Assembly (NCBI GenBank): GCA_044892505.1
Contig: CM097883.1
Location: forward strand, 282,782,001-282,846,000
Source of the DNA: Schmidtea nova
Lineage: Eukaryota
Length of the DNA: 64,000 bases
Reading direction: 5' to 3'
This document shows positions 1-64,000 of the stretch, piece after piece. The first letter of the stretch is position 1; each line of letters begins with the position of its first letter. The translations under genes and the position numbers were made by a program. The notes under the pieces are model-generated. The model was not told the DNA's origin, ran no database searches, and saw nothing but the letters and a program-made list of their open reading frames with translations.

Positions 1-492
1 GCTCGCATCCTCCTACTAGTAAAATTTATTCTCGATTAAAATCAGATAAAATTCTTCAATTCACATCCCAGAAGACAGGGAGCATCTAAAATTTTCGATG
101 ACTGCTTGGTAACTTCATTTTTAATTGGTTATTATGCTGTCGAAGAAACTGACAAGAACGATTAAAACTTTTCAAATTCTCCTCACAGATATCAAAACTG
201 TAAATCTGCTGTTAAAATCCTTGGCACGAAGCCAGAACAGAATTCTCTGATGCCATTTGTGACAATCAAAGTGTGAATGGATGTAATTCTTCTTTCACTT
301 TGAACGATTGTTTTAAATGATTTTCACATTAATTTGACAAGGTCTTCCTGGCTTGTAATTGACAATAACACTTTGGAAGTTGTTGCTTGTAATGGTCACT
401 GATCCCCATCAACAGCTTTTAAATGTAAACGTATATCTTCTTTATTCTTGCCATTCATAAACAAAAATCTGATGCTGCTGCATCGATACTGT
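1..492 (-). pseudogene. Degraded coding fragment, possibly WD40-repeat
   Basis: One minus frame from ATG near 492 runs about 165 codons with 8 stops (MSYKEYSIDAAASDFCL*...ENSVLASCQGF*QQIYSFDI...VFWDVN*...ILLVGGCE). LAS, FDI and FWD motifs are WD40-like. Confidence 0.3.
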
Positions 493-1472
493 ACTCTTTA
501 TAAGACATTTTATAATTTACGCGAGAATTGTATAAACCCAGCGTTATCAAGTAAACAGACTTAAAAATTGTTTGCCTTTATAAATTAATGAATAAACATG
601 GATATTTTGACACAAATCACATATTTATTTATACAAGTTTCGCTATTTATTGGGCGCAACACGCATATTATGATTGATAATGTTTTGATTAACAATATAT
701 TATTTTTATTGTTAGCTTTTGGTTGCGGTACGATCAAAATACGTGATAAATATACTTATTCTGAATTCTGATATTAATTGTCTTTTGTAGAAATGCAGAT
801 AATTTACTTGAAAGAAACAGAAGCATATTTAGAAGATTCCAGTTATATTCTGAAGTAGATTGATAAGGATTATTTGATAATCGAAATTTTTCACACAATA
901 AAATTTTGCTTCAAAACCTTATTTTTTTATTTAATTATTATTGTTTGTTTTTTTAAATTAATTAAGATATCAAATTTTTATTGTTTGTTGATATAATAAT
1001 ATAATTACAAATGCTTCCATATGCAAAGATCCTGATCACTTCAATATGAAATTCTTTACAATTGATTTTTCACTTCTGTCTGATTTTCTGCCTTTTTCTG
1101 AATTCTGATTTTAATATCAACATTTAAACAATTTAAATTTTTTTGAATAAAAATATTTTAAAATCATCTTTGATTTTTTTTTGAAAATCTTTAAAGCTAT
1201 TTTGGTTTGAAATTTAATTCAACTGGAATTTATTGAATATTTAAAATATGTTAGAAGATGGACGGACAATAAAAATACTAAAATTAAAACATTACACAGT
1301 AGAGGGTAATAGGTACATAATCAACATAAATATACAAGAATGATGCAAAATGTTAACAATCTAGTCTACCTATGAACAATTATTTAATAACAATTTGTGA
1401 TGTTCATTAATTTGATTACTTTGACAATTATCTGAATTTTATCTTTACTTGCTTTATTTTATGTTACTAATT

Positions 1473-3775
1473 TTGCATGACCAGACGATTTTCAAAATTA
1501 TACGGGACAAAATTTTGAAAATACGGGACAAAATGAAAAAAAATAATAAATGCTTATGCATAGCAACTTTATTTGACGTATTTATCAGAGGACACTATTT
1601 TTTCAAAGAATTCAACATTTACTTTTATCGCTGCATAGGATTAAGTAAAATTTACCTCTGAGTTGTGTTGGATAGTGAGTAAAGTGCTTATAGTTTCAAC
1701 ATCAAATCTGTTTTTCTCATCCTCCCACGCTCGATTAATGAAAGAAAAAATTCTCTCTACGTCACACGAGGTTCCTCGCAATGAAAATGCAAACTCTGCG
1801 CACTTTTCCATGTTAACCAAGCGAGTTGATTGTTCGCGAAAGTGAATAAAAAAATTAAGCCATATTTTCTCAACAGTAAATTCTTCATCTGCATACGATG
1901 AAAACTTATCTTCAACAAATGACTTCATGAGAACATATTCTTCAAAAAGAATGTTTCTATCGATGATAGATTTAATTTTATCTCCATACTTGTCAGCAAC
2001 GTATTCAAACGACTCATCAACTTCATTCCATTCTGGGACTTTTGCCATGAGCATCCACATAAAAATTTGCGATCCATTAAACGACGATTCCCACAATTCG
2101 ATAAAGTCAATTATTGCGTCGTAGATGTCCGAAATTTGCTTCTTGATTTTTACTTGAAGAGTATTGTTGAATTTCTGATATTTAAGTTGAGATTCTCGAG
2201 GCATAAAAGAGAAATCCTTTCTATTCTGCATCTTCCCCTTTAATCTTGTTATTTCATTAGTAGCTTCGAAAGGTGTGGTCCGCGTTAATTCAATGTTTTT
2301 AATCGTAGAGTTAAAATTTTTCAGCTGATTTACAACGAGCAAAATCCAGAATTTTCCACCTGGATTCTCGAAGAATCGTAAAACTGTTGGAAGGCATTTT
2401 TTAATGACAAAAAGTATTGCTTCAACTGATCATAAAGCTCAATTAATCGATTAATAGCCAGCTCTAATGTCAGAAATCTTGTTGATGAATGTTTTTATAG
2501 AAGCTTGTAACTTTCATCCATTGCTTCACAGAAAGTCCTAAAGGTTTCTGTTCGAACCGTATATAAACTGAAATGTTTGTAAATATTAACAACAAGAGCT
2601 TCCATGTCAATGTCAAGAATTTTACATCCATCATTTAATGCGTTATGAGCAATATGAGCTACACATCCATTCCCGATTATTTGTCGACGAAGAAAACTAT
2701 TAAGATGTCTCCATGCGTTGTTTTGGCCATTTCGATCGACTCCACCAAAATTAAGATTTGTATTGTCTGCTCCAAATGCTAAAACTTTCTCCTGCAAATG
2801 TTGTTTCTCGATAATTTTGGAGAGCTCATTAGCTATTGTTTTTAACTTTTCGTTTGTAATCGACACAAGTCCGATTTTCTTGCTAACAACTCCAGCAACA
2901 GGATTAAAGTAGCGTAGAGCAACAGGAACTAATTTCAGATTTTTGTGGTTAGATGTATCAGTCATTAAGCAAAATAAGTTTGCTTTCTTTATGATCGCAG
3001 TTGTTTTTGTTATTCATAATGTAAATTTTCACTCGAAACATGCTCGAATGAGTTCGGATGTGCAATCATTAGAGCGAAAAGAAAAGTTGCGCCTTCCAGT
3101 ATGATATGCAATTACTGCTTCCTTAGCGCTAATATTTAATTCTTCCTTTGTTGTCGAAATCTTTTTAAAAAGCCGCTTACTTTCGTACTTGTGACTCCAA
3201 CATCTATTGCATTTTGTGACGAGTAGTTCCAACATGTTGAACAATATCCGATCAACCACCGTGGCTTATTGAGAATGCTGATGAGCAAACTGTACAGAAT
3301 ACTTTGCTGTCGTCTGGTGGATATCTCTTGATGAATCCAAACTCTGTAGCATAACTGTCGTTCCATGAAGTCTTTCTTTTCTTGCTTGTTCTCATCTGGA
3401 TTAAAAAAATTGATTTGCTGGAGACATTTTTGAACGAAATCAACAATGACATTACTTACAATAATAGTTTTGATGATTTCTTTATCCAATAATGATTTAA
3501 AATCATAAATCCATTAATTTGCAGATTGTAAAATTTAATTTGACAAAGTAGCAAAATATTGAGGTTATCAAAATGTTGTATAAGGGGTAGGAAATTAGGA
3601 TTCGAGTGGGGGAAACAGATAATATAACGACTTAATTGAGTAAAAGTTTCATTTTTGCTTCAATTTGATAATTTTTTTTTAAAAACTTTTATAGAAATTT
3701 TTGAAATAGGGGACACGGGACAAATTCTCAAAATACGGGACTGTCCCGGGTAAATATGACCAAATTGTCACGCTA
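1473..3775 (-). mobile_element. hAT DNA transposon, near full-length, decayed
   Basis: Imperfect TIRs (TTGCATGACCAG / ...GTCACGCTA), subterminal ACGGGACA motifs and exact 8-bp TSD TACTAATT (1465-1472, 3776-3783). Confidence 0.9.
1641..3452 (-). pseudogene. hAT transposase, frameshifted into 4 ORFs
   Basis: BED-like finger (VFCTVCSSAFSISHGG), catalytic-region motifs (ADNTNLNFGG, GCVAHIAHN) and C-terminal SCDVERIFS. Confidence 0.85.
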
Positions 3776-4413
3776 TACTAATTATTATTTGGATTTATGT
3801 GATGATTTTTATTGACTTCTATGTGAGTTTGATAATTTATTTGTAATTTTGATTCATTCATCTTTATATCACATTTGATGGATTTTATTAATTTTTGATA
3901 ATTTATATTTACTCCCCATACATATTAATATATATTATTGCTCATCTAGGGACTAATTAATGAAAGCAGATTATTTTTATTTTCGTTGTTTTCCATTAGC
4001 ACCAAACAGGTGCATTATCTTGTTGAAATGTCACTTAAAGTGCTCATTTGTTTTTATGAAATTTATGAAGCAAAGCGTCGTTAAGTGGAATAATAATGCC
4101 CTTAAAGAGCAGACGATAATGAGATTATGCTCATCAGGGGCGCTCCAAGCGGGCGTGCAACGCGTGCGTGGCACGCAGGCGGCCGTTTGAAAGGCGGCAA
4201 ATTAAAAAAATGAATTTGCAAAAACAACAATTTCATTTTGTAAAATTCAATTTTTCATTTTATAAAATAAAAAAAAAGTTTCGACTATTTTGTTACTGAA
4301 CGCACACAGTTTGTGTAGTATCATTGAACGCACTCCATTAATTTTTATATATCTGTCTTGGCTTGTCATTGACGAATACTATTACACTAAATAACTTTGA
4401 CAAGTTGTCAAAG

Positions 4414-4611
4414 TCATTTAGTGTTTAGTTTATCGTCAACAGATATGGTAACATTATTTTCTATTTCTATAGGTGTGCTTGACGACGCTGTTGGTGTATT
4501 TTCAAAATATTTTGAAAGCGAATTCTTCAAACTCTGCATTGATTTCAGTTTATTTAAACGCTGCTTTTTGTATTGTGCGCCAGATAAACGTTTTGTTTTT
4601 CTTCCGGTCAT
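4414..4611 (-). pseudogene. Inverted N-terminal piece of the hAT transposase
   Basis: MTGRKTKRLSGAQYKKQR resembles the start of ZMYM-type hAT transposases. It is preceded on the minus strand by a GTAAGT...TTAG intron and lies opposite in orientation to the C-terminal piece. Confidence 0.6.
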
Positions 4612-4763
4612 ATCTAATGGTGCAAATAATACAAATAATAAATATCTAACGTACAATAACAAAAATATAGAAAAAGTTGCATTATACTTACCAAATTCTA
4701 TAATACAATCCTGCTTTCTAATCTAATATTATATATCTCTATTTTTTTTAAATAAAAATCTTA

Positions 4764-5411
4764 TTGATTTTTATAAATTTAAAAACTGGAAATATTAATG
4801 TTGTTTTGAATCCAAAATTAAAACACTGTGTTTTAATTTTGGATCCAAAAACAAATTTTAAAATTAACTTTTATTTCTGCATTATCGACCAAGCATTAGT
4901 ATCAATTACAACAAGATACGAAGCGTTAAAATCGTATAATGATATATTTGGATTTATGTATAATATTAAAGATATAACAGAAGAAATACTTTTGAAAAGC
5001 TGCAAAGATTTACATTTGAAATTAACTGACGAACAAAGAAATGAGTCCGATATTAATGGAATTGATTTATTCGAAGAGATAAAAACTATAAAGGTATTTT
5101 TAAAAGAAGAAGATATTAAACCTCAATCTATATTATTATATATTTTACAAAATGATCTTCAGGCAACATTCCCAAATATATTTATTGTGACCAGAATTCT
5201 ATTAACATTACCAATCTCAGTTGCAACAGGTGAAAGATCGTTTTCAAAATTGAAGATAATTAAAAATTATTTACGATCAACTATGCTCCAGGAACGTTTA
5301 AGTAATATATCAATAATTTCAATAGAACATGAAATCCTAGATAATTTAGATATGCATGACTTAATTTCACAATTTGCTTTGAACAAGGCAAGAAAAGTCT
5401 CTTTTGTATGA
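4764..5411 (+). pseudogene. hAT transposase C-terminal (dimerization domain) fragment
   Basis: FPNIFIVTRILLTLPISVATGERSFSKLKIIKNYLRSTMLQERLSNISIISIEHE. Confidence 0.9.
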
Positions 5412-5699
5412 GTAGTAAACTATTAATTTCATAAACTTTCTATTGTTTGTGTGTACTAAACTATAACTTTCCTAAACTTATCTGTTTTGTGATTAATAAA
5501 CTATAATTTTCATAAACTATTGCATGTGATATGTGTGTTCTTCCGTAGTTAGTTTAATTTTTACTTTAATTAAATGTTATTTTTATTTTGGATTATAGAA
5601 ACTTTTTTGCAGCAAGGATGAAGAGCGGCGGGAAATTATTTTGCACTCAAGCGGCCTAACAGCTCGGCGCGCCCCTGATGCTCATTGAGAGCAAACAAT

Positions 5700-6135
5700 A
5701 AAAATTAAATAATAATAGCGAAAATAATAATAATTAGTAATAATAATTGGTAGTATTAATAATAATTTTTAATGATAACAAAATAATAACAAAAATAAGT
5801 TAAAAATAATAATGATATGATAATATATAATTAATAATAATAATGAATAGTAGCAATGAATACAATAATGATAATTAATTAAAAGAGCAATAATAAAAAA
5901 ATATAATAATAATAAAAATAATAATAGTGTTATTAAGTTATAGTGATAAAATTATTGGTACAAATTATATAATAAAAATAACAATGATTAAATAAATTAT
6001 TCTAAAAAAAATTTTAATAAAAAGAAAACTTATAATTTGAATTTACTTGTGAATAATAATAATAATAATAATAATAAATAATAACAAATATGAAGATGAA
6101 TAATGGTAATTATTAAATAATAAATAGCGGTAATT
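5700..6135. repeat. Degenerate (TAA)n low-complexity tract
   Basis: About 430 bp of AAT/TAA repeats, almost no G/C. Confidence 0.85.
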
Positions 6136-6136
6136 A

Positions 6137-6519
6137 TTAATCCGGGATCGGCCTGAGATTTATAGGTGTAGCTTCAGTTTGGGCCTCGATCGTTATAATC
6201 CTCGAGGGCACCCATCTTTCAAACGTAGTTTTCCGGATCTGGTCCTTCAGATGGTCCGAAACAAATTGTTCCGAAACGGTCCTCAAGCATTTATTGAGTT
6301 CTACTTTGTTTGCGGCTAACTCGACCGACTGTGCGTCAAAAGCTCGTTGTAGGCGATCCTTTCTTTGTAATATATCTTTTACGGCAGCAGGACAGAACCA
6401 ACTACGGCGAATCTCTTCCTATTCCGCCCCTGGCGGTTTATAACGTCTTCTAGAAGACGAATACGTCGGCGCAGCAATTTAACCTCTCCTTCGTTGACCG
6501 ATGTACTTGAAGATTCCAT
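6137..6519 (-). pseudogene. Unknown coiled-coil-like ORF with a frameshift and a stop
   Basis: MESSSTSVNEGEVKLLRRRIRLLEDVINRQG, then shifted frame EEIRRSWFCPAAVKDILQRKDRLQRAF...PIPD*. GC content is higher than the flanks. Confidence 0.4.
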
Positions 6520-6806
6520 TTCCTAAATTTTAAACATACTTATGTACCACGTTATTACTAGATATTCGCGACTCATCGCTTTCAAGAGATGAATTTTAAA
6601 GTCTCCCTCCGACCTCACGTAAACTACATTTTTGTCGATTACTGGTACTCCCTTTACATCACTCATGTTCCCTCTTTTATTCAGATCAAGCATTTTTTCT
6701 CACCTCTTTCGCATATTCATCATACACTCACAACATCTAATTAAATGAAACTTTACATCGACAGATTTTTAATAATTTTTTAATAACATTGATAAACAAA
6801 ACGATT

Positions 6807-7372
6807 TTATATACTCCAGTCTTGCGCATAACTACTGCCACTCCGTTGAATTCCTGTTTCATCGTAGAAGTCTGGGTTTGGGTCCCAGCATACCCGACCG
6901 TCGTATAGAAATATCTCATGCCATACAAGGTTTGTCGCCTTGATTTGATCTTTCCCGTCGCCATCGGGCAACTCGATAGGCAGATTTGGGCATTCGATAA
7001 GCTCTCCTGTCCTAATATGTCGGGGACATCCTAGAATGATGTAACCTAACCGATGTAACTCGGAGATTTCTATGCGTTGGAAGTGCATAAGCCATCGGGG
7101 CTTTCCTGTTTCATCCTGGGTTTCTTCGAACCAATTTCGACGAGTCATTGCTTTTCGGTGATCCACGAGCGGCCAATGGGTATCTCCTTCCCATCGCAAC
7201 TTAAATTTCATATTGACTTTCTTGAGAGCATCCTCTAACAACCCTAGCTCCCTACACTCGTGGCACAGATGCCGCCAGCTTGTTGCAGAATCTCCTGGGG
7301 TGCTCCTATGTCGATCAAGAAGGTTGCCACAACTTTCTTTTGCGTCCTTCCACTCTGTTTTCGAGATTTAGC
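6807..7372 (-). pseudogene. Unknown protein family Z, copy 1
   Basis: 144-aa ORF plus a frameshifted upstream part; recognisably homologous to 53904-54470 (W.G.T.WP, RWL.HFQ, PRH, E.FLY....CW, YDE.GI). Confidence 0.6.
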
Positions 7373-9129
7373 ATCCTATTTCAAATTTCCTGAATGGTGG
7401 GTACTAATTTAACTAGTTAGATTGAATGAGAATTACCACCCTTTCATCACACTTCCTACGAGACCGGACCTCATTCATACTCCACAAACATATCTCATTC
7501 TCACTGCCACCTTCAATATTCATTTTCAATGTCACATACCAAGATATCACTAATTTAGAACACTTTACTTAGTTATTTATTTAATTTAGACATCATCGTA
7601 GTGCTGATGAAACATTCGTGGTTTCACTAAAACTTTCTCAAGCCGACTCATTATTGTTGATTTTATTTTATTGGTATTAAATTTCACATTAGCGATCAGA
7701 TTAATTCTTCTGGCATATGGCCTACATTATCAGTCAACATACTCGAACAAATCTGAACATCAATCAATTTTTCAAGCACTCTTTCAGCCATCTGACATTA
7801 CACCCTATTCTCTCAAACATTCATGTCGTTCAATCGTGCGTTTAGGTTCATTTAGGGTTCGGTAAAGTGGTTTGTTTCAGACTAATTGCAATCGCAATTG
7901 TTACCCTGGATTACCTCATTTCCCTTCTTGAAACTCTGTTCTCAAAGTTATAACTATGCGATGTAGCTCAGCATCACAGAAACTTCTATCCGACGACGTT
8001 TAACACGGGACGACTAGTGTACGAGGTATTTTTCACTATTCTACGATGCACTATTACGAGGCGCGACACTACCATTTACCATACGATAATGCACGATGTG
8101 ACTAGGTACGATACTCCCAAGAGCAACCCCCTCCCACATTCTATTACCTCTACTACGCCGCATCAGCCATCACCCACTAGGGGATGCGCTGAGAGGCCAG
8201 CTTTTCGCCCGTTAGATCCAGAGACCTTCAGGACGCCACCTTATGAATTTTATCATCAATATCATGAGAGTTTAAACATATAATAAGACTAAAACATGGA
8301 CATACCTTTTATTCCTGTTCGATTTCACTGATACAAAAATTTTCGATAATCAAGATGACAATTCAATGGTACAATGACAATTGACTTGTAAAAGTGACAT
8401 TAACTCACTGAGTTTGGATGCCGTATATATACTTATTTTTGTTGACGGCCAGCCAATCAGAATTCAGTATGCGTGTGAGTACTGTAATCATTTTATTTTT
8501 AATGCTTATCTTTACGTGCTTATCCGGTGAGTTTTATGTTTATTCATCCGTAAATCTTTTATTTTATTCAATTTATTTTAGATTTCGTGTTCTACTTGAG
8601 CTGTCCGCCCACTCACTGTCAGTCTTGAGTAGCTTGCTCTATTGTGCGATTTTTCTTTGCGTTCTGCGTGAGTAAGTTTTTGATTGTTATTATTCATTCT
8701 AATTCATTGTTAATTTATTTCGGGCTTCATTGCATACTAATGATTCTTGATGCATTGCTGGTGTTTTGATAGTTATTTTATTATTTTATTAATTTTCTGT
8801 ATTCATTTTATTCCAATTTTAGATTATTTGCGATTCTCCGGGCCCAACAAAGTTCCGAAGTGGGTCGTGTAATACTTGCATTTATTATGTTTTAATGAAA
8901 TTATGGAAAGAGTTTTGCCTATTGGGGATAAAGGCGGGATAGATTGATAGGTTTGATAATGCACAGTGAGAGGTTCAGCTTAGCAAAATTCCTAAATATT
9001 TGTCGGGTGCTGAAGTAGTTACTTGTTGAATCAATCATGTGAGATGTGTGAAAAATATAGGAAATATAGTCTAGTAATTAGTTAACCACGACTGGTGTAT
9101 TAATTTTTATTTCGCTCATACAATTTAAG

Positions 9130-9689
9130 ATGATTCAAGTACAGATCGAGGAATTAAAAAAATACGCCAAAGAATTCGCAAAAAGCATTAGGCGGATCAA
9201 CATTCGGCTTGCGGATATGGAAGAGGAGAACAAACTCCTCTGGGCGGAAAATAAATCTATTACGGAACGTAAGAGGAAATTCAGATCTTGTTGCCGGTTC
9301 ATCGAAATAACTTGGACCAGTGTGGAGGACACCGAGAAGTTAAAAAAAATAAAAATGTTACAACAACAGGCGGCTGACGACGTTATTCAGCAAAGGGCAC
9401 TGAAGATGGCGATCAGGGATCGAGATGTCGAATTCGTGTGTTCAAAGTCGACACGGGAGTGATATCGGCCGTACTGCCAAAAATAGCCTTCCACTCGCTG
9501 TAACTATTTCTGGTACGGGCGGAGAAGATTCTAAGTCTAAGCGATTTAAACCGAGAAAAGGGGTATGTGCTCGTTGAAAGAGGCGCCAAGAAGACCACGT
9601 ACTCGGTCAGATTAGGTAGGTCGCAGTGGAGGAAATCGATCTCACTATTTACATTAACTGGTCGGTTTCCTTTTGTGATTTGATTGTGC
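9130..9689 (+). pseudogene. Unknown ORF, N-terminal coiled coil, frameshifted
   Basis: 110-aa ORF (MIQVQIEELKKYAKEFAKSIRRINIRLADMEEENKLL...) continues in another frame to about 9689 with one stop. Confidence 0.4.
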
Positions 9690-9849
9690 GTGCTATGTAT
9701 CGGTATAAAATTTGTGTAGTGTGTGAGAAATTATAACTTTCGTGTAATTGTTTTTATCATTATTTATTATGATAATAGTAATAAACTATTATTTATATTA
9801 ACACAATAGATTTTCCAGTAAAGGATAATAGTAGGAACAACGAGTGAAA

Positions 9850-10330
9850 CAGGGAAATCTAGATTTTTTTAAAGTACAAATGAGTATAGGTTGAGTATGG
9901 GGCAAAATTGGCAAAGCACCTTCTATCGGTCGCCCTTGAATCCACTGTGACATTCGGTCAATCACAGTTTCGAACTTTTCGACGCTCACTGTTTGCGGAT
10001 ATCCACCAATTGTTAGCATTACCGACGTTACACTGTAGAAGGCAACAAGATGGTAAATTGATGTTTTTATGTGTTGAGTTGTTGATGTAAGCCATTGTAA
10101 CGCCAAGGTAATATTGATGGTCAACAACCCACCACAACGATGGATTCTTGAGCATAGATCTTATCATATCTGTATTTGTCATAAATTGTTAATGAAGTTG
10201 TCCTTACATATCATAAATATTACGACTAGTATGTTTGTAGAAAGCATAATTCATTGAATTCAACTCAGTGTCTTTGATGTAGAAATTGATGGCCATGGAA
10301 AAGCCTTTGCTTCTATAAGCTTCTTTGTCT
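9850..10330 (-). pseudogene. Tetraspanin-like fragment, copy 1
   Basis: PSCC..QC motif followed by QWIQGRPIEG and a hydrophobic stretch; clearly similar at DNA level to 17545-17800. Confidence 0.45.
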
Positions 10331-10679
10331 TCAAATGTCTCCTGGCTTTACGGAAATAAGTTGATTTTATTTTCCAAATACTTGTGACATTTAGAAATAT
10401 ACTAAGATATATTTTCAAGATAAAATTTCAAATTTCACAATAAAAAACGATTTATTATAACTCATTTCTAAATCACAGTCTCACTTAATAATTTCAAAAA
10501 AATGAGTCAGAAAATTGACCCAATCAGAAAATATCAATGAAAAATAGTCACAGAAAAAACTCCAATACCAATATTGGTAGACAATGGTTTTAACAAAACT
10601 TTATTAACATACCTTTTTACACACTAAAATTCACAGCAGTTTTTAGTAGTTTTTATTTTCTTACATATTCTTTCATAAA

Positions 10680-10930
10680 TCATCTTATAATAGTTTTATA
10701 AACTCATTAGATTCTTCATGCATTTCGGTCTTGCGAGTGTCTGTGTAGCTTCGATTTTATTTTGGTCCACACTAATTCCTACTGCATTTTATACTGAAAT
10801 GACAAATTTTGTATAATGTCCAACATTCCGCTCATTTTATCATTTCTCTGTCTGAATGGACTTTATTTGTATTTCTTTTTGTACCTCATCTCTACAGCTT
10901 CTGGTACTTTTGATTGTATATGGTATCGTC
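10680..10930 (-). mobile_element. Decayed Ty3/Gypsy RT fragment
   Basis: GHYTKF...VGISVDQNKIEATQTLARPKCMKNLMSL*NYY matches the RT C-terminal GH...GI.VD..KI.AI..P.PK...NYY region. Confidence 0.55.
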
Positions 10931-11435
10931 TTCACTACATTGATATAACTAATTATTTTGTTGAATTTCTCTATTTTATTTTTACTTTTATTTTATCTAC
11001 AATTTTTAGATATATTTAAAATTGCGAAATTTATTTAAACAATTTAAGAGTATAATATAAAAGTAATTGTTTTTTTACCTAAGTATTCATTTACAACTTT
11101 TGATATTCTGAAGAAATATTAAAAAGTTTAAAAATATTCACGAATTAATCAATCCCAATAGCAATTATATCGACACACACAAGCCGCTTTAAAATATAAA
11201 AACGATGGAATATAAGATTGATAAAATTCATTAAAGACATAATATTCAAAGAAATTACGCTGTTGGAAATAATAAATTAAACTGTGGAACATATCAAAAC
11301 AAAGATTTGTCATTTATCTGTGAAAATGATTCCGAAAGATTCTCCTTGTTCGTAAACATTAGCGAGAAATTAAAATTGTAAAATATATCAAATTAAATAA
11401 TACTAAATGAGAATCAACGTTTTAAGTCTATAAAT

Positions 11436-11781
11436 CAGTGTTTCCCAATGTGGGGCAATTTGCAAATCTACACTACACCACTTTGACCCCTTCGCTACTG
11501 TCTTTTTAAATGCCATGCTAGATGTCGGTGAAAAATTTTTTAAAGCAAATTCTTATAAATAAGGGGGCATAATTCACTATTTAATTACTTTAACGATATT
11601 AAAATCTTAATTGAGTGCTTAGAGTTGTTAAGTAGACTTGTATAGTATTACTAAAAATGTTTCCTGTTCAGTAATCCCGTGGGTTTATTTTAATTTTAAT
11701 GTTTAAAATTTTTTAGGGGGGACATAGAGGTTTAAAAATTGTAAAAGTGGGGTATTGCCTAAAAAAGGTTGGGAAACACTG
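11436..11781. mobile_element. hAT MITE, 346 bp
   Basis: 13-bp TIR CAGTGTTTCCCAA/TTGGGAAACACTG and exact 8-bp TSD CTATAAAT. Confidence 0.92.
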
Positions 11782-12126
11782 CTATAAATGAATGTTTTAA
11801 AAACGAAATAAAATTTTAAAAGATTATAAATAACTATAAATATCTTTTGAATACTTGATGAACCAAATTTCTTTCGTTTTTAAATTTTTTAAAATACAAA
11901 TTTCACAAATAACCGAAAATAGTGCAACAGACATTACGAGAAGAAATTGAAATTTTTATAGTTGAAGATACGAACCATACGATAACCTTAAATTAAAAAT
12001 ATTAATGATTTCTAAAATTTAAATAAAATAGCTATAGAGAAGAGATAAAGCAATTTAAATTACCTGTAGATTTTTACAACGAATCAGAAATTCCATATCT
12101 GAAATTAGAAAATTAAATTAACCAAC

Positions 12127-15100
12127 TGAAGTCGAATGCACAAGAATGACTCTATTTATAAATTCATAAAATTAACAATGACGTTTTTGACATTATTAAA
12201 ACAAACATAATAATCAATTATCACATTCCCCCGTGATGTCAACATCATCGTCAAGCGTGTCGTCGCCGAGAATATAATCTTGTAGTTACGCTGGTACGTA
12301 TCGGTTTCTTTGTTGCCTATCGGTTGACATTTCAGTCGTAGGTTGACCATTATTTTCAATAGTTCGCTCTTCTCCCGTCGTGTCAGTCGACTCAACCTGT
12401 CTGATGTCAGCTATGTGCCTGGGGACACCATCCACCTCGATATTCGTGGACGAGTGAACGTTTGTGACGGTAACCTCCGTCCAAACACTTGTACATCTTG
12501 CATTCGGCAGCTTACAGAATACCTTGTCTCCTCTAGCATAACGACTCAGAATTTCGTCATTCCCGATTTCCACTTCTTGCATATCCTTCCAGTCGTATGT
12601 AAATAGTTGTCGCGAAGGCGCTTCAAAGTCGCCATTGGAGCTCATGTTGAACCAGTAAACCATGTCAATGGGGTCCCCTTCCGTCCGGGCCGCCATTGTC
12701 TTCACGGTCCTGTGGTTCCTCTCAACAATTCCGTTTCCCGATGGTCGTTAAACGCACCGAAAAATACGACCAACACCCCACTTTGCACATAATTCCTCTA
12801 ATTGTCGAAACCTAAATGAACTGCCATTATTCATGAGCAACTGGCACGGATGTCCGCGTTCTCTGAATATTTGTTCACAAATTCTAGTAATGGTCACAGA
12901 ATCCTCGTTAGAAATCTCTCTCCATATTGCCAATCAACTCAGTCCGCAGTCGATACACGTCAAATAACGCTTATTCTGGTAGTGAGTCACGCCTAACGCC
13001 AATCTGGTCCAATTGCACTTCACCGCCAAATTTCCATGTTTCCATCTTACAAGTGCCGGATCTATCGTTCGACATTTAATACAGTTTGATATCACACCTT
13101 GTACCGCTTTACGAGATACGTTAGGAAGCAACTTCCTTATGAAATACAGAGTTCGATCCACTCCGAAGTGATGCGCCTCGTGGCACTTCCTTATTCTGTC
13201 GGATATCGATATAGTAGAACAACTTACTTGTTTAACCCATGTAAGCCAAGCTTTCTTGACTCTAGTTAAAACGTCGGCCTTGTTTTTCTCGGTCGGGACA
13301 AACTCCACGACTATCTTTAAGTTGTAAACCAGTTGGAGTTAGTGAACAATTTGTAGACGCCTACGAATTAGCATCTCGGAAGATCCGTGAGTTTTTACTC
13401 GATGACTATCTGTCAGTAATGACCCCAGCCAACTTTGGACCGTCGTAGAATCTGATTTCACGATTATCGACGACAGATCCCACTTAATCGCGAGGTTAGT
13501 TCCTTTAATTACAGCATCGAGTTCAGCCACGTTTATATGCGCTGCGTCGTCTGTCTTTCTCAGCCAAGCGGCATCCTCCACGATCTCTCCGTTGATTTCA
13601 AGACAAACTCCAAGAGCCAGATTGCTTGCATCACACCATACAACTCCATTTTTTGTCTGTGAAACATGCCAAACTTCACGAACTGGATCATCTTTCTTAA
13701 CGAGTTCGATAATTTCAGCTATTATCATGGAAGCATAATCTCCAATTGTATCTTCCCATGTTGAACCGGTACTCTGGCGCTTAACATAACTACATGCAAT
13801 CCGCAACCAGCCAGCAACCGGGTAGTGACCGACCAGCTGACCGCACAAGGACAACAGCTCCCTCCTCGTCATTGCTTCGTTTGGTCCCATCTCATTGATT
13901 ACGTTTCCTCTCCTCCAATATTTGCTTTCCTTGCATCTAGAGATCTGTAATCACAAAACTTTAGAAGTATTGAATTTTTCCGGAGTTTTAACTGCTAGCC
14001 CGCATCTTGGCAGATGACGCACAACTTCGTCTAATTGTACTTTTGACATATTTACAATGATATCGTCAATATAACTGTCGGTTGCTTCTTTAATGTCTTT
14101 GCGTAATCCTAACACTTTTCGCACTATGGCAGACATTATTTTCGGTGCTAGATTGAGGCCGAAACCCAATCTTGTCAAAGCCTATATCTTTCCTTTAAAC
14201 CTGACTTTTTGAAAATCCCATAGATCGGGATTTACATGTATTTGTAGATAGGCTTTCCTCAGATCGAGCATCTCGACTTTCTCCCCGAATCTTCGCCAAC
14301 GCCTTAAAGATTCGTCACAAGCTTCACTCTGACCCGTGTGGCTCGTTACATATTTATTCAGTTCGCGATAGTCGAGTACTGGTCGTATTTTTCCTTTGTT
14401 AGACTGATTAACTGCCATTAATGGTAATATACCATCAGAGTTTCCTTCATAAGGCGTTAACCAATTGTTCGTAAACCATTCTGTGATTTCCGCTTCGAAT
14501 CCATTGCGTAGCTCTGGTTTAATTCCATAGTTGGCACATGTATTACCAAGTTCAGAAGGTTGATTTTTCCATTTCCAGCTTACTGTCCAATTGCCGGAAA
14601 GGAAATCGGCTTGAAAGTCTTCATCTCTAATTTCCAGAGACTCGGCATGTCGTTCGTCTGCTCTCAAGAAATCGGACTTTCTCCCCACGGCGCTGGCCAA
14701 AGGAAACGATACCCCTTGCCTTGATATATTCACCCCGCCGAGTATTCCTATAACATCCATTCCCAAAATTACACCAAAATCTCTTGGAAGGTTATCCATC
14801 ACCAGGCAGACCACTCGCAGACTTGTCTTTCTAGTAACAATGTTAACGTCAACGGTTCCGAAACTCTTGGTCAATGATCCATCAGCCACCAGCACACTCT
14901 CGCTCTTCCCATACGGTCCACTGTCCAAAGAGGACAAAATAATAGATTGGGTACAACCTGAATCTATTAAAGCTTTGGAAGTCCTTCCGTTGACAGTTAC
15001 AACGACAGAGTACAGCGTCATTATTGCTTTTCCGGAGTGAACACTGGCGCACGTGTTGCTCCAATAGCGTTTCCCATCTGTTTCTTTGGGCACGATCGCG

Positions 15101-15842
15101 CGAGGTGGGCTTTATCACCACATATCCAACATTGTTTGTTTTTTCGGAAACATGAATCTTCATTGTGCCCTTTCTTTCCACAAAACCAACACATTTGATC
15201 ATTAGGATTGGCAATTCTTCTTTCTTTTACTCACAGCATACAACTTTGCTGAGAAACTGCATTACTTAACATAGCTCGAGCTATTTGTACGACCGCATCC
15301 ATTGCCATTGTTTCAATGTTCGGAATAGCCTATAGTGACTGTGATATAGACGCTGGAAGTCCAGTAACGAACGAACATCTAATATCGGCATCATTGACCC
15401 CAGATAACTTACCTAGATATGTTAGTTCGGCCAGATAAACATCGACAGGCTCGTTGCTCCATAATCGATTCTTCAATTTTTCAAAAGCAAGAAACATCGA
15501 CATAGAAAAGGCTCTTTTTATTGTTGCTTCGGTCTTGATGAAACTTCATCTGACTTCATCACTGAGATGCTGATACACCGCATATGCGTCTCCTTTCATC
15601 AGTATCGGTAGAAGCATCTCCAAGTTTTCAATCTTTTGCATGAGAGCTATCGTTCTTACATGGATAATCATATCGTCACGTCACCCGTTCCATCAAATTT
15701 CTCAATATATTTAATAAATTCCATGAATTTAGCCGCGATAGCTTGAAGTCGAATGCACAAGAATGACTTTATTTATAAATTCATAAAATTAACAATGACG
15801 TTTTTGACATTATTAAAACAAACATAATAATCAATTATCACA
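12127..15842 (-). mobile_element. Full-length Ty3/Gypsy-order LTR retrotransposon with 99-bp LTRs
   Basis: LTRs 12127-12225 and 15744-15842 (TG...CA, 1 mismatch), 5-bp TSD CCAAC and PPT GGGGGAA. Gag has two CCHC knuckles; pol has PR (LIDSGC), RT (YIDD), RNase H (WCDAS, HINVAEL) and IN (HHFGV...C..C). Several frameshifts and stops. Confidence 0.95.
15732..15743 (-). promoter_or_regulatory. Putative non-canonical primer-binding site
   Basis: Directly abuts the 5' LTR and lacks TGG; its complement GCCGCGATAGCT looks like tRNA nt 1-12. Confidence 0.45.
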
Positions 15843-16010
15843 CCAACCAAAAGAAAAATCGATAACTTACTTTATAGGCAATTTACTGCCATAGTAGAAA
15901 CCCACCAATGAAGTTGCGGGTAGCCCTGAATTAGGAAATGTCTGATGAATTTATAAAAACAAATACATGTGTTAAGAAAAGTATACGCTTATATTTTGTT
16001 ATGCTAGAAT

Positions 16011-16839
16011 CAGGGGGTGATTAGCCGGCTCGCGCGAGCCGGTTGTTAAAATTTTGGAAAATTGCCGAGCCGGTTGTTAAATTATTTCGCAAAAATAATT
16101 TTTAGGGAATTTTGTGCTGTCCCTTCCCGATATGTGTCTGATAAATGTGCTACCCATATAAAGTTGAATAATAAACATTGATAATAATTATGAGAAGTTT
16201 ATACAAATTTTTGACGTTTTAGAACCTTGTACATGACCATTTGATGAAATACTTTCACCTTGGCTGAAAGAGGAAGAAAAAGTTACTAAATTAGGCGAAA
16301 TTCTAAAATTTATCAACGAATTTCGTGATTTTGTTGATGCTAACATACGGTCACAAAATATTCAGTTGCCTAAAACAATTTTAAAGGCAAAAAAAATTTC
16401 CAACACCATAGCAGCTAGCAGTGCAGAAGCCGAACGAGGATTTATTTTGAGGAATACAATTGTAACAAAATTAAGAGCTAGCTTAACAATAGATCACATT
16501 GTAGATCTAATGTCCATAAATTTATTGGGAAATCCAGTCAATGATTTCGATGCAACACCGATGGTAAAGTTGTGGATAAATGAAAATCATAGACTGACAA
16601 CGGAGACGAGAGTGAAAAAAGGGTCGAGAAGAAGTTTTCCGAAAATGAATTAGGTATATGGAGCTTATATTAATGCATTAATAAGGGCTTAATATCCCTA
16701 CTTCATTTTCCGCTGTTATACAGTTTATATAAATGTATGCTTAGTGCATTATATGTAATCTTATTTCAATATAATTAAAATATAAAATTGTTTGTTTTTT
16801 TAGCGAGCCGGTTGTTAAGTCTTTGGCAACACATCCCTG
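16011..16839 (+). mobile_element. Internally deleted hAT element
   Basis: TIR CAGGGGGTG/CATCCCTG, subterminal GAGCCGGTTGTTAA three times, degenerate TSD GCTAGAAT/GTTATAAT, and ORF 16366-16653 with SSAEAERGF. Confidence 0.8.
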
Positions 16840-17096
16840 GTTATAATTATGCAAGTGTTTTGAAATAAATGATTATTGCAAGGAGATTATTAGGAAGTCT
16901 GTTGAGCCCAGCCGAGTCTCCGGTAAAAAGTGTATTGGGACAGCTGAGGTGAATGCTATATGTGTTAATATGTATGGCGTGCGTGCTTGCGTATATTATT
17001 ACTGTCCTTAATAGATATAACAAACAATTTATAGCAAATAACTTTACAAATTTTATTTACTTAATTAAATACAATATAAAAATAACAGTTACTTGC

Positions 17097-17097
<1 letters not shown>

Positions 17098-17181
<84 letters not shown>
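17098..17181. repeat. (TA)n microsatellite
   Basis: Pure TA run; others at about 19642-19675, 21745-21794 and 62810-62893. Confidence 0.95.
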
Positions 17182-17185
<4 letters not shown>

Positions 17186-17479
17186 AGACAACAAATCAAG
17201 AGTTCGTATAATCCTCAAAAGGGGCAGATTTGAAAGATCTCTGCAGAGACCATAGACCTCACAATATTGTGAACAATTTGATTTTAAAACTGTGTTGATG
17301 AATTGTGATAATATTGTTATTTTTATGTATTATTAGTTTAGCTGAATCTGTATGTAATCGGAAAAGTGTATTATAAATCATAACTTTCGCAAATAAATTA
17401 AATTTTCTTTATTATTGTTTATTATAATAGAAGTAGTTAACGGTAATTATACATATTATGTTAAGATCGATCGGTGAAC

Positions 17480-18080
17480 CTCAATATTAATTTTTGTCTA
17501 AGTGAATAGTATAATGATTATAATTGAGGACGGGAAAATAAGCAGAAAACCTTCTATCGGTCGCCCTTGAATTCACTGTGATGTTCGGTCAATCATTGTT
17601 TCGATTTTTCGATGCTCACTATTTGCGAACATCCACCCATTTGTTGCATTATCAACGTTACATTGTGATGGGCAACAAGATGGTTTTGACTAATGTTTTA
17701 TGAGTTGAGCTGTTGATGGGAGCCACAGCAACGTCAAGGTCATTTTGACGATCAACAATATACCACGTGGAACAATATGAGTTGGCCAGGGTTGATTTAA
17801 AGTGAGCTGAAATCAGAATAATAAAATCTTTATTAAATCCATATTTTAAAACTAGCAAAAAACAACTTTGAGACTGAACAAACCGCTATAGGACACACAC
17901 CACCATAATAAAAAATACACATAAAAATAAAAGGCTCCTATTGGACTGACAACAAAAAAACGAAAAAATTGATCTTGCCAATCAAAAAATATCAATCATG
18001 TGCAAATGCATCATAACCAGTACAATCATAACCAGTGAACACATACAGTGAGGCTCTCAATCCGAGCCATGATTAATCAT
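17480..18080 (-). pseudogene. Tetraspanin-like fragment, copy 2
   Basis: Hydrophobic TM-like segments (IFSFFCCQSNRSLLFLCVFFIMVVCVL), then via frameshifts CCG (TGC TGT GGC) and PSCCPSQC, then a final hydrophobic segment. Confidence 0.5.
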
Positions 18081-18334
18081 TATAGTTAGGACATTTATTC
18101 AAACTGAATAGGAACATCAATAAATGACTCAAGATATCAATATATTTTTGATACTCTTATTTTTGTCAATTCAATGATTAATCTGAAAAATCGTTTCGTG
18201 TTGAGCTAATTTAACTTTGAAGTATTATAATTTCTTTAATAATCTGATGTTTCACATTGTTTGATAATATTGAAACATTGAAATATTGAAAGCCATTTCT
18301 AATTCACAAAGCTTTGATGGATTAGTTGCAGCTA

Positions 18335-19239
18335 CCGTCTTAACCCGAAAATAACACCATGGTGTTATGTTTGAATATAAGACCACTCTTGTGTTTTATT
18401 CAAATATAACACCACTGTGTTTTTTGGATGTGCTTTGGAAGATAATAACTTGCAAACAAAAGCTGGAAACCCTAAAGTTCCTAGCTATGAAATGGTTTCA
18501 AACTGGATTTTTGAATGGATTAGCACAAAATCTCCAGAACAAGTAGTTAATGCATTCAAAGTATGTGGATTGGTTCCTAAAGAAATATTTGATATGAATA
18601 TTCTCCATCCACCTTTAAAAGCTTTATTTCAAACATCTTTTGACATTACTATCTGGAATGAATTATATGCAACTGAGTATGTTACACCTGAAAACGATGA
18701 TATAAATGAAGAAAAATATCAACCACCAGAATGGTACTTACCAGATTCAAATACTGCAAGCTTTTATATGTGTGTATACCACAAGAAATATGGTAATCAA
18801 GCTGAAAATACTGGGAAGGAGTATAAAAATCAATTAATTTTATTTATTCAGTCTCTGCATGAATTATCTGATTTAGTAGATTCTAATTATTTTGAAAACA
18901 TTCAGAATGATGACATACCTGCATCTGAAAACGAGATTTTTGCTGTGTCCATTAAAGAAAATTGGAACATTATAATAAAAAATGCAAATACTAAAACTTC
19001 ATTTGAATATCTAGTATCAAATCCAAGTCAAACTGTGGTAATGGTAGAAATTGATCAGTATTTTGGGATACATATGCTTGGTTAATTAACATTATATTAA
19101 TGTTTAAATATTAAATAAAAAACCATGGTGTTATATTTAAAGGGGTGTTATATTTGAATTTTTCTTCAATGTTTTAAAAAGTCAAAATTTTTTAAAAACT
19201 CAAATACGACACCATGGTGTTATTTTCGGGTTAAGACGG
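18335..19239 (+). mobile_element. pogo/Tigger-type non-autonomous element
   Basis: Perfect 31-bp TIR CCGTCTTAACCCGAAAATAACACCATGGTGT and TA TSD on both sides. Confidence 0.93.
18417..19085 (+). CDS. pogo transposase C-terminus plus an extra about 150-aa domain (OTU-like?)
   Basis: TKAGNPKVPSYEMVSNW...VVNAFKVCGL matches the pogo transposase end; the ORF stays open for about 170 more codons. Confidence 0.65.
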   Translation: MFFGCALEDNNLQTKAGNPKVPSYEMVSNWIFEWISTKSPEQVVNAFKVCGLVPKEIFDMNILHPPLKALFQTSFDITIWNELYATEYVTPENDDINEEKYQPPEWYLPDSNTASFYMCVYHKKYGNQAENTGKEYKNQLILFIQSLHELSDLVDSNYFENIQNDDIPASENEIFAVSIKENWNIIIKNANTKTSFEYLVSNPSQTVVMVEIDQYFGIHMLG

Positions 19240-19533
19240 TAACGACATTCAACGTTGACATCAACTATGAATAGCTCTATTGCGTAATTCGTTAAGATTA
19301 ATTACAGTTGATTAATTACCAATTTCAATAGATAAAACTCTTTAATATGCCTCTATAGTTTCATCATACTTATTCATAATTACAAGAGCAGCTATTTTCC
19401 TTGAATATCCATTAGACCAATTTGGCTCTAATTTAAAACATTCTTTTACACAAAGTAATGTTTCGCCATCTCTCTTTATAGGTTAATTATAACATTTAAT
19501 TGCTTTGTGGATCTTGACAACTTGTAGAGGTAC

Positions 19534-19636
19534 TTATTATTAGTATCTTGTTAGGTAGAAATGTTATGTGAGGGAAATATGTAAGGGCCCAAAAGAGTCT
19601 CCCAAAGAAAAATGAATTGTGGGGACAATTGGGGTG

Positions 19637-19681
<45 letters not shown>

Positions 19682-21739
19682 GTGATAGTTCTACAATTAA
19701 ATATAACAAATTATAAAAAAACAATAGAATGAACAGAACTATTAATCAAGTTATCAAATTTTATTAAAAGTTGAACAATAAAAAAAAACCACGAACTATT
19801 ACTTTGATTTTTTTTGAGTGTGGGATAATACTGTTATTGGATAATAATTGTTTATGGCGGCGAAGTACAGTCCGCATGAGGATTGTGGACTAGAGATCGT
19901 TTCTTTTATTTCTATTCTTTGTAAAGATCTTTTGGATTTGTTAGATTTTCAAGCGGGATAATACTGTTTATGGATATTAATGGTTTATGAATAATAATGG
20001 TTTATGAAGGCGAAATGCAGTCCGAATGAGGATGGTGGACTAGAAAGTATTTCTTTTGTTACTATTCTTCGTAAAGATCTTTGGTATTTGTTCGATTTTC
20101 AAGCTGGATAATACTGTTTATGGATAACAATGGTTTATTTTCCTTGGTTTTGTAGATTAGGGAATTATTAGGAATTAATCTTAGGACTTAATTTTTAGTA
20201 GCTTCTTTTTCGATTGTTTCTTTTTCTTCCTTGGTAATAATTATGGTCCATTGATTTTTATATTTTTTTAATTTTCAATTTTTTAATTTTGAATTATAAT
20301 TATAGGGTTAATAATAATAATAATAATCAAAGTCAACGCAATTTTCAATCGACCGGGGGGGGGACCTCCGCACTCCATACACCACCCAAGATCACCACGA
20401 CTACCCTAACGATAAAAATACCAATAAAAAGGCCAATAAAAAAACATAACGATAATAAACCTTTGAGTACACCACACAACTTCCCCCTTTAAAACCGGAG
20501 GTTAACAAACATACCGAAAAATTTACAGATTAACAATGTGGACGACTTATTTTTGTTGTTTTGCTTTATTTTGTTTTTTTTTTGTTTTTGTATTTGTTTT
20601 GTTGTTTATAACGTTTTAACCAAAAATTTACATATTTACAAAAGACTAAAAACTGTACATTTAGCTATGTTGTGCCTGTGTATGTTTATGTATTTTATTT
20701 GAGGCATTCGCTATATCGTTTTTTGTATAGGGGTGTGATTATTGTGTCCTTGTCGAATAGTCTTATTGAGTTTTTGGGGTTGAATGAGATGTGTTTTTGT
20801 TTTGTTGGGGTTTTGTCTGGAGGGTTTTGGTTGTGGTCAATGTTGGATGGTGTTAGTTTGTTTTCATAAAATGGTTTTAATCGGCGTATGTTTATTTTAA
20901 TTGACTTGTTGTCTTTTACGATTGTGCCGACGTTTTTGTACAAATTTAGTAATTTGTATGGACCTTCGTATTTTGTTTCGAAACCACTTGTGAAAGGTTT
21001 CTTTATTAAGACTTTGTCTATTATTAGTCTGGTTTTGTTTTGTGTTTGTTTTGTGTTTTTGTTTTTCAGGGTGTTTTTTAGTTTGGTGATTTGTGGTTCG
21101 TTGAATTCGTAGTTTGCCTCAACCTTGTTTTCTGTTTCGTCTTTTAAGTTTGGCAGGTTTGTGTTGTGTCCAAATACCAATTGGCTAGGACTTTTGTTGT
21201 TTGAACTTGAAGGGTTGTTGCGCAATCCTACCAAAATTTCTGGTAATTTTTCCAACCAGTTATCGTTATTGTTCGTTTTTGTTCTGATTGCTTGTTTTAT
21301 AGATCGGTGTAATCTTTCCACTTTTCCGTTTGATTGGGGGTTATACGCTGTTGTTCTGTTTTTCTTAATGTTATATTTATTACACAGTCCTTTAAAAATG
21401 TCGGATTCAAATTGTCTACCTTGATCGCTGATTATTGTTTTTGGGCAACCATACCGTGCGAACCAATTTAGTTCTAATTTGTTGCAAATCTTTGCTGCGG
21501 ATATTTCCTTTATGGGTATGGCTTCAAACCAGTTTGTTTTGCGATCTATTATTGTTAACAAATACTTGTGTTTGTTATTGGGTGGTAGAGGTCCGACTAT
21601 GTCGATGTGTATTGTTTTCTTTTCTTCTAACACCAGTTATTATTAGTATCTTGTTAGGTAGAAATGTTATGTGAGGGAAATATGTAAGGGCCCAAAAGAG
21701 TCTCCCAAAGAAAAATGAATTGTGGGGACAATTGGGGTG

Positions 21740-21800
<61 letters not shown>

Positions 21801-22596
21801 GTGATAGTTCTACAATTAAATATAACAAATTATAAAAAAACAATAGAATGAACAGAACTATTAATCAAGTTATCAAATTTTATTAAAAGTTGAACAATAA
21901 AAAAAAACCACGAACTATTACTTTGATTTTTTTTTGAGTGTGGGATAATACTGTTATTGGATAATAATTGTTTATGGCGGCGAAGTACAGTCCGAATGAG
22001 GATTGTGGACTAGAGATCGTTTCTTTTATTTCTATTCTTTGTAAAGATCTTTTGGATTTGTTAGATTTTCAAGCGGGATAATACTGTTTATGGATAATAA
22101 TGGTTTATGAATAATAATGGTTTATGTAGGCGAAATGCAGTCCGAATGAGGATGGTGGACTAGAAAGTATTTCTTTTGTTACTATTCTTCGTAAAGATCT
22201 TTGGTATTTGTTCGATTTTCAAGCTGGATAATACTGTTTATGGATAACAATGGTTTATTTTCCTTGGTTTTGTAGATTAGGGAATTATTAGGAATTAATC
22301 TTAGGACTTAATTTTTAGTAGCTTCTTTTTCGATTGTTTCTTTTTCTTCCTTGGTAATAATTATGGTCCATTGATTTTTATATTTTTTTAATTTTCAATT
22401 TTTGAATTTTGAATTATAATTATAGGGTTAATAATAATAATAATAATCAAAGTCAACGCAGTTTTCAATCGACCGGGGGGGGACCTCCGCACTCCATACA
22501 CCACCCAAGATCACCAAGACTACCCTAACGATAAAAATACCAATAAAAAGGCCAATAAAAAAAACATAACGATAATAAACCTTTGAGTACACCACA
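19534..22596 (-). mobile_element. Non-autonomous LTR element: long LTRs with integrase only
   Basis: LTRs 19534-20476 and 21637-22596 (about 99% identical apart from TA length), 4-bp TSD GTAC, PBS TGGTGTTAGAAG (tRNA-Leu-like) and PPT AAAGGGGGAAG. Confidence 0.93.
20695..21633 (-). CDS. Gypsy-type integrase core and C-terminus, open ORF without AUG
   Basis: HIDIVGPLP, SDQGRQFES, YNPQSNGKVERLH and GPY motifs; starts at a GTG inside the PBS. Confidence 0.85.
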   Translation of the reverse strand: MLEEKKTIHIDIVGPLPPNNKHKYLLTIIDRKTNWFEAIPIKEISAAKICNKLELNWFARYGCPKTIISDQGRQFESDIFKGLCNKYNIKKNRTTAYNPQSNGKVERLHRSIKQAIRTKTNNNDNWLEKLPEILVGLRNNPSSSNNKSPSQLVFGHNTNLPNLKDETENKVEANYEFNEPQITKLKNTLKNKNTKQTQNKTRLIIDKVLIKKPFTSGFETKYEGPYKLLNLYKNVGTIVKDNKSIKINIRRLKPFYENKLTPSNIDHNQNPPDKTPTKQKHISFNPKNSIRLFDKDTIITPLYKKRYSECLK

Positions 22597-23909
22597 GTAC
22601 TAATTTATAGAAAACCACAGTGGAAATAATTTATTCATTATAATTATTGATTTCTTTAAAAATCCGCTCCAAATAGAAATAACATCTGTTAGATCAACTT
22701 GCTAATTCATCATAAAATAGCGAGTTTTTTCTGAAATAATACCAGGCGGCTTAGTTAGCACCAGTCAGTGCTTCATAAATTCTCATTAACAACTGAAGTC
22801 TCTTATTAAAATTTTCATTAACAAGAAATTCTTCAATTTATATAATTAGCGAATTCATCTCTTAATAATTCATTTATGTATTCAAATAAATCACGAGGTC
22901 TTCAATCGTTTTCAAACTAATCTTAATCAATTCCTGAAATTTTTAATATATTTCTCCATTTCGATAATGAGAATAATTCAATCTAGTTTCAAATAAAGAG
23001 ACTTTTCAAAGGTTTCACCAAAACTTTTTATTACTTCACAATAATTAATCAAAAATCCAATTGTTCCATACATTTTTAAAGTTTTTTAATTTCAACTTTT
23101 CTTCCTAGACTTTCATAAAGTAATTAATTTTTTAAAATAAAAATCTCCTAATTTTAAATTGATTTTATTGTTATTTCTTAGGAAATTGACTCAAAATTTA
23201 AAGTCATTTTCCAAGCTACTATAACATTTGAAGGTCAGACGGTACAGACTGATCAAATCATCAACATTCCACTAAACATTATTTCTAATTATTACGATAC
23301 GAAACAATTTATCAATTAGAACGATCATTTTTAGTATGATGATCCAAAGGTCGAAACTCTACTCATTTGCGAAAGCCGACGAGACTAAGGTCAACCAAAG
23401 AAGTCAAGCATAAATATTAAATAGCTAATAAATAACAAAATAAGCCTTTGCTTCAAAATTTTATTCGGTGATAAATTTAAATAAAATAAAAAATAATCCT
23501 TATCAATCTTTAATTCAGGATATAACTGAAATCTACATCTTGTATTGTTGTTTCTCTCTTGAACTATCTCTTTTTTCATTGGATGTAAATCTGATTAATA
23601 TAAATTTTAAAATAAAAACTTTGAAACTTTAAATTTTTAGAAAAAAAATAAATTTTTTACTTTTTAAAATCTTCTCAATTTCAAAGCAAAAAAATTCATT
23701 TCTAAAATTTTAAATGTTTTAGTTAAGTTATATCTTATGTTATTAGTATGTTATATCTTAATTTTTTAACTCATTTTTTAAAAATTTTAAAACTAATTTA
23801 ATTTTATATGAAAGTTTTCTCTGTTTTCCATATATTTTTATACTTTCTATTTTCTTTTTCCTTACTTTTTTCTATCTCCTTTGTAGAACAAAAATTTTGT
23901 TTTTCAACA

Positions 23910-24790
23910 TAGCAGTAGGTGGTCGATCTCTCTAACTTCCTCTTTAGATTTGATTTTTAGGTGTTTGTCTCTAATGAGAATAGCTTCTTTAAGTCGTTTA
24001 TTCATCGTTTTCGCTGTTAATATTCTCTCTAATATTAAAGTTTCTTTATTATTTGTCTGTCATTGGTCAAGATTTCTATATACAGATGACTTTCAACATG
24101 GATGAATTTGTTCTTTATTTTCTGATGCAAATTGCGAAAGGTGCTTTTTATATAAATTTCTTCGCATTTATTACACATGATGGTATATACTATGTTCTTG
24201 TGAAAACATACTTTCTTTGGTATCTGGTAATTTTCCGTCTTACATGTATTTCATTTTCGCAGGTTTTTAGCCAGGGCTCGCCTTAATGTCTTAGATCTAT
24301 GTACCAAACGAATTGGAAGACCAGTGAGATTAAGTTCTTTTATTATCATAAAATTCATCCAGTCATTGATGAAAGGAATTCGAAGGTAGAAATATTTTTC
24401 GTTTTGTAAGTCTTTCTGCCTTCTAAGGTTGAATTTTATTTTTCTAATGTCGTTACTATATCCATCAAGATGCATGACTTTGGTAAATATTGTTTGTTGT
24501 GCTGAATTGTCATCTTCTTTTGTGCATCGATTAGTTATCTTTTTTCTCTCATTTTTAATGACGTTTACTTTCTTTAGGCGAGGAAGTGCTGATCTTTGGT
24601 GCATAAATATTTCTATGCGGACTGATTTTTTGTAGAATTCATATGTTAATGTAATTGAGTTTATTTAACATAAATTTAAATCAATTATATAATTGGAATC
24701 TAACATGATTTTATGTTTGAATATCGATTCCAAGGTAGAAACGGATTTCTTAAACCAAAGGAAGAAATGACGATTATGCCAACGACACAA
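23910..24790 (-). mobile_element. Penelope-like retroelement 3' fragment (RT thumb plus GIY-YIG)
   Basis: YEFYKKSVRIEIFMHQRSALP...YLRIPFI...CFHKNIVYTIMCNKCEEIYIKSTFRNL...KEAILI. Confidence 0.8.
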
Positions 24791-25429
24791 TGATTAACAA
24801 CCTAGGATGATATAATAGTATATATTACTACATTAATATTATATACCTCAACGATTATGGTATAAGTTGAGTAAGGTCATTTCTATATGCTGATTAAAGG
24901 TTAATATTGCTATCACATTGTACAAAATCCTGGTATTTGGTGATTAAGACAATAATTGCCATGTAAGACCGTATATAACTCAACTAGATTTGCAATTAAT
25001 GTGTTAAGAGATCGATTCATTTATATGGAGTATCCGTTAAGAACGTCCCAAAAATAAGCATTTTTACTCCCTCCTTTCTTTCTATATCAATTATCAAAAA
25101 CACCCGGGAATTCCATAGAAAATAGACATCCCTTATTTTTAGAAGAAATTTAGAACATAGCATTTATAGGTTTGCAGACTTCATTGGATATAATATTGTT
25201 TAGGCCGAAGGTGCCCAAAAATCATAGAATGCTTGGCCCAAAATTTTCGATTGCGAAAAATTCTAGCTGCAAAACAATTTAATCCAATTCAATCCACGAA
25301 TTAACGGGCTTTTACCTATGGTCGTTATAAATATCCAGAAAAATTAGTTCTTTTAATAAATTTGTTTTTATGAAAAAACAATTTCAATTCAAATTCGTTT
25401 AAATGTAAAGTTTGGTGTGTAATGTTTTC

Positions 25430-27970
25430 AGACTACAGATGTTAGATTCATTAAACGGATAAATGTACTTTAGCACCATTGATCTGGGAAGCGCGTATTA
25501 TCAGGTTGAATTGACAACAAATTCACAAGTGAAAACTGCGTACTCAACAAGATCAGGACAGTTTTGTTTAAATAGTATGTCATTCAGAATTGCGGTGGCT
25601 CCAGCTACATTCCAAAATTTAATGAATATTGTTTAAGGAAAATTATTATGGAAAATTGCGATAGTATATTTAGATGATATTTTAATATTCTCAAAAGACA
25701 AAGAAGATCATATAACATGAATAAATGTAATATTAGAAAAATAAAAGAGACAGGTTTAAAAAATATCTTGAAAAATGTAAATTTTGGTGTAGGAGACTAA
25801 ATTTCTTGGGCACATTATAAATGGTGAAGGTGTTAAAGTTGAAGCTAAAATCGAAGCAATAAATGGGTTTCAAAGACCGAAATGTTTAAAACAATTAAGG
25901 AGTTTCTTAATTAGGAGTTTCTTAGGATTGTGTAATTATTATGTAATTATTGCAGAAAATTTATTAAGAATTTATAAAAAATTTATAAAAAATTTATAAA
26001 AAATTTATAAAAAATTATTGCAGAAAATTTATAAAGAATTATTCAAAATTTGCACGAATATTAGAATCATGTGTGGAAACAAAAAAGACAAATTAGTTTG
26101 GTCACAAGATTGCGAAGAAAGTTTTGAGGAATTAAAGAAAGCATTAGCAACTACACCTGTACTAATATAACTTGATTACAAGAAAGAATTTTTTCTGGAT
26201 ACGGATGCTAGTTTTGACACCATACGAGCTGTTCTGTCACAGATTGATGATTTAGGTAATGAACGTGTTATTGCCTATGTTTCACATACGATGAATAAAC
26301 ATGAAATATGATACTGTATCACAAGAAAGGAACTTCTAGCAATTTATTACTTTGCACAGCATTTTAAGCATTATCTTTACGGTAAACGATTCCAGCTAAG
26401 AACGGACTCCAAGTCAATAACATTTATTATGACAACTACAAAACCTATAACAGCACAATTTCAAACATGGATAAACTTCTTGAGTAGTTTAGATATGGAT
26501 ATTAAATATCGAAAATGAATTGACCATTCGAACGCTGATGCGTTATCGAGAGATAAATGTGGAAGATGTACACATTGTATGGAAATCTATGACGATTCAA
26601 AAACAGAAAAAGTAAAAACCAGATTGTTGGCAATGACAGCTACTAAACAAGGATTTCAATTGCAAAAAGGTAATAAAGAGATAGAACATATGAGAAAAAC
26701 AATTAATGAGACAACAAGATTTAAAATTGACGAAGATATAATTTTAACAAGAGAAAATAAAATTTGGATTCCAAAAGAAAAGAGAATAGAATTTGTGCAA
26801 GGCATGCACAAAATGTTGTGTCTCGCTGGATGTAAGATAGTAATAGATTATATTAAAATTAATTACGATATGGAAGAATTAAATACAATCGCGACTCAAT
26901 ATATGCAAATTTGTGAAATATGTCAGAAAAGAAAAACTTTGACAACAAAGAAAGAAATAGTTGTAAAAACAGAAGTTGTGGAACCTTTTGAAGTTATAGC
27001 GATAGATTTTTGTGGACCTTTACAGACGAAAATTTATGGAAAGAAATATATTTTGGATATTATTGACATGTGTAGTCGATACATTTCGTTAACAGCAGTT
27101 GCAAAGCAAGATGAAAAAACTTCAACGGATACTTTTATGAAATTCTGGATGTTAAAATATGGGGCACCTAGAATTATTCTATTTGATTGTTGCAAAATAT
27201 TTGAGTCTAACTTGATAAAAGACTTGAAAAAGAATCACAATATACAGATACAATTTTCATCATAATACTAATGGTTTGATTGCAAGACAATTTCGAACAA
27301 TACGAGATTTTATCAGTACATCCATAAATGACAAACTTAAGAGGACTTGGGTTGAAGTGTTACCTGAAATCGAGTTTACTTTAAATGCAACTATTCAAAG
27401 CACAATTCAAAAAAGCCCCTCAGAAGGAGTATTTGGCTTCCGGATATCTAAAGAATGAAACAATAATAATAGGAGATACAACGATAGAAGTAAAATAGTG
27501 GAAGAAGTACTATCAAAACAAAGAAATTTAAATTATAAAAATGAGAACCGGATACATCGAGAATTTGATATAAATGAAGAAGTTATAGTTAAAGTAGATA
27601 TGAGAAAAACGAGGAAGACCGATATATAGGACCTTTTACCGTTGTTAGAAAGATGCATGCGAATAGCTATGAATTACGTGACAGAGATTGAAAAATGATG
27701 GTTCGCAACGTGAAATGGCTAAAGACTTTTAAACAAGGGGATATTAGGGATATTTAAATAACTAAATTACAAATAACATATATTGTATTATAAGCAATCA
27801 ATATTATTATATAGTAAAAGTATTATAAGTATACATGCTGGCACGCATAATTGTCATTATTATTTCATTGATTAATTCGCCATTTTAAATCGTTGTTCGA
27901 ATAAGACAAATTATTACGCAATCAGTTTTATTTGAATATAATTTAATAGGAATTAGCCTTCAATTATTAA
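25430..27970 (+). mobile_element. Decayed Ty3/Gypsy pol (RT-RNaseH-IN) with PPT and probable 3' LTR
   Basis: TIDLGSAYYQV, VYLDDILIFS, DTDAS, RKELLAI, AIDFCGPL; PPT AAACAAGGGGA at about 27730. Confidence 0.9.
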
Positions 27971-28141
27971 CAACTGACATATTATTTTCAGAAAAAAAAT
28001 AATTTTGTTTTTTTTTCGCTTGTGTGTTTACGGTGTGTTTATATTGTTGTTTTTTATTACAATTTAAGTTAAATTGAAAATCAATTTTTATTTTCTGAAA
28101 ATAAAATGTAACAATATATTTTTTTTAATATTTTAAGCACA

Positions 28142-28211
28142 ATGGTAATGGCCACACAAAAAAAAGAAACTGCCCGCATGTGGCCAAATGGATATACTTT
28201 GGACACTACAG
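28142..28211 (+). CDS. Caspase putative exon 1 (MVMATQKKETARMWPNGYTLDTT G)
   Basis: Phase-1 donor G|GTTTAG joins exon 2; an upstream acceptor at 28137 suggests a further 5' exon; lies inside the putative ISL2EU-like element. Confidence 0.5.
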
Positions 28212-31200
28212 GTTTAGGTTATAATTTAGTAAAAAATGTCCGAATTTAGAAATAAACATTTTTTTTCAGAACAAAATTATATATAAATACAAAACATATC
28301 TTTTATTTGTTAATTACTGCAGTCAGTTTCTAAAAGTTATTCGTTATCCAATGAAGATAACTCTTCCTTAATAGAATTGAGAAAATAGTATTCAGATAAT
28401 AGGAGTGTTAAGTTTTACATAAATCTCTAACATAAAATATTGCTAAAATATTAAATAGGAAATGCGTGGTAATTTGATTTTCTTGCCAATGATAAGTCAA
28501 ATAATAGTCTAAAATTTTATATTCGGATTTTAATGAAAATATAAATTTTAACTAAAGTTGCTGTTGGATATCTCCTAAGCACTTGGACCCCTTTTATATT
28601 ATCCCCTTTGTGTAGACTCCCCCATCTTTTTTAAGGACGTCCTTAATGGATGTTCCCTATTGTGAGTATAATCAGATCATTTGTTATATCTAATTTATCC
28701 ACTATACCTATTAATAAAAAGAAAACTAAAAATTAAAGAATTTACTTATCAATTTTATCCCAGCAATAAATAAAATGATATATTGCATTTAATTTCAGAA
28801 ATTTTAAAGTTTTTTGTTAAATTGATTTAAATTTTGTCTAGGTGTTTGTTTAATAATCGACATTTATAAGTATCAACATTATCCAAGGAAGGGATCGGAA
28901 AAAGATAGAAAAAAAATTCGCAGTGCTTTTGAAGATCTACATTTTACAATCCAAGTAATTTTTAATTCATTTTTAATAAATTAATTACAAAAAGTAAATA
29001 TTAAAGTGAATTCTTTTTGTTTCCGATCGTAAAACAATAAAATACAAAAGTTTATTCATATACAAAGCTTTGTTTTACTTGATTAGGTGAATGAAATAGA
29101 AAATGTTATTAATTATTGAAATGATAACTGTTCATGTAAATTAAGCTTTTGAGACCAGAACTTCAGCTTCATTTGCCGTTCCGATTTTATCATATTCAAG
29201 TAGAGCTTTTTGATGGACAAAATGATATGAATCTCCAAGTTTTTTGTCACACCAACATCTTTCATAAACAATAAAATTCCTGTGTTGTTTATTTTATAAA
29301 GAGTAAAACAAAATAATACGACTAATATAATTCAATAATTTTCATTATAATATTTGTAAAACTATCGATCAAAATTTTTTTGGTTGTTAGGTACACGATA
29401 TTTCGGCAGTCTTTATTAGGTTTGTATAGAAATACGTTTATGGAAATGCACATTTTATAAAGGCTTTGCAGAAATATCGTGTACCTAATAACCAAAAGAA
29501 TTTTTGATCTATTTTCTTACAAATATTAATATAAAAATTATTGAATTTAAGAATATATCAAATGTGAAACCAAAAATTTTTTAAGGCTAAAATATACATA
29601 ACACAACAAACATGGCACTAAAATAATTAAAAACAAACGCACAATATATTTCGAGAACTTATTTCTTTTCATCAGTTGCTACCCAATCTTACATCCAAAT
29701 ATAAATGAAATAAATTGATTTTCCAACAAATTAATCATAATTTTTAAATAAAATGTATATTATAAAATTCTATAAAATAGCCAAAAAATTTAAAACGATA
29801 GAATTATTTTTTAATTTAAATAAATTAATCTTAAAAAATTTAATATTTTCTTTTTTATAAAAAATATTTTTTAAAGAATATTTTATAAATATTTTCATAT
29901 TTATAAACAACAGTATGACTGAAGACGAAGCTTATAATCATCAATATTTTTTCAAACGTCATGGGAGAAATGCCACATACATCTTCTCTGTATTCGAGTT
30001 TCAGAGCGGAGTCAATTAATGGGATTTAGCGTTGTTTCCAGTCGTATCGATGTTTGTGAATATGTGAGTATGAGAGTTTTGAGTCCGTGTGTTTGCGTCA
30101 TTTTTTGCGGTTTAAGTAAATTAACTGATGTGGTTGTTGATGGTGTTTATTTTCTTCTTTTGATTTGTGTTCTATACTCGTTTAATTTTTTAAATGTCAT
30201 GGGCGAAATGTCACATACTTTTTTAACAGACTTACCGTCTTTTCTGTACTCGAGTATTAGAACATTTTCAATTGATGATTATGAACTTAGTTTTCAGTCA
30301 TACTGTTGTTTATAAATATGAAAATATTTATAAAATATTCTTAAAAAAATATTTTTTTAAAATAGAAAATATTAAATTTTTTAAGATTAATTTATTTAAA
30401 TTAAAAAATAATTCTATCGTTTTAAATTTCTTGGCTATTTTATAAAATTTTATAATATACATTTTATTTAAAAATTATGAATAATTTGTTGGAAAATCAA
30501 TTTATTTTATTTATATTTGAATGGAAGATTGAGTAGCACCTGATGAAGAGAATTAAGTTCTCAAAATATATTGTGCAAAATATATATTTGGATTGGCGTT
30601 TGTTGTTAATTATTCAAAATAATAATTAAATATAAATATATAATTAAACATTAATATTTAAATATTAAAGATTAATTAAATCAAGTTATATGATGTTTCC
30701 CCGTCAGATACAGTACCACATCGGTATTATGTAATAATTGGTCTTGGATAAATATTACATAATATTACATGGGAAATTGGCCCATTTATGTCATATTTGA
30801 CCACAGTTACATCATATTTAATCATAAGTACGTCATACTTGACATTTGACTCCAATTATCCTTTACACATCATGTCACCTTGACCTTGAGTTGATATGCG
30901 GTGGCATGCGTTCTCACTCACACACACATGGTAACTTATTATAACTTATTATGTAATATTTATCAAAGACCAATTATTACATAATACCGATGGGGGTACT
31001 GTATCTGACGGGGACACATCATACAACTCATTTACATAATCACTACACGCTTATTAACCCATTTTCACATGTACATCCCACTCTCGCTGTACCACTGGAC
31101 CACTGTACAACTGCGCACAACTACGAAGTTGATAAATTAAATGACTATAACTATTTTAAAATTCCAACTTGGGAGTTGAACCTGTGCCTCACAAATTGCA

Positions 31201-34200
31201 TTCGAGAGATCCAATCACTGAGCTACATCCGACACTTTTCATAATCAAAATTTCAATTTATATCAAATTTAATATGCAGAATCCGATTCCGTAATAAATT
31301 TTTGATTAAACGAAAATAAAAAATTATTCCAACTTGGGAATCGAACCTGCACCTCACAAATTGCATTCGAGGGCCTCAATCACTGAGCTACATTCGAAAC
31401 TATTTATAATCAAAATTTTAATATCTATTTGATTTTTGTAATCTTTACATAGGCTTAAAAATAATAATAATAATAATAATACTTGATAAAAATAATACGC
31501 AAATAAAAGACATTTAAAAAAAATTGATTTACAAAATCTTTCAAATTCTTCATGCATACCAGAGTTGGAAAAACAGTATGATATAAGTAAAGTATTTTGT
31601 GGTGATTACTTGACAACTAGTTAAAAATTATTCAAAGTCTAAATTTCCTGAACAAAGCACTTATTAGCACTATAATTAACAAAATTTGAAGCTAAAGAAT
31701 GAAAAACATTACAAATTACTTGACTTATCAAAATATTTTAAATATTTCTGTTAGTACATATTTATTTAAGAAAAAATGTTAGATCATATCAGTTGTTAAT
31801 AAATAAAATAACTGATGATCCATGGCAATCATTAATATTACAAGTTCTCAATGAAAGAAGTATACAATAATTTAATTAGAATTGTAAAAATAATACGATC
31901 GTATGAAACACAAAAATAAATTCCCAAAAAAGTGACTTAGAAAAATATTTTTAAAGGCCAATTCAAAGGGCAATGATGACGTAATAGGGGTTGAATGACA
32001 AATATGATATAATTGGGGTCAACTAGGATATAATTGGGGGTAAATATTACGTAATTGGACGAATAAGATATAATCCGGGTTAATCATGACATTGTAAGTT
32101 AGATTGTTATAAAACACTACAGAACTTATTATACGATATGGGTCAAATGCCTAATCATTACGTAACCTCTGGGGTACTGTTTCTGACTGAGACAAATATT
32201 ACTTCTAAATAACTAACAAATTCTTTTACATTTTCTATTTTCTAAAATTACCACTTTTTCTATACCAAACATTACACATTTTATTTTAAATAAAATATTC
32301 TTCCAAATTGCCAACTGCTGTTCCATTTTTGTTCCATTTTTTAAACTTTTAACTAAATTTCGAATACATCAATGTTTCATGAGATCATAATTTTTCACCC
32401 ACTATTCTGGATTCAATTACATAATGTATTATTAGTTTATTATTGAACTTTGAATTAGGTTTAGTTGTAACAAATAATATTGTCGTACGTAATTGAATAA
32501 ATACATGCTCATTTTATTTCACTATCATGTATCTGATCGCAAGATAAAAAATTAGTTTGTCTATACAACCTATATAACTGTTGAATTGATTGAACCTACA
32601 ATAATAGATCCAGGATCGAAAATGTTATCATTTTTAGTATTAGGTCATCGGATAAGTTAGTTTGAGAAAATTTCGAAAATATTTGACCTTAAAATGACAT
32701 TAAAACAATTTTTTGTAAATAGTTGACCTTAAAATAATTTTTTTGTGGAAATTAAATTTTTTGATGAATATTTTTTGACGTCATAAAAATTTTTCTTAAT
32801 TTATATTAGATGACTTGCCGATTATGGAATTTTCTTAGTTCTGTAGTCAGCACTTCACCCTGAACTTCATGGTTAAAAAATAAAAGTTCTACTATTTTTA
32901 CTTCCATCTTATGCTAGCGTCTTATTGGAATTATTTAAAATTTCAACAAAAATGAAAATAGATCGAAACAATTCTCTTATTCGTCCAATTGGAAAATATT
33001 ATCAAAATTTGATTGCTTGCGTTTTTTAAATTGTTATCAGTTTTTATCCAAATTAATGGGTCTTTAAAATGAATAATAATATAGATTAATTATTTAATGA
33101 ATGTTTTCAATCATAATAAATTTAATATTTTTCAAATTTTTTTTTTAATAATTTTTTTTTCAATAAATTTTTATTTATTCAATTTTTACATTATTTTAGT
33201 TTTATGAAAATTTAACTAAAGTTGAAATGTTTGAAGTTGCATCTAGATATTCCAAACTAGAACCAGATAAATCTGGTTCAATGCTGGTTTGTTTCATTTT
33301 AGCTCATGGTAGCAAAGATTGTATTTTTGATATTAATGAAAATAAAGTAAGCATAAGAGAATTTAGTTTAATGTTCAGTGCGAAAAATTGCAAAGCATAC
33401 AGAAATAAACCCAAATTATTTTTTATACAAGCTTGTCAAGGGGAACGATATCATGAAGGTTAGTTTATTTATTAAATAAAATCTCTCATTTATGTTCTCT
33501 CTAACTCTGATTTTACTTATATCATTATTGTCATATATATTCTCAATATACAATGCTGATTCCTTTGAAAAGTATTATTCAAAATATATTTTCAGAAAAT
33601 TATTTGAGAGATTGATTAGCATCTTTGGAATTCCAAGAAATTTACATTATGATAATTGCACTCAATTAAAATGTGATTTAATAAATAAATTTTGTTGAGT
33701 TTTTAGAAATTGGCAGTTTTGCTTGTCCTTACTATCACCAGCTAAACGGATTGATCGAAAGAGTATTTGGAACTGCAAAAAACAGAATTTATCAACTTAT
33801 AAGCAGATTTCTGTAAGTTGGGTTGAGTCATTACAATTTACGGAAATAGAAATGAGAGCATCTGTAAATAAAACTATAAAATATTCACTCCATGAAATTG
33901 TTTCTGAAATGTTACAGCGTGCCAAAATACAGAATTCAGATTTAATTAGTACAGATAAATATCTATAGAATTTGAAAGAAAAACTTGAAAATATTTATGA
34001 GAACCTTGAAACCAAGAAAATGAGTTTCAAGAATAATGTATTTAAGAAGGTAGATGAAACTATTTTCTGAACCGAAGGAAAAGGAAAACTACAACCAAGG
34101 TATGGAGACCCATGTACAGTTATTGATAAGATGTCATTTGACAAACTACATCTGAATTATAAAGAAAAAATAATCAGAAGAAATGCAAGAAGTAAAAAGT

Positions 34201-37200
34201 TTTCAGACTCAAGACAAGAAACAGAAATTTATATCGATGCTTCAATCATCAGTGCAAAAACGAAAATATCAAGTAGTTAAGTGTAGAGAATAATATGAAA
34301 GAAAAGTGTATGGAATCTCAGATTTAGTCCAAAAGAAACCAATCAGATTCCGAGAATTATTTTTGTCGAAAGAGAGACTTTGTATTTAATAATGATTATT
34401 TATAACTTGTTTAAATAATATTATAATTCGTGCAGAATTTAATTGTAAATTATTAAATATTATTTTAAAACTTTTTTAGTTCTTGTATAACACTGATAAT
34501 TTTTGACAAAATGCTAAAAGTTTATTGTAGAATCAATTTTTACATAAAATCATTTCTAGCAGTTTTAAATCGACTGAAAAAATAGATTTCGAGAATAAAT
34601 CATCTATAGAAATATAATGTCTGCATCTCGATAATAGGGAATCCAATACCGAAAGAAAAACCTTTATCGGCATTATAAAATAATTATACTGGGAAACCGA
34701 TATTAAAACCGTTTTTTAAAGAAATTATTTAGGTTTACATTTCATTAAAATTATTCATTTAAATTATTGGTTATTATTAAAAAATTTCTATTTATTTTAA
34801 ATACAACATAAATACTCAAAGAAAATAGTAATTCGTTAAAATAAAAAATAAATTAAACATGAAATAAACATAAAAATCACAATTAATTTAACAAATATTG
34901 GATTTCATCAAAAATTCGTTTTGCTTATTTTTTAATTATTTATTTCCTTTGAAGAATTCTCTAAAAAGTATACTGTCCAAAGTTTAATCATAAAATTTGC
35001 ATTGCAACTTATTCGAAATTACAATGAAACGGAAATATACTTTCGTACTTATTGTGCGAATAGTTAAAAGTAGAATATAATGTTGGCCAAGATATTTTCT
35101 CTGCACACCTTCATCTTAAAATAGGTTTATTTATTTTTTTAGATCTTTTCTGCGTTTTGGCGTTTTCTCAAGAACCATAAAAATTCTTTTCTTGAATAAT
35201 CTTTTATCTAATTTCGTCATTGAACATTCACACTTTTCTACCATTTCTCTCAAGTCACTCTCATCTTCACTGACCTCAAAATTTAAAATTTTAATTAATC
35301 AATCTTTGATTTACAATACCCAGCAGTATTTTGAGAATTTTTGATTTTGATATTCAAGAAAAATTGAAAGTTAGATTGATATATTTTTCGTGACTTTTAT
35401 TTGACTATCATCTTTAGGAGTTTTCTATATTTCCACCTTTTTTGTCGAACCCCTTTAAAGCTTATATGAACCCCTGTTCGGAAACACTGATATAGACAGC
35501 CAATTTAATAACTCCGACGCATAAAAAGTTTTATGTTGAAATTGTTATTTCTCTGTATTTTTATTTCTTACTTAATATAAATATTTTACTCATTCTTTCT
35601 CACCGAATTTTTTTTGTGGAAATATTTTTTATGACCGAAAGCCTAGATTGTTCCATTGATCGTTAGCAATTTTAGATGAGAGACAATTTGGAATAGTTTC
35701 TATTGCATAAAGCAACAGACATATAAATGGTATGGAGTAATTTTAAATTAACTGAAAGCATTGACTGAGTTTCTAATATCTATTTAACCTTTTCAATATG
35801 ATTAAATTTGAGCGTATTTTTAAGTTAATTTTAATTATATTTTACAGGTATTCCAGAAACGGGAATTAATGTGGAATCATCATCTCAATTATCGTTAACT
35901 CAAGCAAATATAATGCCATTTAAACCTCAGATTGAAGAATATGTGAAATTGGATATGATTCCCGAAGAAGCTGATTTTATTTATGGAATGGCAACCATTT
36001 CAAATTATGTTGCATATAGATCTACAAAAAAAGGATCTTGGTATATTACGGAATTATGTAAAAGAATCAAAAGCCAAGTTAAAACGTTGGTGAATTTAAA
36101 ATCATTTTAATTTTAGAATAATTTAAAATTTCACTTTAAATTGACGGTGTTGTGTTGGGGTTAAATATCATTTTTAATTTTCATTCTTCTTAGACTAACA
36201 TTTTTTCCGTTTAACTTTCATAAGTATGTTAAAATGCCATCGGTTTTTATTCGTTTTAGCCATGGTAAGGGAAATGCTTTGTACCGAAGTAATTGTTTGA
36301 TTATATAATTCATGCTAATAACACCTTAAAATACATAATTTAAAATACAAAACAGAAATATCTATAGATAACGTTTAGTAATGTATAGTAATAAAATCTA
36401 TGTATAAAAATCTAAAAAATAGTATTTCAATACCTGTTTTGTCTGTTTTAGAATTAGTTGTTAAAATAATAGTTTGTTTAAGAATTACAAACAGTAGTTA
36501 TAAAATTTCAATATTATGAATTTCATTATTGAATTTCTATTATTTAAAAAATTTATATTTTTTATAAAAACGATTAAAAGTCAAATTTCGGTTCTGAAGC
36601 CCCTTGAATAATGGAGGCCCTAGGCTGTAGCCCAGTTAGCCTTTAGGTAAATACGGCACTACACACACACATACTTGTTATTAGTAATTGTATTATAATA
36701 TTTTATGATTTTCTTTTTCATGAAATGTTATTGAGGAGAAAGTACGCTGGAGTTCTCACTAAATTTTACTATTGCATTATTAAATTCTAAAATTTTAATA
36801 AAATATTTTAAATTCCGAAATACTGGTTACAACTTTTTTTATTTTTTATAAATACTTTATTATGTACTAATACTTTGTAATTTCTGGAATTATTATATTA
36901 TTTTTAGACAACTTTTTTTATTTTTTATAAATACTTTATTATGTACTAATACTTTGTAATTTCTGGAATTATTATATTATTTTTAGACAACTTTTTTTAT
37001 TTTTTATAAATACTTTATTATGTACTAATACTTTGTAATTTCTGGAATTATTATATTATTTTTAGACAACTTTTTTTATTTTTTATAAATACTTTATTAT
37101 GTACTAATACTTTGTAATTTCTGGAATTATTATATTATTTTTAGACAACTTTTTTTATTTTTTATAAATACTTTATTATGTACTAATACTTTGTAATTTC

Positions 37201-37365
37201 TGGAATTATTATATTATTTTTAGACATGATATTATTGATATTCTAATCAATGTTATTTATGATGTTTCGAAGAAAAACTATAGAAATACTTGCCAGTTGC
37301 CTTCAGTCATATTTACATCACGAAAAAAGTGTTTTCTGACGAAACCAGTTATTTTAAAAACATAA
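28142..37365 (+). CDS. Caspase-8-like protease; exons 28142-28211, 28842-28954, 33200-33458, 35848-36085, 37224-37365 (822 nt, 273 aa)
   Basis: GT-AG introns join in phase (1,0,1,2) without stops. Motifs GVCLII..RKGSEKD, ILAHG, KPKLFFIQACQG, IPEEADFIYGMAT, GSWYITELC, DIIDIL..QLP..TSRKK. Exon 1 is less certain than exons 2-5. Confidence 0.85.
28842..28954 (+). CDS. Caspase exon 2 (p20 start)
   Basis: (G)VCLIIDIYKYQHYPRKGSEKDRKKIRSAFEDLHFTIQ; CTAG| and |GTAATT. Confidence 0.9.
29335..29550. repeat. Palindromic (fold-back) element, family Y
   Basis: Arms GGTACACGATATTTCGGCAG / GCAGAAATATCGTGTACC; same family at 56533-57030 and 60150-60285. Confidence 0.75.
29639..29679 (-). ncRNA. Minimal type I hammerhead ribozyme, degenerate
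   Basis: GCAA CTGATGA AAAGAAATAAGTTCTC GAAA TATATT GTGC; core intact, stems I and II each have one mismatch. Confidence 0.55.
30536..30576 (+). ncRNA. Minimal type I hammerhead ribozyme, G12A mutant
   Basis: GCAC CTGATGA AGAGAATTAAGTTCTC AAAA TATATT GTGC. Confidence 0.55.
30689..31023. mobile_element. MITE with about 75-bp TIRs
   Basis: TATGATGT(T/G)TCCCCGTCAGATACAGTACC.CATCGGTATTATGTAATAATTGGTC at both ends; a related right end lies at about 32165-32200. Confidence 0.8.
31162..31232 (-). tRNA. tRNA-Ala-like pseudogene or SINE head, copy 1
   Basis: A box TAGCTCAGTG, B box GGTTCAACTCC, TGC in the anticodon-like loop; poor anticodon stem. Confidence 0.55.
31327..31398 (-). tRNA. tRNA-Ala-like pseudogene or SINE head, copy 2
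   Basis: TTCGAATGTAGCTCAGTGATTGAG...TGC...GGTTCGATTCCCAAGTTGGAA; tandem with copy 1, about 165-bp period. Confidence 0.55.
33200..33458 (+). CDS. Caspase exon 3 (catalytic His and Cys)
   Basis: FYENLTKVEM...ILAHG...QACQG; TTAG| and |GTTAGT. Confidence 0.95.
33490..34250 (+). mobile_element. Decayed Gypsy integrase fragment in caspase intron 3
   Basis: ISIFGIPRNLHYDNCTQLK, HQLNGLIERV, WVESLQFTE, KLQPRYGDP. Confidence 0.65.
35848..36085 (+). CDS. Caspase exon 4 (linker plus p10)
   Basis: IPEEADFIYGMATISNYVAYRSTKKGSWYITELC; ACAG| and |GTTGGT. Confidence 0.9.
36829..37223 (+). repeat. Five exact tandem copies of a 79-bp unit containing the caspase 3' splice site
   Basis: Units start at 36829, 36908, 36987, 37066 and 37145; each has TACTAAT and ends TTATTTTTAG. 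Confidence 0.97.
37224..37365 (+). CDS. Caspase terminal exon (not in the supplied ORF track)
   Basis: HDIIDILINVIYDVSKKNYRNTCQLPSVIFTSRKKCFLTKPVILKT* matches the caspase-8 C-terminal pattern. Confidence 0.88.
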
Positions 37366-39935
37366 TTTAATATGAAATTTGATTTGGAGCTGTTATTAGT
37401 GTACACGCACCAATTCTTGAATTTTGATTGAATTTTTGAACGATAAATTTGAAATTATTTTTTTAATAATTAAATTAAGTATTGTAAAAATATTTTATTT
37501 ATTTCATTTAATTTTTATCATTTTCAATATTTATATCGTCACCAATATCTAATATTCTGTATTCCGAAATATGCGATTGACGTTTGAAGAATTGTATAGA
37601 TAGTTAATTAATTAAATAAAAAATATTCTCAAAGTGTATAGTTACTGTACGAAGAACCAGTGGCGGATTTAGATTTTGGTGCGTGGGGGGCGACCAAAAT
37701 TTTCAGGGGGCTCCACAAATTATGAAGATTGTACTACTCATTTTCCCGAGTATTGAGTGAATACTAATATTATTATAAAGCATTAGATTCAGTAAATTTA
37801 TTGATGTAACAAACATACCAGTTTATTTATTATTTAAATTGCTTCCTGCGTGATTTCATTGAAGCAAAACGATTTATAGTCGATTCAAAGTCAATGTTCT
37901 CAGCCAGTTCGCGTTCTATTGAAATTAATGCTAATCCAGACAGACGTTCGTTTGTCATTGTTGATCGCAAATAATTTTTGATAATTTTCAGTCTACTGAA
38001 ACTTCTTTCAGCAGTAGCAGATGTAACAGGAAGAGTCAAGTATATTTTATAGAGAATTGCCAAATTGGGAAGTCCCGGCGCCATCTGTTTTTCAACCAAG
38101 AAAGGCAGCACCTCTTTAAGTTGTATATCACAAGATAGTAATGGGCGTATTGATGCATACACGTATTTGAAAGTATCATATTCTAGGATTGCTTCTTCAA
38201 TATTAATATCGTTTTTGTAAATGTCGCATAAATTTTGAAAAGATTCTTTATTTTCTTCTGATATTTGTGATGGATCAAGACAGGAGAATAAAGCAACAGT
38301 GTTATGAAAATCATTAAAACGTTCATCTAGTTGTGTTACAAGTGTATCCAAGACAGTGAAATACGTTTCACATTTGAAACGTGTAGTTGGATCATCAACA
38401 CTTTCATCTCTGTTAAGTTCGCCTGCCATGCGTTTCTTTTTTGCAACTCGCTTTTCTTTAAATTCTGTTTCAACATCTGGTGAAGAACAATTTTTGGTAA
38501 TAAATGATTTTACAGCAACATTTAGACTTTCAAAAGCTTTATCACTTCTCATATCAGCAAACTTATTTCTGGCAACATAAATCAATTGTTTTGCAAACGC
38601 AATATCTATGTCCTTTCGTTGCAAATAGTTTGATAACACAAAGATATTATCTAACAGCTTTTGTAGAAATAGCATCAGAAAAACAAAAGAATATTTTGTT
38701 ATCAAAATAGATAGTCCCATAGCTTCTGCTCTGACACTTCCTTTGTGTTCTTTTGATTCCCCAAAATTTATATCTTCTAGAGTAGATATAATAGCAGAGA
38801 ATGATCCAACAACTGCATCAACTGCATGCTTTCGACTTGTTCATCTTGTATCAGAAAGTCGTTTTAGAGTATCTACTGTCGATCCATATCGAGACTTCTG
38901 ATGTTCTTCGAGAATATGTAGTCGTGGTAAACTTGATGTAAGGAAAGTATACAACTTTTCTGTTGTACCAAAAAACAACTGAACATCACTGTTAAGAGAC
39001 ATTGCTTCAATAGTCACCAAATTCAATGCATGAGAACAACAGTGAACAAAGATGGCATTTGGTGAAAGTGTCTTTATCTTAGTTTGAAGACCATTTTTAA
39101 TCCCAGACATCACAGAGGCACCATCATATGCCTGTCCTCTACAAAGTGTAATGTCAATGTTTCGCTCTTGTAACTCCGTTAATATTATATCAGAAAATGC
39201 TGCAGCATTACTGTTTTCCAACTTGTAGAAGCCTATAAATCGCTCAACAACTTGTCCTGATTTTAACACTAATCTTAAAGAAACTGACATCTGATCAACT
39301 CTGGATATATCAATTGTTGAATCAACAATTAGAGAAAAGAATTGTGCAGACCTAACTTCATTATCAATATTTGCGGATAATTCAGAGGCAAGTGATTGAA
39401 TTAGGTCATTTTGTACATCATGACATAAATAAAGTTCATTTTTCTTTTCAAACTTTAGATGATTGTCCAAAGTGGAATCATATTTAGCCAATAAAAATAG
39501 CAATTCTCGAAAATTTCCAATATTACTACTACTGTCAGAGCCAGAATGTTCTCTGTGTCCTCTGAATGGCAAACCTTGTTTTGCTAAAAACAACGTTGCA
39601 TCTACCATGCGTTTCAAAACTTCTCTATTTTTTCCACTTGATAACGCTCCTGACTGATCAAACCAGATATCACAGTTTTATCATTTGAAATGCGATATTT
39701 AGCCAGCAAATATTGGCATATTGCACTTTGATGTTGATTGGAAGCTTCATGTTTAACGATTTTTTCCATGCCTTTTTTCCAGTTATAAACTCCAAAATTT
39801 GGATCGGACCATTCCTTGCTAAAATTTTCAGTTTTACAATCAGCGAATAACCATCAAGCTTGGCAATGCATTTTTTGATTTGTTGGTGAATAGACAAGCT
39901 AATTTCTTTCCTCCTTCATACTACCTTTTCCAAAC

Positions 39936-40167
39936 GGGTATTATTATTTCGTCACTTAAATTACAAACATGGTCACTAATTTTTTTTAAATTTGTCTCTT
40001 TAATTACATAAATGTGCTCGTCATTTAATTAAATTGTCTATTAAATTTATTGAATGATCACTAGGTCTAAATGGTCTCTTTAATTAAAAAAGTTGTCTCT
40101 TAATTTGTTTATTTAGTCACTTATTTTAATTTAATGGTCTAATTTTGTGATTAACGATCACTTATTA

Positions 40168-40245
<78 letters not shown>

Positions 40246-40758
40246 TATCATTATATTNNNNNNNNNNNNNNNNNNNNNNNNNNNNNNNNNNNNNNNNNNN
40301 NNNNNNNNNNNNNNNNNNNNNNNNNNNNNNNNNNNNNNNNNNNNNNNNNNNNNNNNNNNNNNNNNNNNNNNNNNNNNNNNNNNNNNNNNNNNNNNNNNNN
40401 NNNNNNNNNNNNNNNNNNNNNNNNNNNNNNNNNNNNNNNNNNNNNNNNNNTATTTAGTATTATTTAGTGGTTATGGTTTGTCATTTTTCTTATTAAATTT
40501 TTTTTTACATAAAAATTCAATTAAATTTCAAATAAACATTTTGAACAGCTTACATTTTTTTTATTTAAGTGACTTAAAGTAATTTAAGTGACCATATTTG
40601 GTAAATTTAAGTGCTCACTTATATTTAATTTTGAGTGATCAAGTTAGTAATTTAAGTGACCAAATCTGTAATTGAAGTGATCGCTTATGATTTATTAAAG
40701 TGATCAAAAATATTAAGTGATCATTTATGTAATTTAAGTGACCGGATAATCACCACCC
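39936..40758. mobile_element. MULE-like insert interrupting the hAT transposase (spans an N gap)
   Basis: Inverted arrays of GGTCACTTAA / TTAAGTGACC motifs; flanking 10-bp direct repeat TTTTCCAAA(C/A); the transposase frame rejoins when it is removed. Confidence 0.6.
40258..40450. other. Assembly gap (others at 46600-46872 and 56395-56532)
   Basis: Runs of N. Confidence 1.
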
Positions 40759-43291
40759 TTTTCCAAAACATTTTGTGTACCAAGAAATTTGAAACTTGCG
40801 CCCCAATTCATCTGTCGGAAATTGATATAGTTCATTGAGTCCAGGTTGAAATGGTCCGATTTCAAACAATTTTCGTATCAGTTTCGAGCTTATGCTCGTA
40901 TTAATGTAGAGTCCTGGATCTGTAGGAAAGTCGGATTGAGGAAGAAGTGGTTCTTGTAAAATATCTGAAACAAGTTGTTTTTCCACTGTATCAAATTCTG
41001 AACCACCCTGATTATGTTTCAAGCCCTGAGCAGGTAATGTTACCGTCTCAGTATTCTCTGCACATGAATGTATAGCTGGGTGTTGATCATCAACTACAGA
41101 TAGTACTTGCTCATCTTCAACAAGAACTTCAGATGATGTTTCTGTCTCAGCAGGCTCAGTACAGGAACTCGAATGCGTAGATGGGTGTTGATCATCAAAT
41201 ACATGCACATTTTTAGCAGAAACTTCAGCTGATTGAACTACTGGCAGTTTAGACTGTTTAGTAATAAATGATGTTAACTTAATACATTTGCTAGCATCTG
41301 CCTTGAGACTGGCTTCCTTTGCCAATTTACGCCTAGATGATCCACTTAATTTGGTAACTGATTTTCTTTTATTAGTGTCACCAGTTGACTCAGCCATGGC
41401 TCTAATTTAAATTTTATTTTAATTCAATATTGAATATTATTTTAATATTTCAATACTAACGCAATAATTTGTTTGTCATAAAAGTCCAAATTGACAATAA
41501 TTTTTATGGTTAGATTTATGTACAAACACTATACAAGCTTAAAAAAGTCAAACTGTCGCTCTTCACAGGAGCTATGTAATATTATTAATATGATGCAGCA
41601 TAACAGCTGGAGTTGCTTAAATCCAGTTGAACTTTGTACACAGACAAAACTGTAATAAGAGACAGTGGCAGTCTCAGCACTGCTGAGTAAGCTGTAATCT
41701 GCACTACTGAAGAATATGCCTGCTGCTGTGCTGCATCAACTATGTTTAACAACATAGCTGAGTAATAGGTACTATCAATAATAATAATAATAATAATAAT
41801 ATAAACGGTGACTCTGAGCAGCTGTATGCTGCAGTGATAGTAGAATACATTTCAATCCATTTAGCTCTTCCAAATCAAAGATATATTAAATTGTCAGTGT
41901 CAGTGATCGGATTAATCTTAATGCTTGTACACATTCATAAAAATTATCTTTGGGGGGCGCCAATTAGGATTCAACAGGGGCGTGGGGGGGCGACCCACCC
42001 CCTTACGCCGCTGTTGAATCCGCCACTGCGAAGAACTTATAATAATAACAAATTGTTATTTTTTTCATGGCTCAGAGTTAACTTTATCAGTTAGAATAGT
42101 TTTAAAACATTTAGCTTATGGAAGTCACGACTGTATCAGATTTATTACACGGCTTCATCCAGGATTTGGTTTCTTTTAAAAATTAATATAATATTTAATT
42201 TTCACTGAAGATGACTGCAAAGATTTAATCCTTTAAAGAAAGGAATCCGAAATAAATTTTTGTTTTCATAAAATATTTTTTTTCATTCGTAGGTTATTTC
42301 AACACATTCTACAACGATTTTGTTTGGCGAGTTATTTGTTCCAGACATAGATTTCTCGGATGTCATTTTAAACATAACTGTCTTTACACCTATGGATCAT
42401 ATGATTTACTAATATGCCTACTTGTAAGATATCAAATGTTTTTATAACTTGATAAAATAAATGTTGATATTATTTGATGGAAGGTGTTTTTAAACAGCGC
42501 ATCTCTTACTTCACAAAATACATGCGTTAAGACAACTGTATGCGAGCTAGTGACGCGTTTCCGTCTAGTCATTTAAATTGTTACAGGAAATCAACGTACT
42601 TTAAGCGTTTATCATTTTATTACACTCTAAAATATGAAAACGGGAGTCACTTAATAAATTTAAACCTGGATATTTCTATCCGATATTATTTGCCTGGATA
42701 TTTTGGTTGATTATCTTAGGACGCCACACAATACGTTCTAGTCTGCTGACAGAGTAAGGTATCACTTAACACAATGGATTGTCAACCCATCACCTGTATG
42801 ATTGTGTTGTTGAATTTTTAAGAAAACTTTAATATCTGCTTGTATGAATCTTGATGCTCTAGGGTTAAAATACACATAAAATGACTACTGTCCATTTACA
42901 CGTAAATACCCTATCTATTTATGGATAATCATGGCCTAAATGTTGAGCCTACGTGTGCGCAATAATTAATTTATTTCGCGTCTGTGTGAGCAGTTGTTTC
43001 AGTTTAAAGGAGATGTATGCCATCTTCTCGCGTCTGTGTGCGCAGCATTGATTTTTATGGCTTGCTGTTCTTGCGTCTGTGTGCGCGTTTCGTCGAATTC
43101 TTTTAGTTGTTTAATAAAGGAATTTCTGAATTGTTAGATTTATTGATTGTTTTATCGAATTAATTCGATTAATTGTCTTGTGTTCTTCATGGAGATTTTC
43201 GAATTTTTGCTAAGTGGAAATTTATTTTGCAAATAAACATTTTGAACAATTGAAGACTCCAATTTGGAGTTAGTTTTTATTTTTCACTCTT

Positions 43292-43520
43292 ATGGACAAA
43301 AGATTAACCATCCAAAATATGAATGCCATAGCTCATGTTGATCATAGAAAGTCTAACTCAACAAATTCGCTGGTGAGTGAAGATTGTGTTACAACAACTG
43401 TCAAAGCCAATGAGGCTAGAATTACAGATACAATAAAAGATGAACAGGAAAGATGTATAATCGTAAAATCTACAACTATTTCCATGTACAATGAAATGAT
43501 TGAAGACAATTTAGCTTCAG
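43292..43520 (+). pseudogene. EEF2: Elongation factor 2 N-terminal fragment, degraded
   Basis: MDKRLTIQNMNAIAHVDHRKSNSTNSL...TDTIKDEQERCIIVKSTTISM versus eEF2 [21 protein letters not shown]...DEQERCITIKSTAIS; P-loop G changed to R. Confidence 0.85.
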
Positions 43521-43612
43521 AATTGATGACTTCAGAATTTATCTTATTACATTTCTATAATGTCTGGAACGTCGAAGGTTTTCCTAAATAACCGAAAGCT
43601 GGTGCGGCTCGG

Positions 43613-43942
43613 TTGTGTACTGCTCTTCGAGAATCTCGAAAGAATTGTGAATCAATAACGCTGTTTTTTGGTGATTCTTTAAGTTTGTCCATGATTAGTA
43701 CAATAATTCAAGGAGATCATGTGCCAGATAGTTTGAATGAAATCGATATCAATGTGGCCGTGTATGGCAATCGTGATTTTGCTTTCGGTGTTGTCAAGTT
43801 AATGCAATGTGTAGATAAAATAAATTTCCAATGGTTAAATAGTGTTATCTTTGACAGTATGACAGAGGAAATGTTCGCTTTGTTAAACCATGGTAGCAGA
43901 GCGTGGTTCCCTTTGGGGGGCACGCACAAATTCTCAGAATGA
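43613..43942 (+). other. Unassigned 109-aa ORF
   Basis: Open frame of normal composition; no family recognised. Confidence 0.2.
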
Positions 43943-44327
43943 TAGCTTAGGTGAGGGGGATTCCAAGATATATCCAGTTTCACCACAATGAAGATTATAT
44001 TAAATATATAATTTCTCCTTCTCGTTTTAATTTAATATATACAAAAAATACCAGGAGAATCCACGATGGATAAGTCAAAGAATCAGCTCCAAAAATGATG
44101 ATAAACATACAAATGGATGAACAGGCGTCTGGACTTTGAAGATGGCGTAAAAGTGAACTTTATTTTGATAGTTTATATGTATAGGTTATATGTAAGGTTA
44201 TACGTTCCTCCTTCTCTTCTTCCCTTTGCGACATTTTGCGACAGGCTTTAGCGTAATAAGGGACCGGAAAAGGTGCTGCTATGAGCCCCAGCATTCTTTT
44301 TAATTCGTAAATGAACTGACAGAGGAA

Positions 44328-44782
44328 AAGCAGATTTTTGTAAAAACTTTTACTGGAAAAACCATTAATTTAGAAGTTGAGTGCAGCGATAAAATTGAAA
44401 ATGTGAAAGCGAAAATACAAGATAAAGACGGCATTCCACCAGATCAACAAAGATTGATCTTTGCCGGTAAACAGTTAGAAGATGGAAGGACTTTATCAAA
44501 TTACAACATTCAAAAAGAATCTACACTAAATTTGGTTTTGTGTTATCAAGGTGGCATGCAAATATTTGTAAAAGCATTAACAGGGAAAACTATTACCCTG
44601 GAATCTGAATTAAGCGACACAATAGAAAACGTAAAGGGAAAAATCTAAGACAAAGTAGGAATTCCACTAGTGCAGCAAAGATTAATTTATGCTGGCAGAC
44701 AATTAAAGGTCGCCGAAAATTATCGGACTATAAGGTTGTTAATGGGTCGACCATTCATTTGGTCCTGCGTTTTAGAGGAGGT
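44328..44782 (+). pseudogene. Tandem di-ubiquitin, decayed
   Basis: Unit 1 at 44328-44555 (start ATG changed to AAG, ends CYQGG). Unit 2 at 44556-44782 (TAA at Q31, 1-nt deletion, ends HLVLRFRGG). Confidence 0.92.
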
Positions 44783-45271
44783 GGTATTGAAGATGATGAT
44801 AACTACAGAAATTTATGGACTCGTCGGTGTTCTCGAAAATGGAAAATAACTCGAGCGCGTAATTTATTGTTGGCAGAAATGGTCGGGGATATTAAGGATA
44901 CACTTGTAGCCTATGAAAAAGAGTTTGACGATACAATGGACGAATGGCTAAGACTTGTCGAGTTATGTGACGAATTAAATAAAATGGAGGAGTTTGTATT
45001 GGTTGAAAAAGATATTTGTGAGCTCGCAGCGAAGAAGGAAGAGGTAGATAAATTAATGCAAAAATAAACAGAACAAAGTATTGTGAGCAAGGGATCAAAT
45101 ACATTGGAATGTGAATCACCAAAGGAAAGGAAGAGTTTAAATCGGTTGCAGAAAATAAAAATTCCAATTTTCGATGGGAAAGTGGTAGAGTCTAAAACGT
45201 GGTTAGGTATTCAATCCTCAGATGATAAAGGATTTAACGGGGAAATAGAAAAAACTTTCGGTGCTAGATAA
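44783..45271 (+). mobile_element. BEL/Pao Gag-like N-terminal fragment in frame with ubiquitin unit 2
   Basis: RRCSRKWKITRARNLL..., helical region, then RLQKIKIPIFDGKVVESKTW resembling the BEL Gag KLP.L.IP.F.G....W motif; one stop at 45065. Confidence 0.65.
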
Positions 45272-47554
45272 TGAATTTTACAGAGTGATTTGAACACATT
45301 ACCTTTAATTTTTTTCATTTATCACCCGTTGTAGATTTTTGTATTCTCATATTTGAAACTACTGACGTCACAATATTCCGACACTCGCAACTAGACTGAT
45401 TTTATTTTCTCACATCTTGCCATTAGATAGTTCCACCGTCCGTCCCACGCTCGAGACGCGAAACTAATGGTCGAATTATCGGAAAGTCGGTGACCCATGA
45501 GGCCGCCTTGACTCTCGAGGCACATCGTCTATGTACAAATTTTGAAAATTGAAATATGTTAACAAACAAAAACTCAGTATTATACATTAGAAACATTTAT
45601 TAATATAAAACATTACTTATAACTTCTTCCAAAATATCTTCCTGATTAAGAAATAAAGGTATAAAGCGATAATAACAACCAGAAATACTACTGAAATTGA
45701 TTGATAATAAAGTTTAGTGTTGCTAAATTATTAACAGTACGATAAAAAAATTTTAAAACAAAATGCTGCTTTCCGACTGATTGAGCGTCCTTTATATATT
45801 ATTTTTTGCGCTCAATCAGCCAATCAAAATATTTCTTGTTTTAATTTAATCGTTAATCAATTTTTTAAAATAATTTTGCGTTTTTCCTTTTTCGGTTAAT
45901 TATTTCTATATATTTGTTTTATATCTACTTTATTTTTAATTGGTTAAGTCTAGTTTTCATTTTTCTTCCTTTTTCTATGTTCCCTCAATTTTAGAAGTTT
46001 TTCTCATTTTTAGATGCTGTAAATTTTTTTCTTTGTTATCATAATTTATCAAAGCTTTCGTTTTTTGTTTCGTTTTCTTATTTCATCTTTTAATTTAATT
46101 CTAATTATTCTTTATTTATTCTTGAATTATTTTAGATTTATTGTCGCTTCGGTTGACTGTGTCACCTATTGAGTTTTTAACCTTTTTCTCCAATATGTCT
46201 AACTTACAAGTTTTTTTATCATATCACTGTCGGCATCAATGCTTAAAACCATGTACGTAAGAATATGTCAGCATACTGGTTCAGAAAAGAAGAATTGATC
46301 AGATCAGACCTGAGCAAGATGATGCGTCATACTTTTTGTTAATCTCTTTGTCAAGCTCAAAAACTTTCAAATCTTTTTCTTATTTTGTAAAAGTACTGAC
46401 TCAATTGGTAATAACCTCTTAACGAAAAGATAAACAATTAATATTCATACAACAGATCGGAAGTTGGGCTACAAATTGGCAACTCCTGTTTTTTCAACTC
46501 AAAGGGTGTATCAAGACAAGGAATATATTTTTGAAATATATATATATATATATACATATATTTTTGTAATAAATTTGTTTGTAACCTCGGAGGATTGCAN
46601 NNNNNNNNNNNNNNNNNNNNNNNNNNNNNNNNNNNNNNNNNNNNNNNNNNNNNNNNNNNNNNNNNNNNNNNNNNNNNNNNNNNNNNNNNNNNNNNNNNNN
46701 NNNNNNNNNNNNNNNNNNNNNNNNNNNNNNNNNNNNNNNNNNNNNNNNNNNNNNNNNNNNNNNNNNNNNNNNNNNNNNNNNNNNNNNNNNNNNNNNNNNN
46801 NNNNNNNNNNNNNNNNNNNNNNNNNNNNNNNNNNNNNNNNNNNNNNNNNNNNNNNNNNNNNNNNNNNNNNNNCGAAATGCATCTTTGCCATTAGTAATGA
46901 TGTTGTTAATGCAATTCATATTGATATTAAGCTAGTTGACAATTCTATTTAATGAATATCAATCTTCATTAGAAATTAATGATCGTAGATATAAAAATTC
47001 AGTCCTTATCAGCTTGATAAGAAACGAAAATTTAAATCCATTGAATTTTCTGAAATTTTATCTTCTAATTATATGATATTAGTAGTGCTGAACAAAAACT
47101 AAATCTCATTACTTTCGAAGCGAGCATGGACAAACATGTAGAGACCGCGCAAGAAGTATACTTAAATACATATTCAAACACCGAATAAACGAAAGTAACT
47201 AGAAACACATAAGAAAAAATTAATTAAAACAAAATTAAAGTTTAAATTAAACAAGAGCAAGAAGTTACCACGAAAAATCATAAACAAAACAAATTAACAA
47301 AACTTTCACTGAAAAATTACGTAAATATAAAATTCTTTGAATTTTATAATTTAATATACAAAGTATGTCATTTTGATGTTTTGCTAGTCCTTATTATTTA
47401 TTCCTTATTTATTCGGTGCGTGTCATGCCACGGTAACTCATTATTTATTGGTTCGAATGTTCAAATAGTATTCAATAAAGATTTCTCAATATTCGATGTA
47501 TTCTCAGTCAAAGCCAAATTACTGCATGTATAAAAATGAAATTTATTTTGTTTA

Positions 47555-48445
47555 TTTTCTTGATCTTCCGAGTCGTTAACTAACTGTGAGTATCTCCAGC
47601 TTGTTGTGATGCAGGGTACATTAGTGTGTGTTCATAAGTTTAGAGTTAATTCTTTCGAACTATCCAACCACATGCTGTCGATGCAACATCAAAGTCTAGC
47701 CTCAGACTTATATAAATGTAAAATAATGGCCGGCAATTCATCCTCAAGATTGCTATAATAAAACTTTGCTTTCTTTAAAAAATCTTTTAATTTTTTATGT
47801 TTAAAGTAAATTTTCTTTAAATATAAGGAAATATTGTTTCTAGATATACACTACATAAAGATAAAATAAACTCAAAGCAGATAAAGATAATGGTGAAGTA
47901 TTTTCGTCAATGTTTATGTAAAAATGATGGTTGAAAATGACAAAATATCAAAGACAACTAAGACAACTAAAAATTTTCTCATTTGATAGGGCTAAGCTGC
48001 TGAAAGACATATTATGATAGAGTTTTTAAAGATGCGATATGCGCATTGCTGTTTAAAACTTGGAGAGACTACATTATTCTGACCAAGCAAGCTATATTTT
48101 GCTCATCCTAATTCTTTTATTCAGTTCGCCTCATTCCCCAGTTACTCATTGTCTGTTGATTCATTTATGAAGGAAAAATCCTCTGATTGAAGACCGAATT
48201 CATTGCATTCATCACAATGAATATTTACTATTTATTGTTTAATTTTTTAACCTTCCGAGTTGTTAACTCGCCAAGAGTATCTCCACCTTCTTGCGATGCA
48301 GGTACGTCAGCGTGGGTTTACGAGTTTAAAATGGATTCTCCTGAACTGTTTAACTGCATTCTGTTGACATGAGATCGAAGTCTGGCATTATACTTACGTA
48401 GATGTAAAAGAATGGCTTGAGGTTCATCCACAAGATTATTATAGT
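47555..48445 (-). pseudogene. Two diverged copies of an unidentified exon-like segment (47555-47760, 48245-48445)
   Basis: NLEDELPAIILHLYKSEARL...LTTRKIKK versus NLVDEPQAILLHLRKYNARL...LTTRKVKK, both with stops. Confidence 0.5.
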
Positions 48446-48694
48446 TTGTTTTTTTAAAAGAATTATTTTTTGTTGCTGTTCAAAGTCAATCTTCCTCTAA
48501 TATCTGGAACATTGATATATATAGAACATTAAAATGAAAGCAATATCGAGTTGTTGGGCAAAAACTAAATCCAAAATGAGTTTTTTTATTCAATTGATTA
48601 CAAAGCATGTAGAGAGCGCGCAAGAAGTTAATTAAAAATGCTATCAGAAAACATTAAATAAAATTGCTGTGACCATTACTAGAATCTATGAACA

Positions 48695-48813
48695 AATTTC
48701 GTCATTCTCGATTTACACTTCTTGCATATCCTTCCAGTCGTATGTAAATAGTTGTCGCGAAGGCGCTTCAAAGTTGCCACTGGAGCTCATGTTGAACCAG
48801 TAAACCATGTCAA
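48695..48813 (-). mobile_element. Isolated fragment of the 12.1-15.8 kb LTR family
   Basis: Near-identical to 12550-12668 (integrase C-terminal region). Confidence 0.85.
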
Positions 48814-50769
48814 GAGGGAAAATGGAAACAATTTAATTAGAACAATCGAGAGTTTTTAACCATAAAAATTTGTTTTTCTGAATCAAATCAAAAAGTAAAA
48901 TTACATAGTATATAAACTGCATTTAAAATTAGACGAAAACACACTTTTGAAACACCACTTTAAAACTCATTTTCATTTTTCAAAAAAAAATTTAAAACAC
49001 TTATTTTTGAAAAGTTAAAAACCACTTTATTAGAAACTTTTTATTGAAAATTTATTTTAACAGTTTGTGAGAAGAAAAACTATTCGGAGCATTCAAGCTG
49101 AGTCTATTCAATTTTAAATGTAAGGAAATTTTTTTAAAAGGCGGTGGATTGGTCATGATCCAATCACACCCGCCAGGTATTTTGTTTCATTTATTCATAA
49201 TTTGATGCAATTTATGTATTTTTATAACTTTTATTTATTACTTATCATATTTATCATTAGATTTTTATCGAAATTTCTTTTGAATCTGATTTATATTTTA
49301 CCTTAAAATTTTTGTGTCGACTAAAATTTGCAATATAATCTAAATATCACATTCACATACAAAAATCTATTAATAATTTATAGTATTTTTTATTATTATA
49401 ATAAAATTTTTCCATACATTCTGATATTGATTCTGGACGCGCATATAGCGGTCTATTATTGACTAAGTAGCTATTGGAGCATTTCAAAGAGTAGATCGGT
49501 ACTTTTTTGTCCAACCTTTGATGAAAACACTTAAACATCCTGATCAAAAGCTATTTATTATAAATTGATACATATCATTAATTGAACATAAAATATTGAA
49601 CCTATCACTTTGTGGTGTGAAGTGAGTAGCGGTGGTCGACAATTTCACAAGAAGGTTGCCGATTCACCAATATTTATTTCGTTTCCCAGAGTTATATGCT
49701 CGAAGTTTCATAAAGAAATATATTTACTCTCAAATTTTAAATGATTTAGCGAAATTCATTCAAAAAATATATTCCATGTAAGATTTTCACTAATAAAAGA
49801 ATCATTTTCAATATCAATGAACAGAATACTACTACTACTCGAAAGAATTTCAAATTAATGCCAAAACTGAAGCCGCACTAGAAATAATTTAGACTTGATC
49901 AATTAATAATAAACTAATTATTTGATACCTATGCACTGAACATCAGGAAATCATAAAAATCTAGAAACGAATAAATTCCCGTTCGATAATTAGACTAATA
50001 CAAGCATTAAATTTCATTTATTATTTAGACGGTAATGATTATGTTCAAAATGTAAGCTAACACAAGATCGTTCATCAGTCGCTCATCCACATTACTACGG
50101 GATATGCCCTCAGTTTATATTTCATGTGTAAAATATCAATTTATTTCAGTTGTTATCATTTGTTAATGCGGTTAATGCCTGAATTTTGAAATTAGTATTC
50201 GTCTTCACTTAATTCCTATTTATGTGCAGCGTATAGCAAAATATACCCTCACAGTGACACTATCATTTCAAAAACCCTCAAAATCGAGCTCCAAATTCCG
50301 GGAATCTAGTGTATTTACACAAAACTTCTTGGGAAGCGAACAACATCAACTGAAACCTTTTTTTTATTCTTCTTAATTACATGTATTGACACCAAAGAAA
50401 TAGAATATCAAATGTCTAATACGAGTGAAGTCTATTTGTTTAAGTGTGATATTACTAAGTTAACAATTTTCTGACAAGAGATACATTTTTATCATACATT
50501 ATGTCGTATATCTTGACTAGGTTTAGTAAGAAAGTCACTTAATTTACGTTTATATAGATTACTAATACAGCCATTGCTTCTTGAAAGATTTCGTATAATA
50601 CATGCATAATACTAATATCGGAAGGCTGGAGATGTCTATTGTTATGAATCTACATTTAAATAGAAAATTCTACAAAACGTTAGTAAAAAATCAATCAAAT
50701 TGAGAAAAGAATTCTTAACATCATTATTCTCAATTAATTACTATTGAATTCAGTTTATAAATATTTAGA

Positions 50770-51481
50770 ACTAGCTAGGATTACCCAGCGTTGCCCAGGC
50801 CAATATGTACAAGTAAGCAAAGCATGATACTGAAGCAAGGTTTGATGTCCACCTGGAACTTTGTTATACCAATTTTGGGCAATGTACAGTAAGACACACC
50901 CATAGGTTGTAGTGTTACACAATAATCACACAAAATGAGACCCTGTTGGTTAAAACTATGAAATAACTGTAAGACATTAAAAAAGTAATATGTTTTGACT
51001 ATTATCCACTTAAAAACAACAAATAAAGAATTTCCTAGAAAATATTTACTCAAATATTTTAATGAAATTGTACTTCGCGCTCTGAAAATAAAATCTTGAA
51101 CATGTTACAAAAGGTTAAATCACGGGTAATTTCTTCACATTTGATTATTATTGTTTTCTTTAAAATTGCAAACGGCTTAGAGGTACATAGGCCCCAAGTC
51201 TTTCTGGATCCGGATTGCGGGTACGGAAACAAGATCAGCCACCACTAAAAGATAGGTGCTCTACAACCTTTATAAAGTTTTCACCAAATTGCACGGTTGA
51301 TGTTGCAGAGCCACTCTGGACCCCATTTTGGGCCCCCTGACCCAGGGGATCAGGGCACGATGTCGAAACACAAATTAGAACCTCCCTCGAGGACTATCCT
51401 CATGCCAAATTTCATCTATATCACTCTAGCGGTTAGGATTTCTATAGATAACACACAAACATTTTCTTTTATATATTAGAT
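50770..51481 (+). mobile_element. Helitron/Helentron-associated (HINE/DINE-1-like) element
   Basis: 5' ACTAGCTAGGATTACCCAGCGTTGCCCAGG; 3' AAATTTCATC...CACACAAACATTTTCTTTTATATATTAGAT. Confidence 0.6.
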
Positions 51482-53903
51482 TGATTATTATTAATGCAAG
51501 CATAAAAATAAAGATTCAAAACAAATACTTTATTTTTTTAAAACAATGATAAAACATACCAATGAGTATTTAATTTAGAACCAAACTTAAAAGAAAATAA
51601 ATATAATATAATATCCATCATGTCTTCTGAACTTTCATGTATCATGGCTAATTTCATTTTTGAATTCGCCTCTTTGTGAATATTTAATTTTCGATGTACT
51701 AAAGCAAATATTTTATTTCACTTCTACCAGCCCAACACGCATATCATCCAGCAAATTGTCACGTAAAAATGGTCAACTCTCGCAATTTCCAAAAATTAAA
51801 TAGCTCAGAATTCAAAATTTTTAATACGAATCTACTAAAAATTGAATGACAAACAAAAAATGGTAAAAAAGTCTCGATAAAAAAAGTCGTATAAAAGCAT
51901 AGTTTTGATAACTTTTATTATATCAGAACTTTTGTGTGGTTATGAGAGTTATATAAATAAATAAATACTATACTATACTATACTATAATAAAATACTAGT
52001 TTGCGTCTTTGAATACCGTATTGCATTTCAATAAAAATGTAATAGGATTCTAGACGTTTAATTAATTTGAAAAATCATTGCCCTTGGCCAATCCCCTGTT
52101 CCCCAACATCAATCATTGAGAATTATGCACACATCATAATTAACGGCCAAACTCAATCAATAAGCTTAACACGTCCAAAACTTTGCACTGGGTTTTATCG
52201 AAAACCAAAAAGCACAAGAGCTTGAAATTGAACATCTAAATCACAGTCCAGAAAGATATTATAATTTCCCAAACAACAAAGACTTTTGTACAAAACCAAC
52301 ATAAAATTAATACAATCAACCACTTACTAATCAAAATAAATGACCATAAAACCGACTTTGAAATACAAAAGTAGTCAAAATGTTGAGAAAACTAACTATC
52401 AAAGATCATTAACAACAGCATTAAACGAAACTGAAAAATCAATCAAACGTTTTTATCAAAAGAATACGCAACAAGGCAGACCTTCAGCAAATAACAGATT
52501 CAAAAAGATATATTTCGCGCATTAGTTACACAAAAGAACAATCAACCAATCAAACGAGACTCCAGGTAGTTTAATCGAAAATAATCATTTTAATAAAACC
52601 TTTGAACTCCATTTTTTATATTTTGTTCGGTTGTTACAACTCTTTTCTTCATCTTTTATTTTTACTATTTTCAACATTCATGCCATACCATTGTAAACAA
52701 AATTGTAAATAAATAAAATGTTGGACCATCAAAATAAGGTCTTAAAGAGAAACAAATTAAAACGAAATATAAAAACAATAAATTACCAACGATTACCGAG
52801 GAACCTTGAGAGGATCTGAAATGAATAAATAAAATTAAAATATACAAAAAATATAAATAATACTAGTGCAAATTAAATAATTTGCCCGTAGATCGAACTG
52901 AGGACATAGCTGAAATTAAAAAGAATTAAATGTTTATAAAATAAATCAAACAAACCAGCTAAGGAATTCCAGATAAGACCGATCTAAATGATAGATAAAA
53001 CAAATATTTATAAACAGATCAAACTGCGAACCCGGGATGAAATTCCAAATACCTAAAAAAGAAAAGATTTTAAGTGGTAAACAGTTAATAGATAAATAAA
53101 ACATTACCAATTAATATCCAACAGACATTAAGAAAGAATTTCAACATGATGACGTAGTTGATTTAATTGGAAATTCACGTGAAAAAGGGGACGTATATCT
53201 ATTTGAGGGGATGTTTGAATTATCCTCCGTAGTGCGAGTAAATTGATTTTTAGTGGGAGATCTTCTAGCTAACAGTATAACCGATTGATCGATTGGGGTA
53301 TTGTGCGATTGGATAGAGCGATTATTGGTGTCGGTGGATTTGTGTGATAAAAATGTAGAGAGCCAATATAGCGGGTCAAGTAACACGATCGTTTCTCGTG
53401 GTCTATGAATCAATTTTGGTAATGATCAATATCGATCGACCTAATCTACGTGGTGATATGCCAAGGCGGAGTGGACGGAATGATGAACGGGTTGGATAAC
53501 GAGTGATAGCTTGATAGCACTAATACTTACCATGTATGAGGTCAACAAATTATATAATAGTTAAAGGACCTATAAATAGATGACAAGTAGAGCCGCATAA
53601 GCGCCAATAAACATTCCCTTAAATAGTGTCAGCTAAATTCGTGAAAAGTGGCATGAGATGTGCATCCGGATTTTTCTTATCAACGTTGCACCCGACCTTA
53701 TCACACATAATTTACACACACGCATATAAATGGGAAGTCGCGAATTTGGGTTTACATTTAATTTTCAATTTTAATTATATTTAGCCCGTAATCATATCAA
53801 CACGATGGAAAAAAATCGAAGAATGTTCAACAGTGCCAAGTACTCCAATGAGCAATCATAACCAACATTTTTATTAGAATATTTTAATTTCAGAAGACAA
53901 ACC

Positions 53904-54470
53904 ATGAATGTCATCAGGCCGATTCAGTCTCCAGGAATTGCCACTCTGTATCACAGGGATAGAAAGGTCGCAGTACCAGCCACCTGTCCAATCAAGAGAA
54001 TCTCGTCTGCAGTTGCTAACGAATTTGTTTTCCATGCATGAAGATAGCGAATTGAATTTCTGAGGTCAGCACCCTTCGGAATATGAAAAAGTGATCGCAA
54101 AGAAATATGGTGGCAAGGTGGCACACAATGGCCAGGGGAGTTCAGGAAACTCATCGCCTACAAAAACGCCAGCTTTTAGTTTATCGTGCTGCGTGATGAG
54201 ATGGCAGTGCTACGATGGTTACAACATTTTCAAAATGTTACTGTGCCGGACTTAAATTCCTTGAGATTCATTCTGCTGGACAAGCCACGACATAATCAAG
54301 CAGGCGAAGGTTTGGGATATTCGAACCTACTGTTCGACTTCCGCGAACAATGGCGAAAGATATCTGAGTGGGCAGACGAAATACACATACAGGAAGTTTT
54401 CCTCTACCGATCAACTACCTGCTGGAGATTCAACAAAGCTATTTATGATGAGAAAGGGATCGTGAAGTAG
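53904..54470 (+). pseudogene. Unknown protein family Z, copy 2
   Basis: Single frame of 188 codons with 4 stops; homologous to 6807-7372. Confidence 0.6.
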
Positions 54471-55059
54471 GAAGTGAATCTCTCTCAAGAGCTAATCTGA
54501 CGAATAACCTGGATGGATTGAGTGTCTCTACGATCCGATCAAATACGATGAACTTTTTATTATTTTGAGGGAAAATTTCAACTTAATTAAATGAAGAAAG
54601 CATTATAATTATTATCAGTAGCGTAAATCCATGATACGAAAAAATCAAATATTTTCACATGAAACCTCAGTAATTAACTATTTCAAGGCAGACGGTTATC
54701 TGTAAAGACCACCTATTCAAAAATTGTTTTATATCTTCCTACTGGTTTTCTCAACTAGCCACGACGTTAAATGTGTTGTCTATATGGTACTTTAAATGCA
54801 TACTATGCGTTTCGTGTAATATTTTTTTTGTGAGCTAGTTTAGGTTAATGTAATGAAATGTTATTTTTTAAATATAAATAAAGTTTATAAAAAACTTATT
54901 ATTTTTGTTTTTGCCCTATTGCGGTCAGGTGGTCTCATGAGATAACCGCGTCCTGCAGGATAACGTTAATATTGTTGAGTATTACTATTTATTTAAGTCG
55001 GTGCTGCTGATCTGACTCTTTGGTGTTCTTATGATTGATTTCCGAAAATAACCCAACAC

Positions 55060-55430
55060 AGGAATATTTATTTAAAATCACAATTAATACACTTCTTTGA
55101 TATCGTTTCTGACAACAACAAATACAATATCTTTGAACTGCTTTCGATGGTGCGTGGGAATAAGTCTCCCAATGGAAGATTTCCCCTTCTGGTACGCGTG
55201 AAGAACAAATTTAATGTTGACTTTCCCTTTAAGTTCTCTCAACTTTTCTAATTCGATTTCGTCTACTTCTCTTTGATTATTCGGTTAACTGTTTTTAATA
55301 ATTTTGTTCACCGTTTTGTTCGACCACTCTGGCGACTTCTGGGATTTTCGTATTGTTTATATACTGTTCGTTTTGAATGAGCTTTACCCAGAAGGCTATT
55401 TCCCACTTGTTGTTTCTTAATTACTTTAAT
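55060..55430 (-). pseudogene. Unknown degraded ORF convergent on family Z copy 2
   Basis: NNKWEIAFWVKLIQNEQY..., then after a frameshift EVDEIELEKLRELKGKVNIKFVLHAYQKG...KEVY*. Confidence 0.35.
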
Positions 55431-55981
55431 TAAAAACATGAAATCGATTATACCTTCCATAATTGCTCTTCGGGTTTCCTGTTGACATCAATTTTCTAAG
55501 GGCTAATTACCTCGTCCAGGTTTCCCACACTACTCGGGTTCCCTATTAGCTCGGGTTTCCCATTAGCCAATTAATTAATTAATTAATTAATTTTTAATTC
55601 TTTTCTTCCGGGGACCCCCCATAGATTTTATTTTACTGTTTTTGGATTTGTTTCACAATTTGGCATACACCCATACCTATTTCCCCCGCAAATATTTATT
55701 TTTTTTTAATTTTCTAAGTTTTTAATTAATTTCCGTGATTTAACTATTAATTTTAAAGATTTATATTTTATTGATTTTTACAAAGTTTTTATGCTTCCTA
55801 TTTTTGTGATAGACTAATTTTACTAAACCCCAACAATATTTTTGTTTAATTATATTAGTCTTGTATGTTTTATTTGTTTATATAAAACCAGTAAATATGC
55901 CGTATTCATTAATTTTCGAAAGAAAAAATAATTCAGCCCTCAAGGGGTTAATACTGAAAGGGGATATACTGAAAGTGATGG

Positions 55982-56016
<35 letters not shown>

Positions 56017-56049
56017 ATTATTATTTATTATTATTTTTATTATTGAAAT

Positions 56050-56394
56050 AATGAAGCTAAGGCAGTCGGGTGCGCTTGCAAATAGTTTCTGTTGAACACT
56101 TTAAGTGCGCAGAGGCGAAAATGAAATTCATACGCCATGTTTGCAAGTTACAGACTATCTGTAAGACCTTGCATATTCAAGTGATGTTTAATTCAGTGTA
56201 TCAGGTATGGTATTTAACAAAAATCTTTCAACTTTGTTTAATACTTACCTGGCGAGGAGAGAAACTTTCGCGTCTCCTGCATAGCACTGACAAGAGACAA
56301 AAGCTCGAAACTAGTCTGCTATATGGGATTTGCACTGGGTATCACAAAGCTTTACTTGTTAAAAACAGTGAAGTCATCCGACAAATGTTTTTTT
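56050..56394 (-). pseudogene. Two degraded exon-like segments of an unidentified gene
   Basis: Perfect donor CCAG|GTAAGTAT near 56250 and acceptor TACAG; in-frame text with stops (LVSAMQETRKFLSSP / DSL*LANMAYEFHFRLCALKVF). Confidence 0.3.
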
Positions 56395-56532
56395 NNNNNN
56401 NNNNNNNNNNNNNNNNNNNNNNNNNNNNNNNNNNNNNNNNNNNNNNNNNNNNNNNNNNNNNNNNNNNNNNNNNNNNNNNNNNNNNNNNNNNNNNNNNNNN
56501 NNNNNNNNNNNNNNNNNNNNNNNNNNNNNNNN

Positions 56533-56735
56533 ACTATAGATCAAAATTTTTTTTTATAAACAATAACACAATATTTTGGCACAGCCTTTATCAAGTGTGT
56601 AAATACACACTTGATAAAGGCTGTGCCGAAATATTGTGTTATTGTTTATAAAAAAAAATTTTGATCTATAGTCATTATGAGAATTATTGATAATAATAAT
56701 AAAAAAAGATCAAAGGTGAAAAAAGATAATTATGA

Positions 56736-56820
<85 letters not shown>

Positions 56821-57030
56821 CTTTTTGTTTCACCTGTGATCTTTTTTTAATATTAATATCAATAATTCCCATAATGGATGACTATAGATCAAAATTTCTT
56901 TAAATAAGTACACAATATTTCGGCACAGCCTTTATCAACTTGATAAAGGCTGTGTCGAAATATTGTGTATTTATTTAAAGAAATTTTGATCTATAGTCAT
57001 CCATTATGGGAATTATTAATATTAATATTA
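56533..57030. repeat. Two adjacent palindromic family Y elements separated by (ATT)n
   Basis: Hairpin 56533-56672 (about 69-bp arms, 2-nt loop) and hairpin about 56846-57029 (about 90-bp arms, 1-nt loop at 56939). Confidence 0.9.
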
Positions 57031-57076
57031 TTATTATTTATATTATTTTTATTTTTATTAGTATTATATTTTTATT

Positions 57077-57142
<66 letters not shown>

Positions 57143-57480
57143 ATGACCACGATATTCTGTCCGCGACATTTTGACTACGACATTCGGTCCGCGACATTTT
57201 GCCTGGCCACCTTGAAAATCTACAGCCTTAATGATTAAGCAAATTTATAGAGTAGATATCACTATGGTAACCAAAGAATGGATATTTCCATAGAAATGAG
57301 AAAAGGACTTCCCAATAATACACCATGTTGAATATTAAATTAAATAATTTAAAACGAAGTCACAAATCTGTTTAGTATTATAATTGTTTTACAAATAGGT
57401 ACAATTACATTGTTGTATCTTTAATGACATTAATTGGTTTAATTAAATAATTTAATTATCAGGAATGTTCAAAATTATTT

Positions 57481-57637
57481 TTATTTTTGATTAAATCCTT
57501 CCTCAATTAATTCTTTTTGTTCAGCAGTTAAATACCGTGGGAAAACAATTTCGAATTTTATAATCAAGTCACCTTTCTCGTCTCCCACTTCAGTAAGAGG
57601 CATTCCTTCTCCTTTCACTGTCATATTATAGGTAGGA
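57481..57637 (-). CDS. DNAJB13: DNAJB13-like co-chaperone, terminal exon (not in the ORF track)
   Basis: PTYNMTVKGEGMPLTEVGDEKGDLIIKFEIVFPRYLTAEQKELIEEGFNQK*; acceptor TTTAG; phase 2 matches the upstream exon. Confidence 0.85.
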
Positions 57638-58284
57638 CTAAATGGATGAAAAAAATAATATTAAACTATTGATAGTACAATAAATTATAATTAAATTTTA
57701 TTAATTTAAAGTTGAGGGCAATTAAAAATTTTATTGCCAGGTGCTATTTTTCAAAATAATAAAAATTATTTTGGATACATATTTTTTGTATATCTACTAT
57801 TTATAAATTTAAATGTTGTTTTTGAATGAAAAAAATGGTTAAATTAATGTTATTGATTTTCACTTTGTATTTGACTTCAGGTGTTCAAGCTTTTCGATTG
57901 ACAATCATATACACAATATTTATTTGCTATCACCAAAATTTAAAAAATTGACTAAATTTAATTATAATTGCACTGCAAATTGATGAACAAAAATTATACT
58001 GAATGCTTGTGTTACATCGGAATTAATTATTATACTTAATATCCATTATAAATTTATTATTCAAAATTAATAACAAACAATATCGAATATTTAAACAATT
58101 ATTTATTTAAACAATTGAAATAACTCTCTCTTTCTTAAAGCCCATGTCATTTCTTTACCCATTCTATTCTTCTTTCTTTTATTCAATCTTGAGATTGAAA
58201 TTAGAATATTTGCGTAAATTAATAACATCCATAATTTCTAAAAACTGTTTTATAAAAACAAACCAAATTTCTAATATTATTAAA

Positions 58285-58830
58285 ACACATAACACAACAA
58301 GCATGGCACTAAAATAATTAAAAACAAACGCCAATCTAAATATATATTTTGCACAATATATTTCGAGAACTTAATTCTCTTCATCAGGTGCTACCCAATC
58401 TTACATTCAAATCTAAATCAAATAAATCGATTTTTTCAAACAAATTAGTATTAATTTTTAAAATAAAATATATATTTTAAATCTCATATTATAGTCAAAA
58501 AATTTAAATCGATTAAAAATTTTTAATTTAAATAAATTAATCTTAAAAATATAATATTCTTTTATTTTTATACAAAAAAATATTTTTTTAAGAATATATT
58601 ATAAATATTTCCATATTTATAAACAACAGAATGATTGAAAACGAAATCCATAATCCCCAATTGAAAATGCTCTAAAACTCGAGTACAGAAAAGACGGTCA
58701 GTCTTGTCCAAAGTATGTGGCATTAAGCCCATGACATTTGAAAATTTAAACGAGTATAGAACACAAATCAAAGGAAGAAAATAAACATCATAAACAATCA
58801 AATCAGTTAATTTACTTAAACCGAAAAAAA
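58285..58830 (-). repeat. Family X copy in the DNAJB13-like intron
   Basis: Colinear with 30100-30620 (reverse complement). Confidence 0.85.
58351..58391 (-). ncRNA. Minimal type I hammerhead ribozyme, intact core
   Basis: GCAC CTGATGA A GAGAA TTAAG TTCTC GAAA TATATT GTGC: stem I GCAC/GTGC, stem II GAGAA/TTCTC, palindromic ATATAT stem III, predicted AUU cleavage. Confidence 0.7.
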
Positions 58831-58849
58831 TGAATCGATTTTCTTGTAC

Positions 58850-60050
58850 ATTAACTTAATCCAGTTGCTTACAATACAGATTTTTTTTCCATTTTGATAA
58901 AAAAACTTTTAAAGTATTTACATATTATTTTAAAACTATCCATGGATCTTTGGTTGAAGACAGGAAATTTGACGAAAGAAAGGCCAAATACTTCTACTGA
59001 TACGTCTATCATCAAAGAAGAAAATAATCCAAAAACTGTGATTTCTTCAAAATCGAATATTAAAGTACAAATGTCATCTATGAACAGACCAAAACGGAAG
59101 TACGATGAAAGTTATTTAAATTTTGAATTTACGTATATAGGCAATTCAGATGCTCCTTGATGCAATGTGTGTTTTGTGTCAAAAAATACTCGCAAACAGT
59201 TCTTTAGCTTCAGCTAAACTTTGCAGGCACTTCTAAACGACACACTCTGATTACAAAGGAAAATATATGCAATTTTTTAAGAGACAACGTGACTCACTAG
59301 AAAAGTCCAAATTTCAAATGATTACAATGGCTAAAACTGAAAATGAAAATGCAACAGAAGCCTCTTATCGCGTGAGTTATCGTATTGCATTTAATGGTGA
59401 AGCTCATACAATCAGAGAGACGCTCATTAAGCCATGTGCGAAAGACATGGTGTCATGTACTCTTAATGAGCAGGCTACTAAAAAGATGATGCAATACAAT
59501 TATCAAATAATACTGTTTCAAGACGCATTAAAGATATTTCTACTAGCATAGAGAAAGAGTTAATTTGTCGACTTGGACTTTGCAGTGAATATTGATATTT
59601 GTACAGATGGTGCTCGTGCAATGGTAGGAAAAATGAAAGGTGTTGTATCACTTATCCTGAAAATAACTATAAGAGCTACTAGCAGTCACTGTATTTTGCA
59701 TAGGCATTCACTGTTGACTAAAAAAATTCCAAAAAATTTTAAAAAATGTTATCGATGAAGCCGTGAAAATGATAAATTATGTAAAATCTAAAACATTTCA
59801 ATTCAGATTATTTAAAACTTTGTGCGATGAAATGGGGAGTTAGAACCCAAAATCATCAAAGTCATTAGGAGTTTTATTTATTTGTATTCTTATGTTTATT
59901 AAATAAATGATATTTCTTTAAAAACATTTTTTATTTTTATTTATACTATTATGAATTACCCAACCTAAAAAATAAGCTAAGTATTCCGCCAAAATTTTCG
60001 GATTTGCCAAATGTTCCGTCGCTGAAAAAGTTTGGTAATAGGCAATATTG
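58850..60050 (+). mobile_element. Decayed Buster/Charlie-type hAT
   Basis: KRKYDESYLNFEF, C..C...LANSSL..AKL.RH, EASYRVSYRIA...HTI.ETLIKP, ICTDGARAM, HCILHR; Charlie-like right end near 60015-60045. Confidence 0.85.
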
Positions 60051-60427
60051 ATACACAAGCTTTCATTAAATATTTTAATTTTTTAATTTTCAATCATTCT
60101 TAAATATGAAATTTACAGTCAAGCCAATTAATAACTTCAATATTTATCATAATTATCTTTTTGTTTCCCGTTTGATCTCTTTTTATTTATATTAATAATT
60201 TCCATAATGGTATGACTATTGATCAATGTTTTTTGGTTTTTAAGCACATGATATTTCGGCACATCTTTTATTAAGTGTGTATTTATCTAGGGTGTGCAGG
60301 ATTGAAAAATCATTGGACTGAAGAAAATAAATGACTTCAAATACAACTGCAAATGAAAAACAAAAATAAAATTCATATTTAATAAAAGTAATTTTATAAT
60401 TATAACAATTATTATGAAATGATTTAC

Positions 60428-60599
60428 TCTACGATATTGGTAACCGGAATGTGTAAAACTCGATCGTCCAACGTCACAATGTCTACTATGCAACCAAGAA
60501 GAGCTTTTGCCAAATCGATTTTTGTTTTATAAATAAGATTAAATTTTTCTCTGTAGAATCTTGGGTGAGGTCTATCTTTGAGAACAAATATAATGTCAG
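60428..60599 (-). CDS. DNAJB13: DNAJB13-like co-chaperone, penultimate exon; 5' exons not found in the window
   Basis: ADIIFVLKDRPHPRFYRE..NL....IDLAKALLGCIVDIVTLDDRVLHIPVTNIV; TTTCAG| and |GTAAAT. Confidence 0.88.
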
Positions 60600-60982
60600 C
60601 TGAAATAAATAAAATCAATTTACAATTCTCAATCAATTAAAATCAAGAAAAGTAATCAATATTTCATAAATTGTTCGAGTGCTTCTTTCAATTATTTCTG
60701 TCATTATTGTTCATTATATTAGCTACGGTTTCTAATTATAAACTTCAACTCTTTTACTGCATTATGTGCTAGCTAGAGCAAAAGACTTAATATACAGTTT
60801 TGATTAATGATTTTAAATGTTGAATTTTTGTAATAAAATTTAAAAAAATACAATATTTTATTTTAAATACATTATCACACAAACATGGTACAGAAATAAT
60901 AACACAAAAACGCGAATTCCAAATTATATTCAACACAATATACTTCGAGAATACAATTTTCATCTTCAAGTGCTTTCAGCTC

Positions 60983-61960
60983 CAGGGACGTAGCTAAGGG
61001 GGGGCAGGGGGGGGGGCGCCGAAGAGGAAGATACAGTATATTCATGCTAGACTAACTCTCTCTCAAAGTTTGCGTAAGATGCAAGAAAAACAGTAGTTTC
61101 CTTCCTTGCATCAGGATGTCGTCCACAGTATAGTTGCATATCTGCTGCTTCAGTCCATTTAGTTGTTCTGCAACATCAAACTTGTTAGGTTCTTAGGAAG
61201 GGAGAGAGCCATGTCACTCATGTCTTTCATTTCAAACCCACCAGCCACAATCTAGGCACAGATCTCCATCTCAGGCAAGGTGGAACTTGGTGACCCCTTC
61301 ATGCTCCAGCCACCAGTCATTTCACATCGTTGACGTAGAGCCAATGTTTTGAAAGCTGCTCTTGCTATCTAGAACGTCTGTGCAGCACACCTTGCCCACG
61401 CCGTGTGGGAACATGGGCATGGCCTGCTGAACAGACGGTCTAGATAGATAGTATAGGAGCCTCATCACCGCTCTGGCTCAGCCACCGACAGCCAGCCAGG
61501 ATCGATGTGTTCAATTTCAAATCCGCCAGGCCGCAATGTCGTTCGGCACAGATCTCTGTAGTCAAGCTCAGGCAAGTTGGAACTTGGCGACAGGCTTGCA
61601 CTTGGTGACCCCTTCAAGCTTCGCCTTCATCCAGTCATTTCACATCGCTGTTGTAGAGCTGATGTAAATTAACAGCTGCCCTGCTATCTAGAACGTATGT
61701 GCAGCATACCATGTCCATGGCCTGCTGAACCGAAGGCCTAGATAACAGGAACCTCATGCCCTCATCACCTCTGCGTTCTGGCACAGCCAGCCGGAATGGA
61801 TGGGTTTAGACTGCCGGGCCACTAGATCTTAGACTGTGGTTGGTGTTAAGTGTTCATAATAGGAATGCCGTTCGTATAACAGTCATGTGTAAAATGTGTT
61901 AGATCTGCCTCGTGGCCAGTCGCTTGCTAAACTTGATGTTGGATTGCAAATAAATAAAAT
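60983..61960. mobile_element. hAT-like left end followed by a GC-rich segment with an about 290-bp tandem duplication
   Basis: CAGGGACGTAGCTA plus G runs; about 61255-61545 and 61546-61830 are diverged copies; no matching right TIR seen. Confidence 0.45.
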
Positions 61961-62075
61961 AAATTTTCACGACTGAATAAATAAAAATAAACATCAAAAG
62001 AACTTTATTAATAATATAAAGGGTTGTTGGTGTAGGCTGCATCTTATTGACATTTTTGAGCTCGAACTTCTCTTG

Positions 62076-62178
62076 CTATCTATTTATTTATTTATTTGGT
62101 TATTAAATATTGTGACGTTGAGCTGAATCAGCTCAACGTCACAATATTTAATAACCAAATAAATAAATAAATAGATAG
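62076..62178. repeat. Perfect hairpin, 51-bp arms, 1-nt loop
   Basis: CTATCTATTT...GTTGAGCTGA A TCAGCTCAAC...AAATAGATAG. Confidence 0.95.
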
Positions 62179-62807
62179 AAAATAAAGAATAAATAAAGAT
62201 GCACACTTGTAAAAGGAAATCAAGTTTTTGAAATAGATTAATTTAAACAAATTAACAAATTTCAAAATATATGAGACCATTTTAAAACTATCAATTAATA
62301 TTTTCTAAATAATTTTTTAAAATTTCAAAAAAATATTCTTAAAAAATTAAAATTTTTTTAAAACAATATAATTGATCAACCACACACATCATCAATTAAC
62401 AATGTTCTACAACTCGAGTACATAGAATTATTTTTCAGAGTATGTGACATTCAGACCATGACATCTGAAAAATTAATCGACTAAAACAAAGCTGAAAAGA
62501 AAATTCAGAGAATCCTCAAAAAAATTATTTAACTAAGATTTTACTTTATTATACAGTCTTATTTTATCACCGCTATATAATTTCAGTTAGAATAATTAAA
62601 CGTTTTTCATTGCTCAAGATTCATAAATGATTCATAATGGGTTCTAAGTTTCACGTCCATTAGTCATGAGGAAACTACGATTATTAACGAAAATGGATTA
62701 ATTTGTTAATAACATTAACAAAAATCGACATTAACTTAAAAAAATTTCTAAATAAACCTTGCTAATGTGCGCGAATATCTTGAGGTTAACACCAAGATAT
62801 GCTTGAC

Positions 62808-62893
<86 letters not shown>

Positions 62894-62896
<3 letters not shown>

Positions 62897-64000
62897 GGTG
62901 GTCCTTAGACCAATGGTAATATTTTTTTCTCACAATTTGATGTCTCCCACCCTTTTAAAATGTTCCATTTGATGCCATAAGATACTGTGCAAATTTTTTT
63001 AATGATCAGATAATGTTTAGAGGTCGCCCAACAGCTCACAATTTATTAAAATGACCAAAAAATTTGACTTGAGCATAGTATAGTATTTTTATTACTAAAC
63101 TGAAATTGGTAACGTTTTATTATGTTATTAAATGACTAGGAAATATGAAACTCCGTAATGTACAGAATCTATTGTTAAGATTTATTTATAGGAATAAATG
63201 TTCTAGACTGTCAGTGTCAGTCGGTCCAACCAAAGACGATGTCCGCACTCCGCATTCCGCAACTAAGTCAATGTAATAACGACTTCTGACAGGTTGCATA
63301 CTGACGACGATGGTCTGCCACAACTTGCAGCAGAAACTGAAACTGGTCCTCATCGTATGTGATACACTTGTTTAGCTCCTGAACAAGGGCAACTCCACGT
63401 TCTGCATTATCATTGGTGACTAGTAGCTTAGACACGATCAACATGCCATCTGTGTACTCCTGTCGAGTTTCCCAAGTGTCAGGATCGTAATTCAAGAAGT
63501 CTTGAGAAATATGGAGCTTATCAAAGAATTCCTGAGATCTGACAGTTATGAAATCCTCCAAACTGTAGTTGCATGCACTGCTTGCAGACATTGTGATGCG
63601 TTTCAGACCTTTTGGTAGAAGTACTTTGTCGACGGCATCCTTGCTACAGTAATTCAGTGCTTTCACCATTTGACGTTTTGTATCGACCGGTACATCGGGA
63701 TCGAAGAAGGCAAGACCCACTAAATCTTCCGACAAATACCAAAGATGATGCTCAAGTTTTTTGGATGTTGCGATAGAGATTTTCTCATTGTAACGCTTGT
63801 AATTGTGCAAATCTTGAAGCAGTTGCAGATCATTTCGAGGCGCACTGGAAGCCAGTGGTGCAGTGAACCAGGCCTTGAGGTATATAACCACTGCAAAGAT
63901 GCACATGTGGAGAAGTCCTTTCTCCTCGAACGATGTGAGCTTGAATTGTGAGCGAAACATCCACACTTTGAGTGAGTAGATCACTTTCGACATCCATCTC
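62894..64000 (-). mobile_element. hATm-type transposon 3' part, truncated by the window edge
   Basis: End TAAGGTGGTCC next to (TA)n; transposase ORF 63268-63993. Confidence 0.8.
63268..63993 (-). CDS. hATm-like transposase C-terminal region
   Basis: RWMSKVIYSLK, HLWYLSEDLVGLAFFD, VTNDNAERGVAL, LLQVVADHRR; uninterrupted. Confidence 0.85.
   Translation of the reverse strand: MSKVIYSLKVWMFRSQFKLTSFEEKGLLHMCIFAVVIYLKAWFTAPLASSAPRNDLQLLQDLHNYKRYNEKISIATSKKLEHHLWYLSEDLVGLAFFDPDVPVDTKRQMVKALNYCSKDAVDKVLLPKGLKRITMSASSACNYSLEDFITVRSQEFFDKLHISQDFLNYDPDTWETRQEYTDGMLIVSKLLVTNDNAERGVALVQELNKCITYDEDQFQFLLQVVADHRRQYATCQKSLLH

Follow-up and report, generated by a model that had tools for sequence, protein, structure and literature searches.

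Family Z, a gene carried in the LTRs of giant Burro-type Gypsy retroelements of Schmidtea nova

The two family Z coding stretches in the window (the whole 64,000-nucleotide stretch of Schmidtea nova DNA that was analysed) almost certainly represent a gene carried within the long terminal repeat (LTR) of a retroelement. The gene, subsequently referred to as ORF1, probably belongs to a Burro-type Gypsy element, is likely expressed by splicing and likely encodes a non-enzymatic accessory protein that acts in trans. Both copies in the window are decayed, truncated remnants of the LTR and are dead. The sequence-only reading had described family Z as an unrecognised protein family present twice. The analysis does not support a rare family standing on its own; the gene is one that a giant Gypsy retroelement carries in its LTR, it has thousands of candidate copies, and it encodes a small protein of no recognised fold.

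Both coding stretches were found where that reading had placed them, at 6807-7367 on the minus strand and 53904-54470 on the plus strand, and all of the motifs that they were said to share are present in the order given. The first is a stop-to-stop frame of 186 codons, of which 6810-7283 is family sequence by profile and the first ~30 codons lie outside the family. The second is a single frame interrupted by in-frame stops at 54039, 54045, 54084, 54177 and 54468. Local alignment of the two with BLOSUM62 gives a score of 179, which was equalled in none of 5000 shuffles (mean 29.7, s.d. 4.8, maximum 65), and tblastn gives 34-36% identity with an E-value of 3e-17; synonymous sites are saturated. 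The homology between the two copies is real. The claim that Trp, His, Cys, Asp and Glu residues are conserved held in part, as the Trp columns and several Glu are well kept whereas His and Cys are not: two His columns of the alignment contain His in 41/82 and 57/88 rows, and the Cys is replaced by Ser in the young lineage. The description of the family as present twice was a strong undercount. Searching the 1.25-Gb genome gave 3221 first-look candidates with copy 1 and 2707 with copy 2 (its largest piece serving as the query), and for each of the two queries 150/150 scored candidates matched.

The copies share far more than their coding sequence. DNA similarity among them runs from about 1.6-2.2 kb before the ORF1 stop codon to about 1.27 kb after it, and includes a second open reading frame, ORF2, of about 187 codons, which lies downstream of ORF1 on the same strand and has a clear codon-position pattern. 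The boundaries of this unit are TGTTGGGCC on the left and ACCAGCA on the right, giving the TG...CA termini, and the right end has 533 exact matches in the genome against 17 for the control. Fourteen solo copies were defined by the presence of both ends with neither a primer site nor a purine tract; ten of these are flanked by a perfect 4-bp target duplication, three by a 3-of-4 match and one by a 5-bp duplication. Candidate LTR pairs chosen by the spacing of their ends were rejected, being independent solos or segmental duplicates. Tail-to-tail pairs of family copies or LTR ends, 1-2 kb apart, were also observed (G000:C1:6181643 + / 6183682 -, and G000:C1:73332652/73333590).

The link to a retroelement came from a copy 81% identical to window copy 1, in which the right end is followed by a 6-nt spacer and then TGGGGGCTCAGCCGGGAT. 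The same primer site follows a diverged LTR that stands before a gag/fusion/protease region, and the complete junction of LTR end, spacer and primer site has 150 matches in the genome against 0 for the control. Searches that allowed a spacer of 0-3 nt had given no shared flank, the true spacer being 6 nt. The primer site is complementary to the 3' end of the genome's own tRNA-Pro(TGG). Genes for this tRNA form a tandem array with a 308-bp period near 459.6 Mb of G000:C1, and its 3' pattern has 1106 matches genome-wide. Among 30 primer-site-linked loci, ORF1 lies upstream within 1.5 kb in 23 and ORF2 likewise in 23.

Following five of these loci outward led to a full-length element in every case, 27.0-29.4 kb long, with an internal region of about 20.5-23 kb. 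The paired LTRs of 3.2-3.3 kb are 99.8-100% identical, all five elements have 4-bp target duplications and the same purine-rich tract before the 3' LTR, and both ORFs are present in both LTRs. Pfam matches in the interior comprise gag, two CCHC knuckles, a fusion glycoprotein (PF24664, E 5e-68), protease, reverse transcriptase, RNase H, integrase and ankyrin, with a RING/zf-TRAF/MATH ORF after the polyprotein. The protease, reverse transcriptase, RNase H and integrase occur in one frame at residues 2064, 2376, 2597 and 2835, and the PF24664 domain, which is present in a second family too, is in frame upstream of the protease. In two of the five elements this polyprotein frame stays open for about 5,090 codons; in the other three it is broken. 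In this young lineage 141/150 ORF1 matches are without a stop, and many of them are paired about 26 kb apart. That primer site recurs in a more distant family of Burro type, at L135:1821-4846 and L136; the LTR of this family keeps a relative of ORF2 (30%), and tblastn found no ORF1 there.

Window copy 1 corresponds to the first ~2.7 kb of the ~3.3-kb LTR (6160..8849, minus strand) and aligns over 2730 columns, at 85.7% identity, with nt 1-2673 of a solo LTR of 3299 bp, which itself has a CTTG duplication. The target duplication of copy 1 is unreadable because the last ~0.6 kb of the LTR is missing. Its 5' end, TGTTGGGCCC (8840..8849, minus strand), is the left boundary common to the family, and the purine tract typical before 3' LTRs is absent there. 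Continuing along the minus strand, a promoter-like site (8424..8457) consists of a reverse CCAAT box and a TATA box, then an initiator-like TCAGT, and is followed by a AATAAAAG/GTA motif (8303..8313), in which a poly(A)-like hexamer is joined to a putative splice donor. A second conserved DNA block with self-complementary arms lies at about 8100-8230 (minus strand), about 220-330 nt downstream of the LTR TATA box and within the putative first intron. The family Z gene (6807..7336, minus strand; profile match E 3e-75) has an open core at 6810-7283 and a frame break near 7275-7340, with its upstream part in another frame at 7277-7336. The remnant of ORF2 (6161..6519, minus strand) is recognised by tblastn (64%, E 2e-35) and by a profile match; it has a frame break near 6412-6430 and loses its end at 6160.

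Copy 2 is a remnant of an old, distant sub-lineage (53126..54553, plus strand), the DNA of which is 73-78% identical to three other loci over this span. A tentative LTR 5' end, TGTTGGACC, is found at 52719; a promoter, donor, ORF2 and LTR 3' end were looked for in copy 2 and none was found. The acceptor-like TTTCAG (53888..53906, plus strand) precedes the ATG of ORF1 by 10 nt and would serve its splicing. The gene itself (53904..54497, plus strand; profile E 1e-47), with its five in-frame stops, continues beyond 54470, homology extending to about 54497. The two copies lie far apart on a tree of 90 copies, in which copy 1 is sister, with support of 100/100, to the ORF1 of a primer-site-linked 5' LTR, the two being 81% identical; the older sub-lineages of the window copies are about 30-37% identical to the young ORF1. 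The window copies are independent insertions from two old sub-lineages, and a genome of 1.25 Gb with thousands of copies would be expected to have two this close together now and then.

No primer site occurs within the window, and its sole matches to the internal proteins of the element are pol matches of 28-35%, situated at other elements. Both copies most probably arose as solo LTRs through LTR-LTR recombination and decayed later. The 5' LTR closest to copy 1 keeps its primer site and first internal ORF, with no gag-pol in the next 39 kb, so an intact parent of the window sub-lineages is not seen. Among the other elements in the window, two direct repeats of ~950 bp (97.4% identical) at 19534-22596 flank a single integrase-like frame (20695-21636) and form a small non-autonomous LTR element. 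A small LTR-type element at 12127-15842 has 99-bp direct repeats (99%) and, by eye, broken protease/RT/integrase-like frames. Remnants of hAT-type transposases occur at 1641-5411 and 37830-41406 (PF05699 at 4752-5408, the rest by eye), and a C-terminal fragment of ubiquitin at 44609-45067 (PF00240, E 0.017, below the cut-off) is followed by a helical acidic stretch.

The arrangement of signals within the LTR suggests that both of its genes are expressed. A reverse CCAAT box, a TATA box and an initiator-like TCAG are found upstream of both ORFs in 18/22 LTRs, 325-858 nt and mostly about 400 nt from the 5' end. In 51/70 promoter-bearing loci the AATAAAAG/GTA motif occurs about 75-150 nt downstream of this promoter-like site. 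Of 29 copies, 25 have a YAG no more than 3 nt from the ORF2 ATG, against 170/1724 control ATGs; for the ORF1 ATG (start codons picked by a length rule), a YAG stands within 14 nt in 13/17 copies against 549/1724. All three of the internal accessory ORFs that were examined show this acceptor-before-ATG design. At the ORF2 stop codon an overlapping or directly adjoining A[AT]TAAA occurs in 28/32 copies, and in 19/29 the hexamer is near the ORF1 stop or within 60 nt after it; as the copies are related, none of these motif counts is independent. With both ORFs behind a promoter-like site and a donor-like motif, and each provided with an acceptor-like site and a poly(A)-like signal, spliced expression of the two appears likely, possibly from solo LTRs too.

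Judged from these sequence signals, transcription would quite probably start ~420 nt into the LTR, from the LTR's own CCAAT-TATA promoter, a leader of ~100 nt would be spliced to the acceptor just before either ORF1 or ORF2, and each ORF would end at its own poly(A) signal. With a single leader and alternative acceptors, any LTR would be a whole transcription unit. The AATAAAAG before the donor could alternatively be an A-rich translation context and not a poly(A) signal. No GT-AG joints were found in two sequencing runs of unrecorded type, searched as contigs, a result that weighs neither for nor against splicing.

The codon-position pattern bears out the past selection that had been proposed for family Z, as do dN/dS medians of 0.17-0.43 for ORF1 (33/325 pairs with pS<0.6), values that are favoured towards the low side because mostly open copies were chosen. 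A folded domain had also been proposed, and agrees with a compact alpha/beta AlphaFold model predicted from a 90-row alignment (pLDDT 79.5, pTM 0.76). The best-kept columns are mostly Trp, Phe, Leu, Pro, Gly and Asn. E37, E99, E128, R93, N105, N141 and Q159 (numbered as in the first row of the alignment) are kept in 82-94% of rows, mostly from decayed copies. Its pI is mostly basic, as is a stretch at the N-terminus of the protein.

The family had been described as one that could not be assigned, and the sequence and fold searches agree, although a lack of matches does not in itself make the fold a new one. For the 90-row model there was no match in BFVD, and the best Z-score among 48,161 PDB chains was 2.4 (rmsd 4.4, 70 aligned); a 26-row model (pLDDT 67.9) gave nothing in PDB or BFVD at E<=0.001 and a best Z-score of 3.3 (rmsd 3.5, 68 aligned). 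Pfam, searched with both copies and 26 aligned members, gave a best E-value of 0.004, to unrelated families. A search of 5.8 billion proteins, restricted to near lengths, returned 0 hits for copy 1, for the ORF1 alignment and for the ORF2 alignment. No family Z relative was found in PDB sequences, metagenome contigs or viral contigs, and ORF1 showed no likeness to ORF2 or to the internal proteins of the element. Two hits of the ORF1 profile among 1.84 billion representatives (E~3e-4) were both to repeat-rich proteins and were rejected on inspection.

ORF2 encodes a basic protein of 187 residues (pI about 10), with dN/dS medians of 0.12-0.14 (67/496 pairs with pS<0.6, again from mostly open copies). 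An N-terminal coiled-coil-like part is followed by an arginine-rich stretch and a leucine-rich tail, a layout that we take to be reminiscent of Rev-type export factors, and a TQT motif resembles a dynein-light-chain site; no homologues were found in protein searches. The last ~250 nt of the LTR contain a conserved predicted RNA structure in which 97% of cells are paired and 16/56 pairs show two-sided changes, a value as high in 0/500 shuffles. Rfam gave 0 hits on four LTR loci, the structure at the LTR end being without a match.

The requirement for the two genes can be judged from a lineage that has lost them. Four of the 30 primer-site-linked LTRs are without both ORFs; three of these (L167, L168 and L169) share one 1.65-kb deletion, while L183 has a separate one. 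The 1.65-kb deletion is present in both LTRs of 3/3 young full-length elements, reducing these to 1.56-1.58 kb, and the elements, which are 93-96% alike to one another, retain pol and the TRAF ORF. In addition, ORF1 is broken in both LTRs of one of the five young elements. Since a young lineage without ORF1 and ORF2 in either LTR has spread, the pair is dispensable in cis, and the combination of this with purifying selection points to an accessory protein that is trans-acting or optional. ORF1 protein would then act in trans, an element borrowing it from other copies.

Complex retroviruses use small spliced accessory genes as regulators, and by analogy ORF1 may be a regulator in the nucleus that binds RNA or protein and either increases expression of the element or counters host silencing, a reading that is held tentatively. 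In a planarian, PIWI reportedly represses Burro, and knock-down of piwi is reported to increase Burro RNA (PMC8532177), which would provide a motive for such a role and is no test of it. It is rather less probable that ORF1 encodes a component of the particle or a cargo protein, or an effector directed at host signalling in the manner of the TRAF, RING and ankyrin cargo, instead of a regulator of the element's own expression. The element does carry several ORFs of host-signalling type with the same acceptor-before-ATG design, and a cassette dispensable in cis is what would be expected of passengers; however, ORF1 has no likeness to host-type domains or to internal proteins of the element, and its mostly basic pI and basic N-terminus fit nucleic-acid or nuclear roles slightly better.

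That ORF1 occupies this place in the LTR as an enzyme of unrecognised fold, for example a nuclease or modifying enzyme, is unlikely. Its Glu, Arg, Asn and Gln columns, at 82-94%, would be compatible with invariance in active elements, and the compact alpha/beta fold of the predicted model would suit an enzyme. Against this, all His columns are at <=65%, the Cys becomes Ser in the young lineage, the best-kept columns are aromatic or structural, and the Pfam, PDB-sequence and fold searches matched no enzyme.

In another, very improbable reading the 3.3-kb unit would be no LTR; it would be a mobile element in its own right, with two genes, or a DNA transposon. The unit has its own target duplication in most copies, and an adjacent flank was common to 0/57 of the right ends first examined, but near-identical units also occur as pairs on either side of gag-pol, together with a primer site and purine tract, which refutes this as the origin. 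DNA transposons of the TIR kind, such as Ginger, encode a transposase and have inverted repeats tens of bases long at their termini, whereas self-comparison of the unit found no such repeats, its ends match over ~6 bp only, and its only genes are ORF1 and ORF2. A domesticated host gene family would account for purifying selection and deep divergence but is equally improbable, as the copies lie within the ends of repeats that have target duplications, stops occur in most members of the old sub-lineages, and intact copies are concentrated in young elements.

The preferred reading, an LTR-borne accessory gene, changes what a solo LTR may be. Solo LTRs are normally non-coding scars, and here they contain two selected genes behind the LTR's own promoter. 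LTR recombination would leave a possibly expressible cassette and not a dead end, in hundreds to thousands of copies, and a gypsy element would acquire spliced accessory genes laid out as in complex retroviruses. It is a speculative and somewhat doubtful extension that every solo LTR is a complete two-gene cassette, that ORF1 has a new fold, and that the solos form a dispersed pool of helpers acting in trans for the cassette-less elements and possibly affecting host cells. The natural cassette-less lineage offers a ready comparison, and the value of the window copies is as markers only.

The element is Burro-type by every feature that could be assessed, the comparison with Burro1-4 being one of description and not of sequence; the assignment is made because its architecture matches the account of these planarian elements (PMC6431247). 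In that account Burro1-4/GYPSM1 are giant gypsy-like LTR retrotransposons of >30 kb, with an internal region of up to 25 kb and one polyprotein of ~5,000 aa. Shared with the elements so described are the giant size, a ~5,000-aa polyprotein with gag and CCHC, and very high copy number; an env-like fusion domain that separates gag from protease within the one frame, ahead of the PR-RT-RH-IN order; and ankyrin repeats, MATH/TRAF cargo and accessory ORFs (PMC6431247). The elements differ in their total length of 27-29 kb, slightly below >30 kb, in the TRAF ORF placed after the polyprotein, and in having LTR genes, as the Burro text names none inside the LTR (PMC6431247). The BIR and BCL2-like motifs of Burro were not among the Pfam matches at E<=0.01 in the frames scanned. 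The literature searched contained no description of genes inside Burro LTRs, and the original Burro figures or supplements may show such ORFs. The present analysis ties the solo copies to complete elements and adds the primer tRNA as well as the cassette-less lineage.

The giant Burro-type kind of retroelement is known, and so are retroviral genes that overlap an LTR, namely sag of MMTV, nef of HIV/SIV and bel/tas of foamy viruses. Like these, ORF1 and ORF2 are small accessory ORFs in or overlapping an LTR, with spliced RNA in the retroviruses and putatively here; no relation of sequence or fold was found between ORF1 and the retroviral genes. The retroviral genes occupy U3, ahead of the promoter, and are expressed from the 3' LTR. 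In contrast, both ORFs here lie downstream of the promoter-like site, so that any LTR, solos included, holds a promoter, donor, acceptors and poly(A)-like signals. In foamy virus, R contains a donor adjacent to the poly(A) signal, close to where the transcript begins and in both LTRs (PMC3694450), and the arrangement described here is similar. The order differs, as the foamy virus donor is upstream of the poly(A) signal (PMC3694450), whereas here the hexamer abuts the 5' side of the putative donor.

Follow-up and report, generated by a model that had tools for sequence, protein, structure and literature searches.

The ubiquitin-Gag fusion in the 64,000-nucleotide window (the whole stretch of DNA that was analysed) belongs to a dead, truncated copy of a BEL/Pao retrotransposon, from a lineage in which a single reading frame runs from the long terminal repeat (LTR) across the primer-binding site and through pieces of host genes into ubiquitin and then Gag-Pol. 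The layout and its open frames are present in sister copies, many of the upstream pieces come from host genes, one of them in spliced form, the ubiquitin is under constraint, and one host piece drifts. We consider it likely that the Gly-Gly (GG) at the end of the ubiquitin is a deubiquitinase cut site from which Gag-Pol is released.

The window copy lies on the forward strand of an AT-rich, 1.25-Gb animal genome, putatively planarian, and begins with a decayed 5' LTR (42922-43890, TG...CA), whose start matches the 5' end of the L046 LTR (79.5% over 83 bp) as well as L142, and whose CA abuts the primer-binding site. Within the LTR is a piece of eEF2 (43286-43516; residues 11-87 of eEF2 in the PDB, E = 2e-21; Pfam GTP_EFTU) that is common to L136, L138, and L143 and shares its frame with the primer-site peptide GSRAWF. 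Another host-like piece, in frame with the eEF2 one (43592-43879, in an open frame at 43592-43942 and 79% identical to L142), has no match in Pfam or the PDB. The primer-binding site (43891-43908), which encodes GSRAWF in the element frame, is complementary to the 3' end of tRNA-Met(CAT) as encoded in this genome, and is followed by a leader (43909-44327) that is 79-82% identical to sister copies; the leader is broken in the window, and its equivalent is open and coding in L013/L046, L044, and L050. Ubiquitin unit 1 (44328-44555), located by tblastn, has no Met, ends in CYQGG, and shares 91% nucleotide identity with unit 1 of the host tri-ubiquitin gene L145, while unit 2 (44556-44782) is a chimera of a host-like 5' part and an old element 3' part, is interrupted by a stop and a frameshift, and ends in RFRGG. 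Together, the pair matches the Pfam ubiquitin family with E = 9e-34. In the translation of 44304-45271, the unit 2 tail LVLRFRGG continues into GIEDDDNY...RLQKIKIPIFDG with no stop at the junction. The N-terminal part of a BEL/Pao Gag (44783-45202) was recognized by tblastn with P0001, a protein from the sister copy L033; it contains one stop and ends where DUF1759 starts, and it was aligned with Gags that lack ubiquitin. The Pfam scan did not detect DUF1759 in the window because the element breaks off at about 45202, and 45203-45271 has no match to any sister copy.

The preliminary description of this copy as dead is borne out by four stops (43589-91, 43940-42, 44646-48, and 45065-67), a frameshift within unit 2 at about 44705, a net change of frame between the primer site and unit 1, and a lack of pol and a 3' LTR within the 64,000-nt window. 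It overlooked the LTR and primer site that precede the ubiquitin, and also that the frame does not begin at ubiquitin: the frame enters from the LTR by way of the primer site and contains host pieces, and only a minority of parsed ubiquitin units start with Met (see below). Elsewhere in the window, a hAT-type transposase (DUF4371 and dimerisation domain) is split over several ORFs on the minus strand at 37830-41406, and a 79-bp tandem repeat with five perfect copies occupies 36829-37226.

A 15-base primer motif has 2,677 matches in the genome, against none for a control. In 1,034 cases the match is in a tRNA-gene context, and ARAGORN identifies the motif-bearing gene as tRNA-Met(CAT), presumably an initiator tRNA to judge from its sequence. 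From G000:C1:510090092 onward (L130), tRNA-Met(CAT) genes are repeated in tandem every 458 bp. We sampled the first 66 primer sites in genome order, which all fall within the first 43 Mb of one contig and are partly tandem and related, so that the counts overstate independence. Ubiquitin followed by Gag was found at 61 of these sites, which upholds the proposal of an in-frame ubiquitin-Gag fusion across a lineage. The GSRAWF frame is open for at least 60 codons upstream into the LTR at 58 of 66 sites (median 199), against 0/66 and 2/66 for the other two frames. Among the 59 elements with a long ubiquitin match, the frame from the primer site into Gag is open in 34 and broken in 25, and in 32 it is continuous from an LTR Met through ubiquitin to Gag. 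The upstream (leader) peptides form 44 clusters, with pieces common across clusters. An AATAAA lies 30-65 nt before the primer site in 44/66, and no bin further away than 60 bases contains more than 4; the last 600 nt before the 66 sites contain a median of 18 ATGs. Contigs from three runs of unrecorded kind cover flanking DNA as well and speak neither for nor against expression. At least 24 of the 66 LTR starts (L063-L128) directly follow an (AAT)n microsatellite array, a repeat that makes up 0.7% of the window, and further young copies, of several families (L031, L032, L034, L036, L038-L040, L042, and L048) also sit in such arrays; target preference or survival bias are possible reasons for this association. 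Some elements form head-to-tail runs with a spacing of 4.6-7.4 kb, apparently sharing LTRs (L069/L070, L081/L082, L100/L101, L118-L121, and L052/L054/L055).

The ubiquitin-Gag junction is not unique to the window. A DNA search with the junction gave 678 candidates; 40 were scored and all 40 retain it, one being the window itself and the others 87-91% identical, and therefore the junction did not arise by chance. A protein search gave 2,940 candidates, and many of the 112 that were scored are in frames of >1,000 residues. Twenty stretches, picked for long frames or two ubiquitin units, were fetched. In sister copies, the Gag start is followed by DUF1759, zinc knuckles, protease, reverse transcriptase (RT), Peptidase_A17, and integrase. 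The preliminary identification of a di-ubiquitin in frame with a BEL/Pao Gag thus stands, with two units by both Pfam and tblastn and sister copies that run on from DUF1759 to integrase; its expectation of DUF1759 downstream holds in these copies and not in the window copy itself. P0001 carries the BEL/Pao domain set in gypsy-like order, of which the window copy retains the Gag start only. L033, the source of P0001, has identical 878-bp LTRs, a 5-bp target duplication (AGGAT), a purine tract, and one frame of 2,290 residues that reads through the LTR start, a HECT piece, the primer site, an HSP70 piece, a ubiquitin tail, ubiquitin, DUF1759, RT, Peptidase_A17, and integrase. The start of this frame is, as we take it by eye, calmodulin-like. 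The target-site duplication of L046 is ATGGC. There are copies with LTR pairs that are 99-100% identical and single frames of 2,100-2,350 residues, and several other fetched copies, with LTRs that are 99.3-99.9% identical, are without RT and integrase. In L031 and related young copies of family A, which lack RT and integrase, an open frame of 1,650-1,740 residues connects the two LTRs, and the protease is followed by acidic filler; such copies are likely non-autonomous derivatives that provide Gag. A second family, found with the outside protein P0124, has frames of 1,805-2,352 residues in 26 scored matches and a diverged ubiquitin unit that ends in LKGG.

Many of the pieces upstream of the primer site derive from host coding sequence. 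Stop-free ORFs of at least 55 residues were collected from the 750 bases that precede the primer site in 50 representative loci. Matches to host Pfam families came from 24 of the 51 ORFs in frame, and of the 91 off frame 4 had any match. The in-frame matches cover 13 families (HECT, enolase, RING, FHA, TPR, TCP-1, FKBP, ThiF, Dcc1, proteasome, SAM decarboxylase, ANAPC2, and ABC membrane). Two of the four off-frame matches are weak HALZ hits on antisense repeats, and the two genuine ones (L097 and L106) are read as frameshifted copies: in L097, the TCP-1 piece changes frame 14 codons ahead of the primer site, and an in-frame ORF in L084 matches the L106 piece at 71% identity. A single host locus matches the Dcc1 piece of L092 over two stretches (99% and 97% identical) that are 6.6 kb apart, with GT-AG at the cut, the 6.6-kb intron missing, and a clean join in the LTR. 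This piece, the only capture traced to its exons, is of spliced origin. Other LTRs match the Dcc1-piece query over its initial 130 and final 53 bases and differ in the middle, and therefore the middle is exchangeable. As for microsimilarity at the switch points, the Dcc1 junctions could be located in the LTR, and the pattern of polyubiquitin capture fits a homologous template switch. The idea that captures always reach the 5' end of the mRNA was rejected, as the Dcc1 piece begins about ten codons past the host Met. When the calmodulin piece was compared with the genome, all 40 matches listed were 100% identical and are read as LTR copies. Host pieces are partial and overwritten and differ among near-identical elements, and some are common to many young copies. 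L051 and L056 carry an in-frame LTR piece of 290+ residues that we take to resemble VPS35. The LTRs of L074, L077, and L085 contain FKBP and TPR pieces, which we presume could derive from a piRNA factor of the FKBP6/Shutdown type.

Selection on the fusion, raised in the preliminary description, is evident in family A. In 20 stop-free copies, partly picked for long frames, and with variants counted when present in at least two copies, pN/pS is 0.12 for ubiquitin, 0.16 for Gag, and 1.06 for the HSP70 piece, the one host piece measured. The HSP70 piece differs from ubiquitin (Fisher p = 6e-4) and ubiquitin does not differ from Gag (p = 0.76); the ubiquitin of family A is constrained like Gag and the HSP70 piece drifts. 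Between families, the dN/dS of ubiquitin is 0.08-0.57 where dS is unsaturated. Automated parsing gave 53 units, of which 51 end in GG, and correction by hand (dropping L123, which is unit 1 of a di-ubiquitin, and adding three rows with GG) gave 53 of 55 units with GG directly before Gag, with both exceptions having stops nearby. In the upstream ubiquitin tail, GG is present in 35/47 and LRGG in 21/47, after five rows with no parsable tail were dropped. The residue after GG is N, M, S, G, or V, and never Pro. Arg74 is often replaced, with LCGG in 25/53 units, LNGG and LKGG in others, and L, F, or Y in the outside proteins, a change that may slow cleavage. The first residue of the unit is Met1 in 16/53 and Ile in 30/53; in family A the units begin with Met1, and in family D a Met follows GG. 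The earlier reading of the ubiquitin as a cleavage signal remains the best explanation and a probable one, with the retained GG in its favor, although cleavage itself is a step that we infer.

The di-ubiquitin of the window copy is incidental to the lineage and likely reflects a later capture from a host polyubiquitin gene. Three such genes were found, including L145. In the window subfamily, unit 1 matches its counterpart in L145 at 88-91% identity, and unit 2 of the sister copies is 90-92% identical to unit 2 of L145 over codons 2-33 and 64% identical over codons 34-76. Because unit 1 and codons 2-33 are host-like and codons 34-76 are old, a piece of polyubiquitin mRNA has likely recombined into an older resident unit. 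The suggestion that the divergence of unit 2 reflects long residence therefore holds for its 3' half, at 64% nucleotide identity to the nearest host unit, and not for its host-like 5' part. The young family A has this host-like 5' part as well, joined to a 3' part that matches a family C copy at 94% identity; the ubiquitin unit has therefore been swapped among families. An origin of unit 2 from NEDD8 found no support: the best 60 of 320 PDB matches include no entry named NEDD8 and consist of ubiquitin or engineered variants. Ub-Ub had been proposed as a trait of the family, and the sample contradicts this: two full units are present in 1 of 61 elements, and most have one unit, often behind a tail of 12-14 residues. 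Five near-identical copies of the window subfamily (L015-L019, G000:C1:590835170-590968762) lie ~33 kb apart in a tandem segmental repeat.

Some Gag relatives outside this genome also carry the fusion. They comprise 160 proteins, 10 from one search and the best 150 of 12,079 from another, a homologue search with the ubiquitin unit in the query having been swamped by polyubiquitins. Ubiquitin precedes Gag in seven of the 160 (P0123, P0125, P0146, P0169, P0201, P0230, and P0282), and P0124 and P0176 begin with a tail ending in LKGG. The GG before the Gag helix is kept in all nine, though their ubiquitin is far diverged. P0123 and P0125 carry GSRAWF and P0169 carries GSRAG, together with TRAF or HSP90 pieces (Pfam), and P0123 has what we take to be a DnaJ-like piece. 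The closest of the outside relatives share 33-38% Gag identity with the query. In the alignment, Gags without ubiquitin begin a few residues before the GG position, and the label 'no ubiquitin' refers to predicted proteins that are possibly clipped N-terminally (P0124 and P0188). In a tree from a quick search (91 of 94 rows, with L069, L085, and P0131 dropped), 14 ubiquitin-bearing rows fall outside a 69-row group without ubiquitin (SH-aLRT 99); the ubiquitin-bearing rows cluster in this tree, yet need 3 changes.

Linear ubiquitin fusions are cleaved after GG by host deubiquitinases. In the mechanism that we favor, the poly(A) signal near the end of the LTR would create a long R region that holds the host pieces, the 5' end of the RNA would be hundreds of bases long with many AUGs, and translation would start at an AUG in the LTR. 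Reverse transcriptase would jump onto a host mRNA packaged alongside the element's RNA and then return, replacing parts of R and of the leader, and only products that keep the frame would still make Gag-Pol and spread. Cleavage after GG would give Gag a fixed N-terminus whatever lies upstream, making the leader translated but disposable filler, and the di-ubiquitin of the window may be one such capture, from polyubiquitin mRNA into a resident unit. Double template switching is a published model of host-sequence capture (PMC5131818), and pestivirus ubiquitin is described as a processing signal for NS3 (PMC8310069).

Constraint over the whole ubiquitin fold would also fit a binding domain that is never cleaved. 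Ubiquitin could stay on Gag as a binding or folding domain that recruits ESCRT or ubiquitin receptors, or be removed by the element's own protease, and the low pN/pS across the entire unit, the wide variation of Arg74, and the precedent of engineered ubiquitin-Gag fusions in place of late domains speak for this. We find it unlikely, however, as GG is kept at the Gag junction and in the nine distant proteins while the rest diverges, and without cleavage Gag would carry 300-640 residues of variable filler from host genes. The captured pieces might themselves be useful, with released leader-ubiquitin acting as a decoy or host-like R blunting silencing, which is compatible with cleavage. The pieces do include E1 (ThiF), HECT, proteasome, APC2, FKBP, chaperonin, HSP70, and HSP90, in frame and common to many young copies, but the neutral-looking pN/pS of the HSP70 piece and the partial, overwritten, and variable state of the pieces among near-identical elements make a useful role quite improbable. 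A broader picture, of an old BEL/Pao lineage with an obligatory host-deubiquitination step and an LTR that is an ever-rewritten, translated library of host mRNA, with some pieces countering silencing or protein-quality pathways once released, is conceivable, and we offer it tentatively.

If translation instead started at ubiquitin or Gag, the upstream open frame would be a by-product of capturing coding sequence, which is stop-free by origin, and Met1 in family A and the Met after GG in family D would provide start sites. This is very unlikely: more than half of the units start with Ile, the upstream frame is also open across the primer site and across linkers that are not host-derived, and capture blind to frame predicts mostly off-frame pieces, yet 24 are in frame against two real ones off frame. 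As for linear di-ubiquitin (Ub-Ub-Gag) as a functional signal, at least 30 loci form a subfamily with two units, but its frequency in the sample largely refutes it, unit 1 is a later capture that decays in several copies, and the copies of this subfamily that were examined are broken and of greater age (LTR pairs 89-96% identical), so that we give it practically no credence.

Domains and LTR features place the elements in BEL/Pao. BEL/Pao elements (PMC3118150) share with them TG...CA LTRs, a 5-bp target duplication, a single gag-pol frame, DUF1759, the order protease-RT-Peptidase_A17-integrase, and a length of 5-9 kb; in contrast, the frame here begins within the LTR and continues over the primer site, the LTR contains host pieces, and ubiquitin precedes Gag. 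The word ubiquitin is absent from the main text of that paper, which reports the Flow superfamily of BEL/Pao, to which these elements possibly belong, from Hydra, Nematostella, and a planarian (PMC3118150). Cytopathic pestiviruses (BVDV Osloss, CP1, and CP Rit) resemble the lineage in that ubiquitin taken from the host, preceded by further host sequence, lies in frame ahead of a viral protein, and a ubiquitin fold ending in GG, in frame and followed by a residue other than Pro, was found here in 53 of 55 units. In the pestiviruses, host hydrolases make the authentic N-terminus, whereas in the retrotransposon lineage we infer the cleavage, and the fusions are sporadic RNA virus recombinants, whereas here the fusion is a fixed, old trait (PMC8310069). 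LTR-mediated retroposition likewise places partial, intron-less, and sometimes multi-gene pieces in LTR elements, often in frame, with one BEL case in mosquito; there the piece replaces an internal ORF and leaves the element non-autonomous, whereas here pieces lie in both LTRs and the leader and the gag-pol frame is complete (PMC5131818). The giant Ty3/gypsy elements of planarians, Burro/GYPSM1, also have host-derived domains, including a ubiquitin/SUMO-like one, in an LTR polyprotein, but belong to another superfamily and carry stable domains after an N-terminal Gag rather than an LTR mosaic that turns over and a ubiquitin where Gag begins (PMC6431247). A literature search found no description of ubiquitin-Gag BEL elements, with most subscription papers and Repbase entries outside its coverage.

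If cleavage at GG holds, this lineage has fixed a trick that pestiviruses find by accident, its Gag depends on host deubiquitinases, and its tolerance of constant host mRNA capture without loss of gag-pol is explained. The genome would then hold, by extrapolation, roughly 1,500 natural records of which mRNAs were co-packaged and where template switches landed. In-frame host pieces seeded through the genome in this way can confuse annotation or feed small-RNA pathways.
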